Part shown: one piece after another, positions 1 to 32,000 of the stretch
How the letters are laid out: each line of letters opens with the position of its first letter
Numbering within the stretch: the stretch's first letter is position 1
Assembly (NCBI GenBank): GCA_043816005.1
Contig: JBDRIM010000073.1
Coordinates: 1-32,000, forward strand
Direction of reading: 5' to 3'
From: Candidatus Micrarchaeota archaeon
GTDB taxonomy: Archaea > Micrarchaeota > Micrarchaeia > Anstonellales > Bilamarchaeaceae
Length of the DNA: 32,000 bases
The notes under the pieces: model-generated
What the model was told of the DNA's origin: nothing
Database searches by the model: none
Seen by the model: the letters and a program-made list of their open reading frames with translations, nothing else
Program-made: the position numbers and the translations under genes

Positions 1-287
1 TTATGTTTGAATGTTATACTGTCTGCACCATCCCGTGCAGCTATTCTATATAGATCTTCAAATTTTTCACTATCTCTGAATGTTATTCGTTTAATCAACA
101 CCATTTCTGATTTTGTTGGTCTCCAACTGTGACTGAGAGTAATACTATTCTGTTTTTCATCCTTTTTTGTAGCGACTGGTACTTCTTTAGTGAAATCCGG
201 AAGGGTGTAGTCATCATGTTTTTCAGTGCTTAGGCTGTGTAGTCTGTCATCGGAACTATGCACAAACGAATACTCAACCTTTTTCAT
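1..287 (-). CDS. hypothetical protein, C-terminus cut by window edge
   Basis: Hand translation of the minus strand from ATG at 287 gives 95 stop-free codons (MKKVEYSFVHSSDDRLHSLS...WRPTKSEMVLIKRITFRDSEKFEDLYRIAARDGADSITFKH) running off the window. TATA-like tttatatatttta at 316-328 lies upstream. No family recognised. Confidence 0.45.
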   Translation of the reverse strand, partial: MKKVEYSFVHSSDDRLHSLSTEKHDDYTLPDFTKEVPVATKKDEKQNSITLSHSWRPTKSEMVLIKRITFRDSEKFEDLYRIAARDGADSITFKH

Positions 288-395
288 ACTAACTCCCTCG
301 CTTCGCTACTACGTTTATATATTTTATGCCACCAACCATTTTTAAATCTGTGTTACAGTTATTCGAGAGGTGCCCCTTATATCACAGGAGTCAAT

Positions 396-1139
396 CTAGT
401 CGGTTTCTATTCGTGGCGCAAGGTAGTATGTCACTTTGGCTCCATCTAATTCATATTCTAGTTTAAGTGGCCTATCAGTTTCAAGGTTTATGGTAACTAT
501 AGAGCTTGCAGTTGTTGCTTTAACCATATCCTCTAGATATTGCAGTGGAAATGTTGCCCTTGCAGCAGCCCCTGCACTTAATTCAATAACCTCAGTACTT
601 CCTTTATCAAATTCAGCTCTAACGTCGCCATTTTCCCCTCTAACATCAACGATAAACTGTTCTGGAGTGAGTTGTAATCTCACATGTGAACTAATTAGTT
701 TCGCATCCTTCAATGTTTCCTTTATTGCATCTGCCCTTATCTTAGCAATGTTCTGAAACTCTATTTTGGGTTCTCTTTGAACCCTATCACCAGTTTCGAT
801 TAGTGGAATTTTGAATGTTTTTTTATGTTTATCTCCAAAGAATTTTATTACTAGTCTTCCTTCTTCGACTGAAAGTTCAGCTTTTTCACCTTTCTTACCT
901 CGTGCCAAAACACTTGATAATTGGCTAATATCAACCCCCAGCTTTCTTTCCTCTGGAAGATGATATTCCACAAATGCTGCTTTTGGCATTACAAAGGAAA
1001 CCATAGAAATCTGGGATGGGTCCATGGCTTTGAGGTAAAGTCCATCGTTTTTTACTTCAAACTGACCTTCTTCAACTAAACAAACAATTGAATCTATTGC
1101 TGATTTCAAAGCTGGAGCATCTTGCACAACTAGTTTCAT
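396..1139 (-). CDS. pcn: DNA polymerase sliding clamp (PCNA)
   Basis: 247 aa, a typical archaeal PCNA length. N-terminus (MKLVVQDAPALKSAIDSI...EGQFEVKNDGLYLKAMDPSQISMV) matches the PCNA family pattern. Confidence 0.95.
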   Translation of the reverse strand: MKLVVQDAPALKSAIDSIVCLVEEGQFEVKNDGLYLKAMDPSQISMVSFVMPKAAFVEYHLPEERKLGVDISQLSSVLARGKKGEKAELSVEEGRLVIKFFGDKHKKTFKIPLIETGDRVQREPKIEFQNIAKIRADAIKETLKDAKLISSHVRLQLTPEQFIVDVRGENGDVRAEFDKGSTEVIELSAGAAARATFPLQYLEDMVKATTASSIVTINLETDRPLKLEYELDGAKVTYYLAPRIETD

Positions 1140-1426
1140 ATTAATACCTCCCTATCTGATTCCCTTCCTCTCAGTATAAATACGGTGATAAGAAATAAAA
1201 GCATAGGTTTTTTGTTTTTTTATTTAATGAAAATGCGTCCAACGCGTTTTGTGGGGGTTCGAAGAGACACCAATCCATTAAATAAAAAGAAACTTAGTGC
1301 GGGGGTTCGGGGGTCTCCCCCGAATTCAACTAAAAAGCAACTCAAAAGCTACTCTTCCGGTCATCGCTTTCGCTCTCACTGGGACGGTGATATCATCGTT
1401 GCCAAAGATAATTTGAACAGGAGCCA

Positions 1427-2431
1427 TTAAATTTTACACTGTCTCACAATAACCCCCGCTTCTTTCAATAATTTGAGTGGTGCTTCACCAAGTGGATATT
1501 CTACATTGTAAATGACTTCTGAAATACCAGCATTCAAAATCATTTTTGTGCAGATTAAACATGGTGAAAACGTAGTGTAAATTATTGTTCCTTTAATTGA
1601 TATTCCATGATAGGATGCCTGTACAATTGCATTTTCTTCACCATGAGAACAATAACACTCTTCTAAATTTTTACCGCTCTCGGCAAATGAATTGCATCTC
1701 GGACAACCACCTTCATTACAATTTCTTACTCCTCGTGGTGTCCCATTATATCCAGTTGAAATAATTCGTTTATCCTTGACAATTACAGCAGCCACTTTTC
1801 GTTTAATACAATTGCTTCTTGATGCAACAACCTTAGCAATCCTCATAAAATATTCATCCCAACTCGGACGTTCAAATCTGAATTTTTCTGATATCTCACC
1901 AAGCGTCTGATCCACTACATCATAAAGATGCTGTAAATCTCCGTCGTTTGTTATTTTTTTATCTGCTTTACCTACTGCGTCCATTATGGATTGGTGGGTT
2001 GCCTTATCGCTTTTCTTTTCAATATCTTCTATTCTGACAAACGCTTCAAATGTTACTGGATCTCCCTCGCGTTTTCGTACTTTCATTCTTCTGAAACGAA
2101 CATCCGGAGATGCAGTAATATAAAATAAAAAGAAACCTGGCTGTGATTTTAATTCATCAACCTCAGCAGCATTTCTTATAGAATCTACGACGTAATTTTT
2201 GTCATTTTCTGCTTTCAGAAGGATTTTCTTTGCCAAGATGCTAGGACCGAACTGTTCTCGCATCTTATTGCCTTTTTTAATAAGTGTTTCACGTGTGATT
2301 TCGATTCCTTCGCCACTTAATTCCTCTCTAATTACATCAGAAAGAGAAAGATAATAAAATCCTTTTTTTCTCAAATACTCGCAAATAGTACTTTTTCCAG
2401 CGCAATTCTCACCAGTTAATCCAATAATCAT
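1427..2431 (-). CDS. fusion protein: N-terminal P-loop nucleotide/dNMP-kinase-like domain + C-terminal dCMP (cytidine/deoxycytidylate) deaminase domain
   Basis: Walker A GLTGENCAGKST at the N-terminus. The C-terminal half has the zinc-binding deaminase motifs CSHGEENA (H-x-E) and SPCLICTKM (PCxxC), with ComEB-like context (VAAVIVKDKRIISTGYNGTPRG). Confidence 0.85.
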   Translation of the reverse strand: MIIGLTGENCAGKSTICEYLRKKGFYYLSLSDVIREELSGEGIEITRETLIKKGNKMREQFGPSILAKKILLKAENDKNYVVDSIRNAAEVDELKSQPGFFLFYITASPDVRFRRMKVRKREGDPVTFEAFVRIEDIEKKSDKATHQSIMDAVGKADKKITNDGDLQHLYDVVDQTLGEISEKFRFERPSWDEYFMRIAKVVASRSNCIKRKVAAVIVKDKRIISTGYNGTPRGVRNCNEGGCPRCNSFAESGKNLEECYCSHGEENAIVQASYHGISIKGTIIYTTFSPCLICTKMILNAGISEVIYNVEYPLGEAPLKLLKEAGVIVRQCKI

Positions 2432-2456
2432 ATTTATTGTTTATGTGGAAAGTTAT

Positions 2457-3002
2457 TTAGCTATAACTAGAAGACTCGTGTGTACGTCCAAAACAAAAAT
2501 CCCTTATCGGCAGTAATTGCTGTCCTTTTTGCGATTCTCCAAATCCATATCTCGCATAATAATCCCTAAGTCTTTTATCATCAGGCATGATCTTAACTAC
2601 GGAAATATTCCTATCTAGCGCCAATGCAACAGTTTCAGATAATACTACACCAAAAAAACCACGTCCTGTTGTTTTGGGATGAGGTGCATCATAGAATCCC
2701 GGAGCTCCATTTGTAATGCGTGTAATTTTTGCACATTTTCTTCCTAATCTTATCTGCGCAATTATGTGTAATCTTACAACTATCTCATCTTCGCTTATTG
2801 CACAAGCGACTACGACGCTGGTTGTTCCTCGTTGTTCATGAACAAAAGAGACAAACAACTCTCCTCTGTCATTTCCCCATCTATTTTCTCCTTTTACTAT
2901 CAATCCCTCTGGATTCATAAGTCTTAACTGAAGTTGTTGTTTTGTAGATCTAACTCTAGTTAGTTGCAACACATCTTCTCTTGGTAAAATTATTCGTTCC
3001 AC
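2457..3002 (-). CDS. possible GNAT-family N-acetyltransferase (GTG start)
   Basis: 181 aa. Has a TTGRGFFGVVL...LRDYYARYGF segment resembling GNAT motif A (R/Q-x-x-G-x-G/A) followed by a C-terminal Y..GF. This is a weak, motif-level call only. Confidence 0.4.
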   Translation of the reverse strand: MERIILPREDVLQLTRVRSTKQQLQLRLMNPEGLIVKGENRWGNDRGELFVSFVHEQRGTTSVVVACAISEDEIVVRLHIIAQIRLGRKCAKITRITNGAPGFYDAPHPKTTGRGFFGVVLSETVALALDRNISVVKIMPDDKRLRDYYARYGFGESQKGQQLLPIRDFCFGRTHESSSYS

Positions 3003-3039
3003 ATACCTATACTATGTGGTAATAAATAAAAATATACGT

Positions 3040-4785
3040 TTAGAAATATCTTCTCAACATTTTCTTAATCTCTTCAAAAAGAACTTTTTCATGGTCATTT
3101 AACATTGAAATTTGTGCATCCCATTTTTTTATTTCATCTTCGTTCATATAACTATAAAGTATTTCTCCTGCAAATACATTTTTTCCAATGGTTATCCCAT
3201 CACATGATATAGCAAGTTGATCTCCAACTCCGGCCTCGTCAACTTTTTCTTTTTCCTTTTGTATCTCCCTAATTTCACCAACTAAGTCACCATTTTTATT
3301 CATAACCCGGTAATTTTTCTTTACTCTTCCTGCCAGAACTTCAACACCAAAAATAGCTGGTTTTGATGCACGGAAAATGTAGCCATCCAAAACCTTAATC
3401 TTACCTGGCCAAACTACTTTTTCAAGTGCATATTTCTTTATCTCATCCTTTTCATTCTTTACCCATTCAGTATATTGATCTATCAATCGATAAATAATAT
3501 TGCTATAAATTATTTTTATTTTGCTGTTTTGTGCTTCTTCGTTTGCCTCATCAAGTATTTTGACATTAAAACCTAGGACAACACCGAGAAAAGGTTCATT
3601 CAGTGCAACTGCTGATGCGGCAAGCACATCCTTCCTAGTTATATTTCCAACTGCGGCATCACGCACATTTATCCCAACGTCTCTGAGTAATCTTAGGAGT
3701 GCTTCAACGGATCCAAGGCTATCAGCCCTTAATATTACGCCATCTTCCCCAGTTTTTTGAAAAATTACACTTTTGAACTGTGCTTCTATTGCTTTTTTAT
3801 CTCTCTCAAAATCCTCAACAACTTCTATTGGTGAACCCGGTATTGCTCCTTCTAAATCAGATGCATAAATTTTTACCCCTGCCGCAGCTACGACATCATC
3901 AACAAAAACAAATTTGTCTTTACCGCCCAAATTAGGTTCAAGCAATCCACGCACTTTGGTTCGTGCGATTCCATTTGAACTCATAAAAATAATGTCGTCG
4001 TTTTTTCTTAATATCCCCTCATAAATAATAACATCTATTGTCGTTCCAAGCCCTTTCTCTTCCTTAACTTCAATTATACTTCCCTTTCCTCTTCCATTCT
4101 CATCTATAAGGAGTTCATCACCAAGGAATTTTTGGCTTAATCCACCTATAAGAACAAGAAGTTCGCTTAATCCTTCTTTTGTTTTAGCGCTTATCGGAAG
4201 AATGGCAATGTGTTTTGTAAAATCATTTATTCTGTCAAATCTGTCACTATCAAAACCATATTCTGAAATTTTCCCCATAATATCGTATAATTTTTCGTCC
4301 AATCTTGTTTGGATATGTTCTGGTTGCCTTGCTAAAGCTTCGAGAAATGATGTTGTTTTTACTGTTTTCCAACCATTTATGGCATCAATCTTATTTGCTG
4401 CAATAACAAATGGTGTTTTGTATTGTTTAAGTATTTTTATACTTTCAATTGTTTGAGGTTGAAATCCACTATTTACATCAATAACTAGAATCACTAAATC
4501 AGCTAAACTCCCCCCTCTATCTCTTAAGTTTGTAAATGCCTCGTGACCTGGTGTATCTATAAACAAAAGACCTGGTATTGTTAAATTCACCTTCATCTTT
4601 TGTGCCAGATCAGTTGCAATTTTGTCTATGTCCTCTTTTGATACATAACTAGCTCCTATCATCTGCGTTATTCCGCCTGCTTCTTTTTTTGCAACTACAG
4701 TACCGCGAACCGAATCAAGGAGAGTTGTTTTGCCGTGGTCTACATGGCCTAAAATACATATTATTGGTGAGCGTTTGAATTTCAT
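3040..4785 (-). CDS. infB: translation initiation factor aIF5B (IF-2 family GTPase)
   Basis: 581 aa with GTPase motifs [20 protein letters not shown] and NKID. The overall layout is typical of archaeal aIF5B. Confidence 0.95.
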
Positions 4786-4959
4786 CTAAAACACCTAGAA
4801 GTTGTGATGGTTACTACTTTTGGTCCCTAGTATTCAAATTCCTTTCTCATCCATATATACTCCCTGATTTACCATAAACACACACATTTATAAACACTTT
4901 TAACCATAATAAATTTGGTGATATTGATTACTGCCCAGCAGCAAATAAGGCCACCGACC

Positions 4960-6927
4960 ATGAGAGAACATGTAAAAGCATGTGGTGGTTTTGGTAGCTA
5001 TCTAAAAGAAAGCCGAGCAATCTCAAGGTTAGAAGATATGCTGCGCTATCCAACTACCCACCCAGGCCAAGAGGGCCAAGAAGTTTTTAGAGAAGGAATG
5101 CGTCTTTTTTCTGGTCTTACACCTGTTGGTAAAGAAAAAGTTATGTTAGAACTGGCACATGACCTCAAGTCCATCCGTTCTTATCCATTTGATTCACCAG
5201 AAGCAACAAGAAAACTAACTACGCTGGCGAATTTTTTTACTGAGGCTACAGAATTACTTCCAAAAGATGAACAAGGTGATATATGTAATGGGCCACACAT
5301 TCCTGCCATCACATCAATAAAAGATCTTTTTGAAGCAGATTCATTTTACGATCATACCAATCCTGAACACGTTGCTGCCAAAGAAGCCTGTCTTAAAGCA
5401 CTTTGGAATCTTGGTTATGGTTATATTGGTTTTTGGGAGCCGATTCTATTAGCTAATGATACTGTTTCAAAACAATGCACTGTTGATATGTGGCTTAATG
5501 AACCAATAAAAAATGAAGTGCCATTTGAGGAACATCCATGGTCTCTTCTAAGAAAACATTTTGATTCAATTAGTCAAGAGCTTTTACAATCCAAGTCACC
5601 AAAGAAATTTGAATTTTTCCAAAGAATGCTTTTTGATGAAGACCAATCCGTAGTTAAAAAAACACTCCAACTACTTGTATATTCAACTGATTTACCAGAA
5701 CATTTCTTTAGGCTTGCCCAGGATATTTCAAGAACATATCCAGATTTGGCACCACAAGGAAATTTACTTCACGCTATAATTGAGTGTAGGAACAAATTAT
5801 CTGAAGTAGGTGATGGACAATATTCAGCTGCACTCCAATTACTTGCATTTTATCAACGCGGATTATCCTATCTTGGGCCAATGCTTCAAGAAGCAGGAGC
5901 AGAAATGCTTTCAAATTATCATGAACCAAACTCCACAGTTTCAGATGATCCTGCTGAAAGAATATCCACATTAGCTATGGTGGGTATTAAAATCCCAGGT
6001 TCAAGGCTATCTTCAGTACCAGTTGAATCACAGCCAGATTTAGAAGCACATAGAGGTGCAGATGTTGAAGAGTTATGGCAATTGAGCATTCAAGAATTAA
6101 ATATACTAAGTCGTATGATTTGGGCAGGTCGTAACACAGTATCAGCAGATGAAGAACAAGAACTTGAAGCAATAGGTGCAGTTGCATTAGTAAAAATAAA
6201 ACAAATAGAAGAACAAAGAAAAGCATTGAATGTTCTTGTACAAATTACGCAAGCTGGTATTTCGATAGATGGATTTAGATTGAATATTGTTACACCTGGA
6301 GGGACTCAAGAACAGAATAGTGAAAATCCGCTATATGCATATATCGGTGCATCTGCTGATGTATTACAAACTCTTAATTTTGCTCAATTAAAAGAACTTA
6401 ATGAAATTGTTTGTTCTATCAAGCCCAGAAGTGAAGACGAGCTTATTGAATTGGATAAAATCGCATCAGTTGCAACCAGAAAACTCGAACAATCTGGAAT
6501 ATTTAATGGTCTTCGTACAAGGTCGGGTCCAATAGATTCACCACCAGCATGGCTTATGGAAGGTACAAGAGGTTCACCACTTAGATTCTCGAGATATCTT
6601 TTTGCTGATGGAAACAAGGTTATTTCCGGTGAATTTTCTTTCACATCTAAGTTTTTACGTGTTCCTTGGATGGAAGACTCAAAATCATGGCTAACTGATT
6701 ATTTATATCAAATACACTCACATCGTCTTCGCCAAGTTGGTGTTCTACTGAGGCAAATCGAAGAACCATTTCAATTATTGGCAGATCTTGACCATGAAGA
6801 ATTAGTTACATTAAGAGAATTTGTTTCTGGAAACCTTCCAGTCGGAACTCTCCCAGAATCAGAACAATTGTCTATGGGTAAACTCATATCGGCTACAATG
6901 CTGAAACTTTACCAAAGATTCTCATAA
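4960..6927 (+). CDS. large hypothetical protein with three ~45-aa internal repeats
   Basis: Long uninterrupted ORF. The track starts at TTG 4915; the first ATG is 4960 (MREHVKAC), downstream of TATA-like tttataaa near 4887-4894. No recognised domain. Repeats lie at about 6067-6205, 6361-6492 and 6775-6917. Confidence 0.7.
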   Translation: MREHVKACGGFGSYLKESRAISRLEDMLRYPTTHPGQEGQEVFREGMRLFSGLTPVGKEKVMLELAHDLKSIRSYPFDSPEATRKLTTLANFFTEATELLPKDEQGDICNGPHIPAITSIKDLFEADSFYDHTNPEHVAAKEACLKALWNLGYGYIGFWEPILLANDTVSKQCTVDMWLNEPIKNEVPFEEHPWSLLRKHFDSISQELLQSKSPKKFEFFQRMLFDEDQSVVKKTLQLLVYSTDLPEHFFRLAQDISRTYPDLAPQGNLLHAIIECRNKLSEVGDGQYSAALQLLAFYQRGLSYLGPMLQEAGAEMLSNYHEPNSTVSDDPAERISTLAMVGIKIPGSRLSSVPVESQPDLEAHRGADVEELWQLSIQELNILSRMIWAGRNTVSADEEQELEAIGAVALVKIKQIEEQRKALNVLVQITQAGISIDGFRLNIVTPGGTQEQNSENPLYAYIGASADVLQTLNFAQLKELNEIVCSIKPRSEDELIELDKIASVATRKLEQSGIFNGLRTRSGPIDSPPAWLMEGTRGSPLRFSRYLFADGNKVISGEFSFTSKFLRVPWMEDSKSWLTDYLYQIHSHRLRQVGVLLRQIEEPFQLLADLDHEELVTLREFVSGNLPVGTLPESEQLSMGKLISATMLKLYQRFS

Positions 6928-6936
6928 AGTGATCTT

Positions 6937-7173
6937 ATGAATGATACAATTGCATTTTTGATAAAAAAACTTTCTAGTAAAAGTGTTATGGAAAGGAAGG
7001 AAGCAATAAAAGAACTTAAGCACCATGTCCAGAGTTCAGGAAATCACCTGGCAAGATTATCATTAGATTATATCTCAGAACATGATCCTTCTTATACAGT
7101 AAGAAATCTGGCAAAACAGGCACTATCCTCTCAAATAAAACAACCTGTATGGGAACGTACTCATCTCTTCTGA
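6937..7173 (+). CDS. small HEAT/PBS-lyase-like repeat protein
   Basis: 78 aa, starting 9 nt after the preceding stop. ERKEAIKELK and DPSYTVRNLAKQAL resemble HEAT_PBS repeats (D..x.VR..A..AL). Confidence 0.5.
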   Translation: MNDTIAFLIKKLSSKSVMERKEAIKELKHHVQSSGNHLARLSLDYISEHDPSYTVRNLAKQALSSQIKQPVWERTHLF

Positions 7174-7183
7174 CTAAAAGATA

Positions 7184-7193
7184 TTATATAAAA
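7184..7193 (+). promoter_or_regulatory. TATA-box-like element upstream of tRNA-Val
   Basis: ttatataaaa lies about 27-37 nt upstream of the predicted tRNA 5-prime end at 7221, the expected archaeal promoter spacing. Confidence 0.45.
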
Positions 7194-7220
7194 TCTATTG
7201 GAACATCATTCTGCTACTAT

Positions 7221-7559
7221 GGGCTCGTAGTCGATTCCGACTTTTTGGAAAAAAGTCGGCCAAAAACTTTTTGGTTAAACGACAATGGTAAGACGCCTGC
7301 TTGACATTTTCACCGTTTAGAAAACAACAATGTCGTGATACGACATTGTGCCCATAAAAACGAAAAATCGTTTTTATAGAGGGGTGAAACCAAAACGGTC
7401 TGTAAATGGCCGATCAAAAACATTTGGAAAGAGAGTTTTGATGCACATAATTGTTCGATCTCTCGAACAATTTGCGTCTTGAACGATTCATCGTTCAAGT
7501 ACGACTTTTTCCAAAAGTTGCAATGCAGGAGATACGCGGTCCGATTCCGCGCGGGCCCA
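7221..7559 (+). tRNA. tRNA-Val(GAC) with two insertions (about 7235-7283 in the D loop; 7307-7523 at position 37/38)
   Basis: Joining the exons by hand gives a 73-nt cloverleaf. Acceptor GGGCTCG/CGGGCCC, D stem GTCG/AGAC with G18 G19, anticodon stem CCTGC/GCAGG, loop TTGACAT. T stem CGCGG/CCGCG, discriminator A73. A T-run follows. The T loop TCCGATT is atypical at position 55. Confidence 0.65.
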
Positions 7560-7563
7560 AATC

Positions 7564-7575
7564 TTTTTTTATTTT
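7564..7575 (+). terminator. oligo-T terminator after the tRNA
   Basis: tttttttatttt begins 5 nt after the discriminator base. Archaeal RNA polymerase terminates at T-runs. Confidence 0.45.
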
Positions 7576-8485
7576 ATAAATACTCAAATCCTCCCCTTCT
7601 AAATCCACTCTCAATAATTCCCATGAGCATTTTATCACTAAAAGTTGCATCTCCATAGTGTGGAAGATGATCCTTTCTCAAAGGAATTCTTCTTGCTCCT
7701 TCTCCTTCCAGGTATACTGCTGTTAAGGCAGGTATTGAAGGCGGAAATACTGATACTGGTACTGTGATTGTACTAAGTGGTCTTCCTAAACCTTCACGGT
7801 TAACATCTTGCACTGCTTCTTTCCATTCTTGTTGAGAAAACCCAGCCAAAAGTGAATGCATAAAATCTTCATCATTTGCTGGTATTCCAGTTGGGCTTAA
7901 TTTTACAATACGCTCTGCAAGTTCTCTTGTTGGTGGTCGTACAAAATCAACAAGCAAAACTGCACCGCTTGGTGAAACATGCCATAGCATATTCATAAGT
8001 AATCTTCTCAATGCTTCTGGATCCTGAAGGTGGTGTGCTAAAAATAATGAAATACTCGCTGCATTTTTGTTTGCTGTAGATAACTTTACAATTGTAGCAT
8101 CACCATGAACGATAGTTATCATACTGTCTCTATGTGCATCTACAATGTTTTTTCGTGCTTTTGCAATCATTTCTGGTCCTAGTTCTATTGCCGTGATATC
8201 TAAATTTCCCATTGTTCGTGATAACATAATATCTAAATTAGCCGGACCACAACCAAAGTCAGCTACAAACCCTCCACCATCCTTTGGCAGGAGAGCCGAA
8301 AGCATGCGTATAAAAGTCCAATATGTTCTTCTAATAGTTCTGCGTCCTGCTTCGTCAAAAGCATCTACACTTGTAGTACTTCTCATAACTGGTTCTGGTT
8401 CAATAATACGTCTGAATTCCTTACAGTCGCGTACTGCTGTTTTGTAAGCATGTGCTAATCTAATAGCTTGAATCGGATTTGTCAT
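7574..8485 (-). CDS. class I SAM-dependent methyltransferase
   Basis: Motif I VADFGCGPANLD with downstream acidic and hydrophobic strands typical of the Rossmann methyltransferase fold. ATG at 8485 is preceded by GGGTGGGT (SD-like). The track begins at TTG 8497. Confidence 0.8.
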   Translation of the reverse strand: MTNPIQAIRLAHAYKTAVRDCKEFRRIIEPEPVMRSTTSVDAFDEAGRRTIRRTYWTFIRMLSALLPKDGGGFVADFGCGPANLDIMLSRTMGNLDITAIELGPEMIAKARKNIVDAHRDSMITIVHGDATIVKLSTANKNAASISLFLAHHLQDPEALRRLLMNMLWHVSPSGAVLLVDFVRPPTRELAERIVKLSPTGIPANDEDFMHSLLAGFSQQEWKEAVQDVNREGLGRPLSTITVPVSVFPPSIPALTAVYLEGEGARRIPLRKDHLPHYGDATFSDKMLMGIIESGFRRGGFEYL

Positions 8486-8545
8486 ATACCCACCCAATAC
8501 TATTAATTATCACATATATTTAAATCACTAGTGGCGGGTATGTAC

Positions 8546-8854
8546 TCATTTCTTAGTTACTTTTTCTTCCCTAAGAACAATTTTTACTATTAAGAAAACC
8601 ACACCTGCTATTATCACAAAATTAACTACGGCACCGATAAAAAGTCCTAATTGTATACTGCTTTGTTCAGTTAGTGTAATCACTATCTCTTCATATTTTA
8701 TTCCTGGTGTCAAAACTGCTACAATTGGCATTATTATATAGTCTACAAGTGCTTTGACAAGGGTTGTTGCAGCAGCTCCCATTATGAATGCAATTGCAAG
8801 CCCGGCCACTTTATATTCCATTAAAAAATCTTTAAATTCAATTAGAAACGTCAT
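8546..8854 (-). CDS. mscL: large-conductance mechanosensitive channel MscL
   Basis: 102 aa with two TM helices. The N-terminus FKDFLMEYKVAGLAIAFIMGAAATTLVKALVDYIIMPIV matches the MscL signature layout. Confidence 0.8.
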   Translation of the reverse strand: MTFLIEFKDFLMEYKVAGLAIAFIMGAAATTLVKALVDYIIMPIVAVLTPGIKYEEIVITLTEQSSIQLGLFIGAVVNFVIIAGVVFLIVKIVLREEKVTKK

Positions 8855-8961
8855 ATAGTGTTATCGCACATGTATTTTTCTTATTTTTGGTTTACTTATA
8901 TTGTGTGATATTATGACTGATAATAAAATGCGGCCAGGCGGAACATATTTTATGAACACAA

Positions 8962-9264
8962 ATGATTCAACAATACAAAATCCAATTCAATAATGTCTCT
9001 GGTGGGAGTAGAGCGAGTTTTGATGATTCATCCGTAAAAATTTTCAGGTTGACTGAGTTTGGAGGACAAAAGGAAGCTAGTTTATTATCTCTTATCCCAC
9101 AAGAGGTCGAGATCATCAGACGTGCGCTTCAACAATCTGTTCTTGCGAATCCTAGTGGAACAAAACTATCCAAACCAGAGATGGCTGCTGCTTTGTCATC
9201 ATTTGATAGGCAATTACAATCATCAAAACCACAACAAAATAAAGAAGCCGGATTGCTCAGATAA
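8962..9264 (+). CDS. hypothetical protein
   Basis: 100-aa ORF, convergent with pyrG and overlapping it by 8 nt. No recognisable motif, so coding status is uncertain. Confidence 0.35.
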   Translation: MIQQYKIQFNNVSGGSRASFDDSSVKIFRLTEFGGQKEASLLSLIPQEVEIIRRALQQSVLANPSGTKLSKPEMAAALSSFDRQLQSSKPQQNKEAGLLR

Positions 9265-10879
9265 GTTTATTTCCTACTTTTTCTTTTATTGCCTTCATAA
9301 ATTCAACAAAAATTGGTGCAGGTTCTTCAAGCCTACTTTTTAGTTCGATGTGCGCCTGTGTTGCAACTCCAAAACTATCTTTCCATTCTGTTATTTCTAC
9401 AATATTATTTTTTTGATGAACTGCTGAAATAATTAGTCCATTTTCTGTAAGTTGTTTTACATATTCTGGATTTACTTCGTACCTATGTCTATGTCTCTCA
9501 TCAATCTTATCTTTTTTATACGCATTATAAGCAACAGTTCCCTTGGTTATTGCACATTCATATGCTCCAAGTCTCATGGTCCCTCCCATTCTTGAAATTT
9601 GTTGTTGCTCTGGTAGCATATCAATGACTGGATATCTTGTTTTTTTGTCAAATTCAGTTGAATTAGCACCATTCATTCCACAGACATTTCGTGCATATTC
9701 AACTACCATCAATTGAAGGCCAAGACACAAACCAATATAGGGCACTTTATTTTCCCGTGCATATTTTATGGCTTTTATTTTTCCTTCAATACCTCTACTT
9801 CCAAATCCACCTGGTACTAATATTCCATCGTATTTTTTCAGAACTGATGCTATATCCTCGGTTTTTTCAAGATCACTTGCTTCTAACCAACTTATTTCCA
9901 GTCCATAATTTACTGCTGCCGCTCCATGAACTAATGCTTCCTTGACACTAACATAAGCATCCTTAACTGCAGTATATTTTCCAATAATAGCGACCTTCAA
10001 TGGTCTGCCTTTTGGTTCTATAATGTGCTCCACTTTTTTATGCCATTCTTTCAAATCTGGTTCCTTAGTTGGATCAAGATCGAGTTGTTTTGCAAGTTGT
10101 TTGTAGAAATTTTGTTTTTCAAGAACTAATGGAAGTTCATAAACAGTACTTACAAGAGGATCATCAAAAACACTTTCTTCAGGTACATTACAGTAGAGGC
10201 TTATTTTTTTCCGTGATTCTTCAGTAAGTTTTTCCTGTTCACGTGTGATTATCATGTTTGGTTGAATCCCCAAACTTTGTAGGAGTCGTGTTGCTTGTTG
10301 TGTTGGTTTCGTTTTTGGTTCATTTGGACTCAAACTTGGGACATAAGTAAGTTGTATAAATATCATATTATCTCTTTCAAAATTAAGTTGCCTCATGGCC
10401 TCTATGAAATAACTATTCTCCATATCTCCAATCGTTCCGCCTACCTCAACAAGTACTATATCTGCAGCATTCTCCTTTCCAACATTCTGCACCCATTTTT
10501 TTATCTCATCAGTCAAATGTGGAACAAATTGTACGTCGCGTCCAAGATACTCGCCTCTTCGCTCCTTTTCAATAATCCTTTGGAATAATTTCCCTCCTGT
10601 AATGGAACACATTCCAGGTAGCGACTTATTGAGAAATCTTTCGTATGTTCCAAAATCCATATCAACTTCTGTCCCATCATCAAGAACAAAAACTTCGCCA
10701 TGCCTAAATGGATTCATTGTTCCACAATCAACATTCAAGTAGCCGTCAAATTTTATTGGCACTACTTTGTATCCCCGTGCTTCAAGTAATTTAGCTATAG
10801 AAGAAGTTACTATTCCCTTTCCTAATCCGGACATAATCGATCCGGCAATCACAATAAACTTGGTTTTTTTCTCTGGCAT
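9257..10879 (-). CDS. pyrG: CTP synthase
   Basis: 540 aa. N-terminal synthase domain (GSIMSGLGKGI, KTKPTQ) and C-terminal class I glutamine amidotransferase domain (GLCLGLQ, HRHRYEVN). Confidence 0.97.
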   Translation of the reverse strand: MPEKKTKFIVIAGSIMSGLGKGIVTSSIAKLLEARGYKVVPIKFDGYLNVDCGTMNPFRHGEVFVLDDGTEVDMDFGTYERFLNKSLPGMCSITGGKLFQRIIEKERRGEYLGRDVQFVPHLTDEIKKWVQNVGKENAADIVLVEVGGTIGDMENSYFIEAMRQLNFERDNMIFIQLTYVPSLSPNEPKTKPTQQATRLLQSLGIQPNMIITREQEKLTEESRKKISLYCNVPEESVFDDPLVSTVYELPLVLEKQNFYKQLAKQLDLDPTKEPDLKEWHKKVEHIIEPKGRPLKVAIIGKYTAVKDAYVSVKEALVHGAAAVNYGLEISWLEASDLEKTEDIASVLKKYDGILVPGGFGSRGIEGKIKAIKYARENKVPYIGLCLGLQLMVVEYARNVCGMNGANSTEFDKKTRYPVIDMLPEQQQISRMGGTMRLGAYECAITKGTVAYNAYKKDKIDERHRHRYEVNPEYVKQLTENGLIISAVHQKNNIVEITEWKDSFGVATQAHIELKSRLEEPAPIFVEFMKAIKEKVGNKLI

Positions 10880-10931
10880 AGGAAACCTGTATTTAGAACT
10901 ATTTTTAAATTTAACAAAAACAAAATGAACA

Positions 10932-11621
10932 TTAAATTCTATTTAATGCATCTTTCATCTTTTCTATTGTCATATTCGTTGCAATCATGGGGATGCGTTC
11001 ACGTTCTGATATTTTTATTGCAAGTTTGTCTACTTTACCAGAATCTAAATTGTGCAAAACAACTGCCGATGGTTTTGAAGAGCTTACTCTTATGACTACA
11101 AATGGGCTCCTACCAGTACTAACACCTGTGAAAATGAACACTCTCTCATTCACATTTCCATACAAATTCTGAAAATATGAAAATGGCATATCCAAGATGA
11201 CCTTTATACTATCAATCAACGTATACCCATAAATTTTCTTAGTTTCAACAAGATCTCCGTTAGTCAAAACCCTACCATCAATTAATTTTACAAAATCCTT
11301 AAGTAAAATCGATCTTGCAAACTCGTGGACTTCGAAATATTCACTCACTGGTTTTTCTTTTTCTCTAAACTTCTGAGCAATTCCACCGCCTTTTATTCTA
11401 TCTATATCAAAAAGTGCATTGACGAAACGTTTTACTACTCCTGTTCCTGGTGATTTTCTTCTGTTTCCTTCGTAATCACTGATAGTTGATACTGTAATAT
11501 CAAGATGTTTTGCAAGTTCAACCTGTGAGATGTTGAATATTTCACGCCATTTCCTCATGGTTGCTCCTGGGTCTTCTGATAGTGAAATTTCGCCTGCTAT
11601 TTCCATTTTTATTTTTTCCAA
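10932..11621 (-). CDS. archaeal HTH (XRE-type) transcriptional regulator, COG1395-like
   Basis: HTH segment WREIFNISQVELAKHLDITVSTISDYEGNRR followed by a ~150-aa C-terminal domain. TTG start at 11621 lies 5 nt after GAGGAG. An alternative ATG is at 11606. Confidence 0.8.
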   Translation of the reverse strand: MEKIKMEIAGEISLSEDPGATMRKWREIFNISQVELAKHLDITVSTISDYEGNRRKSPGTGVVKRFVNALFDIDRIKGGGIAQKFREKEKPVSEYFEVHEFARSILLKDFVKLIDGRVLTNGDLVETKKIYGYTLIDSIKVILDMPFSYFQNLYGNVNERVFIFTGVSTGRSPFVVIRVSSSKPSAVVLHNLDSGKVDKLAIKISERERIPMIATNMTIEKMKDALNRI

Positions 11622-11749
11622 TTAATCTCCTCAAAATGGAAAGTAGTGAACGCAGTTCACGTTAATTTCCATTTTTATTTTTTCCAATTAATCTCCTCAA
11701 AATGGAAAGATGCGAACTTGTTCGCAAAGATTTCCATTTTTATTTTTTC
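11599..11749. repeat. tandem 66/65-bp repeat overlapping the regulator start
   Basis: Direct reading. Two identical 45-nt units at 11599-11643 and 11665-11709: atttccatttttattttttccaattaatctcctcaaaatggaaag. A 20-nt partial third copy lies at 11730-11749. Spacers contain GTGAAC-GCA-GTTCAC (11646-11660) and TGCGAAC-TT-GTTCGCA (11711-11726). Confidence 0.9.
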
Positions 11750-11895
11750 TATTTACATCACCATAAAACTAAAAAAAATCTAATATCTAATGCAACTATC
11801 AGCTAAACTATTTATATTCATTTCGACTATTGTCCATTATGACTTCGGCAATTTTGTTCGTGCTAATTTTTAAATTTTGATTGTAAAATAGGTTC

Positions 11896-12375
11896 ATGCC
11901 ATTAAATCTATTAGGAGATTTTTTTTCAATCCTTAAACCATCGTTATTTACCTCATCGTCAGCCATTCTAATTATATGTTTTATAATTTGGGAACTTCCA
12001 CGTACACTCAAAATCATGGATGAGGAATATACAAAAGACTTATACCCAGAAAATAGTAGGATACCCGATTTTTTCTTTTTATTTTGGGGATTAATTGGTA
12101 TTCTATATCTGTTCCCTCTCAATAACACGGATAATGTTCTTGCGTTTCTCAAAACACCTGGGATAACTTCATTTTACATTGTAATCATGATCACAATACC
12201 TTTCATTGTCTTAATGGGGTATTTCAAACGGTTCTTTGAAAGAATGCACAAACACGATTCACTTACTATTTTCACAGTCCAGTCATTTATGGATCTTATG
12301 CACACGTTGTTTTTCATTTCAGTTTCAATATTGATGGTACCAATACTTGGCTATCTAATTGGTCCATTGAAATAA
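11896..12375 (+). CDS. hypothetical integral membrane protein (3-4 TM)
   Basis: Hydrophobic helices FFFLFWGLIGILYLFPL, ITSFYIVIMITIPFIVLMGYF and LFFISVSILMVPILGYLIGPL. AGGT lies 3 nt before the ATG. Preferred over the overlapping antisense ORF 11808-12152. Confidence 0.5.
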   Translation: MPLNLLGDFFSILKPSLFTSSSAILIICFIIWELPRTLKIMDEEYTKDLYPENSRIPDFFFLFWGLIGILYLFPLNNTDNVLAFLKTPGITSFYIVIMITIPFIVLMGYFKRFFERMHKHDSLTIFTVQSFMDLMHTLFFISVSILMVPILGYLIGPLK

Positions 12376-12376
12376 A

Positions 12377-13147
12377 TCAGTAATCTTTCATGAATTCAAC
12401 AGCATTTTTGAAAATCCTTAACCCATAAGCTTCTTTCACTACGCCTTTTATCCAATATGGACAATTTTCTGGGATATTGAAAGCTTCTGGATGCGGCATC
12501 ATTCCAAATATTTTTCCACTTTTATCACAAATCCCGGCAATATTATCCACTGCTCCATTTGGGTTATATGGATAGCCAGCAAGATTATTATTCTCATCCA
12601 CATACTGGAAAACAATCTGATTATTCTCTTTCAATTCTTTCATTACTGTTTCATCCTTTGGAATAAATTTACCCTCACCATGTCGAACTGGAACAAGCAA
12701 ATGCTCGAGCCCTTTAGTGTAGATACAAGGAGACTTAGTATTGGTTTTCAATATCACCCACCTATCTTCAAAATGACCCGAATCATTTCCAACCAAACTC
12801 ACCCGTTGTTGGAAATCTGGTGTTGGTAGCAATCCCATTTTTACGAGTGCTTGAAAACCATTACAAATACCGCAAACTAATTTACCTGCTTTTACAAATC
12901 CCTCCAATTGATCTTTTATTTTAAATTTCATTTTATTTCCAAAGACCTTCCCAGAGCCAAGATCATCTCCAAATGCAAAACCACCTGGGATAAAAAACAT
13001 ATTATAATCTTCGAGTATCTTTGGTGTTTCAAGAATTTTATTCACATGGACTATTTCGGCTACCCCACCGCTTTTTTCAATACAAAATTTGCTCTCATTT
13101 TCGCAGTTTATCCCATAACCAGTTACTACCAATGCTTTGAGCGTCAT
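12377..13147 (-). CDS. purQ: phosphoribosylformylglycinamidine synthase, glutamine amidotransferase subunit (PurQ-like)
   Basis: Type-1 GATase motifs FIPGGFAFGDDL, GICNGFQAL (nucleophile Cys), HGEGKF and MMPHPE. Confidence 0.8.
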   Translation of the reverse strand: MTLKALVVTGYGINCENESKFCIEKSGGVAEIVHVNKILETPKILEDYNMFFIPGGFAFGDDLGSGKVFGNKMKFKIKDQLEGFVKAGKLVCGICNGFQALVKMGLLPTPDFQQRVSLVGNDSGHFEDRWVILKTNTKSPCIYTKGLEHLLVPVRHGEGKFIPKDETVMKELKENNQIVFQYVDENNNLAGYPYNPNGAVDNIAGICDKSGKIFGMMPHPEAFNIPENCPYWIKGVVKEAYGLRIFKNAVEFMKDY

Positions 13148-13161
13148 AATATCCCTTTATA

Positions 13162-13545
13162 CTAAACTTTTCTTAATCCTTTTATTCCATCAAATTTTCC
13201 TGTTGATCCTGTTGATCTTGTAAATAAAAATGCATTGTTTGCCATACATATAGCTGCTGTCAAAATACTGTCCGTCATTCTAAATCCGTCGCTGCGATCC
13301 TTCATATCATTCAAAAGTTTTGATGCAATTTGTGCAGCTTTTTTGTCAAATGGTAAAACTGTAACATTAGCCGAAAAAGATGAAACCACTTCTGGTTTAT
13401 TAATTACTTCGAGAAGATGCATCATTGTTAAACTTGTTATACAAATTTCTTCATGATCCGCATAATACCTCATCTTATCAATAATTGCCGGTTCGCCTCG
13501 GAGAAAGTCTAATGCAGCTTCAAAGTCTAAGCATATTTTTTCCAT
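13162..13545 (-). CDS. vapC: PIN-domain ribonuclease toxin (VapC-like)
   Basis: 127 aa with an N-terminal ICLD acidic residue and TDSILTAAICMANNAFLFT, a pattern typical of PIN. Sits 12 nt downstream of a small antitoxin-like gene. The fourth acidic position is not obvious. Confidence 0.7.
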   Translation of the reverse strand: MEKICLDFEAALDFLRGEPAIIDKMRYYADHEEICITSLTMMHLLEVINKPEVVSSFSANVTVLPFDKKAAQIASKLLNDMKDRSDGFRMTDSILTAAICMANNAFLFTRSTGSTGKFDGIKGLRKV

Positions 13546-13557
13546 TTAAATCCCTCA

Positions 13558-13773
13558 TCATCTGTTATATGCTTGATCTCGTTTTATCCTATCTACCTCA
13601 CGGTGATTAATGTCCATTTCATCAATACTTCCAGCAAGACTAATAATATTACTACCTTCTCTCTTTTCTTTTAACAAAAACCGTAAAATCTCACTAAAGC
13701 TCATTGCCTTAGATTTCTTTAACTGGTAGAGTTCCGCATATACATCATCCATTATCGTTATTACTTTCACCAT
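13558..13773 (-). CDS. vapB: VapB-type antitoxin (archaeal small antitoxin family)
   Basis: ITIMDDVYAELYQLKKSKAMSFSEILRFLL resembles the archaeal VapB pattern (I.v.devy..L...K....SFSevI..Ll). ATG at 13773 lies 5 nt after AGGTGA. The track start GTG 13782 sits inside that SD. Confidence 0.65.
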   Translation of the reverse strand: MVKVITIMDDVYAELYQLKKSKAMSFSEILRFLLKEKREGSNIISLAGSIDEMDINHREVDRIKRDQAYNR

Positions 13774-14141
13774 TTTTTTCACCTGAAAGCAGCAGAGCCG
13801 CGTTAGCCGTTCATTCCAACAAATGGACGTTTCATCCCCTCAAAAAATGGGCCAAACCCATTTTCATTAAAGAAATACGTCCATTGTAGATCGCATGTGC
13901 TACAATTGTACCGCACATGGTAAATACATTTAGTCAATGTATTTATACTTTTCCCTCGAGAATGTGCCATTTGTTCTTTTTTTAGTCATTTTATGTCCTC
14001 ATTTTTTCGTCGTAAAACATCAAGTATTTAAATCATCGAAGGTGCCATTACTTACTCTCGTAATTGTTTCGTTAATTTTTTCGCATTGCGAAAAAATGAG
14101 AAACTGGGAGAAAGCGACCAAAATGATAAAAAGGTGAAACT

Positions 14142-15221
14142 ATGGAAGATTTGGTAAGATCGGTTGTTGGAGAAAATACGCCGCAAGCTGACAAACAGTC
14201 CTCTGATGCATTGAGTTCAGAGTGCATTAAAATCGTTACTGTCGGTGTGGGTGGTGCTGGTAATAACACCATTAACAGACTTATAAAGTCCGGAGTTAAA
14301 GGTACCGAGTTGGTTGCAGTTAACACTGACAAACAACACCTTAACATTGTTCATGAAAGAGCAAAGAAGGTCTTAATAGGTAAATCAGTTACCAAAGGTT
14401 TGGGTGCTGGTGGTTATCCTGACATAGGTGCAAAGTCGTGTGAAGTTGACAGGCCACTTGTTGAAAGAGAACTTGAAGGCGCTCATCTTGTATTTGTTTG
14501 TGCAGGTATGGGTGGTGGTACTGGCGGTGGTGCAGCTCCAATTATTGCACAAATTGCAAAAGAGCAAGGAGCAATCGTAGTTGCCATGGTTACCTATCCA
14601 TTTGCTTTGGAAAGAGCAAGAAAAAAAAGAGCAGAAGATGGTATTAAACTCTTGAAAAAGAGCTGTGACTCAGTTATTATTCTTGATAATAATAGATTGG
14701 TTCAGTTAGTTCCAAATTTGCCAATGGCAGAAGCATTTGCTGTTGCTGATGAGATTCTTTCAAGGGCAATTAGCGGTCTTGTATGGACCATCACACAACC
14801 ATCTTTGATTAATATCGACTTCGCAGATGTCCGTGCAATCATGGAAGGCGGAGGAGTTGGATTCATTGCAGTTGGTGAAGGTAAAGGAAATGACAAAGTC
14901 AAAGCAGCCGCAGAGGGTGTTATAAAGAACCGACTGTTGGATGTTGACTTCGAAGGTGCGAAAGGTGCACTTATTCACATTACTGGTGGTAGTGACCTCA
15001 CATTGGGAGATGCTATCAAAGCTGGTGAATGGGTAACCGAAAAGATGGATGCCGAAGCAAATGTCAAATGGGGCGCTAGAATTATGCAGAATTACGAAGG
15101 CAAATTAGAAATTGTTGCCATCGTAACTGGTGTAAAAGGTGCGTCAGTTGCAGGCTCATCGATGATTGAAGAAGAATCTGTTATGCCAACATACTCTTCT
15201 GACCTTGAAGTTTTAGGTTAA
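14142..15221 (+). CDS. ftsZ: cell division GTPase FtsZ
   Basis: Tubulin signature [12 protein letters not shown], plus VGVGGAGNN and NTD motifs. AGGTGA lies 5 nt upstream of the ATG. Confidence 0.95.
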
Positions 15222-15279
15222 AAACTTGAGGACCATAGAACGATTCGTCGTTCTATTGGACCTTGAAGTTTTAGGTTAA
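15201..15279. repeat. perfect 21-nt direct repeat of the ftsZ 3-prime end flanking a 37-nt hairpin insert
   Basis: gaccttgaagttttaggttaa occurs at 15201-15221 (last 6 codons plus the ftsZ stop) and again at 15259-15279. The insert contains ATAGAACGA-TTCG-TCGTTCTAT (15235-15256). Confidence 0.9.
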
Positions 15280-15300
15280 TTTTTTTTCTTTTCTATTTTT
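15280..15300 (+). terminator. T-rich terminator region after ftsZ
   Basis: A T8 run at 15280-15287 followed by cttttctattttt, immediately after the hairpin and repeat. Confidence 0.4.
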
Positions 15301-15348
15301 CTTTTCATCTGGATATAGAAATTTAAATACACATTACTAATCTTCTTT

Positions 15349-16458
15349 ATGAAGAAAATTATAGTTGTTCTTGTATTCGCCATTCTTTTTCTTTTGGTAA
15401 TCAACATCTTTTTTCTATACAGCATAGCTACTATTCGTGATGAACTAACAAGTCAAAAATCAGATTTTGAAAGTGAAAAATCCATCTTAGCTGCCCAAAT
15501 AATTGATATAAACGATACTGTAAACCAGAAAGACCAGGAGATCATCGAATTAAATTCACAAATCGAGGCCGATAAACTAAAGATAGACCAAACAACCAAT
15601 CTTCTAACTTATACTCAACAACAACTCAATCTCACAAAATCCGAATTGTCAAACACTTCGTTATCACTTGAGGAAGCACAATCAGAGTTTAGTATTATTA
15701 AATCTGAAATTGACGATATTGCATTCTCTATCAATGAATCAATCCAATGGTTCAACTCGAATTCCCATCTTGGTCCATCAACCGAGTTTTTTTCAGATTA
15801 TGTTTATGATAAATGTGTGCATTCAGATACTCTTAATCTTCCCTGTATAGAATTTTTCATGGAGAAACGATTGGATTTTTTTTATGAAGAAGAATCCCCA
15901 GACAAACTCTATTCAATAGATGAAATGATCTCTAGGGGTGGTGGAGATTGCGAAGATTATTCACTTTTTCTTAAGGCAGTTTTGAATGATCTTAAATTAT
16001 CCGATCCTGATTTGCAAGTTATGGGGTGGACAAAAGGAGATAATAACTTTATGGTCTATGAAGGTTCTAGTAGTTCGTGGTTCTTTAAGAATGCACAGCC
16101 AGTTTATTTTGGTTCCCTTAGCGATCGTTATCCAGTTGTTTTTTGTTATGTAACATCCTACACTGATGAGGAATTACGTGGTCATTGTATAGTGGCATTA
16201 TCAAAAGAAAAAATTGAAACAAAAGCAGATCTCTACAAACTTAATGGGGCTGCTACATTTGAACCACAAGATGGCGAATACAAAGGCACCATCAGCAACG
16301 ATTATTTCTTGTGCGGCGGAGAGGATTGTGGTAAAAGTACACACGATATAATTTTAATAATCACTGATGATGATTTTTACAAAATGGTTGGTGGAGAATG
16401 GCAAAGTCTTGCATTCTATCTGAACGAAATTACTCAATTCAAAGCTAAGTTAGGATAA
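15349..16458 (+). CDS. membrane-anchored coiled-coil protein with C-terminal transglutaminase-like cysteine protease fold
   Basis: N-terminal TM (IIVVLVFAILFLLVINIFFLY), then a ~100-aa Q/E/L-rich heptad-like region. Candidate Cys-His-Asp triad: GGGDCEDYSLFL, RGHCIVAL, FEPQDG. Confidence 0.55.
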   Translation: MKKIIVVLVFAILFLLVINIFFLYSIATIRDELTSQKSDFESEKSILAAQIIDINDTVNQKDQEIIELNSQIEADKLKIDQTTNLLTYTQQQLNLTKSELSNTSLSLEEAQSEFSIIKSEIDDIAFSINESIQWFNSNSHLGPSTEFFSDYVYDKCVHSDTLNLPCIEFFMEKRLDFFYEEESPDKLYSIDEMISRGGGDCEDYSLFLKAVLNDLKLSDPDLQVMGWTKGDNNFMVYEGSSSSWFFKNAQPVYFGSLSDRYPVVFCYVTSYTDEELRGHCIVALSKEKIETKADLYKLNGAATFEPQDGEYKGTISNDYFLCGGEDCGKSTHDIILIITDDDFYKMVGGEWQSLAFYLNEITQFKAKLG

Positions 16459-16496
16459 AGCAGGCTTTATTTTTCTTTTCCTTCATCTTCATTCCT

Positions 16497-17204
16497 ATGA
16501 AAATAAAGATAATCGCAAATCCTAAGAAAACATGGGCAAAAAAAGTTGCCCGAGAACTTAGGACATTTCTTTCACCAAAACATTCTATTGTTCGTAATGG
16601 TGCTGAAGCTACGATTTGTATTGGTGGGGATGGTACAATCCTTTATGCAGTTCATAAAAATCAGATTAACGGTCCAATCATTGGCGTAGGTGGGGATAAA
16701 AGCTACATTTGCCAACTTGACAAACACAATTGGAGGGAAAAACTACTTACCCTGATTGATAATCCGGCAAGAGAAAAAATTATGACATTGATTTGTAAGT
16801 CTGAAGGTAACACATACTGTGCGTTGAACGATGTTGTTGTACATGCGACACACTATCGAGTTGTAGAAATGGATGTTACTCTTGATGGAAGAACAACGTC
16901 ATTTGAAGGAGATGGTATGATTGTTTCATCTTCAATTGGTTCTGCTGCATATGCATTTTCAGCAGGAGGAAAGAAATTCAAACCAACGGAACGGAAAATT
17001 GTTGTTGTTCCTATTTGTGCCTATAAACGCGCCTTTAGTCCATTAGTATTGGGCGAAGGTGGCAAAACTTCAATAAAGGTAGGTGCTGATTGTGCATTTA
17101 TAATCGACGGTATATTTATTAGAAATTTGAAAAGTGAAGAGATAGTATATGTAGAAAAAGGTTCTGATATGTTATTCTTTAGTGGGGTAGGGCGATATGA
17201 CTGA
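16497..17204 (+). CDS. nadK: NAD kinase
   Basis: GGDGT motif (ICIGGDGTILYA), NDVVV, and the glycine-rich GDGMIVSSSIGSAAYAFSAGG motif. Confidence 0.9.
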   Translation: MKIKIIANPKKTWAKKVARELRTFLSPKHSIVRNGAEATICIGGDGTILYAVHKNQINGPIIGVGGDKSYICQLDKHNWREKLLTLIDNPAREKIMTLICKSEGNTYCALNDVVVHATHYRVVEMDVTLDGRTTSFEGDGMIVSSSIGSAAYAFSAGGKKFKPTERKIVVVPICAYKRAFSPLVLGEGGKTSIKVGADCAFIIDGIFIRNLKSEEIVYVEKGSDMLFFSGVGRYD

Positions 17205-17502
17205 CAAAGATGAAATAATTAAACGCGGTTTTGTTGATGTAAAAGTTTTTGTGGCTGGGTTAAGACAAAGCCATAGGCTAGAGGTTGTAGAACAGGAGAC
17301 ACCAAATGGGCCTGTTTTGTTTTTAGTGTGCAAACATTACATCCCAGCTATAGAAATGGTTCGTCTTGCAGAAGCGCTCAAATTTCCAATAAAACATAAA
17401 GATACAGTTGTGTTCCCTCGTGGAACTATGCCGAGTACATTTACCAAAAAATCAACAATGGTATCAATTGAACCGGATGTTATTGAAGCTGAAGTTGAGT
17501 GA
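17197..17502 (+). CDS. hypothetical protein
   Basis: 101-aa ORF overlapping the nadK stop by 8 nt and abutting the next gene (TGA then ATG). Operon context supports it as coding. No motif recognised. Confidence 0.5.
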   Translation: MTDKDEIIKRGFVDVKVFVAGLRQSHRLEVVEQETPNGPVLFLVCKHYIPAIEMVRLAEALKFPIKHKDTVVFPRGTMPSTFTKKSTMVSIEPDVIEAEVE

Positions 17503-18141
17503 ATGGAATTTGTAAATAAGAAAATTACAATTCCAATTTCTTCAAAAAAGTTTGAAGGTGTAATGACAATACCTTCAAAATCAAAAGCAATCATTGTATT
17601 CGTTCATGGTGGTGGGGGCGCAGTAAAAAGTCCAAGGAATAATGCAATTGCAAGAGTTCTAAATAAAAATAATTTTGGCACTTTACTTTTCGAATTACTC
17701 ACAGATAAAGAGGACCTATCCAATAAAAATAATCTCAACATAGATCTTCTCTCAACAAGATTATTGGCAGCAACAAAATGGTTGATAAAACAACCTATGG
17801 CACAAGGGTTGAAAATAGGTTATTTCTCGGTTAGTAGTGGTACTGCAGCAGCAATACGCGCATCTTCTAAATTACGCAAAATTTTTGCTATAGTATCAAA
17901 AAGTGGCAGACCTGATCTTTCTATGTCATATCTTAGTATAGTTAAAGCACCAATTTTATTTATCGTTGGTGAGGATGATGAGGTAATTACTACTTTGAAT
18001 GAACAGGCATTTATCAACTTGTCTGGCGAAAAAAGTATGGTGATAATTCCAAATGCTGGGCATTTTTTTGATGAACCTGGTACTTCGAAAGAAGTAGCAA
18101 AGTTTACTTTGAACTGGTTCAAAAAATATTCAAGAAAATAA
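17503..18141 (+). CDS. alpha/beta hydrolase, dienelactone-hydrolase-like
   Basis: VFVHGGGG oxyanion region, nucleophile-elbow-like GYFSVSSGTAAA, IVGEDDEV, and NAGHFF (catalytic His). Confidence 0.7.
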   Translation: MEFVNKKITIPISSKKFEGVMTIPSKSKAIIVFVHGGGGAVKSPRNNAIARVLNKNNFGTLLFELLTDKEDLSNKNNLNIDLLSTRLLAATKWLIKQPMAQGLKIGYFSVSSGTAAAIRASSKLRKIFAIVSKSGRPDLSMSYLSIVKAPILFIVGEDDEVITTLNEQAFINLSGEKSMVIIPNAGHFFDEPGTSKEVAKFTLNWFKKYSRK

Positions 18142-18861
18142 TCCTGCAAGAATAAATGCTATGGCTGCACCAGCTAAAAATACAAGAGATCCAACTCCTC
18201 GTTGTTTTTCTTTAAATACATCTGGCATTATCTCTACGAAGACAACATACATCATTGCACCAGCTGAAAATGCAAGTGCAAATGGTACTAGTGCAATAAT
18301 TTTGGTTAAAAATACATACCCAATTATAGCTGCAAAACCTTCGACAATCCCAGATAAAATTCCAAAACCAACTGCTTTTTTCTTTTCTAAACCATAACAG
18401 ATAAGTGGTGCGGATATCAGTGCACCTTCTGGAGCATCTTGTATTGCCATAGATAAAGCAGTAAACCAACCAAGAGGGGTGGAACCAGCAAATGCTGCTG
18501 CTATGGCAAATCCTTCAGGTATATTATGAATCGCAATCGTACCAACAATCAATGCTGTTTTTTTCTTTGATGTTGGCAGCTCTGTTTTTTTTATGTGATG
18601 GTGAACATGAGGCAATGTTTTTTCGAAGATAAATATGAATAACAATCCAATTACAAATCCAAATAACACATCTATATATCCAATTATTTGCTGGGCTTGA
18701 TTAATCATTTCTACAGCCGTGAAAGCCATCACACCAGCTGAAAATGCAAGTAATAATGTATATCTAATTTTGCATAGATCACTAATGAAAACAGTACTGA
18801 TTGCACCTATTCCTGTTGCAATTGTAACTAATATTGCCCCTCCGAGGAGATCTATGAACAT
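18130..18861 (-). CDS. zupT: ZIP-family divalent metal (zinc) transporter
   Basis: Multi-TM protein with the ZIP signature HNIPEGFAIAAAF and a second DAPEGA motif. Also has a His-rich loop HVHHH. Confidence 0.85.
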   Translation of the reverse strand: MFIDLLGGAILVTIATGIGAISTVFISDLCKIRYTLLLAFSAGVMAFTAVEMINQAQQIIGYIDVLFGFVIGLLFIFIFEKTLPHVHHHIKKTELPTSKKKTALIVGTIAIHNIPEGFAIAAAFAGSTPLGWFTALSMAIQDAPEGALISAPLICYGLEKKKAVGFGILSGIVEGFAAIIGYVFLTKIIALVPFALAFSAGAMMYVVFVEIMPDVFKEKQRGVGSLVFLAGAAIAFILAGLFS

Positions 18862-19742
18862 TACTTCAACTCTGTTTTCAATATCGCGACAAGTTCCTTA
18901 CCTATCCTTATTTGTGCTTCTTTGGTGCTTGCACCAAGGTGTGGGGTAAAACAAACATTTTCAAGTTCAAGTAGTTTTCCAGTATATGGTTCTGTTTTGT
19001 AGACATCAAGAGCAGCACCAGCTATTTTTCCACTTTTACATCCGTCATAAAGTGCATCTTCATCTACTATTTCGCCTCTTGAGGTATTGATAATGTACAC
19101 ACCTTCTTTCATTTTTGCAATATTTTCTTTGTTAATCATATCTTTTGTTTCATTTGTTGCAGGAACATGAAGCGAGATTATGTCTGCTTTGGCAAAAAAC
19201 TCATCTAGATCATTTACATACAAATTTTCAACAGGCGGTCTTGGTGGTGGGCTGTATGCAATCACATGCATACCTAGTGCATTAGCCCTTGTACCTAGTA
19301 AGGAACCTATTCTTCCATAACCAACAATTCCAAGTGTTTTTCCTGCAATTTCAGTACCAGTCAAGTTTTTCTTATCCCAATTGCCTTCTTTCATCTGATG
19401 ATGTGCTTTCTGCACATTCCTTAGCATTGCTAGCATAAGTCCAAGTACTAATTCTACAACTGCATTGCTTGATGCGCCTGGGGTATTCAAAACCTTAATT
19501 TTTCTTTCCATACATGCATTTTGATCAACATTATCAAGTCCAACCCCTGCTCTAACAACTATCTTCAGTTTTTTTGCACAATCTAACAGTTCTTTTGTTA
19601 CCTTCGTAGCACTACGTACTATCAAAACATCGGTATCTACTATGGCTTTTTTTATGTCAAATGGCTTAAATTCGACCTCACCAAGTTTTCTTATTTCTTC
19701 CACCACTTCTTCTTCCATCTGGTCAGCAATAACAATTCGCAT
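18861..19742 (-). CDS. D-isomer-specific 2-hydroxyacid dehydrogenase, SerA-like, without ACT domain
   Basis: NAD-binding GIVGYGRIGSLLG. Catalytic region NTSRGEIVDE...HLGAST is typical of the D-3-phosphoglycerate dehydrogenase family. The 293-aa length leaves no room for a regulatory domain. Confidence 0.85.
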   Translation of the reverse strand: MRIVIADQMEEEVVEEIRKLGEVEFKPFDIKKAIVDTDVLIVRSATKVTKELLDCAKKLKIVVRAGVGLDNVDQNACMERKIKVLNTPGASSNAVVELVLGLMLAMLRNVQKAHHQMKEGNWDKKNLTGTEIAGKTLGIVGYGRIGSLLGTRANALGMHVIAYSPPPRPPVENLYVNDLDEFFAKADIISLHVPATNETKDMINKENIAKMKEGVYIINTSRGEIVDEDALYDGCKSGKIAGAALDVYKTEPYTGKLLELENVCFTPHLGASTKEAQIRIGKELVAILKTELK

Positions 19743-19936
19743 AATAGTCTATTGTAAAACATGAATTTATTAGTTTGTTTTCCATTAAGTTTATACTGCG
19801 TATGGGCACAGTTTGTAACAAAAACGTGGGTTTTTTTACATAAAATCCAATCATAATGTAATATTTTTTACATAAAATTCTCCGATATATATTAATATAT
19901 CCTTATTTATATAATTAATTGGTGGAGGGGACAGTT

Positions 19937-20212
19937 ATGTTTGTCAAAAATCGAAAACACAGAATAAAAGCTAAAAAAATTATGGGACTTGCGTCCTCGC
20001 TTGATGACTCAATAAGCGTTTTGAATAGTATAATCGAATTGCGTTCTTTGCTAGGTACAGAAAGTATAGAACTAACAATACCAGAAAAGCTGCATATTGT
20101 AAAATCAATGGCCAGAGCAAAGGTACGCGCATTCAAATCTGGGCACACTGATAATTATAAAACATTCAAAGAGATTGATCTGATCGGCACTGATTTGGTT
20201 AATCTATTGTAG
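19937..20212 (+). CDS. hypothetical protein
   Basis: ATG at 19937 is preceded by GGTGGAGGGG, a strong SD, 6 nt upstream. Ends 10 nt before the ACT-domain gene. No motif recognised. Confidence 0.45.
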   Translation: MFVKNRKHRIKAKKIMGLASSLDDSISVLNSIIELRSLLGTESIELTIPEKLHIVKSMARAKVRAFKSGHTDNYKTFKEIDLIGTDLVNLL

Positions 20213-20222
20213 GTGATAAATT

Positions 20223-20627
20223 ATGAAATCCGTAACTGTAGTTTCAGATGATAAGGTTGGTTTGTTAGCTGATATCTCTTATATTCTTGGCAAATCCAAT
20301 GTGAATATTGATGGATTATTTGTTGATGTAATCGGTGGGAAGGCCGTGATATCTATCGAAGTAAAAGATCCTAAAAAAGCATCAGAGATCCTCTCATTAA
20401 ATGGTTTTAGTCTTACTGCTCCAGACGCAATTGTTGTAAAAGTCTCAAACAACTCTATGGAAAAATTAACTGAAATGCTAGAAGTGGAAGATATTACAGT
20501 AACTGGGCTTTCTATGCTTTCATCCGATCGATCTGATGGGGTATTTGCTATTAATGTTGATAAACCAAGGAAAGCTCACAGAATGCTCAGTCCTTTTTTA
20601 TTGGGCAATACGGATGAACTTTATTAA
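20223..20627 (+). CDS. stand-alone ACT-domain protein
   Basis: The N-terminus VTVVSDDKVGLLADISYILGKSNVNIDGL is the classic ACT beta-alpha-beta start. AGGTGA lies upstream. Confidence 0.7.
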   Translation: MKSVTVVSDDKVGLLADISYILGKSNVNIDGLFVDVIGGKAVISIEVKDPKKASEILSLNGFSLTAPDAIVVKVSNNSMEKLTEMLEVEDITVTGLSMLSSDRSDGVFAINVDKPRKAHRMLSPFLLGNTDELY

Positions 20628-21712
20628 GTGGTAATAAGGTCCATTTTTCCTTTTTGTTTTGCTTCTTTAATTTCCATAGCTATTCGTCTACCAAAACTTA
20701 TGCTTTCGCGGTGTAGATACTCAGAATACGGTGTAAACCTTGTTCCTGGCGAACCTGGCATTCTTAGTGAAACATCAAAACAAATGAATTTCTCTCCGTC
20801 TTCCTCAACAAACGCTCCCTGAAGAGCAAACGGACCTATCAATCCATTTTTGTACTCCTTTTGGACACCATGAACAAACCGTTCCCCAATCTCATATACC
20901 TGTTCTAAAAGGGATTCACGCAAAGTACAGGCAATATGTCCGACCTCAATTGTTGATGGCTGGCGCATTTTCAAAAGATCAAGCTGTGCATCGGCAGGCA
21001 TTCTAAGATAACCATCTAAATTTGTTTGCCTTCTTGTATCAACACCTAAAAGTTCGAGTTCTTCATAAATCGGTGAATAGAAAAAATTCAAATTGAATTG
21101 TGCACCTACTATATACTCTTCAATTTTTGCCGCTTTCAGTTGTTCTCTAGTTGTTTTACCACTCTTGATCAGTGCTTCGCTTCGTTCAACATATTCGTCA
21201 TAGTTACTAGCAAGAAAGAAAGCCCGTTCATAAGTTCTCTTTGCTTCGCTTACTTTGACAATGGATAGTTTGTTGATATCTTTTGGTGAGTTAAACTGCG
21301 TAGGTGTTCGTACGCCTGATTTTTCCATTAAGTGATACTGATTTTTTGGCGCATCTCTTTCTTCTGCTCTAAGTAAATATTTATTACCAAAAACAGGTAT
21401 GTCAAATTCTTTCTCTATCCCATCATACCCAACATAAACTGCAAATGACCTATTCGGGACAAAAATACAATTTCTTTTTTTCATAAACTCCAAGTTTGCA
21501 GGTTTTAGTATATCCTTGAATTTATCCAGAAGAAGAAGTTCATCAACTACTCCTATTTCTTTTTTTCCATGCTTTCTTGTTTTATATGGTCCGAGATATG
21601 TTTTTTCACGTCCTTTTTGTGCAACAACTAAGGTTTTGAATCCTTCTTTTTTTGCGCCTTCAGAAACATCCAATGCTGAATGGCTTCCTAATGTAGAAAT
21701 AGTAAAATCCAT
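20624..21712 (-). CDS. purP: 5-formaminoimidazole-4-carboxamide ribonucleotide (FAICAR) synthetase PurP, ATP-grasp
   Basis: ISTLGSHSALDVSEGAKKEGFKTLVVAQKGREKTY matches the conserved PurP N-terminus. The 362-aa length is typical of this archaea-specific enzyme. Confidence 0.9.
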   Translation of the reverse strand: MDFTISTLGSHSALDVSEGAKKEGFKTLVVAQKGREKTYLGPYKTRKHGKKEIGVVDELLLLDKFKDILKPANLEFMKKRNCIFVPNRSFAVYVGYDGIEKEFDIPVFGNKYLLRAEERDAPKNQYHLMEKSGVRTPTQFNSPKDINKLSIVKVSEAKRTYERAFFLASNYDEYVERSEALIKSGKTTREQLKAAKIEEYIVGAQFNLNFFYSPIYEELELLGVDTRRQTNLDGYLRMPADAQLDLLKMRQPSTIEVGHIACTLRESLLEQVYEIGERFVHGVQKEYKNGLIGPFALQGAFVEEDGEKFICFDVSLRMPGSPGTRFTPYSEYLHRESISFGRRIAMEIKEAKQKGKMDLITT

Positions 21713-21833
21713 ATTAGTATTTTGCCGGTTTTGTTTTTATTGCTTGCTACTTCCAAACTCAATAGTCCTGGCATATAAGCCAGTTTGCTTTCTTCTACGC
21801 ATATTTATATAGATTATCCGAGAGATAAATTTC

Positions 21834-22649
21834 ATGAGAAAAGTGCTTTTCCTTCTATTGTTAATACCACTTCTTTATGCAGAATTTGCAATCGAGAGGG
21901 TGGATGTTACTATTAGTGATATTCAGAGCGATGGAAGTGCCAAAGTACATGAAAGCATAAAATTCATCATATATACTGATTACTCCAATTCTGTTTATGA
22001 TAGTGGCATTGCAAGTGATCAGCTCTCGTTTTGGTCCGCAAATATTGGTCTTAAGGATGTAAAGTTCCATGTCAACCCGTCTGTAGGTGATATTAGAGAT
22101 CTTCGTGTAAGTCCACAGCCACGTACACAATGCAACCCAATACAAAAAACATGTCACGGAGAATTGATTCTTGATTATCTTGCATATCCATCGGCAAGTT
22201 CAAACCAAACAATATTATATACGGGGTTGTTTACTGTTGATAAATACAAACCAAGAACAACTAGGTATACAATAAATCCTACTGCACTTTCATTCACTAC
22301 TACTCCGGAAGAAAACATAATCCTTGATAAAAATGTTTATTTATCCATAAACATGCCACGTGATAGTATGATATTCGATACAAATCCCCAACCAACCAAT
22401 TCAGCAATTTCTCTTCCATCATCTGTTGAAACACTTTCTTGGACTGATATAGTTCTAGTGAAATTTTCACTTATTTTTGATGTTGAGGATAGTATAGATA
22501 AGGAAGTTTCAGATTTTTTTGGCAATATACTACGCGGTCTCATCGATACTGTCAAAAGCCCCCATGGCGGTGCTTTGATAATTCTACTTGTGATCCTAGT
22601 CGGATCATACACTTACATAGTAATGTCCAAGAGGAGGAACGATGAATAA
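21834..22649 (+). CDS. secreted protein with C-terminal membrane anchor, unknown function
   Basis: Signal peptide MRKVLFLLLLIPLLYAEF and a C-terminal TM plus basic tail (GGALIILLVILVGSYTYIVMSKRR). Its stop overlaps the pheS start (TAATG). Confidence 0.6.
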   Translation: MRKVLFLLLLIPLLYAEFAIERVDVTISDIQSDGSAKVHESIKFIIYTDYSNSVYDSGIASDQLSFWSANIGLKDVKFHVNPSVGDIRDLRVSPQPRTQCNPIQKTCHGELILDYLAYPSASSNQTILYTGLFTVDKYKPRTTRYTINPTALSFTTTPEENIILDKNVYLSINMPRDSMIFDTNPQPTNSAISLPSSVETLSWTDIVLVKFSLIFDVEDSIDKEVSDFFGNILRGLIDTVKSPHGGALIILLVILVGSYTYIVMSKRRNDE

Positions 22650-24007
22650 TGTACAAAGGCTCGGATATTATTCTAGACTTACTAACTAAAAAGAAGATGA
22701 CTCTAGAGGAACTTGCAAAAGTTTCATCATTAAATGAAGATAGTATTAGGAGGATTATAGAATCTCTCAAAGCAGAAGGTTATGTTACGGTTGAGATTAA
22801 AGAAACACCAACAGGGTCGCCAACAGAAGAACTTTTGGAATATTGTAAAAATGAATTTCCTGAAGTTTCAGTTTTTCGAAAGTCATTATCTAGAGCAACG
22901 ATTTCCTCTCTTTCACCAATAGAAAAATCAATAGGTATACGGTGGGCTAAGGTAAAGGGGTTTGTAACTATCGAAGATGGGAAATTAACCCCTATAAAAT
23001 CTCCCGAAGAAGTTGACAAGATTACAAAAAAACTTGTTAGCTCTGTTGATTCTTTATTATCTAATAACAATACATCTGAGCCAGAATTGATGGAAGAACT
23101 TTTTGAACGTCATCTTCTGGTTAAAAAAATTACAAAGCAAATCTCTGTATCATATACTGGTAAAACAATTGACCAAACGAAATTTTCAGAAACGTTTGAT
23201 CCGAATATTCCCGGACCTAATGCATCTGTTGGGAAAAATCATCCAATCACAATAATTACTAAGAAAATCAAAACTATTATGACTGAGTTGGGTTTTGAAG
23301 AGATGGAAGGGGATTTAGTTGAGAGTTCCTTTTGGAACTTTGATGCGCTTTTTCAACCTCAAGACCACCCAGCAAGAGAGCTTGCAGATACGTTTTATAT
23401 TAATGGTGAGATGCCACTTCCATCTGATAAAAAGCTTGTTGAAAGAGTAAAAAAAGCACATGAAGAAGGTTGGAAGTATAACTGGGATCCAAAAGAAGCA
23501 TCGAAGGCAGTGTTGCGTACTCATACAACTTGTTTATCAGCACGTTATCTTGCTGCACTCAAAGACAAGAAACCAAAAAAATACTTTTCTATCGGTCGTG
23601 TTTTTAGGAACGAGGCAACTGATTACAAACATCTGGCTGAATTTCATCAAGTAGAGGGCATTATCGCGTGGGAAAATGCAACATTTACCGATCTCCTCGG
23701 GTTTCTTAAGGAATTTTATCGGAAACTTGGTTTTGAGAATATTCGTTTCAGACCAAGTTTTTTTCCATATACTGAACCTAGCCTTGAGATAGAGGTTTAT
23801 TTTGAAAAGAAAAAACAATGGTTAGAATTGGGTGGTGCAGGGATATTTAGGCCAGAAGTTAGTATTCCTTTAGCGGGAGTATACCCTGTTCTTGCATGGG
23901 GTCTTAGTTTGGAGCGGCCGCTTATGCTTTTACTTGAACTCGAAGATATCAGGACATTCTATAAGAATGATGTTGATTTCCTCACATCATCAAGGTTAGA
24001 TATATGA
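22649..24007 (+). CDS. pheS: phenylalanine--tRNA ligase alpha subunit
   Basis: N-terminal winged-helix region and class II aaRS motifs (FQPQDHPARE, FRNEATDYKHLAEFHQVEG, GAGIFRPEV). GAGGAGG lies 11 nt upstream. Confidence 0.95.
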   Translation: MYKGSDIILDLLTKKKMTLEELAKVSSLNEDSIRRIIESLKAEGYVTVEIKETPTGSPTEELLEYCKNEFPEVSVFRKSLSRATISSLSPIEKSIGIRWAKVKGFVTIEDGKLTPIKSPEEVDKITKKLVSSVDSLLSNNNTSEPELMEELFERHLLVKKITKQISVSYTGKTIDQTKFSETFDPNIPGPNASVGKNHPITIITKKIKTIMTELGFEEMEGDLVESSFWNFDALFQPQDHPARELADTFYINGEMPLPSDKKLVERVKKAHEEGWKYNWDPKEASKAVLRTHTTCLSARYLAALKDKKPKKYFSIGRVFRNEATDYKHLAEFHQVEGIIAWENATFTDLLGFLKEFYRKLGFENIRFRPSFFPYTEPSLEIEVYFEKKKQWLELGGAGIFRPEVSIPLAGVYPVLAWGLSLERPLMLLLELEDIRTFYKNDVDFLTSSRLDI

Positions 24008-25911
24008 AAATTATGAATGTTATTATCGGCATCATCGCAATTCTCATTCTTATACTTGGTGGAATAATAGTTATACTGCTTCTTTCTGGTCAATCATTAC
24101 AACCAAACACATTGCCACAATCCTCATTTACAATACTTGAAACTGGAACTGCAGGTGATTATGGCTATGCAGTTTACAATTATCGTGGTAATGGAAATTT
24201 GACAATTTTAAGCTATAATTCACAACCAAAACGCAATATTACAATTATAAACGATAGTCAAGCCATACAATCCTCACGGCTTCCAGAACTGGTCTCACAA
24301 CTTAAAACACTTGAAAAGTATGGTTATGAAATTACTGTGTCCAACGAGCCAAAAATAGGAACTGGTATTACCATTATTCCAAGTGGCGCACTCCCATCTT
24401 ATGCATTATTTAATCTACAACAACCAACTTCTCAAGGAACAATTGTGTATATTGGCGCCAAAAATTTGATCTTAAGTACTGGAATAAAAGAAGTTGAATG
24501 GTTTAATATGCTGTCAACTGAACAGCAACAAAGGATTATCATCTACGATGGTACTCTCGATGAAATTCTTGAGACTCAAATTTCATTTGCTGATGAGGTA
24601 CTTTATAACAAATGGATGTTACAATCAAATGACAGTGTTGTGCTTTCTAGCAGCGGCGCAAAGAGTTCAACAATTCCCATGGGACCTACTGGGTATCTTC
24701 GACTCGTTTATGATTTTGATGATCTCCACGGTATTTATGATTCTCCATATTTGAAAAAATCACCACAAATTCTTGTTCTTTCTCCACAATCAATTTATCC
24801 ATGGGAGAAATCATCTCTTCAATTTGAACTAAACAAGACTGAAGGTGCTGCAGTTTTAATTGTTAAGAGGAATGGTGATATAATCCAATCAGAAGAATTG
24901 CGTACTGTGACCGATCAAAACGTATTCATAAAAAAATTAGAGTACGATAATCCTGGAGAATATACTATTTTTGTTGATGATGATTCAGGAAATTTGGCTA
25001 GTGGACTTCTTCATATTAAGGACATGCAAGTTTCATTACTTCAAAAGCGTGGCGTATCCTATGTATTTTTGGTAACTGTTGATGACAAGCCACTTACTAA
25101 TACGGAAACTACTATTTGGCTTGGAAATTCGTCAATAACAAAAAAATACTATGTGACAAACGGAGAGGTTGTAGTTAATGCCAATCTAAATCAGGGTGAA
25201 AATATTTTTAATTTTGAAATCAATGGCCGTACTATGCAAGTTGTTGTTAATAACAAACAAGAAAACCTATTTGATTTCTATACTAAATATGGTCTTCTTG
25301 CGTTTATTATAATCATCGTAGTCTATTTTGGAGCAAGAATGACAAGGCGCCCGACATACAGACTTCGTTTTGGTGATAGTTCAACATACATTCGTCAAGA
25401 AATAAAATTGCCTCTTGATCGTGCACTCGAGTGTTTTAAAAAAATACGGCATGATATGCATCTTGGTATGTCCCCCATTACTACTCATGAATTTACTGTT
25501 TCTTTAAAACGTTACCTCACTAACGGTGCAGACATTACCGAGGGTAATGTCGAAGAAATATTAGATAAATTAGTTAAATCTAATTATCTTAAGACCCATC
25601 GCGATTATTATCAGCTTGAAGGGGAAGGGGATGTTAAGCGCAATGTGTTACGTAGGATCATTAGAGAGAAACTTATCGAAAGCGGCACTGTTTTCAAAGA
25701 ACATGGAGGTAAATTCGTTCTTAAAGATCGTGAAATTGGTTTCTTTGGAGAACGTTTTTCAAAAAAAGCAATTATTATTGTTGATGATGAGTCGGAGATA
25801 AAACAGATATTATCTTCACTTAAAGAACGTGATCGTGCAAGCATAAAAATCGCACAAACAAATGATATTCTGTCTTTTGTTACTATAGACAAACTAAGCG
25901 GGTTATTATGA
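24004..25911 (+). CDS. bitopic/two-TM envelope protein with a large extracytoplasmic region and ~190-aa cytoplasmic tail, unknown function
   Basis: TM1 VIIGIIAILILILGGIIVILLL and TM2 YGLLAFIIIIVVYFGARMTRR. The intervening segments look like beta-sandwich (GEYTIFVDDD, GENIFNFEING). ATGA overlaps on both sides. Confidence 0.7.
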   Translation: MKIMNVIIGIIAILILILGGIIVILLLSGQSLQPNTLPQSSFTILETGTAGDYGYAVYNYRGNGNLTILSYNSQPKRNITIINDSQAIQSSRLPELVSQLKTLEKYGYEITVSNEPKIGTGITIIPSGALPSYALFNLQQPTSQGTIVYIGAKNLILSTGIKEVEWFNMLSTEQQQRIIIYDGTLDEILETQISFADEVLYNKWMLQSNDSVVLSSSGAKSSTIPMGPTGYLRLVYDFDDLHGIYDSPYLKKSPQILVLSPQSIYPWEKSSLQFELNKTEGAAVLIVKRNGDIIQSEELRTVTDQNVFIKKLEYDNPGEYTIFVDDDSGNLASGLLHIKDMQVSLLQKRGVSYVFLVTVDDKPLTNTETTIWLGNSSITKKYYVTNGEVVVNANLNQGENIFNFEINGRTMQVVVNNKQENLFDFYTKYGLLAFIIIIVVYFGARMTRRPTYRLRFGDSSTYIRQEIKLPLDRALECFKKIRHDMHLGMSPITTHEFTVSLKRYLTNGADITEGNVEEILDKLVKSNYLKTHRDYYQLEGEGDVKRNVLRRIIREKLIESGTVFKEHGGKFVLKDREIGFFGERFSKKAIIIVDDESEIKQILSSLKERDRASIKIAQTNDILSFVTIDKLSGLL

Positions 25912-27149
25912 GGGCAGTTTTTTTTCTCTTACTTCTTCCTCTTGTTTTTTCACAATCACCACCAATTACCGAAGTTGAAGGACACAATTTGGCGATGGCT
26001 GATTTTTTGGAAAACAATTTCAACAGTTCTGTCTCAGAAACAGGCTCAGTAAGTGTGTCTCTTGGCTCTTATTCCCAACAATTCAGTCTTTTTACGAGTA
26101 TTGATATCGCAGGTATGTCACTGGTAATTGAAAACCTAACATATCCCAGTGAAAGTCTTTCTGTTCTTGTTGCTAGAGGGTATCATATTGATCATCTTGT
26201 TTCTTTATCTGGTAATGAAAGCAACATTGTATGTAATTCAAGTTATCACCCAACATCATATTGTGATTTTGATGGTGATGGGTGCCCTGAATTTGAAACA
26301 AATTCTTCCGTAGTTTATCAAATGTACCTAACGTTTTCATTTCGGAATATTTCGTCGACAATTCCGTTTTCTTCGACTATTGTTCCAGTACCCAAGGAAA
26401 TTCTATCTGAAATGTCATCCTCTTCTGGTCTTGATCAACTCAATATAAGCATCACAGGTGATACATTTGTTTTATATCAGATAAACAATCAACAATTTGA
26501 CAGTCAGTGTACGGATAATATATTAAATATTTCAACCACCATCCCAATTTCGACCAATCGTTTATTTGCGGTAGCAGGCAAAAACAAACTATTCTTCCTA
26601 AGTTCTCCTATTCTTAGCGAACAGCTCGCAAGCAATAATCATTTTGATGTTATCGTACTATCTCAGAGTCCATTATATTATGGTGAAATCGATTTTGATG
26701 GTAATCAATCAAAGAATTTTACGTTCAAAAATTTTTCAATAATTAGTGGCCGTTACGGTATTGAGGAAATAATTTCAAATAAGACTGAAATCTTAAATTT
26801 TGCAGAATATGGTCCAAATTTAACGACGCCAACCCTCTTAGAAAAGGAAAATCATTCTTTTGCTTATGTATACGCGTTCAATTCAACTTACAAGGCCATT
26901 GGTGAACACAATCTTTCTCTTTTGGTTGTAGATGTTTTCCTTGGTACTGAAAAACATACCGAAACAATAACAAGTCGTATGCTCTCTTATGGCGGTATAT
27001 GGGCTGAAAATGGTTCTATTATTTCACCTGAAACAACACGGCCAAGTATGAGCCCGACTCAAAACAATTTGAATCCAGTCACTATTAGTCTTGGTCTTGT
27101 GGTATTGGCAGTTCTCCTTGCCTTTGTAAATTTTTGGATTAAAAAATAG
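25908..27149 (+). CDS. secreted, C-terminally anchored, sequon-rich surface glycoprotein candidate
   Basis: Signal peptide MRAVFFLLLLPLVFSQS and 17 N-x-S/T sequons counted by hand in 413 aa. C-terminal TM LGLVVLAVLLAFVNFWIKK. Confidence 0.7.
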   Translation: MRAVFFLLLLPLVFSQSPPITEVEGHNLAMADFLENNFNSSVSETGSVSVSLGSYSQQFSLFTSIDIAGMSLVIENLTYPSESLSVLVARGYHIDHLVSLSGNESNIVCNSSYHPTSYCDFDGDGCPEFETNSSVVYQMYLTFSFRNISSTIPFSSTIVPVPKEILSEMSSSSGLDQLNISITGDTFVLYQINNQQFDSQCTDNILNISTTIPISTNRLFAVAGKNKLFFLSSPILSEQLASNNHFDVIVLSQSPLYYGEIDFDGNQSKNFTFKNFSIISGRYGIEEIISNKTEILNFAEYGPNLTTPTLLEKENHSFAYVYAFNSTYKAIGEHNLSLLVVDVFLGTEKHTETITSRMLSYGGIWAENGSIISPETTRPSMSPTQNNLNPVTISLGLVVLAVLLAFVNFWIKK

Positions 27150-27206
27150 TCAGTCGCTTGGTCCACTTTTTGTTCCTTCAACTTTCATTTCGCGTTCTTC
27201 TTCTGT

Positions 27207-27437
27207 TTATTTGATAGAAGAAAGTTTTTCGGCAGTAGCAAATGTTCGTTTTACACTTATTATTCTAACATTACATTGTTCGCCTTTTGTTGCTCCTTTG
27301 ACAAAAATAACAAAACCATCAATCTTTGCTATACCATCACCTTGGCCTCCCTGGCTCTCTATTTTAACGACTATTTTATCACCCTCAGAAACGGGTTTCG
27401 GTATGCCAAATTTACTATTTTCTTCCATATTCCTCAC
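27207..27437 (-). CDS. TRAM-domain protein
   Basis: 76 aa. GDKIVVKIESQGGQGDGIAKIDGFVIFVKGATKGEQCNVRIISVKRTFATAE matches the small archaeal TRAM OB-fold pattern. Confidence 0.8.
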   Translation of the reverse strand: MRNMEENSKFGIPKPVSEGDKIVVKIESQGGQGDGIAKIDGFVIFVKGATKGEQCNVRIISVKRTFATAEKLSSIK

Positions 27438-27562
27438 TTTTCTAATGGTCCTCTAGAAACTACTATGCTTTCTATCTCATGAGCAGTAGTTAACGATAAT
27501 TCGTGTTCTTCCATAGATAAGTTTCCAATCTTATAATTAAAAACCTATTTTTTCTCTCAAAA

Positions 27563-28309
27563 TTACAATTCCTCATATCCAACATTAAATTTTTCTGCTA
27601 ATTTCCTTATTTTCTTTTTTTGATCTAAATTTGTCTCGTCTTTCAGAACAACAACTTTGGAAATTTTTTCAACATTCTTTTCAATTGCTTGTTTGAACAT
27701 TTCCTCATCAAGTTCTTCGATAGCATACTTCGGTGCCATATGTCCGACTGCCAATTTCCCATCTACAACTATTTTAGTAAAATTTTTCTGGTAATGCCCC
27801 CCGCCAAAACCAATAACGGTTTCACATTCTTTAACCGGTCCTATGCTCGCAACAACTGCATTTGCCACTGCTTCCACAGCACTATCATCTCCCCATTGCT
27901 CTTCTCCATTTCCTATCTCTACAAAAATGATTGGTATCTTTATCGTAGGTCCATGGTGGTCTGCTTCAAGGTAAAATGGCCATCCTATTTTTTTGGCCTC
28001 GTTATTCATCTCAATTGCAATTTTTTTCAGTATTGTACCTGGTGCTATATTGAGTGTTCTCTCTTTTCCACCCATCCCCGCATTTCCCCAGTTTCCAGGG
28101 ATATGTGCAGTGAGCATTTTTCCAGCCATCTTACTTTTGTGCGTACTAAGCATGATGATATAATCAGTTTCTAAATTTTCAGGTACATCAAGAACTGTTG
28201 GTAATTTTGTATCAATTAGTTTCACGCCCTCTCTTTCCCATGCACTATCTCCCGTTTTTCTGAACCCATGCCCTGTGATAAGTTTCTCGGCAATTTTTTT
28301 ACTGGCCAC
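27563..28309 (-). CDS. dtdA: archaeal-type D-aminoacyl-tRNA deacylase (DTD2/DtdA)
   Basis: LTAHIPGNWGNAGMGG, YLEADHHGPT, FVEIGNGEEQW, GFGGGHY and VGHMAPKY match conserved blocks remembered from Pyrococcus DtdA. Confidence 0.9.
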   Translation of the reverse strand: MASKKIAEKLITGHGFRKTGDSAWEREGVKLIDTKLPTVLDVPENLETDYIIMLSTHKSKMAGKMLTAHIPGNWGNAGMGGKERTLNIAPGTILKKIAIEMNNEAKKIGWPFYLEADHHGPTIKIPIIFVEIGNGEEQWGDDSAVEAVANAVVASIGPVKECETVIGFGGGHYQKNFTKIVVDGKLAVGHMAPKYAIEELDEEMFKQAIEKNVEKISKVVVLKDETNLDQKKKIRKLAEKFNVGYEEL

Positions 28310-28332
28310 ATTCTCTGATGTAAAAAGTATTA

Positions 28333-28893
28333 TCAGAAAATCACCAGAAATGCAGTTGCAATTATTGGTATCATCAAATTATCATCTATAAGTGGCAATG
28401 TTTCAATAATTGCACCAAGAATCACTAGAGGTATTGCTAATGGTCCTATGAAAAAATATGCTGGCATTGCAGCAATAACAAAAGCAATACTTCCTTCAAG
28501 AGTTTTTTTATTATTATGGGGCAATCTTATCTTTCCATGCCTTCCAATCAATGTGGAAAATCCATCTCCAAGTGCTAAAAGCATTATTATTGCCATTATC
28601 TCGTTCTGATCTACCAAAATAGTTATGGCAATCAAAATCCCAGTTGCATAACAAGCAGAACCCCATCCTGGTAATGGTGCACCGTTCCGTTCAAAATTGT
28701 TTTCAAACCACGCAACTACTTTCATTAATGAATTCCGTTTTCCGAGAAGTCTTGTATTCATGATAGCAAGTCCAATAATTATCGTGAAAAAAACCATTCC
28801 CATGGCCATACCCCTACCCAAGTATGAAATCACCATCATTACAACTAACCCAATTAGAATATGGAATAGTTGTCTTTTGTTCTCACGTTCCAC
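28333..28893 (-). CDS. polyprenol/dolichol kinase family membrane protein (COG0170-like, CTP-dependent)
   Basis: Multi-TM protein with N-terminal NKRQLFHILIG, then GDGFSTLIGRHGK...KKTLEGS and ETLPLIDDNLMIP, the conserved blocks of the dolichol/phytol kinase and cytidylyltransferase superfamily. Confidence 0.6.
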   Translation of the reverse strand: MERENKRQLFHILIGLVVMMVISYLGRGMAMGMVFFTIIIGLAIMNTRLLGKRNSLMKVVAWFENNFERNGAPLPGWGSACYATGILIAITILVDQNEIMAIIMLLALGDGFSTLIGRHGKIRLPHNNKKTLEGSIAFVIAAMPAYFFIGPLAIPLVILGAIIETLPLIDDNLMIPIIATAFLVIF

Positions 28894-29365
28894 GTTTATC
28901 CCTCTTTATTTTCTTCCAAAAAACATCTGTTATGTAGTATGATATCAAAGCTACTGGAAGTGCACCTGCTATATCCTGGAAAACATGCACCCCCAAATTT
29001 AATCTTGTAAACGCAATCAACAATGCAAAAAACATAAAAAAAGAAAAACTTTTTTTATTTAAAAATCCACACATAAGAGTAAACGCAATTGTTGCATGGA
29101 GGCTCGGAAAAGAGTAATCATTAGGACACTCTAACTGGCCAATACATGGTCGTTCGTGAGCAAGCATAACTTTTACTGTAGTGGCAATAAGAAAAGCTAC
29201 AACAAGTGATAGTACTATTTTGCGTCTTTTATCATTTCTCTTCTCGCTAATGACTATGAGTGTTAATATTATCGCAATATACACAATGGCGCTGTCAAAG
29301 AAAAGATCCACAGCCCTAAGCAGCGGATGCTCTATCGAAAGTGCTAGTATACTTATTGCATCCAT
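28883..29365 (-). CDS. PAP2-family (polyprenyl-diphosphate/lipid phosphate) phosphatase
   Basis: PAP2 motifs KVMLAHERP (KxxxxxxRP), FPSLH (PSGH variant) and TRLNLGVHVFQD (SRxxxxxHxxxD variant). Confidence 0.8.
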   Translation of the reverse strand: MDAISILALSIEHPLLRAVDLFFDSAIVYIAIILTLIVISEKRNDKRRKIVLSLVVAFLIATTVKVMLAHERPCIGQLECPNDYSFPSLHATIAFTLMCGFLNKKSFSFFMFFALLIAFTRLNLGVHVFQDIAGALPVALISYYITDVFWKKIKRDKRGT

Positions 29366-29379
29366 AAACTTTGTTCACT

Positions 29380-30921
29380 TTATAAATTTATAAAATAGAA
29401 CGAAACCAGACTAATTATGGCCAGTCCAATTGAATAAAAACCAATTGCTGATTTCTTACCCTCACTATCTGCTATAGCAATTGCAACGATTGTCGTATAT
29501 ATAACTAAATAAGGTGGCACCAACACATTGCAGTTTATTAGAATAGTGTCTATACCTTCTTTTCCGATTGCTTCACTAACCGTTGCCATAAGGTTAAGTG
29601 CAATTTTAGCAATCATGGGTACAAGAACTGCACCAGCCATCAATGTATATTTTTGTGTTGCCAAAAGCTGGCTTCTCTCCCTCTTTATCTGAATATTTCT
29701 TATCATATCATCAGCAAGATTACTCATTAAATTAAGTGAATTAGTTTCAACCATCTGTTTCATCATGACACATGCACGTCCAAGCATTTTTGATTTATTT
29801 CGTCCAGCAAGATCATCCAAAACAGTTGTTATCCCAATATTCATATTCAATTGTTTCCTTGATTTTGCAGTTTCTTCAGATAATGCTCCAAACTGGGCGT
29901 CTTCAATTGCATGAAAAATCCTATCAAATCTTACTGATTTTGGCATACTACTTACTGTGAAAAGTGCATCTGGCAATTTTTCTTCTATGTCTTCAATGTT
30001 CTTTTCTTTTTTGTAATTTTCCACTGTCAAATACAATCCCATAATGGTACCAATGCAAAAAAATATCAACATAAATTCTGGTAGAAAGACTCCCACTATA
30101 ATCAATATCGGTGGTAATAATAATCTCACGTCAAACCAACTTTCATTTATGAACATCGATCTTGGCATAACCATTTTTGATATCATCAACAGAACGATGC
30201 TTATAGCTGGGAATATTATTAGAAGTGCTATAGTTAATTGTTCTTTAGTAATATCATTTCCAAATCCCATTCTTCCAGTTATCGCATAAACCATGAAGAA
30301 AGTTGGCAAAACTGAACTTGCCATCACAAATAATAAACCAAACATTGAACTTTTGGCGGCATACTCCTTCAGCTTATGTTGTTCCAATGAAATAAGTTCA
30401 TCACCCATCTTTCTTAGGTCTTTTCCAGATCCACCGCTTTCGTAGAGGGTTATCAATTGGGATAAGGCACGTTTTATTCCGACTGAATCAAATGAAATAG
30501 CCAATCCAGCCAATGCTTTTTGCATTGACATCCCACCTTCCACCTGTTTAATTACAATTTTTATCTCTTTTTCTAGAGCACAATGTCCATCAATAGAAAG
30601 AAACATTGCTTTTTGGAAATCTATCCCCATATCAATTAACATTCCAAAATTTCTTAGGAAAAAAGGAAATGCCATTTCAATTTCTGATTTTTTCGTATTC
30701 ATTTCCATAACCGGAAGAATAAAGAAAAAAACTGTGGTGAGTACAAATGTCAATAAACTAAAAATTATTTCTTCAATGAAAATAAAAACAACAACAGAGA
30801 ATACAACTGCGCTAATAATGGCCATGGCATTGTACTGCGCAGGATCTATCTCAGGGTTAAGAAATTTCAATTTTTTATTATGGCTTAATTTGATATTTAC
30901 TCGCGGGAATTGTTTTGTCAT
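29380..30921 (-). CDS. type IV pilus/archaellum-like assembly platform protein (FlaJ/TadC, two T2SSF-type domains)
   Basis: Polytopic membrane protein with two cytoplasmic helical T2SSF-like modules, sitting directly downstream of the secretion ATPase. Start chosen at ATG 30921 (MTKQFPRV), which avoids overlap with the ATPase stop at 30935. Confidence 0.8.
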   Translation of the reverse strand: MTKQFPRVNIKLSHNKKLKFLNPEIDPAQYNAMAIISAVVFSVVVFIFIEEIIFSLLTFVLTTVFFFILPVMEMNTKKSEIEMAFPFFLRNFGMLIDMGIDFQKAMFLSIDGHCALEKEIKIVIKQVEGGMSMQKALAGLAISFDSVGIKRALSQLITLYESGGSGKDLRKMGDELISLEQHKLKEYAAKSSMFGLLFVMASSVLPTFFMVYAITGRMGFGNDITKEQLTIALLIIFPAISIVLLMISKMVMPRSMFINESWFDVRLLLPPILIIVGVFLPEFMLIFFCIGTIMGLYLTVENYKKEKNIEDIEEKLPDALFTVSSMPKSVRFDRIFHAIEDAQFGALSEETAKSRKQLNMNIGITTVLDDLAGRNKSKMLGRACVMMKQMVETNSLNLMSNLADDMIRNIQIKRERSQLLATQKYTLMAGAVLVPMIAKIALNLMATVSEAIGKEGIDTILINCNVLVPPYLVIYTTIVAIAIADSEGKKSAIGFYSIGLAIISLVSFYFINL

Positions 30922-30934
30922 GTAACAAAAAAAA

Positions 30935-32000
30935 TCAAACACTAGACTCACCACCATAAAGTTTCGTCTGTATTTCGTTGAAAAAATCAAGATGATCTAC
31001 ACTTGCATCTGAAATCATTGTTTTACGTTTTTTTATTTCATCAAGGATTTGGTCTCTTTTCAATCCAAAATTTTCAGCTATTTTATCCATTAAACCACAT
31101 TTTTCTATTTCGAACTTCCCATTCGCATAGAATACATTCGCCTGTTTTTCACCCCCTACAAATTCGGCTATTTCAGTAATTTTTCTTACCTCTTTACATT
31201 CTCTTTTTTTACTATTATACTCCATCATTCTTCTCTGTACTATAATACAATCAATAGATCCAAGATCATCGTTTCTTATTCCAAATCCACATAATCGTGA
31301 AAGCGCTTCGTTAGCACTCTGTGCATGAAATGTCGCATAGCTACCTCTTGCCTGGCCCGCCAACAAAACATCAAATAATGCCTCACTTTCTTCTTTGTTT
31401 CTTACTTCTCCAACTATCATTCTATCAGGACGCATTCGCAGTGAGTCATAAACCAAGTCTTTAAGTCCAATTCCAAGTTCTTTATTTGCAACCAATCTCA
31501 ACTGGTGTTTGTGTGGTATGTTTATTTCTGGAGTCTCTTCTGTTATGATGATTCTTTCGGTTGCTGGGACAAATGAGAAAAGTGCATTCATCGTAGTGGT
31601 TTTCCCACTTGCAGTGTTTCCTGCTACCAGTAAGGAAAAATCACACTGCATAATCATGGACAAGAGTGCCATTACTTCTGTTGTGAGTAAATTCGAACAG
31701 AGTTCTTTTGGCGAAAACGGTCGTTGACGAAATTTTCTTATTGTTATTTCTCCATCTGATATTGGTGGGAGAGATGCATGGAGTCTAGACCCATTTGGTA
31801 AAATGGCATCCAGTCGTGGATTTTGCATGGTTATATGACGGCCAAGTACTCTTGCCATCTTATTGATCAGTTCCCCTATTGCAGCGTCTGTTTCAAAAGT
31901 AGCATTTACTTTTTTCCAACCTGTTTTTCTTATATAAACATAAGCTGGTTTATTTGGACCAACAATGCTTATCTCTTCAATTTCGTTATCATTGATTAAC
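30935..32000 (-). CDS. type II/IV secretion-family ATPase (FlaI/ArlI/PilB-like), N-terminus outside the window
   Basis: Walker A GNTASGKTTTMNA, ITEETPEI, and Walker B/His-box region RMRPDRMIVGEVR. The frame stays open upstream of the first Met to position 32000 (hand translation ...LINDNEIEEISIVGPNKPAYVYIRKTGWKKV...). Confidence 0.9.
   Translation of the reverse strand, partial: LINDNEIEEISIVGPNKPAYVYIRKTGWKKVNATFETDAAIGELINKMARVLGRHITMQNPRLDAILPNGSRLHASLPPISDGEITIRKFRQRPFSPKELCSNLLTTEVMALLSMIMQCDFSLLVAGNTASGKTTTMNALFSFVPATERIIITEETPEINIPHKHQLRLVANKELGIGLKDLVYDSLRMRPDRMIVGEVRNKEESEALFDVLLAGQARGSYATFHAQSANEALSRLCGFGIRNDDLGSIDCIIVQRRMMEYNSKKRECKEVRKITEIAEFVGGEKQANVFYANGKFEIEKCGLMDKIAENFGLKRDQILDEIKKRKTMISDASVDHLDFFNEIQTKLYGGESSV

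Follow-up and report, generated by a model that had tools for sequence, protein, structure and literature searches.

Micrarchaeota are already known to have tRNA genes with several introns, and also a splicing endonuclease of broad specificity. In ARMAN-2 (Candidatus Micrarchaeum acidiphilum), the epsilon2 endonuclease cleaves both strict and relaxed motifs, and 56% of the tRNA genes are disrupted (PMC3239211, PMC12397907). For Thermoproteales, up to three introns per tRNA gene, at non-canonical sites, have been described, and similar intron sequences at different sites are regarded there as evidence of intron transposition (Sugahara 2008 and Fujishima 2010, as summarised in PMC4033280 and PMC8450103). 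In Haloferax volcanii, the introns of tRNA-Trp (103 nt) and tRNA-Met (75 nt) have strict motifs and were recovered as circular RNAs (PMC7714728). Finally, a report on Asgard archaea (Atabeyarchaeia/Freyarchaeia) describes intron-rich tRNA sets, some members of which were missed by tRNAscan-SE (PMC11291895).

We analysed a 32-kb stretch of DNA (hereafter the window) from a Candidatus Micrarchaeota (DPANN) MAG, whose host is archaeal as judged from its aIF5B, archaeal PheS-alpha and PCNA genes, and found a tRNA-Val(GAC) gene at 7221-7559 on the + strand. It is interrupted twice: one insertion splits the D loop, the other occupies the canonical 37/38 site. What is notable in this gene is the length of the introns and their modular growth. 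ARMAN-2 belongs to the same phylum and likewise combines canonical and non-canonical introns, two per gene, with relaxed helix-bulge motifs (PMC3239211, PMC3488258, PMC12397907), but the substrates tested there had introns of 25 and 13 nt, whereas those of the window have 50 and 217 nt, and its two-intron example carries both in the T loop (53/54 and 59/60) instead of one in the D loop (15/16) and one at 37/38. The D and anticodon introns of the window's gene family have one module in common (39/43 and 29/30 positions identical), which recalls the Thermoproteales; the phylum is a different one, and the paralogous introns lie here within a single gene and reach 140-217 nt through the nesting of perfect hairpins. 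With H. volcanii the window shares a long intron at the canonical anticodon-loop site, which there is excised by the endonuclease and circularised by the ligase and here is predicted from sequence; the window intron is about twice as long, and its splice motif is relaxed, not strict. The Asgard sets come from a different lineage, and intron lengths and a modular hairpin architecture are not described in the part of that report available here (PMC11291895). The locus comprises the following features:

6937-7173, + strand: conserved 78-aa gene directly upstream, not part of the tRNA; synteny anchor
7184-7198, + strand: archaeal TATA-like block TTATATAAAATCTAT, putative promoter from sequence, some 30 nt ahead of where the mature tRNA starts
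7221-7235, + strand: exon 1, with the acceptor 5' strand, U8 A9, the D-stem 5' strand G10-G13, A14 and U15; 3' end placed by the bulge-helix-bulge cut rule (alternatively 7233 or 7234, in the colinear reading)
7236-7285, + strand: D-loop intron, 50 nt, at tRNA position 15/16 by the cut rule
7237-7259, + strand: perfect 10-bp hairpin of the D-loop intron, from sequence and fold
7260-7274, + strand: hairpin CCAAAAA/UUUUUGG of the D-loop intron, from sequence and fold
7286-7306, + strand: exon 2, with the remaining D loop UGGUA, the D-stem 3' strand AGAC, G26, the anticodon stem 5' strand and U32 U33 GAC A37
7307-7523, + strand: anticodon-loop intron, 217 nt, at the canonical 37/38 site
7308-7314/7383-7389, + strand: closing stem of domain 1 of the long intron, enclosing perfect hairpins 7327-7349 and 7354-7377, from the fold
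7396-7400/7408-7412, + strand: middle hairpin of the long intron, from the fold
7419-7433/7505-7519, + strand: long-range helix of domain 2 of the long intron, enclosing perfect hairpins 7449-7472 and 7478-7499, from the fold
7524-7559, + strand: exon 3, with U38, the anticodon stem 3' strand, the variable loop AGAUA, the T arm (loop UCCGAUU), the acceptor 3' strand and the discriminator A73
7564-7570, + strand: T7 run, likely archaeal oligo-T terminator, from sequence

The first-pass annotation had joined three segments into a 73-nt tRNA-Val(GAC), with an insertion of 49 nt splitting the D loop and an intron of 217 nt at 37/38. Its three segments are present in the sequence where it had placed them, and the acceptor stem, U8/A9, the anticodon arm, the T arm and A73 are all as it had read them, as is the D stem GUCG/AGAC, which consists of three Watson-Crick pairs and G13.A22. 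The core reading, a genuine tRNA-Val(GAC) gene whose D loop holds one intron and whose 37/38 site holds another of 217 nt, is supported by intronless, one-intron and two-intron orthologs and by the covariation of the exons. The joined 73-mer is indeed called tRNA-Val(gac) by ARAGORN, and so is a spliced 72-mer; because the intronless orthologs have a 7-nt D loop, we set the D insertion at 50 nt and the mature tRNA at 72 nt, in line with the bulge-helix-bulge rule. The earlier caveat that the D-loop boundary can slide was therefore apt. The spliced product has the conserved tRNA positions U8, A14, G18 G19, U33, A58 and A73 together with the anticodon GAC, and CCA is not encoded at the end of exon 3. 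The exon boundaries are fixed to within 2 nt. A split or permuted tRNA gene was considered and rejected, all three exons being colinear within 339 nt, from one promoter block to one T-run.

Both the TATA-like element and the T7 run had been pointed out before, and both are there. The block ATATAAAATCTAT is kept upstream of the orthologous genes in L002, L010 and L011 (locus designations), and in L010, where the cassette is inverted, it moved together with the gene; T5-T6 runs lie downstream of the orthologs in L002 and L010.

Orthologous loci were sought with the 78-aa gene as synteny anchor. Counting the window, we found ten distinct orthologous tRNA-Val(GAC) genes in Micrarchaeota: 2 were intronless (L003/L004/L008 and L005/L007), 2 had only the D intron (L015/L016 and L013/L014), and 6 had both introns at the same two sites (the window, L002, L010, L011/L012, L009 and L001). 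All 8 intron-bearing lineages have the D intron at the same site, with lengths across the orthologs of 0, 27, 34, 50, 53, 54, 75, 140 and 152 nt, and the anticodon-loop intron measures 0, 27, 33, 41, 57, 86 or 217 nt, so that the orthologous introns at 37/38 have 27-86 nt or are missing. Across the ten lineages, these same two sites carry 0, 1 or 2 introns in all, and the exons keep their sequence. The last 22 nt of the gene recur unchanged in 8 further real tRNA-Val loci (L001-L005 and L007-L009); a ninth match to this pattern, L006, was a chance match within a bacterial protein gene and was discarded. The cloverleaf reading is far more than chance: 95.2% of cells are paired among the orthologs and 6 pairs changed on both sides, a level reached by 0/500 shuffles, and slid controls were only 29-59% paired. 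The intronless orthologs scored 64.1 and 65.2 bits against the Rfam tRNA model RF00005 (gathering score 29).

The C in place of the near-universal U55 is present as noted earlier, but it is not a defect of this copy: C55 was found in the window, L001-L005, L009 and L010, and U55 in L011/12, L015/16 and L013, a distribution to be read knowing that the ortholog search pattern itself selected for C55. Since intronless C55 genes pass the Rfam tRNA threshold, C55 is a lineage trait and not a mark of decay.

Standard finders did not see the interrupted gene. Run on the genomic DNA of the window, ARAGORN returned nothing at the locus, whether introns of up to 400 nt were allowed or not. Rfam was applied to genomic DNA both at its gathering threshold and at E<=10; the only matches, to U5, a CRISPR repeat and psbT-asRNA, scored far too low and were noise. 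Every intron-bearing ortholog was missed by both ARAGORN and the Rfam tRNA model, even one with two 27-nt introns. At lowered thresholds, ARAGORN produced spurious Lys, Arg and Ser models only.

At the D loop, the last CGAC of the intron (7280-7283) can pair with G10-G13 (7230-7233) in a 4-bp central helix with 3-nt bulges AU|U and AA|U, without a flanking outer or inner helix. All four positions are paired in 7 of the 8 intron-bearing lineages, with the covarying variants G-C, G.U and U.G, and in the window the helix has a pair probability of 0.70-0.72 in the ensemble. When each bulge is cut behind its second nucleotide, the residue that ends up at position 15 corresponds in purine/pyrimidine class to the one at position 48 in 10/10 lineages (U15 with A48 or G48; A15 with U48 or C48), a correlation that may reflect few independent events, the orthologs being related lineages. 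The same gene and machinery could also remove the D intron colinearly (7234-7283 or 7235-7284), which would leave a mature D loop AAUGGUA with A15 and not AUUGGUA with U15. This deletion reproduces exactly the GTCG AATGGTA AGAC of the intronless orthologs, and ARAGORN accepts either product; however, no 4-bp helix with 3-nt bulges fits the colinear cuts, while the 15/16 register is perfect and conserved, and A15 everywhere would make 15:48 an A.A combination in four lineages and A.G in one. We regard colinear removal as unlikely, although with an appreciable chance, and use the 15/16 cuts in what follows.

The long intron contains four perfect 10-bp hairpins against 0.06 expected from dinucleotide shuffles, and its minimum free energy of -75.3 kcal/mol corresponds to z = -8.4. 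It matched no Rfam family. Unlike the H. volcanii Trp intron, which carries a C/D-box guide RNA, it showed no C/D-box motifs on reading: no RUGAUGA/CUGA pair was seen, the nearest sequence being UGAUGC at 7437-7442. Its sole ORF, a 62-aa antisense frame with a TTG start (7310-7498), had no Pfam match and was treated as spurious.

Unrestricted enumeration of helix-bulge motifs is too permissive in AT-rich precursors, and it was replaced by tests limited to product-preserving cuts. The splice helix first proposed for the long intron (7302-7305/7517-7520) had to be given up, as its implied cuts leave a 9-nt anticodon loop when the cut rule is applied to the sequence. The register 7301-7304/7518-7521 preserves the tRNA and recurs in all six lineages with an anticodon intron; combining a 5-bp outer helix with a central helix paired at 3/4 positions, it is the only product-preserving register in which the 5-bp outer helix stays intact. 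The motif also has a 3-bp inner helix, and two of the central pairs are G.U. In this canonical register the helix consists of U.G, G.U and A-U only, with a pair probability near 0, and the minimum-energy fold instead pairs 7301-7303 with 7521-7523, leaving U7524 as a 1-nt bulge. As modelled, this gene thus has a weak splice motif at its long intron. Because the D motif is without flanking helices and the central helix of the long intron is poor, both sites would be relaxed substrates, such as epsilon2 and (alpha-beta)2 enzymes cleave (PMC3239211).

The long intron has also been open to other readings. Given the sequence freed of the D intron, ARAGORN -i places the 217-nt intron at 34/35 (7304-7520) and reports a tRNA-Cys(gca); owing to the repeats TTGAC.../...TTGCA, this and the Val reading are both formally possible. 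We reject tRNA-Cys(GCA) as practically without chance, because the orthologs without an intron or with the D intron alone have TTGACG/TTGACA and hence the anticodon GAC, and because the discriminator is A73, which is typical of Val, Cys normally having U73; moreover, no helix-bulge register was found by hand for cuts at 7303/7304 and 7520/7521. Another candidate is a group I intron that splices itself, of the type seen in the anticodon loops of bacterial tRNAs. It would be compatible with the strong structure of the insertion and with its length, 217 nt being within the range of the smallest group I introns. Such introns also occur in Micrarchaeota rRNA genes (PMC6125680). Against this, no Intron_gpI match was obtained in 7100-7700, even at E<=10 with permissive filters, and the orthologous introns of 27-86 nt are too short for a ribozyme core while carrying the 5' and 3' modules of the window intron. 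The group I explanation is rejected on these two grounds as scarcely conceivable, and the one boundary that gives back a normal anticodon loop makes the intron end, moreover, in A and not G.

One may further ask whether the locus is a decaying tRNA pseudogene, invaded by palindromic or mobile DNA and not spliced into a working tRNA. The blindness of the standard finders to the genomic DNA, the weak splice motif at the long intron and C55 would all suit such a gene, as would four T5 runs on the sense strand within the introns, which could terminate archaeal transcription early. But the mature sequences are 100% identical in the window, L002 and L010, and the adjacent proteins only 67-74% identical; because of this difference we do not take the window gene for a pseudogene. 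In addition, promoter and terminator are conserved, the insertions occur at exactly the same two sites in six lineages, the exon helices covary, and C55 is also found in the intronless orthologs that score 64-65 bits as tRNAs. Decay is thus very unlikely, and a functional tRNA-Val(GAC) gene remains our reading.

The module common to the introns has two parts, first a U5/A5 hairpin with a GC clamp and then a CCAAAAAC/GUUUUUGG helix. The 39/43 identity given above is that between the D and anticodon introns of L002, and the 29/30 identity that between the L015 D intron and the L012 anticodon intron. The module stems covary without a mismatch (pairs counted by script), and the shorter orthologous introns at 37/38 have the 5' and 3' modules of the window intron in common. 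No copy of the hairpin module was found outside the tRNA-Val introns across 116 kb of sequence, and no locus 11-mer of substance had a second copy elsewhere in the 32-kb window. Separately, L011 and L012 differ by two substitutions in one intron hairpin; these are compensatory only in a slipped register and were not counted as evidence. Both introns probably go back to a single hairpin module, and the 217-nt intron gives the impression of a short ancestor that was enlarged by nested and tandem perfect hairpins. It is conceivable, though quite improbable, that the introns are copies of a mobile, self-folding element made of this hairpin and helix, which would pass from one endonuclease site to another in tRNA-Val of Micrarchaeota and become longer as perfect palindromes are inserted within it or duplicated; the excised 140-217-nt versions would then last as highly stable circles of RNA with a function in their own right (as a sponge for protein or RNA, or as a regulator), or else be a stage towards a split tRNA gene.

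Taken as a whole, the sequence points to 7221-7559 being a functional tRNA-Val(GAC) gene, probably expressed as a single transcript with two introns of the archaeal endonuclease type (probability roughly 0.85). How the gene is transcribed, which enzyme acts on it, precisely where it cuts, and whether the introns are circularised or have a role after excision, we infer. Transcription would start from the TATA block at about -30 and end at the T7 run, and in the predicted fold of the precursor the two introns form hairpins of their own, each independent of the rest. The 5' side of the D stem (7230-7233) would pair with the end of intron 1 (7280-7283) in the 4-bp helix with two 3-nt bulges, and the 37/38 site would be presented by the anticodon stem extended with a weak 3-bp helix. 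The splicing endonuclease, which by analogy with ARMAN-2 we expect to have broad specificity, would cut behind the second nucleotide of either bulge at both sites (7235|7236, 7285|7286, 7306|7307 and 7523|7524); an endonuclease domain was not found in any ORF of the 32-kb window. An RtcB-type ligase would then join the three exons into the 72-nt tRNA and circularise the 50-nt and 217-nt introns, and G10-G13 could re-pair with A22-C25 once intron 1 is removed.

Because ARAGORN and the Rfam tRNA model miss intron-bearing genes of this kind, the tRNA complements and completeness estimates of Micrarchaeota MAGs are likely understated. For instance, L002, an ortholog with both introns, comes from Ca. 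Bilamarchaeum dharawalense, which was published with 20/21 tRNA types (PMC8561730). With its 217 nt and its weak splice motif, the long intron of the window would be a demanding natural substrate, and it could serve to test the reach of the broad specificity of the Micrarchaeota endonuclease. Finally, the length series at both sites offers an unusually clear picture of protein-spliced introns that appear to have been gained, copied between sites and expanded within one gene family.

The three exon segments that the first-pass annotation had placed between 7221 and 7559 were all present in the window sequence, as were the TATA-like block and the T7 run that it had noted on either side. When joined, the segments gave GGGCTCGTAGTCGAAATGGTAAGACGCCTGCTTGACATGCAGGAGATACGCGGTCCGATTCCGCGCGGGCCCA, which ARAGORN called as tRNA-Val(GAC). 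On the genomic DNA, ARAGORN reported no tRNA at the locus with or without intron search, and the Rfam search found no match at gathering thresholds and only noise at E<=10. The 339-nt precursor had a minimum free energy (MFE) of -123.2 kcal/mol (z = -8.1 against shuffles), and its fold formed the acceptor, anticodon and T helices.

Features of the tRNA-Val(GAC) gene in the window
7184-7198: TATA-like block, upstream
7221-7235 (+): first exon
7236-7285 (+): D-loop intron, 50 nt, predicted boundaries
7286-7306 (+): second exon
7307-7523 (+): anticodon-loop intron, 217 nt, at 37/38
7524-7559 (+): third exon
7564-7570: T7 run, downstream

Both introns carried T5 runs on the sense strand (7241-7245, 7266-7270, 7371-7375 and 7506-7510) that resemble archaeal oligo-T termination signals and might lower full-length transcription of the gene. 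A TTG-start ORF of 62 aa ran antisense across the long intron (7310-7498, minus strand); it had no counterpart in short-intron relatives and no Pfam match, and it is probably spurious.

We searched for orthologs by scanning the 22-nt 3' end of the gene against genome and metagenome collections, and by using the conserved 78-aa gene just upstream to locate the region in other assemblies. Both routes combined gave 10 distinct orthologous tRNA-Val(GAC) genes; one further pattern match (L006) lay by chance inside a bacterial protein gene and was discarded.

Intron lengths in tRNA-Val(GAC) genes of the window and of fetched loci from other assemblies (L numbers; slashes join loci counted as one ortholog)
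Locus; D-loop intron; anticodon-loop intron; remarks
L003/L004/L008; 0; 0; D arm GTCG AATGGTA AGAC
L005/L007; 0; 0; D arm GTCG AATGGTA AGAC
L015/L016; 54 nt; 0
L013/L014; 34 nt; 0
L001; 27 nt; 27 nt
L009; 75 nt; 33 nt
L011/L012; 140 nt; 57 nt
L010; 152 nt; 41 nt; tRNA cassette inverted relative to neighbour genes
L002; 53 nt; 86 nt; Ca. Bilamarchaeum dharawalense LFW-283_2 (PMC8561730)
Window; 50 nt; 217 nt

In L010 the cassette, including its TATA block (6387-6651), was flipped between the same neighbours (the 78-aa gene upstream and a methyltransferase downstream), and, compared with the window, the long intron was the D-loop one (152 nt) and the short one that of the anticodon loop (41 nt). 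A LAGLIDADG-domain gene call (L013 3073-3249, minus strand) overlapped the tRNA region in L013, though this call may be dubious. In L004, the intronless tRNA-Val lay 3 kb from an archaeal 23S rRNA gene, present as its 3' part (7255-8000, minus strand). In the window (7540-7546) and in many Micrarchaeota tRNA-Val genes, a set chosen by the 22-nt search pattern itself, the T loop read UCCGAUU, where C55 replaces a nearly universal U55. Other orthologs had UUCGAUU, UUCAAUU or UUCGAUC (L011 2028-2034; L015 1967-1973; L013 3126-3132).

The intronless orthologs scored 64.1 and 65.2 bits against the Rfam tRNA model (gathering score 29), and the two intron-bearing loci among the four searched (L001, L015) went undetected. 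ARAGORN called tRNA-Val in 0/6 of the intron-bearing loci submitted to it. Even two 27-nt introns (L001 119-245) or a single D intron were enough for both tools to miss the gene; the missed loci also included L015 1860-1986 and L002 3409-3619.

In the aligned mature sequences of these phylogenetically related orthologs, 95.2% of cloverleaf cells were paired and six pairs had changes on both sides, a level reached by 0/500 shuffles; slid controls were 29-59% paired. The mature sequence was identical in the window, L002 and L010, while the introns were very different and the adjacent proteins of these relatives were only 67-74% identical to those of the window. Together, this indicates, from sequence comparison, that the exons are under purifying selection, and argues against a pseudogene.

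The first-pass annotation had proposed a 49-nt D insertion and a 73-nt product; we corrected these to 50 nt and 72 nt, because the D loop has 7 nt (or 8 nt) in orthologs. The 5' strand of the D stem (G10-N13) paired 4/4 with the last four insertion nucleotides before AAYGG in 7/8 intron-bearing lineages. This helix covaried: GUCG/CGAC in the window, L002 and L015, GUCG/UGAC in L010, L011 and L009, and GUCU/GGAC in L013, the exception being L001 with 3/4 paired (GUGG/CGAC). In the window the pairs 7230-7233/7280-7283 had a probability of 0.70-0.72. Three unpaired nucleotides per strand bordered the helix (AU|U and AA|U); with neither an outer nor an inner flanking helix, it counts as a relaxed motif. 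The splicing endonuclease cuts a bulge-helix-bulge between the second and third bulge nucleotides, which here places the intron at 7236-7285 and gives a mature tRNA with U15. In tRNA, position 15 makes the Levitt tertiary pair with position 48. Two nucleotides past position 13, the base was U where position 48 was a purine (A in the window, L002, L010 and L011; G in L015) and A where it was a pyrimidine (U in L009 and L001; C in L013, L004 and L005), a correlation among related lineages that represents few independent events. A colinear deletion of the D intron that retained A15 is the alternative, but it would put A.A at 15:48 in four lineages. The pattern thus supports the boundaries predicted by the cut rule, with U15. 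In the ARMAN-2 enzyme-RNA structure, cleavage was reported between A14 and A15, and the third nucleotide of the bulge was proposed to play a role (PMC12397907).

For the anticodon-loop intron, 7306|7307 and 7523|7524 were the only cuts that restored UUGACAU and kept the 5-bp anticodon stem as outer helix. In this 37/38 register the bulges were CA|U and AA|U, the inner helix had 3 bp and the central helix was paired 3/4 (7301-7304/7518-7521). The register recurred in L002, L010, L009 and L001, and L011, read from the sequence, had the same register with a 4/4 central helix (UUGA/UCAA). The central helix of the window was weak (U.G, G.U, A-U; pair probabilities near 0), and the MFE fold instead paired 7301-7303 with 7521-7523, leaving U7524 as a single bulged base. 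The helix proposed earlier (7302-7305/7517-7520) would shift the cuts by one nucleotide per side and yield a 9-nt loop. An ARAGORN alternative, tRNA-Cys(GCA) with a 34/35 intron, was excluded by A73 and by the GAC anticodons of intronless and one-intron orthologs.

The 217-nt intron (MFE -75.3 kcal/mol, z = -8.4) contained four perfect 10-bp hairpins (7327-7349, 7354-7377, 7449-7472 and 7478-7499), compared with a mean of 0.06 and a maximum of 1 in dinucleotide shuffles (n=300). Of all perfect hairpins in the 32-kb window with a stem of at least 8 bp, 5/14 fell in the 339-nt locus. The same module opened both introns in most lineages, one to three nucleotides past the 5' cut: a hairpin (5-7-bp clamp plus U4-5/A4-6) and then CCAAAAAC, which supplies the 5' strand of a CCAAAAA/UUUUUGG helix. 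Its clamp covaried with zero mismatches (CCGAC/GUCGG, UUACC/GGUAA, GCACC/GGUGC, CCGCC/GGCGG). The two sites have the module in common: the two introns of L002 were identical at 39/43 positions, the L015 D intron and the L012 anticodon intron at 29/30, and the L002 anticodon intron and the L010 D intron, compared at their 3' ends, at 28/37. Across the 116 kb of DNA fetched, no module was found outside these introns. The long intron of the window kept the module stem as 7308-7314/7383-7389, followed by CCAAAAC, with the loop enlarged to 68 nt and containing two perfect hairpins. All four inserted hairpins had an apical (A/T)CGA-loop-TCG(T/A) core, and we read them as putative duplicated modules that drifted with compensation. 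Like growth was seen in the 140-nt (L011) and 152-nt (L010) D introns. The near-identical assemblies L011 (1991-2047) and L012 (574-630) differed solely by two substitutions, both in the stem of the first anticodon-intron hairpin (CCGCCTTGTGGTAACAGGCGG vs CCGCCTTTTGGTAAAAGGCGG), compensatory only with a one-base stem slip.

Over most of its length the window had 35-39% G+C, and it encoded aIF5B, the archaeal PheRS alpha subunit, FtsZ, CTP synthase and PCNA. The proteins flanking the tRNA were 100% identical to Candidatus Micrarchaeota archaeon entries (ABID61_05625, ABID61_05630, MFH1521100.1). Three further perfect hairpins (13844-13864, 13921-13945 and 14075-14097) lay in the intergenic stretch upstream of ftsZ (13776-14141), which matched nothing in Rfam and lacked a tRNA-like T arm. 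A kinase-like/dCMP-deaminase fusion protein (1427-2431, minus strand), with a syntenic gene in L010, had a weak match (128 bits, cutoff 400) to an anti-phage dCTP deaminase model and also matched ComEB-type deaminases.

Ordinary archaeal tRNA splicing is the best-supported account of the gene. One single transcript would cover all exons and introns, each intron RNA would form its own fold so that the splice junctions stay accessible, the endonuclease would cleave these junctions, and a ligase would join the exons and circularise the introns; exon ligation and intron circularisation by ligase have been shown for H. volcanii tRNA introns (PMC7714728). The junction motifs of both introns were relaxed, which fits an enzyme of broad specificity like the ARMAN-2 epsilon2 endonuclease; this enzyme cleaves relaxed as well as strict motifs, and 56% of the tRNA genes in its genome are disrupted (PMC3239211). 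No splicing-endonuclease domain was found in any ORF of the 32-kb window. Group I introns occur in Micrarchaeota rRNA genes (PMC6125680); at this locus nothing matched one in Rfam, and the introns of the orthologs are much too short for one.

Multi-intron tRNA genes are well known in Thermoproteales (PMC4033280, PMC8450103), ARMAN-2 (PMC3239211) and Asgard archaea (PMC11291895), and intron sequence common to different sites has been interpreted as intron transposition (Fujishima 2010, as cited in PMC4033280); the window locus therefore belongs to a known class. Its 217-nt intron is about twice as long as the tRNA-Trp intron of H. volcanii, which has 103 nt (PMC7714728), and we found no statement of an archaeal maximum tRNA intron length in the searchable literature. 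What is distinctive is this length, the series of intron lengths from 27 to 217 nt at a single site, the modular growth by perfect hairpins, and a gene overlooked by both ARAGORN and the Rfam tRNA model. Ca. Bilamarchaeum dharawalense was published with 20 of 21 tRNA types (PMC8561730), and tRNA counts of such MAGs may be too low because finders overlook intron-bearing genes.

Follow-up and report, generated by a model that had tools for sequence, protein, structure and literature searches.

A tRNA-Val gene interrupted at two positions

A tRNA-Val(GAC) gene composed of three exons and two introns lies on the plus strand of the 32-kb stretch of DNA analyzed here (hereafter the window), and its features are collected in Table 1. 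ARAGORN called no tRNA in the raw window and returned tRNA-Val(GAC) after both inserts had been removed. The third exon provides a T arm of the sequence CGCGG-UCCGAUU-CCGCG and an A73 discriminator. After splicing, the D arm, the variable loop, and the T arm match those of the intron-free tRNA-Val(CAC) of the related locus L006, the acceptor stems of the two tRNAs differing at one position. The 72-nt exons of the three closest orthologues are identical to those of the window, and the spliced tRNAs of L001 and L003 are the same as the spliced window tRNA. Since both ARAGORN and Rfam missed this gene, tRNA annotation in DPANN genomes may be incomplete.

A reading of the gene as tRNA-Cys(GCA), in which the last seven intron nucleotides and U38 give TTGCAAT, a perfect Cys(GCA) anticodon loop, was also considered. 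It was ruled out by the A73 discriminator, by the GAC anticodon of intron-free relatives, and by the absence of the TTGCAAT coincidence from L003, L023, and L022.

The preliminary description of this DNA had assumed an intron-containing tRNA gene of an archaeon, and the assumption proved correct. The gene context of the window is archaeal (aIF5B, PCNA, FtsZ), the same tRNA is found in loci of Candidatus Micrarchaeota/Micrarchaeia and in Ca. Bilamarchaeum dharawalense, and a neighboring protein takes its name from Ca. Bilamarchaeum; the host is a Micrarchaeota (DPANN) archaeon. A Pfam scan of the window ORFs revealed no splicing endonuclease gene.

On its 5' side, the gene is preceded by a TATA-like block, TTATATAAAATCTATTGG, a putative promoter that is kept ahead of the tRNA-Val orthologues in L001, L003, L023, L024, and L025. 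In L001, the tRNA cassette is inverted and the block has moved along with the tRNA. Oligo-T runs serve as transcription terminators in archaea, and a T7 run follows the gene; four T5 runs are also present within the pre-tRNA, and these might cause some premature termination.

Table 1. Features of the interrupted tRNA-Val(GAC) gene and of its flanks (positions in the window)
Feature	Position	Strand	Basis
Promoter-like block TTATATAAAATCTATTGG, TATA-like, about 30 nt 5' of the tRNA 5' end	7184–7201	+	conservation
tRNA-Val(GAC) gene, 3 exons and 2 introns, 339 nt	7221–7559	+	ARAGORN after insert removal
Exon 1: acceptor 5' strand, U8 A9, D-stem 5' strand GUCG, A14 U15	7221–7235	+	
Intron 1, 50 nt, D-loop, about position 15/16	7236–7285	+	MFE; D arm of intron-free L006
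Exon 2: D loop 3' part, D-stem 3' strand, anticodon stem 5' strand, U33, GAC, A37	7286–7306	+	
Intron 2, 217 nt, canonical position 37/38 in the anticodon loop	7307–7523	+	ARAGORN, orthologue comparison, BHB geometry
Domain 1: helix UUUCACC (7308–7314)/GGUGAAA (7383–7389)	7308–7389	+	fold; mean pair probability 0.84
Hairpin A1, ACAATGTCGT-GAT-ACGACATTGT	7327–7349; stem 7327–7336/7340–7349, loop 3	+	10 bp perfect; probability 0.97
Hairpin A2, ATAAAAACGA-AAAA-TCGTTTTTAT	7354–7377; stem 7354–7363/7368–7377, loop 4	+	10 bp perfect; probability 0.98
CCAAAAC motif after the 5' helix; conserved intron-module motif	7390–7396	+	
Short hairpin with imperfect pairing (a U·G pair), CGGUC-UGUAAAU-GGCCG	7396–7412	+	fold
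Second motif copy, TCAAAAAC	7414–7421	+	
Domain 3: 15-bp helix 7419–7433/7505–7519, 1 mismatch, 1 G·U	7419–7519	+	inverted-repeat scan, fold
Hairpin A4, AATTGTTCGA-TCTC-TCGAACAATT	7449–7472; stem 7449–7458/7463–7472, loop 4	+	10 bp perfect; probability 0.97
Hairpin A5, CTTGAACGA-TTCA-TCGTTCAAG	7478–7499; stem 7478–7487/7490–7499, loop 2	+	10 bp perfect
Exon 3: U38, anticodon stem 3' strand, variable loop AGAUA, T arm, acceptor 3' strand, A73	7524–7559	+	
T7 run, likely transcription stop of the tRNA gene	7564–7570	+	sequence; putative function

Both introns carry relaxed splice motifs

In the minimum free energy (MFE) structure, the region of intron 1 forms, in order, GUCG, a 3-nt bulge, two hairpins (7237–7259 and CCAAAAA-C-UUUUUGG at 7260–7274), and CGAC. 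Its H helix GUCG (7230–7233)/CGAC (7280–7283) is perfect, the bulges are AUU on the 5' side (7234–7236) and AAU (7284–7286), and an outer helix is missing. A cut after the second bulge base leaves the D loop AUUGGUA, as in intron-free L006, whose tRNA-Val(CAC) shares the D arm GTCG-ATTGGTA-AGAC with other intron-free genes. Across the orthologues, position 15 tends to covary with position 48.

Intron 2 shows a bulge-helix-bulge (BHB) geometry exactly at 7306/7307 and 7523/7524, with an h helix of 5 bp, bulges CAU and AAU, and an h' helix of at least 3 bp. Its central H helix (UUGA/UUGC) forms three of four pairs, namely one Watson-Crick and two G·U pairs, and contains one mismatch. In the MFE structure, the anticodon stem is instead extended by UUG/CAA, a competing pairing that buries the 3' splice site. 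With this weak helix and the competing pairing, correct splicing of intron 2 is an assumption. At the same positions, L023/L024 have a perfect H helix of 4 bp and, on the 3' side, a 3-nt bulge, L022 has a near-canonical splice motif, and the H helix consists of three Watson-Crick pairs in L022 and L002. Given the weak H helix in intron 2 and the missing outer helix in intron 1, both introns are to be counted as relaxed (HBh'/hBH-like) motifs; such hBH and HBh' half-motifs may also occur separately (PMC4090602). Shifted BHB registers of intron 2 with a stronger H helix (UGAC/GUUG) were rejected, since the anticodon loop would then have 9 nt. When the intron was scanned for generic BHB motifs, the criteria proved too loose to tell much beyond the true sites and the flank of hairpin A4.

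Micrarchaeota are known for heavily interrupted tRNA genes and a splicing endonuclease of broad specificity. In ARMAN-2 (Candidatus Micrarchaeum), a member of the same phylum, 56% of the tRNA genes are disrupted and the endonuclease, an enzyme of the epsilon-2 type, cuts relaxed BHB motifs (PMC3239211). Shared with the introns of that organism are the relaxed motifs, the 3-nt bulges and the 4-bp helix, as well as the presence of two introns in one tRNA, at 37/38 and at a noncanonical D-loop site, with exons that give a normal tRNA. Intron 2 differs from other archaeal BHB introns in that its h' is a multibranched domain rather than a single helix and in having a degenerate central helix. Its length of 217 nt also lies far outside the range of archaeal tRNA introns given in a 2014 review (11–129 nt, median 12–25 nt; PMC4090602).

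The long intron contains four perfect hairpins

Domain 1 of intron 2 adjoins the 5' splice bulge and encloses a 4-bp mini-hairpin together with hairpins A1 and A2; its helix is homologous to the TTTACC..GGTAAA hairpin of intron 2 in L003. The 15-bp helix of domain 3, with pair probabilities of 0.66–0.77, encloses hairpins A4 and A5; its alternative is a local terminal hairpin, CGACUUUU-UCC-AAAAGUUG at 7502–7520, which has a probability of 0.03. The same helix outcompetes a longer-range ATCAAAA/TTTTGAT pairing that had been proposed earlier: both sequences are present (7413–7419 and 7436–7442), but the ensemble probability of their pairing is about zero. The segment CGACATTGTGCCCATA (7341–7356) could pair with the 5' leader, acceptor stem, and D stem (7218–7233) at 12 of 16 positions, a match indistinguishable from chance. 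Two small ORFs within the intron (44 aa on the plus and 62 aa on the minus strand) were judged to be by-products of the palindromes.

All the stems previously described for this intron are present at the positions given, and an exact inverted-repeat scan, by which A1, A2, A4, and A5 were defined, extended the four hairpins to 10 bp (for A5, a 9-bp stem with a loop of 4 nt is an alternative). Every one of the 40 pairs is of the Watson-Crick type; G·U pairs and mismatches are absent, whereas the scaffold helices of the intron contain G·U pairs and a mismatch. Mean pair probabilities of the four hairpins in the ensemble of the full pre-tRNA are 0.80–0.98. Intron 2 alone folds at −75.3 kcal/mol, compared with −43.2 ± 4.3 kcal/mol for 200 dinucleotide shuffles (z = −7.5), none of which was as stable. 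Perfect hairpins of at least 8 bp are also enriched in the window as a whole (14, versus 5.75 expected from Markov shuffles), and 5 of the 14 fall in the 339 nt of the tRNA gene, that is, in 1% of the window, where about 0.06 would be expected by chance. The view that the intron has far more structure than splicing needs is thus upheld.

The unconstrained MFE structure of the pre-tRNA (−123.2 kcal/mol) forms the acceptor stem, the anticodon stem, four of five pairs of the T stem, and the D-loop splice helix, and enforcing the cloverleaf stems, the full T stem included, and the splice helix costs only 0.6 kcal/mol.

Exons are stable among orthologues while introns change

The intron was compared in a set of eight independent orthologous sequences, L023 and L024 being counted as one, and besides in further intron-free tRNA-Val genes; to this set comes the partial sequence L025, in which the D-loop intron is incomplete. 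Introns occur at the same two positions in orthologues from independent assemblies (NCBI, JGI, Logan, ENA). Their lengths vary widely among the window, L001, L003, L023/L024, L022, L002, L028, and L004: 217, 41, 87, 57, 33, 27, and 0 nt were found in the anticodon loop and 50, 152, 53, 140, 75, 27, 54, and 0 nt in the D loop. The tRNA-Val genes of L028/L029, L004, L005, L009, L019, and L020 have no anticodon-loop intron. The 27- to 87-nt introns of relatives share only the splice-proximal scaffold with the window intron, and none of the orthologues compared contains A1, A2, A4, or A5. In the alignment with L003, for example, only the first ~20 and the last ~28 nt of intron 2 could be matched, the middle being present in the window only.

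The nearest orthologues are distant, their neighboring proteins being just 68 to 74% identical to those of the window. Closer relatives sought by way of FtsZ (90–94% identical in P0012–P0016, 88% in P0021) were represented by contigs that either stop short of the tRNA-Val locus or do not contain it. A metagenome scan with the middle-exon pattern found nothing, and one with the 3' exon found 17 loci, intron-free except for L022. Scans of viral contigs with the module described below and with the 3' exon gave chance matches or nothing.

A conserved scaffold module is shared by both introns

The conserved part of the introns is a module consisting of a hairpin beside the splice bulge (clamp and T-run, NGG loop, A-run and clamp), followed by the motif CCAAAAAC. 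The motif follows the splice-proximal hairpin also in introns of L001, L003, L023, L024, L025, and L028. Across the alignment, 97.3% of the cells of the module hairpin are paired, changes on both sides were found in 6 of 10 pairs and one-sided changes in none; the covariation score was reached by 0 of 500 shuffles, and the signal collapsed when the partners were slid. The scaffold hairpin is under structural selection. Covariation was found in the splice-proximal module alone, and A1, A2, A4, and A5, being absent from all orthologues, are not conserved.

The module occurs in both introns and in both orientations. The preliminary description had noted that the end of intron 2 (7502–7518) resembles the D-loop hairpin at 7237–7259, and we found a 77% direct match over 22 nt as well as 11 nt of perfect complementarity; the terminal hairpin at 7502–7520 is a copy of the module hairpin in reverse orientation. 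Its suggestion that the two insertions are related also holds, as the same clamp/T-run/A-run hairpin and CCAAAAAC are found in both. In L003, introns 1 and 2 resemble each other and share their first ~35 nt, and intron 2 of L023 resembles intron 1 of L028.

Some of the hairpins share a core

Hairpins A2 and A5 have a core, AACGA-N4-TCGTT, in common with a hairpin located after ftsZ (15238–15253), which makes three exact copies in 32 kb; if one mismatch is allowed, there are four copies, while 0.77 are expected at that threshold. In these three hairpins, the loop-proximal core is conserved and the outer stems differ, though they are always paired. A5 and the ftsZ hairpin match at 15 of 16 bases, with a BLAST E value of 2, which is not significant. 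In L028, a similar AACGA-core hairpin follows tRNA-Val at a distance of 25 nt; the core was counted once in the related loci and is absent from 27 of the 29 examined. The shared core hints at a recognized hairpin type or a repeat family. In L038, a module-like hairpin followed by CACAAAAAC comes after ftsZ (31.5 bits).

Further copies of intron 2, for which a BLAST search had been proposed, were found neither in the window nor in ~290 kb of related DNA. No target-site duplications flanking A1, A2, A4, or A5 could be read from the sequence. The flanks of A4 have a BHB-like 3-4-3 arrangement (TGCA|CAT|A4|TGCG|TCT), which could be due to chance (about 1 in 10, given that five to six hairpins were tested).

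Origin of the 217-nt intron

Taken together, these data make it probable that the 217-nt insert is a protein-spliced, relaxed BHB intron that has grown by lineage-specific, self-folding palindromes without supported function. Since the four hairpins are present only in the window genome and sit on a small conserved scaffold, their appearance is that of structural padding acquired recently, and not of a functional RNA that has been conserved. Their all-Watson-Crick stems are consistent with young palindromes formed at the DNA level, probably by inverted duplication, template switching, or insertion of a small palindromic unit. Perfect 10-bp stems could also reflect strong ongoing selection, and youth and selection are inseparable here because no close relative has the same hairpins. 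We infer that the hairpins have no function of their own.

According to this scenario, splicing would need only a small scaffold: a helix or hairpin right after the 5' bulge, then the CCAAAAAC motif, and finally, at the 3' end, a second helix or hairpin abutting the 3' bulge and the weak central helix. The first of these elements is UUUCACC/GGUGAAA in the window, whereas relatives have a T-run/A-run hairpin whose G+C clamp covaries. The hairpins would have been added to the loops of this scaffold in two pairs, A1 and A2 inside the 5' hairpin and A4 and A5 between GUUUUGAU and the 3' hairpin. They may have been tolerated because each folds on itself and leaves the tRNA body and both splice sites free, and perhaps only self-folding inserts are tolerable in a pre-tRNA. 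The intron is presumably cut by the broad-specificity endonuclease of the lineage, the exons would be ligated, and intron 2 would be released, probably as a circle.

A different explanation, which appears unlikely to us though not without indications, is that the hairpins are mobile or repeated palindromic DNA units of the REP/MITE type, or relics of nested mini-introns, at a permissive site. The AACGA-N4-TCGTT core found twice in the intron, after ftsZ, and near tRNA-Val of L028, the 15/16 match of A5, the occurrence of the module at two sites and in either orientation, and the module-like hairpin of L038 point in this direction, as do, for nested introns, the BHB-like frame of A4 and the fact that minimal introns such as that of L022 consist of one perfect hairpin and a splice motif. 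The paucity of exact core copies in 32 kb and in the related loci, the missing target-site duplications, the insignificant BLAST match, and the chance level of the A4 frame argue against it. As with REP/MITE elements, the palindromes are short, and some copies share a core; a multicopy family, a link to a transposase, and target duplications were not found, so that the comparison is an analogy only. Intron transposition has been documented in Thermoproteales (Fujishima et al. 2010, as cited in PMC4090602), and the hairpin and CCAAAAAC module in both introns is reminiscent of it. Thermoproteales belong to another phylum, the paralogy here is within one tRNA gene, and the module is also reverse-complemented at intron 3' ends. 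We would regard it as rather unlikely, and as speculation, that Micrarchaeota tRNA introns consist of a small palindromic module able to move or be duplicated among sites and orientations and grow hairpin by hairpin as self-folding palindromes or nested mini-introns are inserted, or that the 217-nt circle has gained a lineage-specific function; if the former were true, the locus would capture intron birth and expansion in progress.

The preliminary description had put forward a stable intronic RNA that, if functional, would be of a different class. A conserved functional RNA of this kind is not supported, as relatives lack the intron or have 27- to 87-nt versions without the four hairpins, an outcome that the description had itself named as refuting. 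In the narrower form, in which splicing releases a lineage-specific stable noncoding RNA, probably a 217-nt circle, whose hairpins bind proteins or stabilize it, the proposal leaves some room for a lineage-restricted function but is improbable. It draws on the exceptional predicted stability, on the perfection and high ensemble probability of the hairpins, on the conserved core with varied yet paired outer stems in A2, A5, and the ftsZ hairpin, and on the precedent that excised archaeal tRNA introns circularize and that the tRNA-Trp intron is functional (PMC4090602; PMC12558985). The tRNA-Trp intron of Haloferax and other Euryarchaeota, in which a box C/D guide RNA is nested, is likewise a long intron at 37/38 that could persist as a circle after splicing. 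Unlike it, intron 2 contains neither RUGAUGA nor CUGA in 7307–7523, as had already been noticed, is not conserved among relatives, and matches no Rfam family at the gathering threshold or at E ≤ 10, the noise consisting of U5, CRISPR-DR33, and psbT-asRNA, all at E ~1 or worse. The lack of a second copy in the window and in ~290 kb of related DNA and the absence of G·U from 40 bp, unusual for old helices selected as RNA, also speak against a functional RNA.

A self-splicing group I/II intron, suggested by the 217-nt length and anticodon-loop site that recall bacterial tRNA group I introns (comparable in length and located in the anticodon loop), is effectively refuted by the lack of an Intron_gpI or other Rfam match at E ≤ 10, by an intron that ends in A and follows A37 where group I calls for a terminal G and a preceding U, by the archaeal host, and by the second, 50-nt insert with its clear 4-bp helix and 3-nt bulge, and so is an assembly or chance artifact, by the independent assemblies and by the hairpin count expected by chance.

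The origin, movement, and growth of archaeal tRNA introns are still unsettled. The tRNA-Val locus offers a natural series, with near-constant exons, one module at two sites, and introns from 0 to 217 nt, that separates the constrained part of a long intron, the splice-proximal scaffold, from the free part, and it suggests that only self-folding insertions survive within a pre-tRNA. Such a series would be useful to specialists in tRNA processing and leaves the field as a whole unchanged. The arrangement resembles rRNA expansion segments, in which self-contained helices are inserted in scaffold loops and the core fold is undisturbed; here, in contrast, the expanded RNA is discarded after splicing and the additions imply no function. 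The Watson-Crick-only palindromes also resemble products of the template-switch "perfecting" of quasi-palindromes, a likeness extended by L023 and L024, two sequences of the same species whose only two differences in 940 nt form a paired change inside one intron hairpin.

The host gene and its splice motifs

Neither ARAGORN nor Rfam found a tRNA in the raw window; after both inserts had been taken out, ARAGORN called a tRNA-Val(GAC), which has a conserved TATA-like block about 30 nt upstream, a T7 run 3' of the gene and archaeal housekeeping genes (aIF5B, PCNA, FtsZ, CTP synthase and PheRS) around it. On reading the sequence, the preliminary description of the anticodon-loop insert (intron 2) proved accurate, and its four perfect hairpins (A1, A2, A4 and A5) are present, each being in fact 10 bp long in an exact inverted-repeat scan. 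Intron 2 is a real, presumably protein-spliced tRNA intron of an established type, and its lineage is noted for introns of this sort. Three things set it apart: the way it is built up hairpin by hairpin, the module-based paralogy that links the gene's two introns, and its length (217 nt, longer than the 11-129 nt quoted for archaeal tRNA introns in the 2014 review PMC4090602).

Coordinates of the tRNA-Val(GAC) gene in the window and of the intron-2 hairpins located by the inverted-repeat scan
Feature	Position	Strand	Length
tRNA-Val(GAC) gene	7221-7559	+	
Exon 1	7221-7235		15 nt
Intron 1, D-loop	7236-7285		50 nt
Exon 2	7286-7306		21 nt
Intron 2, position 37/38	7307-7523		217 nt
Exon 3	7524-7559		36 nt
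Hairpin A1	7327-7349		
Hairpin A2	7354-7377		
Hairpin A4	7449-7472		
Hairpin A5	7478-7499		

[quoted passage not shown] In intron 2, the 5-bp anticodon stem serves as the flanking helix h, CAU and AAU form the two bulges, and pairing of h' is possible; H (UUGA/UUGC) has three pairs only, two of them G·U, and the minimum-free-energy (MFE) fold favours a competing UUG/CAA pairing. Of the related loci used for comparison (L numbers), L023/L024, counted as one orthologue, form a perfect 4-bp H in this very place, with a 3' bulge of 3 nt, and L022 comes close to the canonical motif. In intron 1, GUCG of the D-stem 5' strand pairs with CGAC at the intron end, a 3-nt bulge precedes the hairpin that opens the intron, and cutting at AU/U...AA/U (slashes marking the cuts) gives the D loop AUUGGUA, exactly as in intron-free L006. 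The motifs of both introns are relaxed ones, of a type that, according to PMC3239211, the Micrarchaeum epsilon-2 endonuclease cuts; no endonuclease gene was found in the 32-kb window, so we infer the splicing enzyme.

Constant exons and variable introns

Orthologous tRNA-Val loci were obtained via the 78-aa protein adjoining the gene (74% identical to a Candidatus Bilamarchaeum dharawalense protein), the adjacent methyltransferase and DNA scans; an exact-pattern scan with the 3' exon matched genomes titled Candidatus Micrarchaeota or Micrarchaeia. Both introns are present in L001, L002, L003, L022, L023/L024 and L025 (partial), L028/L029 have the D-loop intron alone, and many orthologues are intron-free (e.g., L004, L005, L009, L019 and L020), as is tRNA-Val(CAC) in L006 and others. 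The spliced tRNA is identical in the window, L001 and L003 over 72/72 nt, and intron lengths vary widely across orthologues while the exons stay frozen.

Intron lengths (nt) in tRNA-Val orthologues
Locus	Intron 1	Intron 2
Window	50	217
L003	53	87
L023/L024	140	57
L001	152	41
L022	75	33
L002	27	27
L028/L029	54	0
Intron-free group	0	0

When the anticodon arms of the window, L003, L023, L024 and L022 were aligned, the alignable part of window intron 2 was limited to ~20 nt at its start and ~28 nt at its end, and the middle, with all four perfect hairpins, was unique to the window. Since relatives are either intron-free or have introns without these hairpins, an outcome that the preliminary description had itself named as refuting, the proposal that the intron is a conserved functional RNA is not supported. 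L023 and L024, two assemblies of one species, differ at 2 positions in 940 nt, both in the intron-2 hairpin (T to G at L023:2464 and A to C at L023:2471; gene positions 187 and 194), and the two changes jointly add a G-C pair in a shifted register, a concerted change of the kind that template switching inside a palindrome, or selection for pairing, should produce.

Positions 15 and 48 tend to covary in the orthologues (U15 with A48, A15 with U48). U, as pseudouridine 55, is nearly universal at tRNA position 55; the window T loop (7540-7546) is UCCGAUU, with C55, as also found in L001, L002, L003, L004, L006 and L022, and it is UUCGAUU in L023 and UUCAAUU in L028. The 78-aa protein of unknown function (window 6937-7173; a homologue carries the label 'HEAT repeats' in one source) yielded only nine homologues among 5.8 billion proteins, and its gene is kept directly beside tRNA-Val in the window, L001, L003, L023, L025 and L028. 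In L001, the tRNA-Val cassette of promoter block and gene (L001:10330-10650 versus window 7176-7575) is inverted against the same flanks, namely the 78-aa gene and the methyltransferase; the window, L003, L023 and L028 have it in the opposite orientation.

A module shared by both introns

In every genome having introns, both introns open, directly after the 5' splice bulge, with a hairpin (G+C clamp, T4-5 run, NGG-type loop, A4-5 run and clamp complement) followed by (C)CCAAAA(A)C. The clamp varies by copy (CCGAC, TTTACC, CGCACC/TGCACC, CCGCC) yet pairs in all: 97.3% of cells are paired, two-sided changes occur at 6/10 pairs and one-sided changes at none, and the covariation score was reached by 0/500 shuffles, the signal being lost on sliding the partners. 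In L003 the two introns hardly differ over ~35 nt, and L028 intron 1 has its match in intron 2 of L023/L024. Long introns (L001 intron 1, L003 intron 2 and L023 intron 1) carry the module again at their 3' end, reverse-complemented (GTTTTTGG plus a hairpin with a CCT/TCC loop), and CGACTTTT-TCC-AAAAGTTG at window 7502-7520 is its degenerate form. A repeat scan (direct and inverted matches) bore out the reported likeness of the intron-2 3' end to the D-loop hairpin. The sharing of the module between positions and orientations supports and extends the suggested relatedness of the two insertions: they are paralogues built from one module.

Folding and origin of the perfect hairpins

Intron 2 folds at -75.3 kcal/mol versus -43.2 +/- 4.3 in dinucleotide shuffles (z = -7.5), and of the 14 perfect hairpins with stems of 8 bp or more in the 32-kb window (5.75 from Markov shuffles), 5 lie inside the 339-nt tRNA gene. 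The scaffold helix on the 5' side, UUUCACC/GGUGAAA (7308-7314/7383-7389), is the counterpart of the plain L003 hairpin TTTACC...GGTAAA and holds A1 and A2 in its loop, and A4 and A5 are placed between GUUUUGAU and the scaffold hairpin on the 3' side. Both segments of the long-range ATCAAAA/TTTTGAT pairing exist, but the pairing itself loses to a 15-bp helix (7419-7433/7505-7519). The pre-tRNA MFE fold (-123.2 kcal/mol) forms the acceptor and anticodon stems, 4/5 T-stem pairs and the D-loop splice helix, and lies just 0.6 kcal/mol below a fold with all cloverleaf stems and the splice helix enforced; the added hairpins therefore self-fold and leave the tRNA body undisturbed.

All 40 pairs of the four hairpins are Watson-Crick, with no G·U, whereas the scaffold helices contain G·U pairs and one mismatch; we take this as a sign of young, DNA-level palindromes, strong selection being the rival reading. 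That they arose as mobile palindromes or nested introns seems unlikely, despite several hints, none statistically strong in the window and ~290 kb of related DNA. An AACGA-N4-TCGTT core is common to A2, A5 and a hairpin just after ftsZ (15235-15256), with three exact copies in the window and four when one mismatch is allowed (0.77 expected at that threshold), and L028 has a similar hairpin beyond tRNA-Val, 25 nt downstream. The flanks of A4 (7442-7479; 5' TGCA/CAT, 3' TGCG/TCT) make up a BHB-like 3-4-3 arrangement, with a 4-bp helix and two 3-nt stretches at BHB spacing; the CAT bulge is that of the true 5' splice site, and the arrangement may be left over from a nested mini-intron or may have come about by chance. 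Across ~290 kb outside tRNA-Val, the module covariance model had a single strong match, a hairpin plus CACAAAAAC after ftsZ in L038 (31.5 bits, E roughly 8e-5), where AACTTTTT-AGT-AAAAAGTT and then TCACAAAAAC directly follow the stop codon (L038:3007-3035). A functional RNA specific to the window lineage is more doubtful still, the exceptional predicted stability being in its favour and, against it, the absence of C or D boxes from intron 2, as originally reported, and of any Rfam match even at E <= 10.

The intron segment CGACATTGTGCCCATA (7341-7356) is complementary to TATGGGCTCGTAGTCG (7218-7233: 5' leader, acceptor strand and D-stem strand) at 12/16 positions, as 7 + 4 correctly spaced exact pairs plus one more. 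The four T5 runs of the pre-tRNA (7242, 7268, 7371 and 7506) are all intronic, and some premature termination might be expected because oligo-T is an archaeal termination signal.

Palindromes at other gene ends

At window 15201-15290, an exact second copy of the last 21 nt of ftsZ, stop codon included, is found 37 nt downstream; the stretch separating the two copies contains a segment complementary to them as well as a perfect hairpin, and a T8 run comes afterwards. L035:7340-7450 and L039:8090-8200 have the same layout, the copies matching more closely within each genome than between genomes, and the four differences between the L035 copies all fall at synonymous third-codon positions. Either copy could base-pair with the complementary segment, which suggests alternative 3'-end structures, perhaps coupling termination to translation. 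L036 and L038 show nothing more after ftsZ than a perfect hairpin and T-runs. The perfect, conserved palindrome TAAATACATT-N5-AATGTATTTA upstream of a VapB-like antitoxin gene (window 13921-13945; L001:601-625) is probably an operator. Perfect 10-11-bp hairpins also lie just downstream of tRNA-Val in L002 (256-280) and L028 (2315-2338), and gene ends marked by a hairpin and a T-run seem common in the Micrarchaeota lineage of the window.

Follow-up and report, generated by a model that had tools for sequence, protein, structure and literature searches.

A dispersed family of short perfect hairpins in a Micrarchaeota genus that also forms newly gained tRNA introns

Two short hairpins, one in the intron of a tRNA-Val gene and one after the ftsZ stop codon, are members of a dispersed, structured family that is insertion-polymorphic between the species of one archaeal genus and that also forms newly gained tRNA introns. 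They lie in a window of 32,000 nucleotides, contig C73:1-32000 of G000 (Candidatus Micrarchaeota archaeon), whose genome comprises 1.26 Mb with 36.5% G+C and is 86% complete. Both hairpins are probably copies of genus-wide, non-autonomous modules of a REP-, MITE- or RPE-like kind, mobile at the DNA level and copied by template switching. We infer the mobility and the copying mechanism from flanking duplications of variable length, inverted copies of the flanks and arms that pair only by Watson–Crick rules.

Results

The two window hairpins and the genome-wide family

The GAACGA-type module at 7478..7499 (+ strand) lies in the anticodon-loop intron of tRNA-Val(GAC) and has the loop TTCA, and that at 15235..15256 (+) follows the ftsZ stop codon and has the loop TTCG. 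Each has a perfect 9-bp stem and a 4-nt loop with the common core GAACGA-TTCN-TCGTTC, as a sequence-only reading of this DNA had claimed. Two exact sites for the 16-nt core are present in the window compared with 0.06 expected, and none of 100 shuffles reaches two. Logan contigs from public groundwater runs, possibly of the source sample, match both the tRNA-Val region and the ftsZ insert exactly (X2 at 7087-7561 and 15210-15501; X4 at 15066-15259), so neither region is a local assembly artefact. Four public runs yielded only low-depth contigs, in which neither joints at the inserts nor empty-site alleles of a single population were seen; all gains and losses of hairpin modules described here come from comparisons between species and not within one population.

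Genome-wide, GAACG-N6-CGTTC occurs at 37 sites in 1.26 Mb, the controls giving two (reversed genome) and 0-1 (shuffles), and GAACGA-N4-TCGTTC at 13, compared with none in the controls. The core is therefore far above chance against a shuffled background, and the small dispersed palindromic family proposed in the sequence-only reading is borne out, its copies being strongly extragenic and insertion-polymorphic between species. Both window copies are absent in G023. All but one of the 37 sites (36/37) are perfect hairpins. The four stem positions outside the search pattern are Watson–Crick in 35, 36, 33 and 28 of the 37 copies, while the tenth is paired in just 10, and the stem stops sharply at 9 bp. 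G-T pairs are nearly absent, accounting for 4 of 148 free pairs in the family stems. In an alignment of 17 copies 97.2% of cells are paired, compared with 27-44% in slid controls, and 24 cells have changed on both sides, compared with 8.4 in shuffles (0/500).

Intergenic enrichment was evident, with 33 of the 37 copies outside ORF cores (P = 8e-24), which make up 85% of the genome. Stop codons are found ~70 nt or less upstream of at least 10 copies, and no T-tract directly follows the family hairpins. Roughly 11 of the 15 copies that could be oriented are in the sense direction and 4 are antisense, a tally made by eye and too weak for use. Separately, hairpins of the form A5-GAAC-N4-GTTC-T5 overlap the stop codons of convergent genes (G000:C24:12523-12544 and similar) and look like bidirectional terminator-like elements.

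Often a family hairpin is paired with a second hairpin via short linkers (..GT-stem-N-ACAT..). A double-hairpin composite of 60-62 nt is common to unlinked loci, with compensatory differences, and composite units of 33-62 nt at unlinked loci are 87-97% identical, the differences being compensatory in both hairpins. One such unit contains a nested 53-nt insertion with a 6-nt repeat at its bounds.

The loose pattern GAAC-N2-8-GTTC is not enriched (236 matches genome-wide, 219 in the reversed control), so GAAC/GTTC half-sites alone define no family, and the candidate rule that any palindrome with GAAC/GTTC or TCGA half-sites is a member was rejected. Three further palindromes of the window, at 7449-7472, 11646-11660 and 11711-11726 (the last two read from the sequence), are present as had been described, but the kinship assigned to them through their half-sites did not hold up, the loose pattern being without enrichment. 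They belong to the general population of perfect hairpins of G000, which comprises several families and numbers 466, compared with 113 in the locally shuffled genome.

The ftsZ insert and other blocks of the window

The last six codons of ftsZ and its stop codon (15201..15221, +) are repeated at 15259..15279 (+) with 21/21 identity, the second copy being followed by a T-tract. An imperfect 13-nt inverted copy of the duplicated target (15222..15234, +), apparent in both the sequence and the minimum-free-energy fold, pairs with 15258-15272 across the hairpin through an arm that includes G-U pairs, one mismatch and one bulge. The minimum-free-energy fold of 15191-15290 is one long hairpin of -27.3 kcal/mol with one mismatch and a 1-nt bulge; it contains no 3-nt bulges, and the 3-nt bulge/4-bp helix (bulge-helix-bulge) motif was not found in it. 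A donor search for the non-hairpin arm of the insert gave no second copy in the genome. The junction carries no insert in G023, G024, G014, G020 and G002, the plain stop codon being followed by the T-tract in G023 and likewise in the other four, and in G012 and G003 it is occupied by different hairpins and a diverged duplicate of the C-terminal codons.

Exact local duplications had been reported near the palindromes, and both the 21-nt pair at ftsZ and the 45-nt repeats at 11599..11749 (−) are as described. The latter comprise the start region of the downstream minus-strand gene in triplicate, with the two small GAAC/GTTC hairpins at 11646-11660 and 11711-11726 and inverted arms between the copies, the same direct-inverted-direct architecture as in the ftsZ insert. 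A 42-nt arm-hairpin-arm block from this region is 88% identical to a block at G000:C10:5948-5989. Another hairpin-containing block, of 98 nt at 13777..13874 (no strand assigned), has no counterpart in the G023 ortholog; within it lie a small hairpin (13844-13864) and 9 nt of the right flank in inverted copy (p = 0.017).

Many gene starts are enclosed in a perfect A/T hairpin that has the Shine-Dalgarno core GGTG as its loop and a 3' arm that stops at the ATG (for example G000:C73:41828-41922, G000:C61:33100-33170 and 11599-11749 in the window), and start regions are often duplicated with hairpins between the copies. That the same layout is found at ftsZ, at MetRS and at the 5' ends of tRNAs suggests that this architecture is at least partly an insertion footprint.

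Hairpin modules as tRNA introns

The anticodon-loop intron of tRNA-Val is 217 nt long (7307..7523, +; exon bounds by reading the sequence) and is a chain of perfect hairpins at 7327-7349, 7354-7377, 7449-7472 and 7478-7499. The third (7449..7472, +) has 10 bp, is of the TTCGA/TCGAA type and adjoins the GAACGA module, the two forming a double-hairpin arrangement that is common in the family and recurs at unlinked loci. G023 and G003 have shorter orthologous introns (~90 and ~84 nt, respectively), neither of which contains a GAACGA hairpin.

Because ARAGORN, Rfam and a T-arm pattern missed tRNA genes, the tRNA context was read by hand and by comparison with orthologs. On the window, ARAGORN and Rfam at the gathering threshold missed tRNA-Val(GAC) and found nothing; an Rfam E-value scan of 14 hairpin loci yielded just one tRNA and a sub-threshold RNase P RNA, and the T-arm pattern search missed atypical T-loops. 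With ARAGORN run without its intron option only five tRNAs were found in G000, and standard annotation tools miss most of its tRNAs. The archaeal RNase P RNA (L019:2628-2937) scores 59.7 bits, below the gathering score of 84, and hairpin inserts may interrupt it.

The same hairpin modules constitute whole, newly gained tRNA introns, which the sequence-only reading had overlooked. In tRNA-Ala(UGC) (G000:C85:2104-2229), which has the G3:U70 pair, a 52-nt intron at the canonical position 37/38 combines a family hairpin and another small hairpin with a tail of the ACAT type, and an intronless gene is matched end to end in the syntenic gene of G023 and in at least 18 further congeners. In the predicted fold the anticodon stem is followed by a 3-nt bulge and a 4-bp helix between CUUG of the anticodon loop and CAAG at the intron end; the bulge and helix lie on the 3' side, and the 5' splice site opens into a multiloop. 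A tRNA with the anticodon GUC, assigned by reading, has a ~112-nt T-loop intron at ~G000:C77:309-420 (L003:300-430), in which two GAACG family hairpins are enclosed by an outer A/T-rich stem. The G023 ortholog, mislabelled by ARAGORN, lacks this intron. As read, it would place a 4-bp UUCG/CGAA helix by the T stem with one 3-nt bulge, the other side being a 4+2 internal loop. The predicted motifs of both introns are relaxed forms of the bulge-helix-bulge, which in its strict form has a 4-bp helix between two 3-nt bulges at the splice sites, and are putative cleavage sites.

Other hairpin families also contribute introns. tRNA-Gly(GCC) (G000:C61:17315-17430) has a 43-nt D-loop intron, and tRNA-Gln(CUG) (G000:C85:27400-27700) has D-loop and T-loop introns of ~135 and ~60 nt, all absent in the G023 orthologs and built from GC-rich stems or from CTTTT..AAAAG stems followed by a CCAAAAC box.

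G000 encodes a 403-aa ORF with two matches to the splicing endonuclease catalytic domain PF01974 and a second ORF of 333 aa with one. The 403-aa ORF resembles the three-unit, broad-specificity splicing endonuclease of Micrarchaeum (PMC3239211), a type assigned by analogy and not by phylogeny. A double GAACG hairpin is positioned 120-150 nt downstream of the gene for this ORF (L124; G000:C64:47321-48496 and 48615-48661).

Copies in MetRS and at the end of an SRP54-like gene

In the MetRS gene (G000:C27:13975-14038; L013:1467-1530) a 54-nt copy, made up of a 10-nt direct repeat and 44 nt, is inserted in frame and adds 18 aa to the linker before the C-terminal tRNA-binding domain, leaving the reading frame open. 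The linker is too diverged for a DNA search in relatives; the protein alignment resolved it and showed the insert to be absent in G023, G024, G014 and G003. By reading, a cut at the sole candidate splice motif of the insert would break the frame.

In an SRP54-like gene (G000:C61:9221-9330; L019:1471-1580; G023:C9:309460-309570) a 55-nt insert with two hairpins interrupts the sequence 13-15 codons short of the natural end, and the TGA stop falls within the 5' arm of a hairpin of the GAACG type. Past this hairpin the G023 gene still encodes the canonical tail, with 12 of 13 residues as in congeners and differences that are mostly synonymous, and its Lys codon preceding the stop is repeated 25 nt downstream. 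Speculatively, and for this one case, the insert could be a relic, a site of hairpin-assisted translational bypass or a splice. The copy at the SRP54 3' end is orthologous in G000 and G023 and shows a compensatory pair change.

Turnover between congeners and insertion footprints

Species differ by the gain and loss of hairpin modules, each as a discrete block. Across 39 congeners the family has 0-42 copies (0-4 in controls), with none in G002, G008, G009 and G014, and outside the genus mostly 0-3. G023, the closest relative (88% identity), lacks both window copies, the in-frame MetRS copy, the tRNA-Ala intron and the tRNA T-loop intron, and has empty sites at ftsZ, in the tRNA-Val intron, at C73:41904 and at C54:1242. 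When G000 was compared with 800 kb of G023, 21 clean indels were found, mostly blocks of one to four hairpins and in both directions, reciprocal insertions being seen in G023 alone. The indel at C73:41904 is a ~100-nt block straight after the start codon, and that at C54:1242 is a 51-nt two-hairpin block at the stop codon (46 nt plus a 5-nt repeat). Intergenic hairpins at orthologous sites preserve their pairing, with 16 compensatory double changes to 18 single ones, whereas chance hairpins in coding sequence decay, with 3 double to ~130 single changes.

A test for flanking direct repeats had been proposed. Many copies have them, with target repeats of 5, 6, 10, 13, 21, 27 or 45 nt, and others have none. 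Where empty alleles or exact repeats are known the duplications are ~0-1, 1-2, 4-5, 5, 6-8, 10, 13 and 21 nt long, and elsewhere 27 and 45 nt; a fixed-length target duplication was rejected, since the lengths vary between 0 and 45 nt. Of 18 indels, five have a block that includes its flank in inverted copy at p < 0.05 and a sixth reaches p = 0.06, and three of the 18 have a direct flank copy. Insert blocks are often nested palindromes, and the junctions often involve (C)ATG.

The TnpA(REP)/IS200-like mobiliser that had been suggested was not found in the 86%-complete genome: PF01797 (Y1/IS200/RAYT) had no match there, the positive controls being matched, and neither did PF07282 (TnpB), Cas1 or rve. 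The sole DDE_Tnp_1 gene found (G000:C50:700-1600) is IS4/IS5-like, with a 278-aa open frame and terminal inverted repeats of ~20 nt. It was rejected as a parent of the family, its terminal repeats being unrelated to the GAACG arms. Nor was any intermediate between a donor and a recipient site observed.

Discussion

A model for the spread of the modules

The modules settle where harm is small: directly after stop codons, directly before or after start codons with duplication of the start region, in a protein linker and in tRNA introns. In a tRNA gene the 3' tail of the block would pair with the adjacent exon to give a 4-bp helix beside a 3-nt bulge. Because such pairing yields a bulge-helix-bulge-like motif, the multi-unit splicing endonuclease of G000 could plausibly remove the block, and the modules would thereby create new tRNA introns and enlarge existing ones. 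Their spread would be by copying at the DNA level and not by a dedicated transposase, the likely route being replication-linked template switching or microhomology-primed copying at the hairpins. Template switching would explain the variable flank duplications, the inverted flank copies, the nested palindromes and the strictly Watson–Crick arms.

A more specific version is tentative and rather doubtful. Insertion by transposase-free, hairpin-primed template switching would write a short inverted copy of the target beside the imported hairpin, and insertions into RNA genes would then be born with their splice helix and bulge. Were this true, the modules would be a self-fitting generator of archaeal tRNA introns, which would explain the differences in intron load among congeners.

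The invariant GAACG/CGTTC top of the stem and the fixed 9 bp and 4 nt would fit recognition as the binding site of a single protein, and they look more like specific protein recognition than unguided template switching; a hairpin-specific enzyme, which the geometry favours, would be a candidate alternative to template switching. Several insertion processes may also be mixed, as many copies have no duplications and only about one event in three shows an inverted flank copy.

Alternative explanations

Each of three other accounts is weaker than that of mobile modules. The hairpins could be functional RNA elements, serving as binding or processing sites of one RNA-binding protein, as 3'-end stabilisers or as terminator-like elements, which are held by selection and whose spread is secondary. 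Consistent with this are the copies shortly downstream of stop codons (at least 10 within ~70 nt), the 21 perfect hairpins of all families that overlap stop codons, the invariant stem top and fixed geometry, and the preservation of pairing both in intergenic hairpins (16 compensatory to 18 single changes, against 3 to ~130 in coding chance hairpins) and in the SRP54 3' hairpin, which both G000 and G023 have retained despite a pair change that is compensatory. That conserved copy and the rough sense bias of ~11:4, counted by eye, hint at a role at the RNA level. However, G002, G008, G009 and G014 do without any copy, homologous sites are empty in the closest relative, and copies are also found in a protein linker, in introns that are discarded and in antisense orientation; a G-T content of 4/148 pairs would be unusual for stems selected only as RNA, and no T-tract directly follows them. 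Function as the primary explanation is thus unlikely. Mobile modules may in addition stabilise RNA 3' ends or bind protein, but this is unneeded to explain the data.

It is highly improbable that the hairpins are not mobile at all and arise de novo at each site by mutational bias, through quasi-palindrome correction or template switching. Such a bias would account for the excess of perfect hairpins (466 compared with 113 in the locally shuffled genome), the nested palindromes with inverted and direct flank copies, the strictly Watson–Crick arms and hairpins that were built from local sequence, such as those with a Shine-Dalgarno loop at gene starts and the palindromised copy of the SRP54 tail. 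It does not account for the same 5-6-bp stem top, 9-bp length and 4-nt loop at 37 unlinked sites where 0-2 are expected, nor for family members at non-orthologous sites in other species. Local palindromisation cannot yield composites of 33-62 nt with 87-97% identity across unlinked loci, and the GAACG core is not derivable from the known empty sites at ftsZ, MetRS and tRNA-Ala. A very unlikely account, too, is mobility at the RNA level, in which excised bulge-helix-bulge introns re-enter RNAs through reverse splicing, with reverse transcription and recombination then fixing them. Whole tRNA introns do consist of family modules, and a related idea exists for Thermoproteales (PMC4090602), but at ftsZ, MetRS, gene starts and nested sites the flanks are duplicated over 5-45 nt, a footprint of events in DNA; moreover, the fold of the ftsZ insert has no 3-nt bulge/4-bp helix motif, and the MetRS copy is in frame, where a cut at its sole candidate motif would break it.

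Significance and comparison with known systems

A recent preprint on archaeal tRNA introns states that ‘how they arrive remains open’ (10.64898/2026.10.13.758758). One genus here provides matched pairs of an intronless tRNA gene and the same gene with a hairpin-family intron, and because of these pairs, and because the same family shows DNA-level duplications at gene ends and in a protein, a DNA-insertion route to intron gain becomes directly testable. A reduced 1.3-Mb DPANN genome also tolerates, and perhaps uses, fast-turnover selfish hairpins without a recognisable transposase.

In the literature no published description of such hairpin elements in Micrarchaeota was found. A bacterial likeness is to the RAYT-mobilised REP, BIME and REPIN sequences (PMC3184786 for the small-repeat context), which are likewise short extragenic palindromes present in tens of copies, often paired, often just after genes and patchy among relatives. 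In contrast to these, whose RAYT transposase gene (Y1, of the IS200/IS605 type) is typically bordered by the repeats, the Micrarchaeota genome is without a Y1/RAYT match at 86% completeness, the stems are perfect rather than imperfect, and the family has no conserved 5' tetranucleotide of the GTAG type. REP and REPIN sequences insert without target duplication, whereas many of the present copies are flanked by duplications of 5-45 nt, others by none, and some copies act as tRNA introns.

MITEs, including the SM elements of the archaeon Sulfolobus, are small and non-autonomous, with terminal inverted repeats and target duplications of a length set by the transposase. The present modules are also small and non-autonomous, have inverted arms readable as terminal inverted repeats and are associated with target duplications, but they are far smaller (22-60 nt), the duplication length is not fixed (0-45 nt) and no parent IS with matching ends was found. 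Rickettsia palindromic elements are selfish bacterial palindromes of ~100-150 bp inserted in frame in proteins. The 18 aa added to the MetRS linker are a similar in-frame insertion into a tolerant protein segment, although this is the one clear coding copy here and most copies are extragenic or intronic.

Fungal mitochondria contain mobile GC clusters, double-hairpin elements and ‘byp’ elements, organellar hairpins of 20-60 nt for which no transposase is known. The resemblance extends to single and double hairpins of 20-60 nt in an AT-rich genome, at intergenic, intronic and sometimes coding positions; translational bypass has been shown for byps, whereas here, at the SRP54 tail, it is speculation.

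Thermoproteales have tRNA introns that transpose (Fujishima et al. 2010; summary in PMC4090602). They share with the present introns their relatedness across different tRNA genes and positions, recent gains and a host with a broad-specificity splicing endonuclease. The present modules differ in occurring outside tRNAs with DNA-level duplications, in forming multi-module introns that grow by nested insertion and in their lineage, the Micrarchaeota of the DPANN. Finally, the direct-inverted-direct flank copies and the small junction palindromes at ftsZ and at gene starts resemble the tandem inversion duplications and quasi-palindrome template switching of bacterial genetics (cf. PMC10766183 for a yeast model), but they span tens of bases and not kilobases, and the hairpin at the junction is an imported family member rather than local sequence.

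Follow-up and report, generated by a model that had tools for sequence, protein, structure and literature searches.

A tandemly repeated start region upstream of an XRE-type regulator gene in Candidatus Micrarchaeota: a candidate translation-coupled leader switch

The regulator gene and its repeated leader

The stretch of Candidatus Micrarchaeota archaeon DNA analysed here (GCA_043816005.1, JBDRIM010000073.1:1-32000; 32,000 nucleotides, hereafter the window) shows on its minus strand a gene encoding an XRE-type HTH regulator of 229 aa (10932..11621), with a TTG start at 11621. The encoded protein contains an HTH_3 domain (PF01381, 30.2 bits against a Pfam gathering cut-off of 23), which places it in the XRE family, and has hundreds of close protein homologues, whose labels are Micrarchaeota, Ca. 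ainarchaeum or Bilamarchaeum. These homologues share a conserved N-terminus, MEKIKMEIAG, and the conservation of MEKIK supports the TTG at 11621 as the start. Database entries show start variants of 224, 229 and 241-271 aa, because the repeats described below mislead gene callers. The AlphaFold model (pLDDT 83) shows in Foldseek an XRE HTH domain and a C-terminal domain weakly similar to DRTGG (E ~0.006-0.014; 2ioj, TM 0.66 on target); for this C-terminal domain, the PDB sequence search and Pfam were uninformative.

The 5' end of the gene and the region upstream of it contain a tandem repeat (11599-11749), detected by TRF with a period of 66 nt, 2.3 copies and a score of 225. A repeat search of the window locates the copies at 11599, 11665 and 11730, with spacings of 66 and 65 nt: identity extends over 45 nt between the first two and over 20 nt for the third, as the preliminary description of this DNA had reported. 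One repeat unit contains an anti-start arm, TTTCCATTTT, a GAGGAG motif, a TTG start and the first eight codons, and two differing GAAC/GTTC hairpins separate the units. No comparable repeat was found elsewhere in the 32-kb window, the nearest being a 21-nt duplication at the 3' end of ftsZ. Below, A denotes the copy of CDS nucleotides +12 to +23 that lies upstream, B the arm complementary to it, and A' the segment of the real CDS.

Read along the sense strand, the leader begins with a BRE/TATA-like promoter block, CGAAATGAATATAAATA (11825-11809), which is conserved in orthologous loci and identical in the closest relative, L161 (96% protein identity; independent assembly Logan SRR22388050). 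From this block, the transcription start site is predicted at ~11788, upstream of every repeat copy. It is followed by an SD-like GGTGAT (11757-11762) and by the outermost, decayed copy of the start region, ATAGAAAAAATAAAAATGGAAAT (11752-11730), which contains arm A0 (AAAATGGAAA, 11731-11740) and an ATG (11737-11735) opening a 20-codon ORF (11737-11675); this copy corresponds to the ancestral initiation region of element-free relatives. Then comes inner hairpin 1, TGCGAAC-aa-GTTCGCA, TGCGAACaaGTTCGCA (11711..11726), and the decoy unit: arm B1 (TTTCCATTTT, 11699..11708), which is able to pair A0 upstream or A1 downstream, a Shine-Dalgarno GAGGAG (11693..11698), attaa, and TTGGAAAAAATAAAAATGGAAAT, a copy of codons 1-8 (11665-11687) that includes arm A1 (11666-11675). 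The decoy start, a TTG at 11687-11685, opens an 18-codon uORF, MEKIKMEINVNCVHYFPF (11687-11631). Inner hairpin 2, GTGAAC-tgc-GTTCAC, GTGAACtgcGTTCAC (11646..11660), identical in L161, precedes the real unit, which has the same order: arm B2 (TTTCCATTTT, 11633..11642), able to pair A1 in an open state or real codons 5-8, the GAGGAG of the real gene (11627..11632), attaa, and TTGGAAAAAATAAAAATGGAAAT, continued by AGCAGGC... of the real gene. Arm A' (AAAATGGAAA, codons K5-M6-E7) lies inside the gene at 11600-11609. The TGA of the uORF (11633-11631) overlaps the real GAGGAG, 12 nt before the TTG.

The five alternating 10-nt arms, AAAATGGAAA at three positions and TTTCCATTTT at two, are exact, and all six complementary combinations were recovered by the repeat search. 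The preliminary description had listed these arms able to pair with either neighbour, the two palindromic spacers, the 18-codon uORF ending on the real SD and the 20-codon ORF opened by the partial copy; each of them is present.

Distribution and conservation among orthologous loci

The comparison set contains 160 orthologous loci, plus the nearest relatives. The complete layout was found in ~27 of ~155 orthologous loci: a start copy with A and its own SD, the inner hairpin, B, an SD, and the real start with A'. About one sixth of the orthologous loci carry one or two modules, located between the conserved BRE/TATA block and the gene. Two modules are present in five loci: the window, L161, L081, L085 and L041; in the last three of these, the two modules differ from each other. 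A few loci (L006, L027) retain only B. A comparison of copy number across related genomes had been proposed with the preliminary description, and it shows that modules vary between 0, 1 and 2 among orthologous loci. L161 shows two modules and an identical GTGAACtgcGTTCAC hairpin, and its SDs and first hairpin are diverged. Since L161 shares the two-module layout, the tandem is real and older than the split between the window and L161.

The BRE/TATA-like block (CGAAAT..ATATAAA) is found at a median of 36 nt from the first start in element-bearing loci and of 32.5 nt from the gene in element-free loci. All copies are predicted from this spacing to be transcribed, and transcription starting downstream of the copies, the case that the preliminary description had set against its own reading, is unlikely given the conserved block.

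The element is absent from ~82% of orthologues, and its presence on the protein tree is patchy, with even sister lineages differing. A search of element-free orthologues for upstream sequence complementary to the start region gave nothing above controls (mean best score of 6.68, versus 6.80 in control windows), so that the element is dispensable. Between sister loci the difference is a single complete unit, as between L118, which has one module, and L119, which has none: L119 is L118 minus one exact unit, and the L118 sequence upstream of the decoy is the ancestral leader. This comparison indicates that the decoy is the ancestral initiation region and that the insert contains the hairpin, B, a new SD and a 23-nt duplicate of the start. 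The copy-number-variable leader element is real and heritable.

Covariation was analysed in alignments made by MAFFT from sequence only. The B:A' helix of 10 bp shows five pairs changed on both sides among 31 start regions, a value that none of 500 shuffles reached, and 90.6% of its cells are paired, against 39-60% with the partner slid. The A:B helix and inner hairpin together show 10 pairs with double-sided changes, and in the inner helix six of the seven pairs show compensatory changes (25 elements). Compensatory changes are thus found in all three helices: decoy with anti-start arm, inner hairpin, and anti-start arm with real codons 5-8. Coding changes at Met6 (ATG to GCG, GCT, ATC or TTA) are mirrored in B, and B agrees with the real gene in six of the seven informative cases of divergence between A and A'. 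The inner hairpins are homologous across 70% to 96% protein identity, with conserved stems and variable loops and linkers. Among the non-Watson-Crick cells, G·U shows no excess over A·C (14 versus 17); this lack of asymmetry gives no RNA- or strand-specific signature, and an RNA constraint is not separable from a DNA constraint by this measure. At positions that are not paired, the direct copies show concerted evolution: the window and L161 have three site differences in the 23-nt copy, with the copies identical within each genome, and L013 shows GTC in both copies. Homogenisation at the DNA level therefore operates, and it could mimic covariation or keep inverted arms complementary.

Of 26 decoys examined, most have retained a start codon (ATG, GTG or TTG) and an SD-like motif, which differs in sequence from the SD of the real gene. 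The uORF frame is open through B in 24 of the 26 elements, against 4 and 16 for the other frames, and the uORF stops cluster from -14 to +10 of the next start, several of them forming TAATG or TGATG overlaps. The decoys of L043 and L041 retain ATG at a position where the real copy has ATA or ATC. Past the copied MEKIKMEI, the uORF peptides show no conservation, and the uORFs differ in frame and in where they stop. Two features of translational attenuators can be compared here: an upstream short ORF with its own SD and start is present (in the window, GAGGAG and TTG with 18 codons), and no conserved stalling peptide or codons were found among the uORFs. The decoys look translatable and may be translated.

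Each A-hairpin-B segment is predicted to form a long, capped hairpin, with energies of -12 to -28 kcal/mol. In the minimum free energy structure of the window leader, A0:B1 and A1:B2 are paired and the real SD and start are open. The predicted states of the window have -29.9 (ON), -29.3 (mixed) and -27.4 kcal/mol (OFF): the shifted register (B1:A1, B2:A') lies at +2.5 and the mixed state at +0.6 kcal/mol. The median energy difference between registers is +0.9 kcal/mol over 23 loci. If the decoy start or A1 is blocked, as by a ribosome, fold prediction pairs B2 with real codons 5-8, and in this B2:A' state the real GAGGAG and TTG are enclosed in a 23-nt loop. The A1-hairpin-B2 segment has a z-score of -5 against shuffles; that of the whole leader is only -1.6. 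The mutually exclusive hairpins of an attenuator, one of them occluding the main initiation region, are present here as predicted structures, with both helices covarying and energies within ~1-3 kcal/mol.

Comparable arrangements at vapC and ftsZ

A covariance model of the A-hairpin-B segment, scanned over 0.9 Mb of related sequence, matches just these regulator leaders, at 45-68 bits, with a sole exception: a 39-bit match upstream of a vapC (PIN) gene in L124. The B arm of this locus (CTCTCCATTTT) complements the start of vapC itself (AAAATGGAGA), and a decoy SD and ATG lie upstream. The arms of the element derive from the local gene. A pattern scan of IMG/VR for A...B arms gave more than 120 matches, which are chance palindromes, with covariance model scores of at most 31 bits. 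No gathering-level match to Rfam 15 was found anywhere in the window, and a permissive Rfam search of 11300-12000 gave best matches of at most 21 bits, with E of at least 0.8.

A second vapC family came to light in a generic search for pairs of direct repeats enclosing an inverted copy, and from inspection of vapC starts. At the vapB-vapC junction, L007, L015, L021 (double) and L282 combine a decoy SD/start, GGGGTTTTGATGG, and an anti-SD, CAAAACCCCC, with the real initiation region. This module is non-homologous in sequence to the regulator element, and in L007 and L282 the decoy ORF stops at the vapC ATG or 1 nt before it. L081 shows the same pair of vapC anti-SD and real initiation region, with the anti arm changed in step with the real site (TAAAACCC/GGGTTTTAA). 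The vapC analogues indicate that the design of a start-region mimic plus an anti-start arm is recurrent in the phylum.

At the 3' end of ftsZ in the window, the final 21 nt, with the stop among them, occur twice, flanking an inverted partial copy and a palindrome, ATAGAACGAttcgTCGTTCTAT, and giving a direct-inverted-direct pattern around a GAAC/GTTC palindrome. This duplication is absent from the two relatives searched. Perfect 8-10-bp hairpins are also found elsewhere: five lie in the window at 7237-7499, and L041, L124 and L134 contain multi-hairpin inserts.

A proposed leader switch and its alternatives

We propose that the repeat is a two-module version of a conserved, optional, cis-acting leader element that works as a translation-coupled switch, a reading to which we give a probability of about one half. 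A module would contain the inner GAAC/GTTC hairpin, arm B, a new SD and the duplicated start codon with the first eight codons, and it would sit as a cassette behind the ancestral initiation region, which becomes the decoy. When B pairs the decoy A, a long hairpin capped by the inner hairpin would form, leaving the real SD and start free; when B pairs real codons 5-8 (A'), the SD and start codon would lie in the hairpin loop and initiation would be hindered. The decoy would itself be open to translation as a uORF, which passes through B and terminates at the real SD/start. Since the two states are near-isoenergetic and the uORF crosses B, ribosome traffic on the decoy may decide the partner of B. 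By an alternative route, ribosomes from the decoy could be delivered to the real start by termination-reinitiation, and either route would couple the output of the regulator to translation of the leader. Copy number (0, 1 or 2) would shift via unequal recombination or slippage between the direct repeats. The anatomy of the element, its conservation, covariation, predicted energetics and copy-number polymorphism are as described above; from these sequence comparisons we infer that the copies are transcribed and the decoys translated, as well as the sign and the adaptiveness of the regulatory effect.

The comparative data support part of the first interpretation of the locus. Among the readings offered at that time, the decoys with alternative hairpins and the translational leader or attenuator are supported by the ~27 loci, the covariation, the kept SDs and starts and the near-isoenergetic registers. 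The operator for the HTH protein finds no support, its palindromes being absent from ~82% of promoters, with stems that covary and a position ~60-150 nt downstream of the promoter, and the footprint of a duplication process is a live rival or a complementary account of the origin.

The mechanism resembles bacterial translational attenuators and fold-back inhibition, and the leader switch looks previously undescribed: no earlier description was found in the literature for Micrarchaeota/DPANN or for archaeal leaders. The ermC, cat and cmlA leaders are bacterial cases of ribosome-dependent translational attenuation. In them, as proposed for the regulator leader, a short ORF with an SD of its own precedes alternative hairpins that exclude each other; one of these hairpins covers the start region of the main gene, and the position of the ribosome selects between them. 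The regulator leader differs from them in several respects: it is archaeal, its leader ORF is a copy of the start of the gene it precedes, occlusion falls on codons 5-8, with SD and start placed in the loop, and not on the SD itself, no conserved stalling peptide is seen, and its modules are dispensable and can be repeated in tandem. A second parallel is the fold-back inhibition of translation in the read-through transcripts of the IS10/IS50 transposases and in the fbi/tac and ucb/dcb elements of hok mRNA. There, as here, an upstream segment complementary to the start folds back, and a second segment competes for the arm, giving alternative registers; the gene context is different, and in the regulator leader the competitor is a duplicate of the start region itself. 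A sequestered ribosome-binding site is unmasked in a uORF-dependent way by, for example, the intergenic small ORF of Salmonella mgtA (PMC8092293). The likeness to mgtA, and to termination-reinitiation coupling, is that a short ORF ending beside the main start alters access to a structured start region; however, an mgtA-type uORF is unrelated to the main gene, whereas the regulator uORF mimics the gene and is part of the repeat unit. Two homologous regulatory modules in series in one leader recall tandem riboswitches such as the triple c-di-GMP riboswitch, a tandem cis-regulatory RNA (PMC4759541). In contrast to tandem riboswitches, the regulator leader shows no sign of a ligand-binding aptamer, and its modules overlap functionally, each B arm being able to pair the neighbouring unit.

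Small palindromic repeats include REP/BIME, Rickettsia palindromic elements and MITEs. Like them, the regulator element is a short, patchy hairpin insert tolerated at gene ends. Unlike REP/BIME and MITEs, its arms are copied from the local gene, no dispersed family is found in the 0.9 Mb of related sequence, and its flanking duplication of 21-45 nt is far above normal target-site duplications. A non-adaptive explanation is possible and is the strongest of the alternatives: the element would be a product of DNA-level events, such as palindrome-driven duplication, in which copying runs direct-inverted-direct at a small GAAC/GTTC hairpin, or tiny palindromic insertions at gene ends, in which the survivors regenerate an intact gene and gene conversion keeps the arms alike, with no regulatory role. 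The second case in the window, at the ftsZ 3' end (ATAGAACGAttcgTCGTTCTAT), and the perfect small hairpins inserted elsewhere (window 7237-7499; L041, L124, L134) fit such a process, as do the patchy presence with exact one-unit differences between sisters, the concerted evolution of direct copies outside the paired positions, the lack of G·U bias and the dispensability of the element in 82% of orthologues. B usually matches the copy in its own cassette, as expected if the cassette is copied whole. Nevertheless, inner hairpins persist from 70% to 96% protein identity with compensatory stem changes, and the decoys keep start codons, separately diverged SDs and open uORF frames. In these small, compact genomes, a 66-130-nt insert between direct repeats should vanish quickly, and the relatives share the regulator element but not the ftsZ duplication. 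However it arose, the structure has to form in the 5' leader, in a position to affect initiation, and it is plausible that a mutational or selfish origin coexists with an RNA-level effect.

The autoregulatory reading, in which the palindromes or the AAAATGGAAA/TTTCCATTTT arms are operators for the dimeric HTH regulator, is unlikely. Its appeal is that the gene product is an XRE-type HTH protein, that the palindromes are near-perfect at the DNA level with no G·U bias, and that a TTGAAC/GTTCAA sequence is common to many of the hairpins. However, GAAC/GTTC palindromes were sought and not found in the element-free promoters (82% of orthologues), and no single recognition sequence exists among the stems, which covary (GTGAAC, GCGAAC, CCGGCC, TTGGGC and others). 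The arms change along with the coding sequence, and their 23-nt spacing is atypical. The sites lie 60-150 nt downstream of the predicted promoter and not over the BRE, TATA or TSS; no fixed, conserved palindrome overlapping the promoter or TSS was found, and the conserved promoter block GCCGAAGT...GTCGAAAT is a better operator candidate. A GAAC/GTTC match is frequent at CDS +469, as a by-product of the NVNERVF codons.

A transcription attenuator, in which the A-hairpin-B stem-loop and the T-run of B form a leader terminator relieved by decoy translation, is very unlikely. Oligo-T is an archaeal termination signal, B ends in T4-T6 in many loci, and the T-run sometimes exceeds the partner A-run (L013, L089, L081), but a hairpin is unnecessary for archaeal termination, and the T-run, with only four T in the window and three in the GCG-type loci (L122, L118, L048, L054), is unconserved beyond the needs of complementarity. 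Instead of at least five T conserved directly after the structure, the loci show T3-T6, tracking the partner A-run.

Programmed translational bypass, in which ribosomes from the decoy leave the message at ...GAA AT, ahead of the hairpin, and resume at identical codons in the real copy, appears still more improbable. Known bypass elements are the T4 gene 60 gap and the Magnusiomyces mitochondrial byps, and with them the leader shares matched sequences flanking a hairpin-containing gap near the coding start, and an SD-like motif in the gap. The identical take-off and landing sequences, the hairpin straight after take-off, and L043 and L041, where the decoy has ATG and the real copy lacks a canonical start codon, would suit this reading. 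Unlike in gene 60 and the byps, the real copy nearly always comes with an SD and start of its own, and no stop or rare codon follows the take-off site, the uORFs continuing through the gap; moreover, the SD-like motif lies ~20 nt from the landing codons, not ~6 nt, and the gap varies from 64 to 137 nt. An assembly artefact or a collapsed or expanded repeat, to which short tandem repeats are prone and against which the preliminary description had advised a check, can practically be dismissed, since the independent L161 assembly shows the same two-module layout with diverged flanks, and the doubles of L081, L085 and L041 have mutually different modules.

To our knowledge, hardly any cis-regulatory mRNA structures have been documented in archaea and none in DPANN, and we know of no DPANN lineage yet open to genetics. 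With three covarying helices, decoy starts, natural alleles of 0, 1 or 2 copies and a second, independent example at a toxin gene, the locus is a compact candidate, defined at the sequence level, for such a structure as the leader switch proposed here. It has a practical side, as the repeats cause gene callers to mis-start the regulator gene, and it bears on the origin and persistence of repeats and palindromes in very small genomes. As a speculation that goes well beyond the leader itself, Micrarchaeota might own a lineage-specific, portable builder of translational control, in which a hairpin-centred process copies a start region once direct and once inverted, producing a bistable module whose copy number is reset by recombination. 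Such modules would be heritable, quickly reversible rheostats for low-dosage genes, such as those of the XRE regulator and the VapC toxin, and the same process might build terminator-like 3' hairpins, as at ftsZ.

Decoy and anti-start modules upstream of vapC

The vapB-vapC junction houses a second family of decoy/anti-start modules, in which an SD/start duplicate (GGGGTTTTGATGG) is followed by an anti-SD (CAAAACCCCC) and then by the real vapC start. Among the loci fetched as relatives of the window's XRE-type HTH regulator, these modules are located at L007:700-805 and L282:7765-7850, where the decoy ORF stops at the vapC ATG or 1 nt short of it, and they are also found 5' of vapC in L015, L021 and L081; that of L021 looks to be present in two copies. 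The window's own vapB-vapC junction (13545-13558) shows no decoy/anti-start insert. L124 contains an element of the regulator type 5' of vapC (L124:31-146), with the decoy start copy A = AAATGGAAAT, the arm B = CTCTCCATTTT, which is complementary to the vapC start AAAATGGAGA, and a TTGAAC/GTTCAA outer stem. This element encloses two additional nested hairpins, one of which (AGAACGATgcgTCGTTCT) resembles the palindrome found at the window's ftsZ.

Hairpins at ftsZ and in a non-coding stretch

The duplication at the ftsZ 3' end is located at window 15201-15279 on the + strand. The final 21 nt of the gene, stop included (GACCTTGAAGTTTTAGGTTAA), show a second copy 58 nt downstream, and the segment between the copies contains an inverted copy that matches imperfectly, AAACTTGAGGACC, together with the palindrome ATAGAACGAttcgTCGTTCTAT. 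At the RNA level, this region is predicted to form a single long capped hairpin followed by T8, a modelled arrangement that looks like a terminator. The duplication was not found at the ftsZ 3' end of the relatives L282 or L284. A hairpin similar to the ftsZ palindrome, CTTGAACGATtcATCGTTCAAG, belongs to a series of five perfect 10-bp hairpins (7237-7259, 7327-7349, 7354-7377, 7449-7472 and 7478-7499) in a non-coding stretch of about 360 nt (window 7201-7562, + strand). The ends of this stretch are tRNA-like (GGGCTCG...CGGGCCCA, with a T-arm-like CGCGG-TCCGATT-CCGCG). Neither Rfam nor ARAGORN at default settings gave a match in 7201-7562, and ARAGORN with relaxed settings predicted a tRNA-Lys(UUU) interrupted by an intron of 259 nt.

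Regulator coding region and promoter

The C-terminal half of the regulator (window 10932-11350) contains a domain of about 150 aa without matches in Pfam and PDB sequence searches. Its AlphaFold model bears only a weak likeness to DRTGG domains, namely AF1212 (2ioj), the CBS-pyrophosphatase regulatory region and the HPr kinase N-domain. In the GC-richer orthologues, the conserved NVNERVF codons make the palindrome TGAACGAGCGCGTGTTCA at CDS +469 (e.g., L008:3469, L020:3469 and L048:3469), which has the GAAC/GTTC core in common with the leader hairpins, probably by coincidence. A better candidate for the regulator operator than these hairpins is the direct repeat GCCGAAGT ... GTCGAAAT, which is conserved and in the window occupies 11820-11827 and 11842-11849 on the minus strand. 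In most orthologous promoters this repeat lies on either side of the BRE/TATA block or overlaps it, whether or not the leader element is present.

Variant regulator leaders

L134, L047 and L146 show a decoy copy of the start region interrupted by a pair of perfect hairpins (ATGAGGACttcGTCCTCA, TTCAAGTTCttcGAACTTGAA) about 90 nt 5' of the regulator start, and these split-decoy leaders contain no B arm. In L043 and L041 the codon 1 position of the regulator is ATA and ATC, respectively, both keep ATG in the upstream decoy, and in L043 an in-frame GTG lies immediately after the TAG stop of the decoy ORF, which suggests that in these two loci translation of the regulator relies on either the decoy ORF or Met6.
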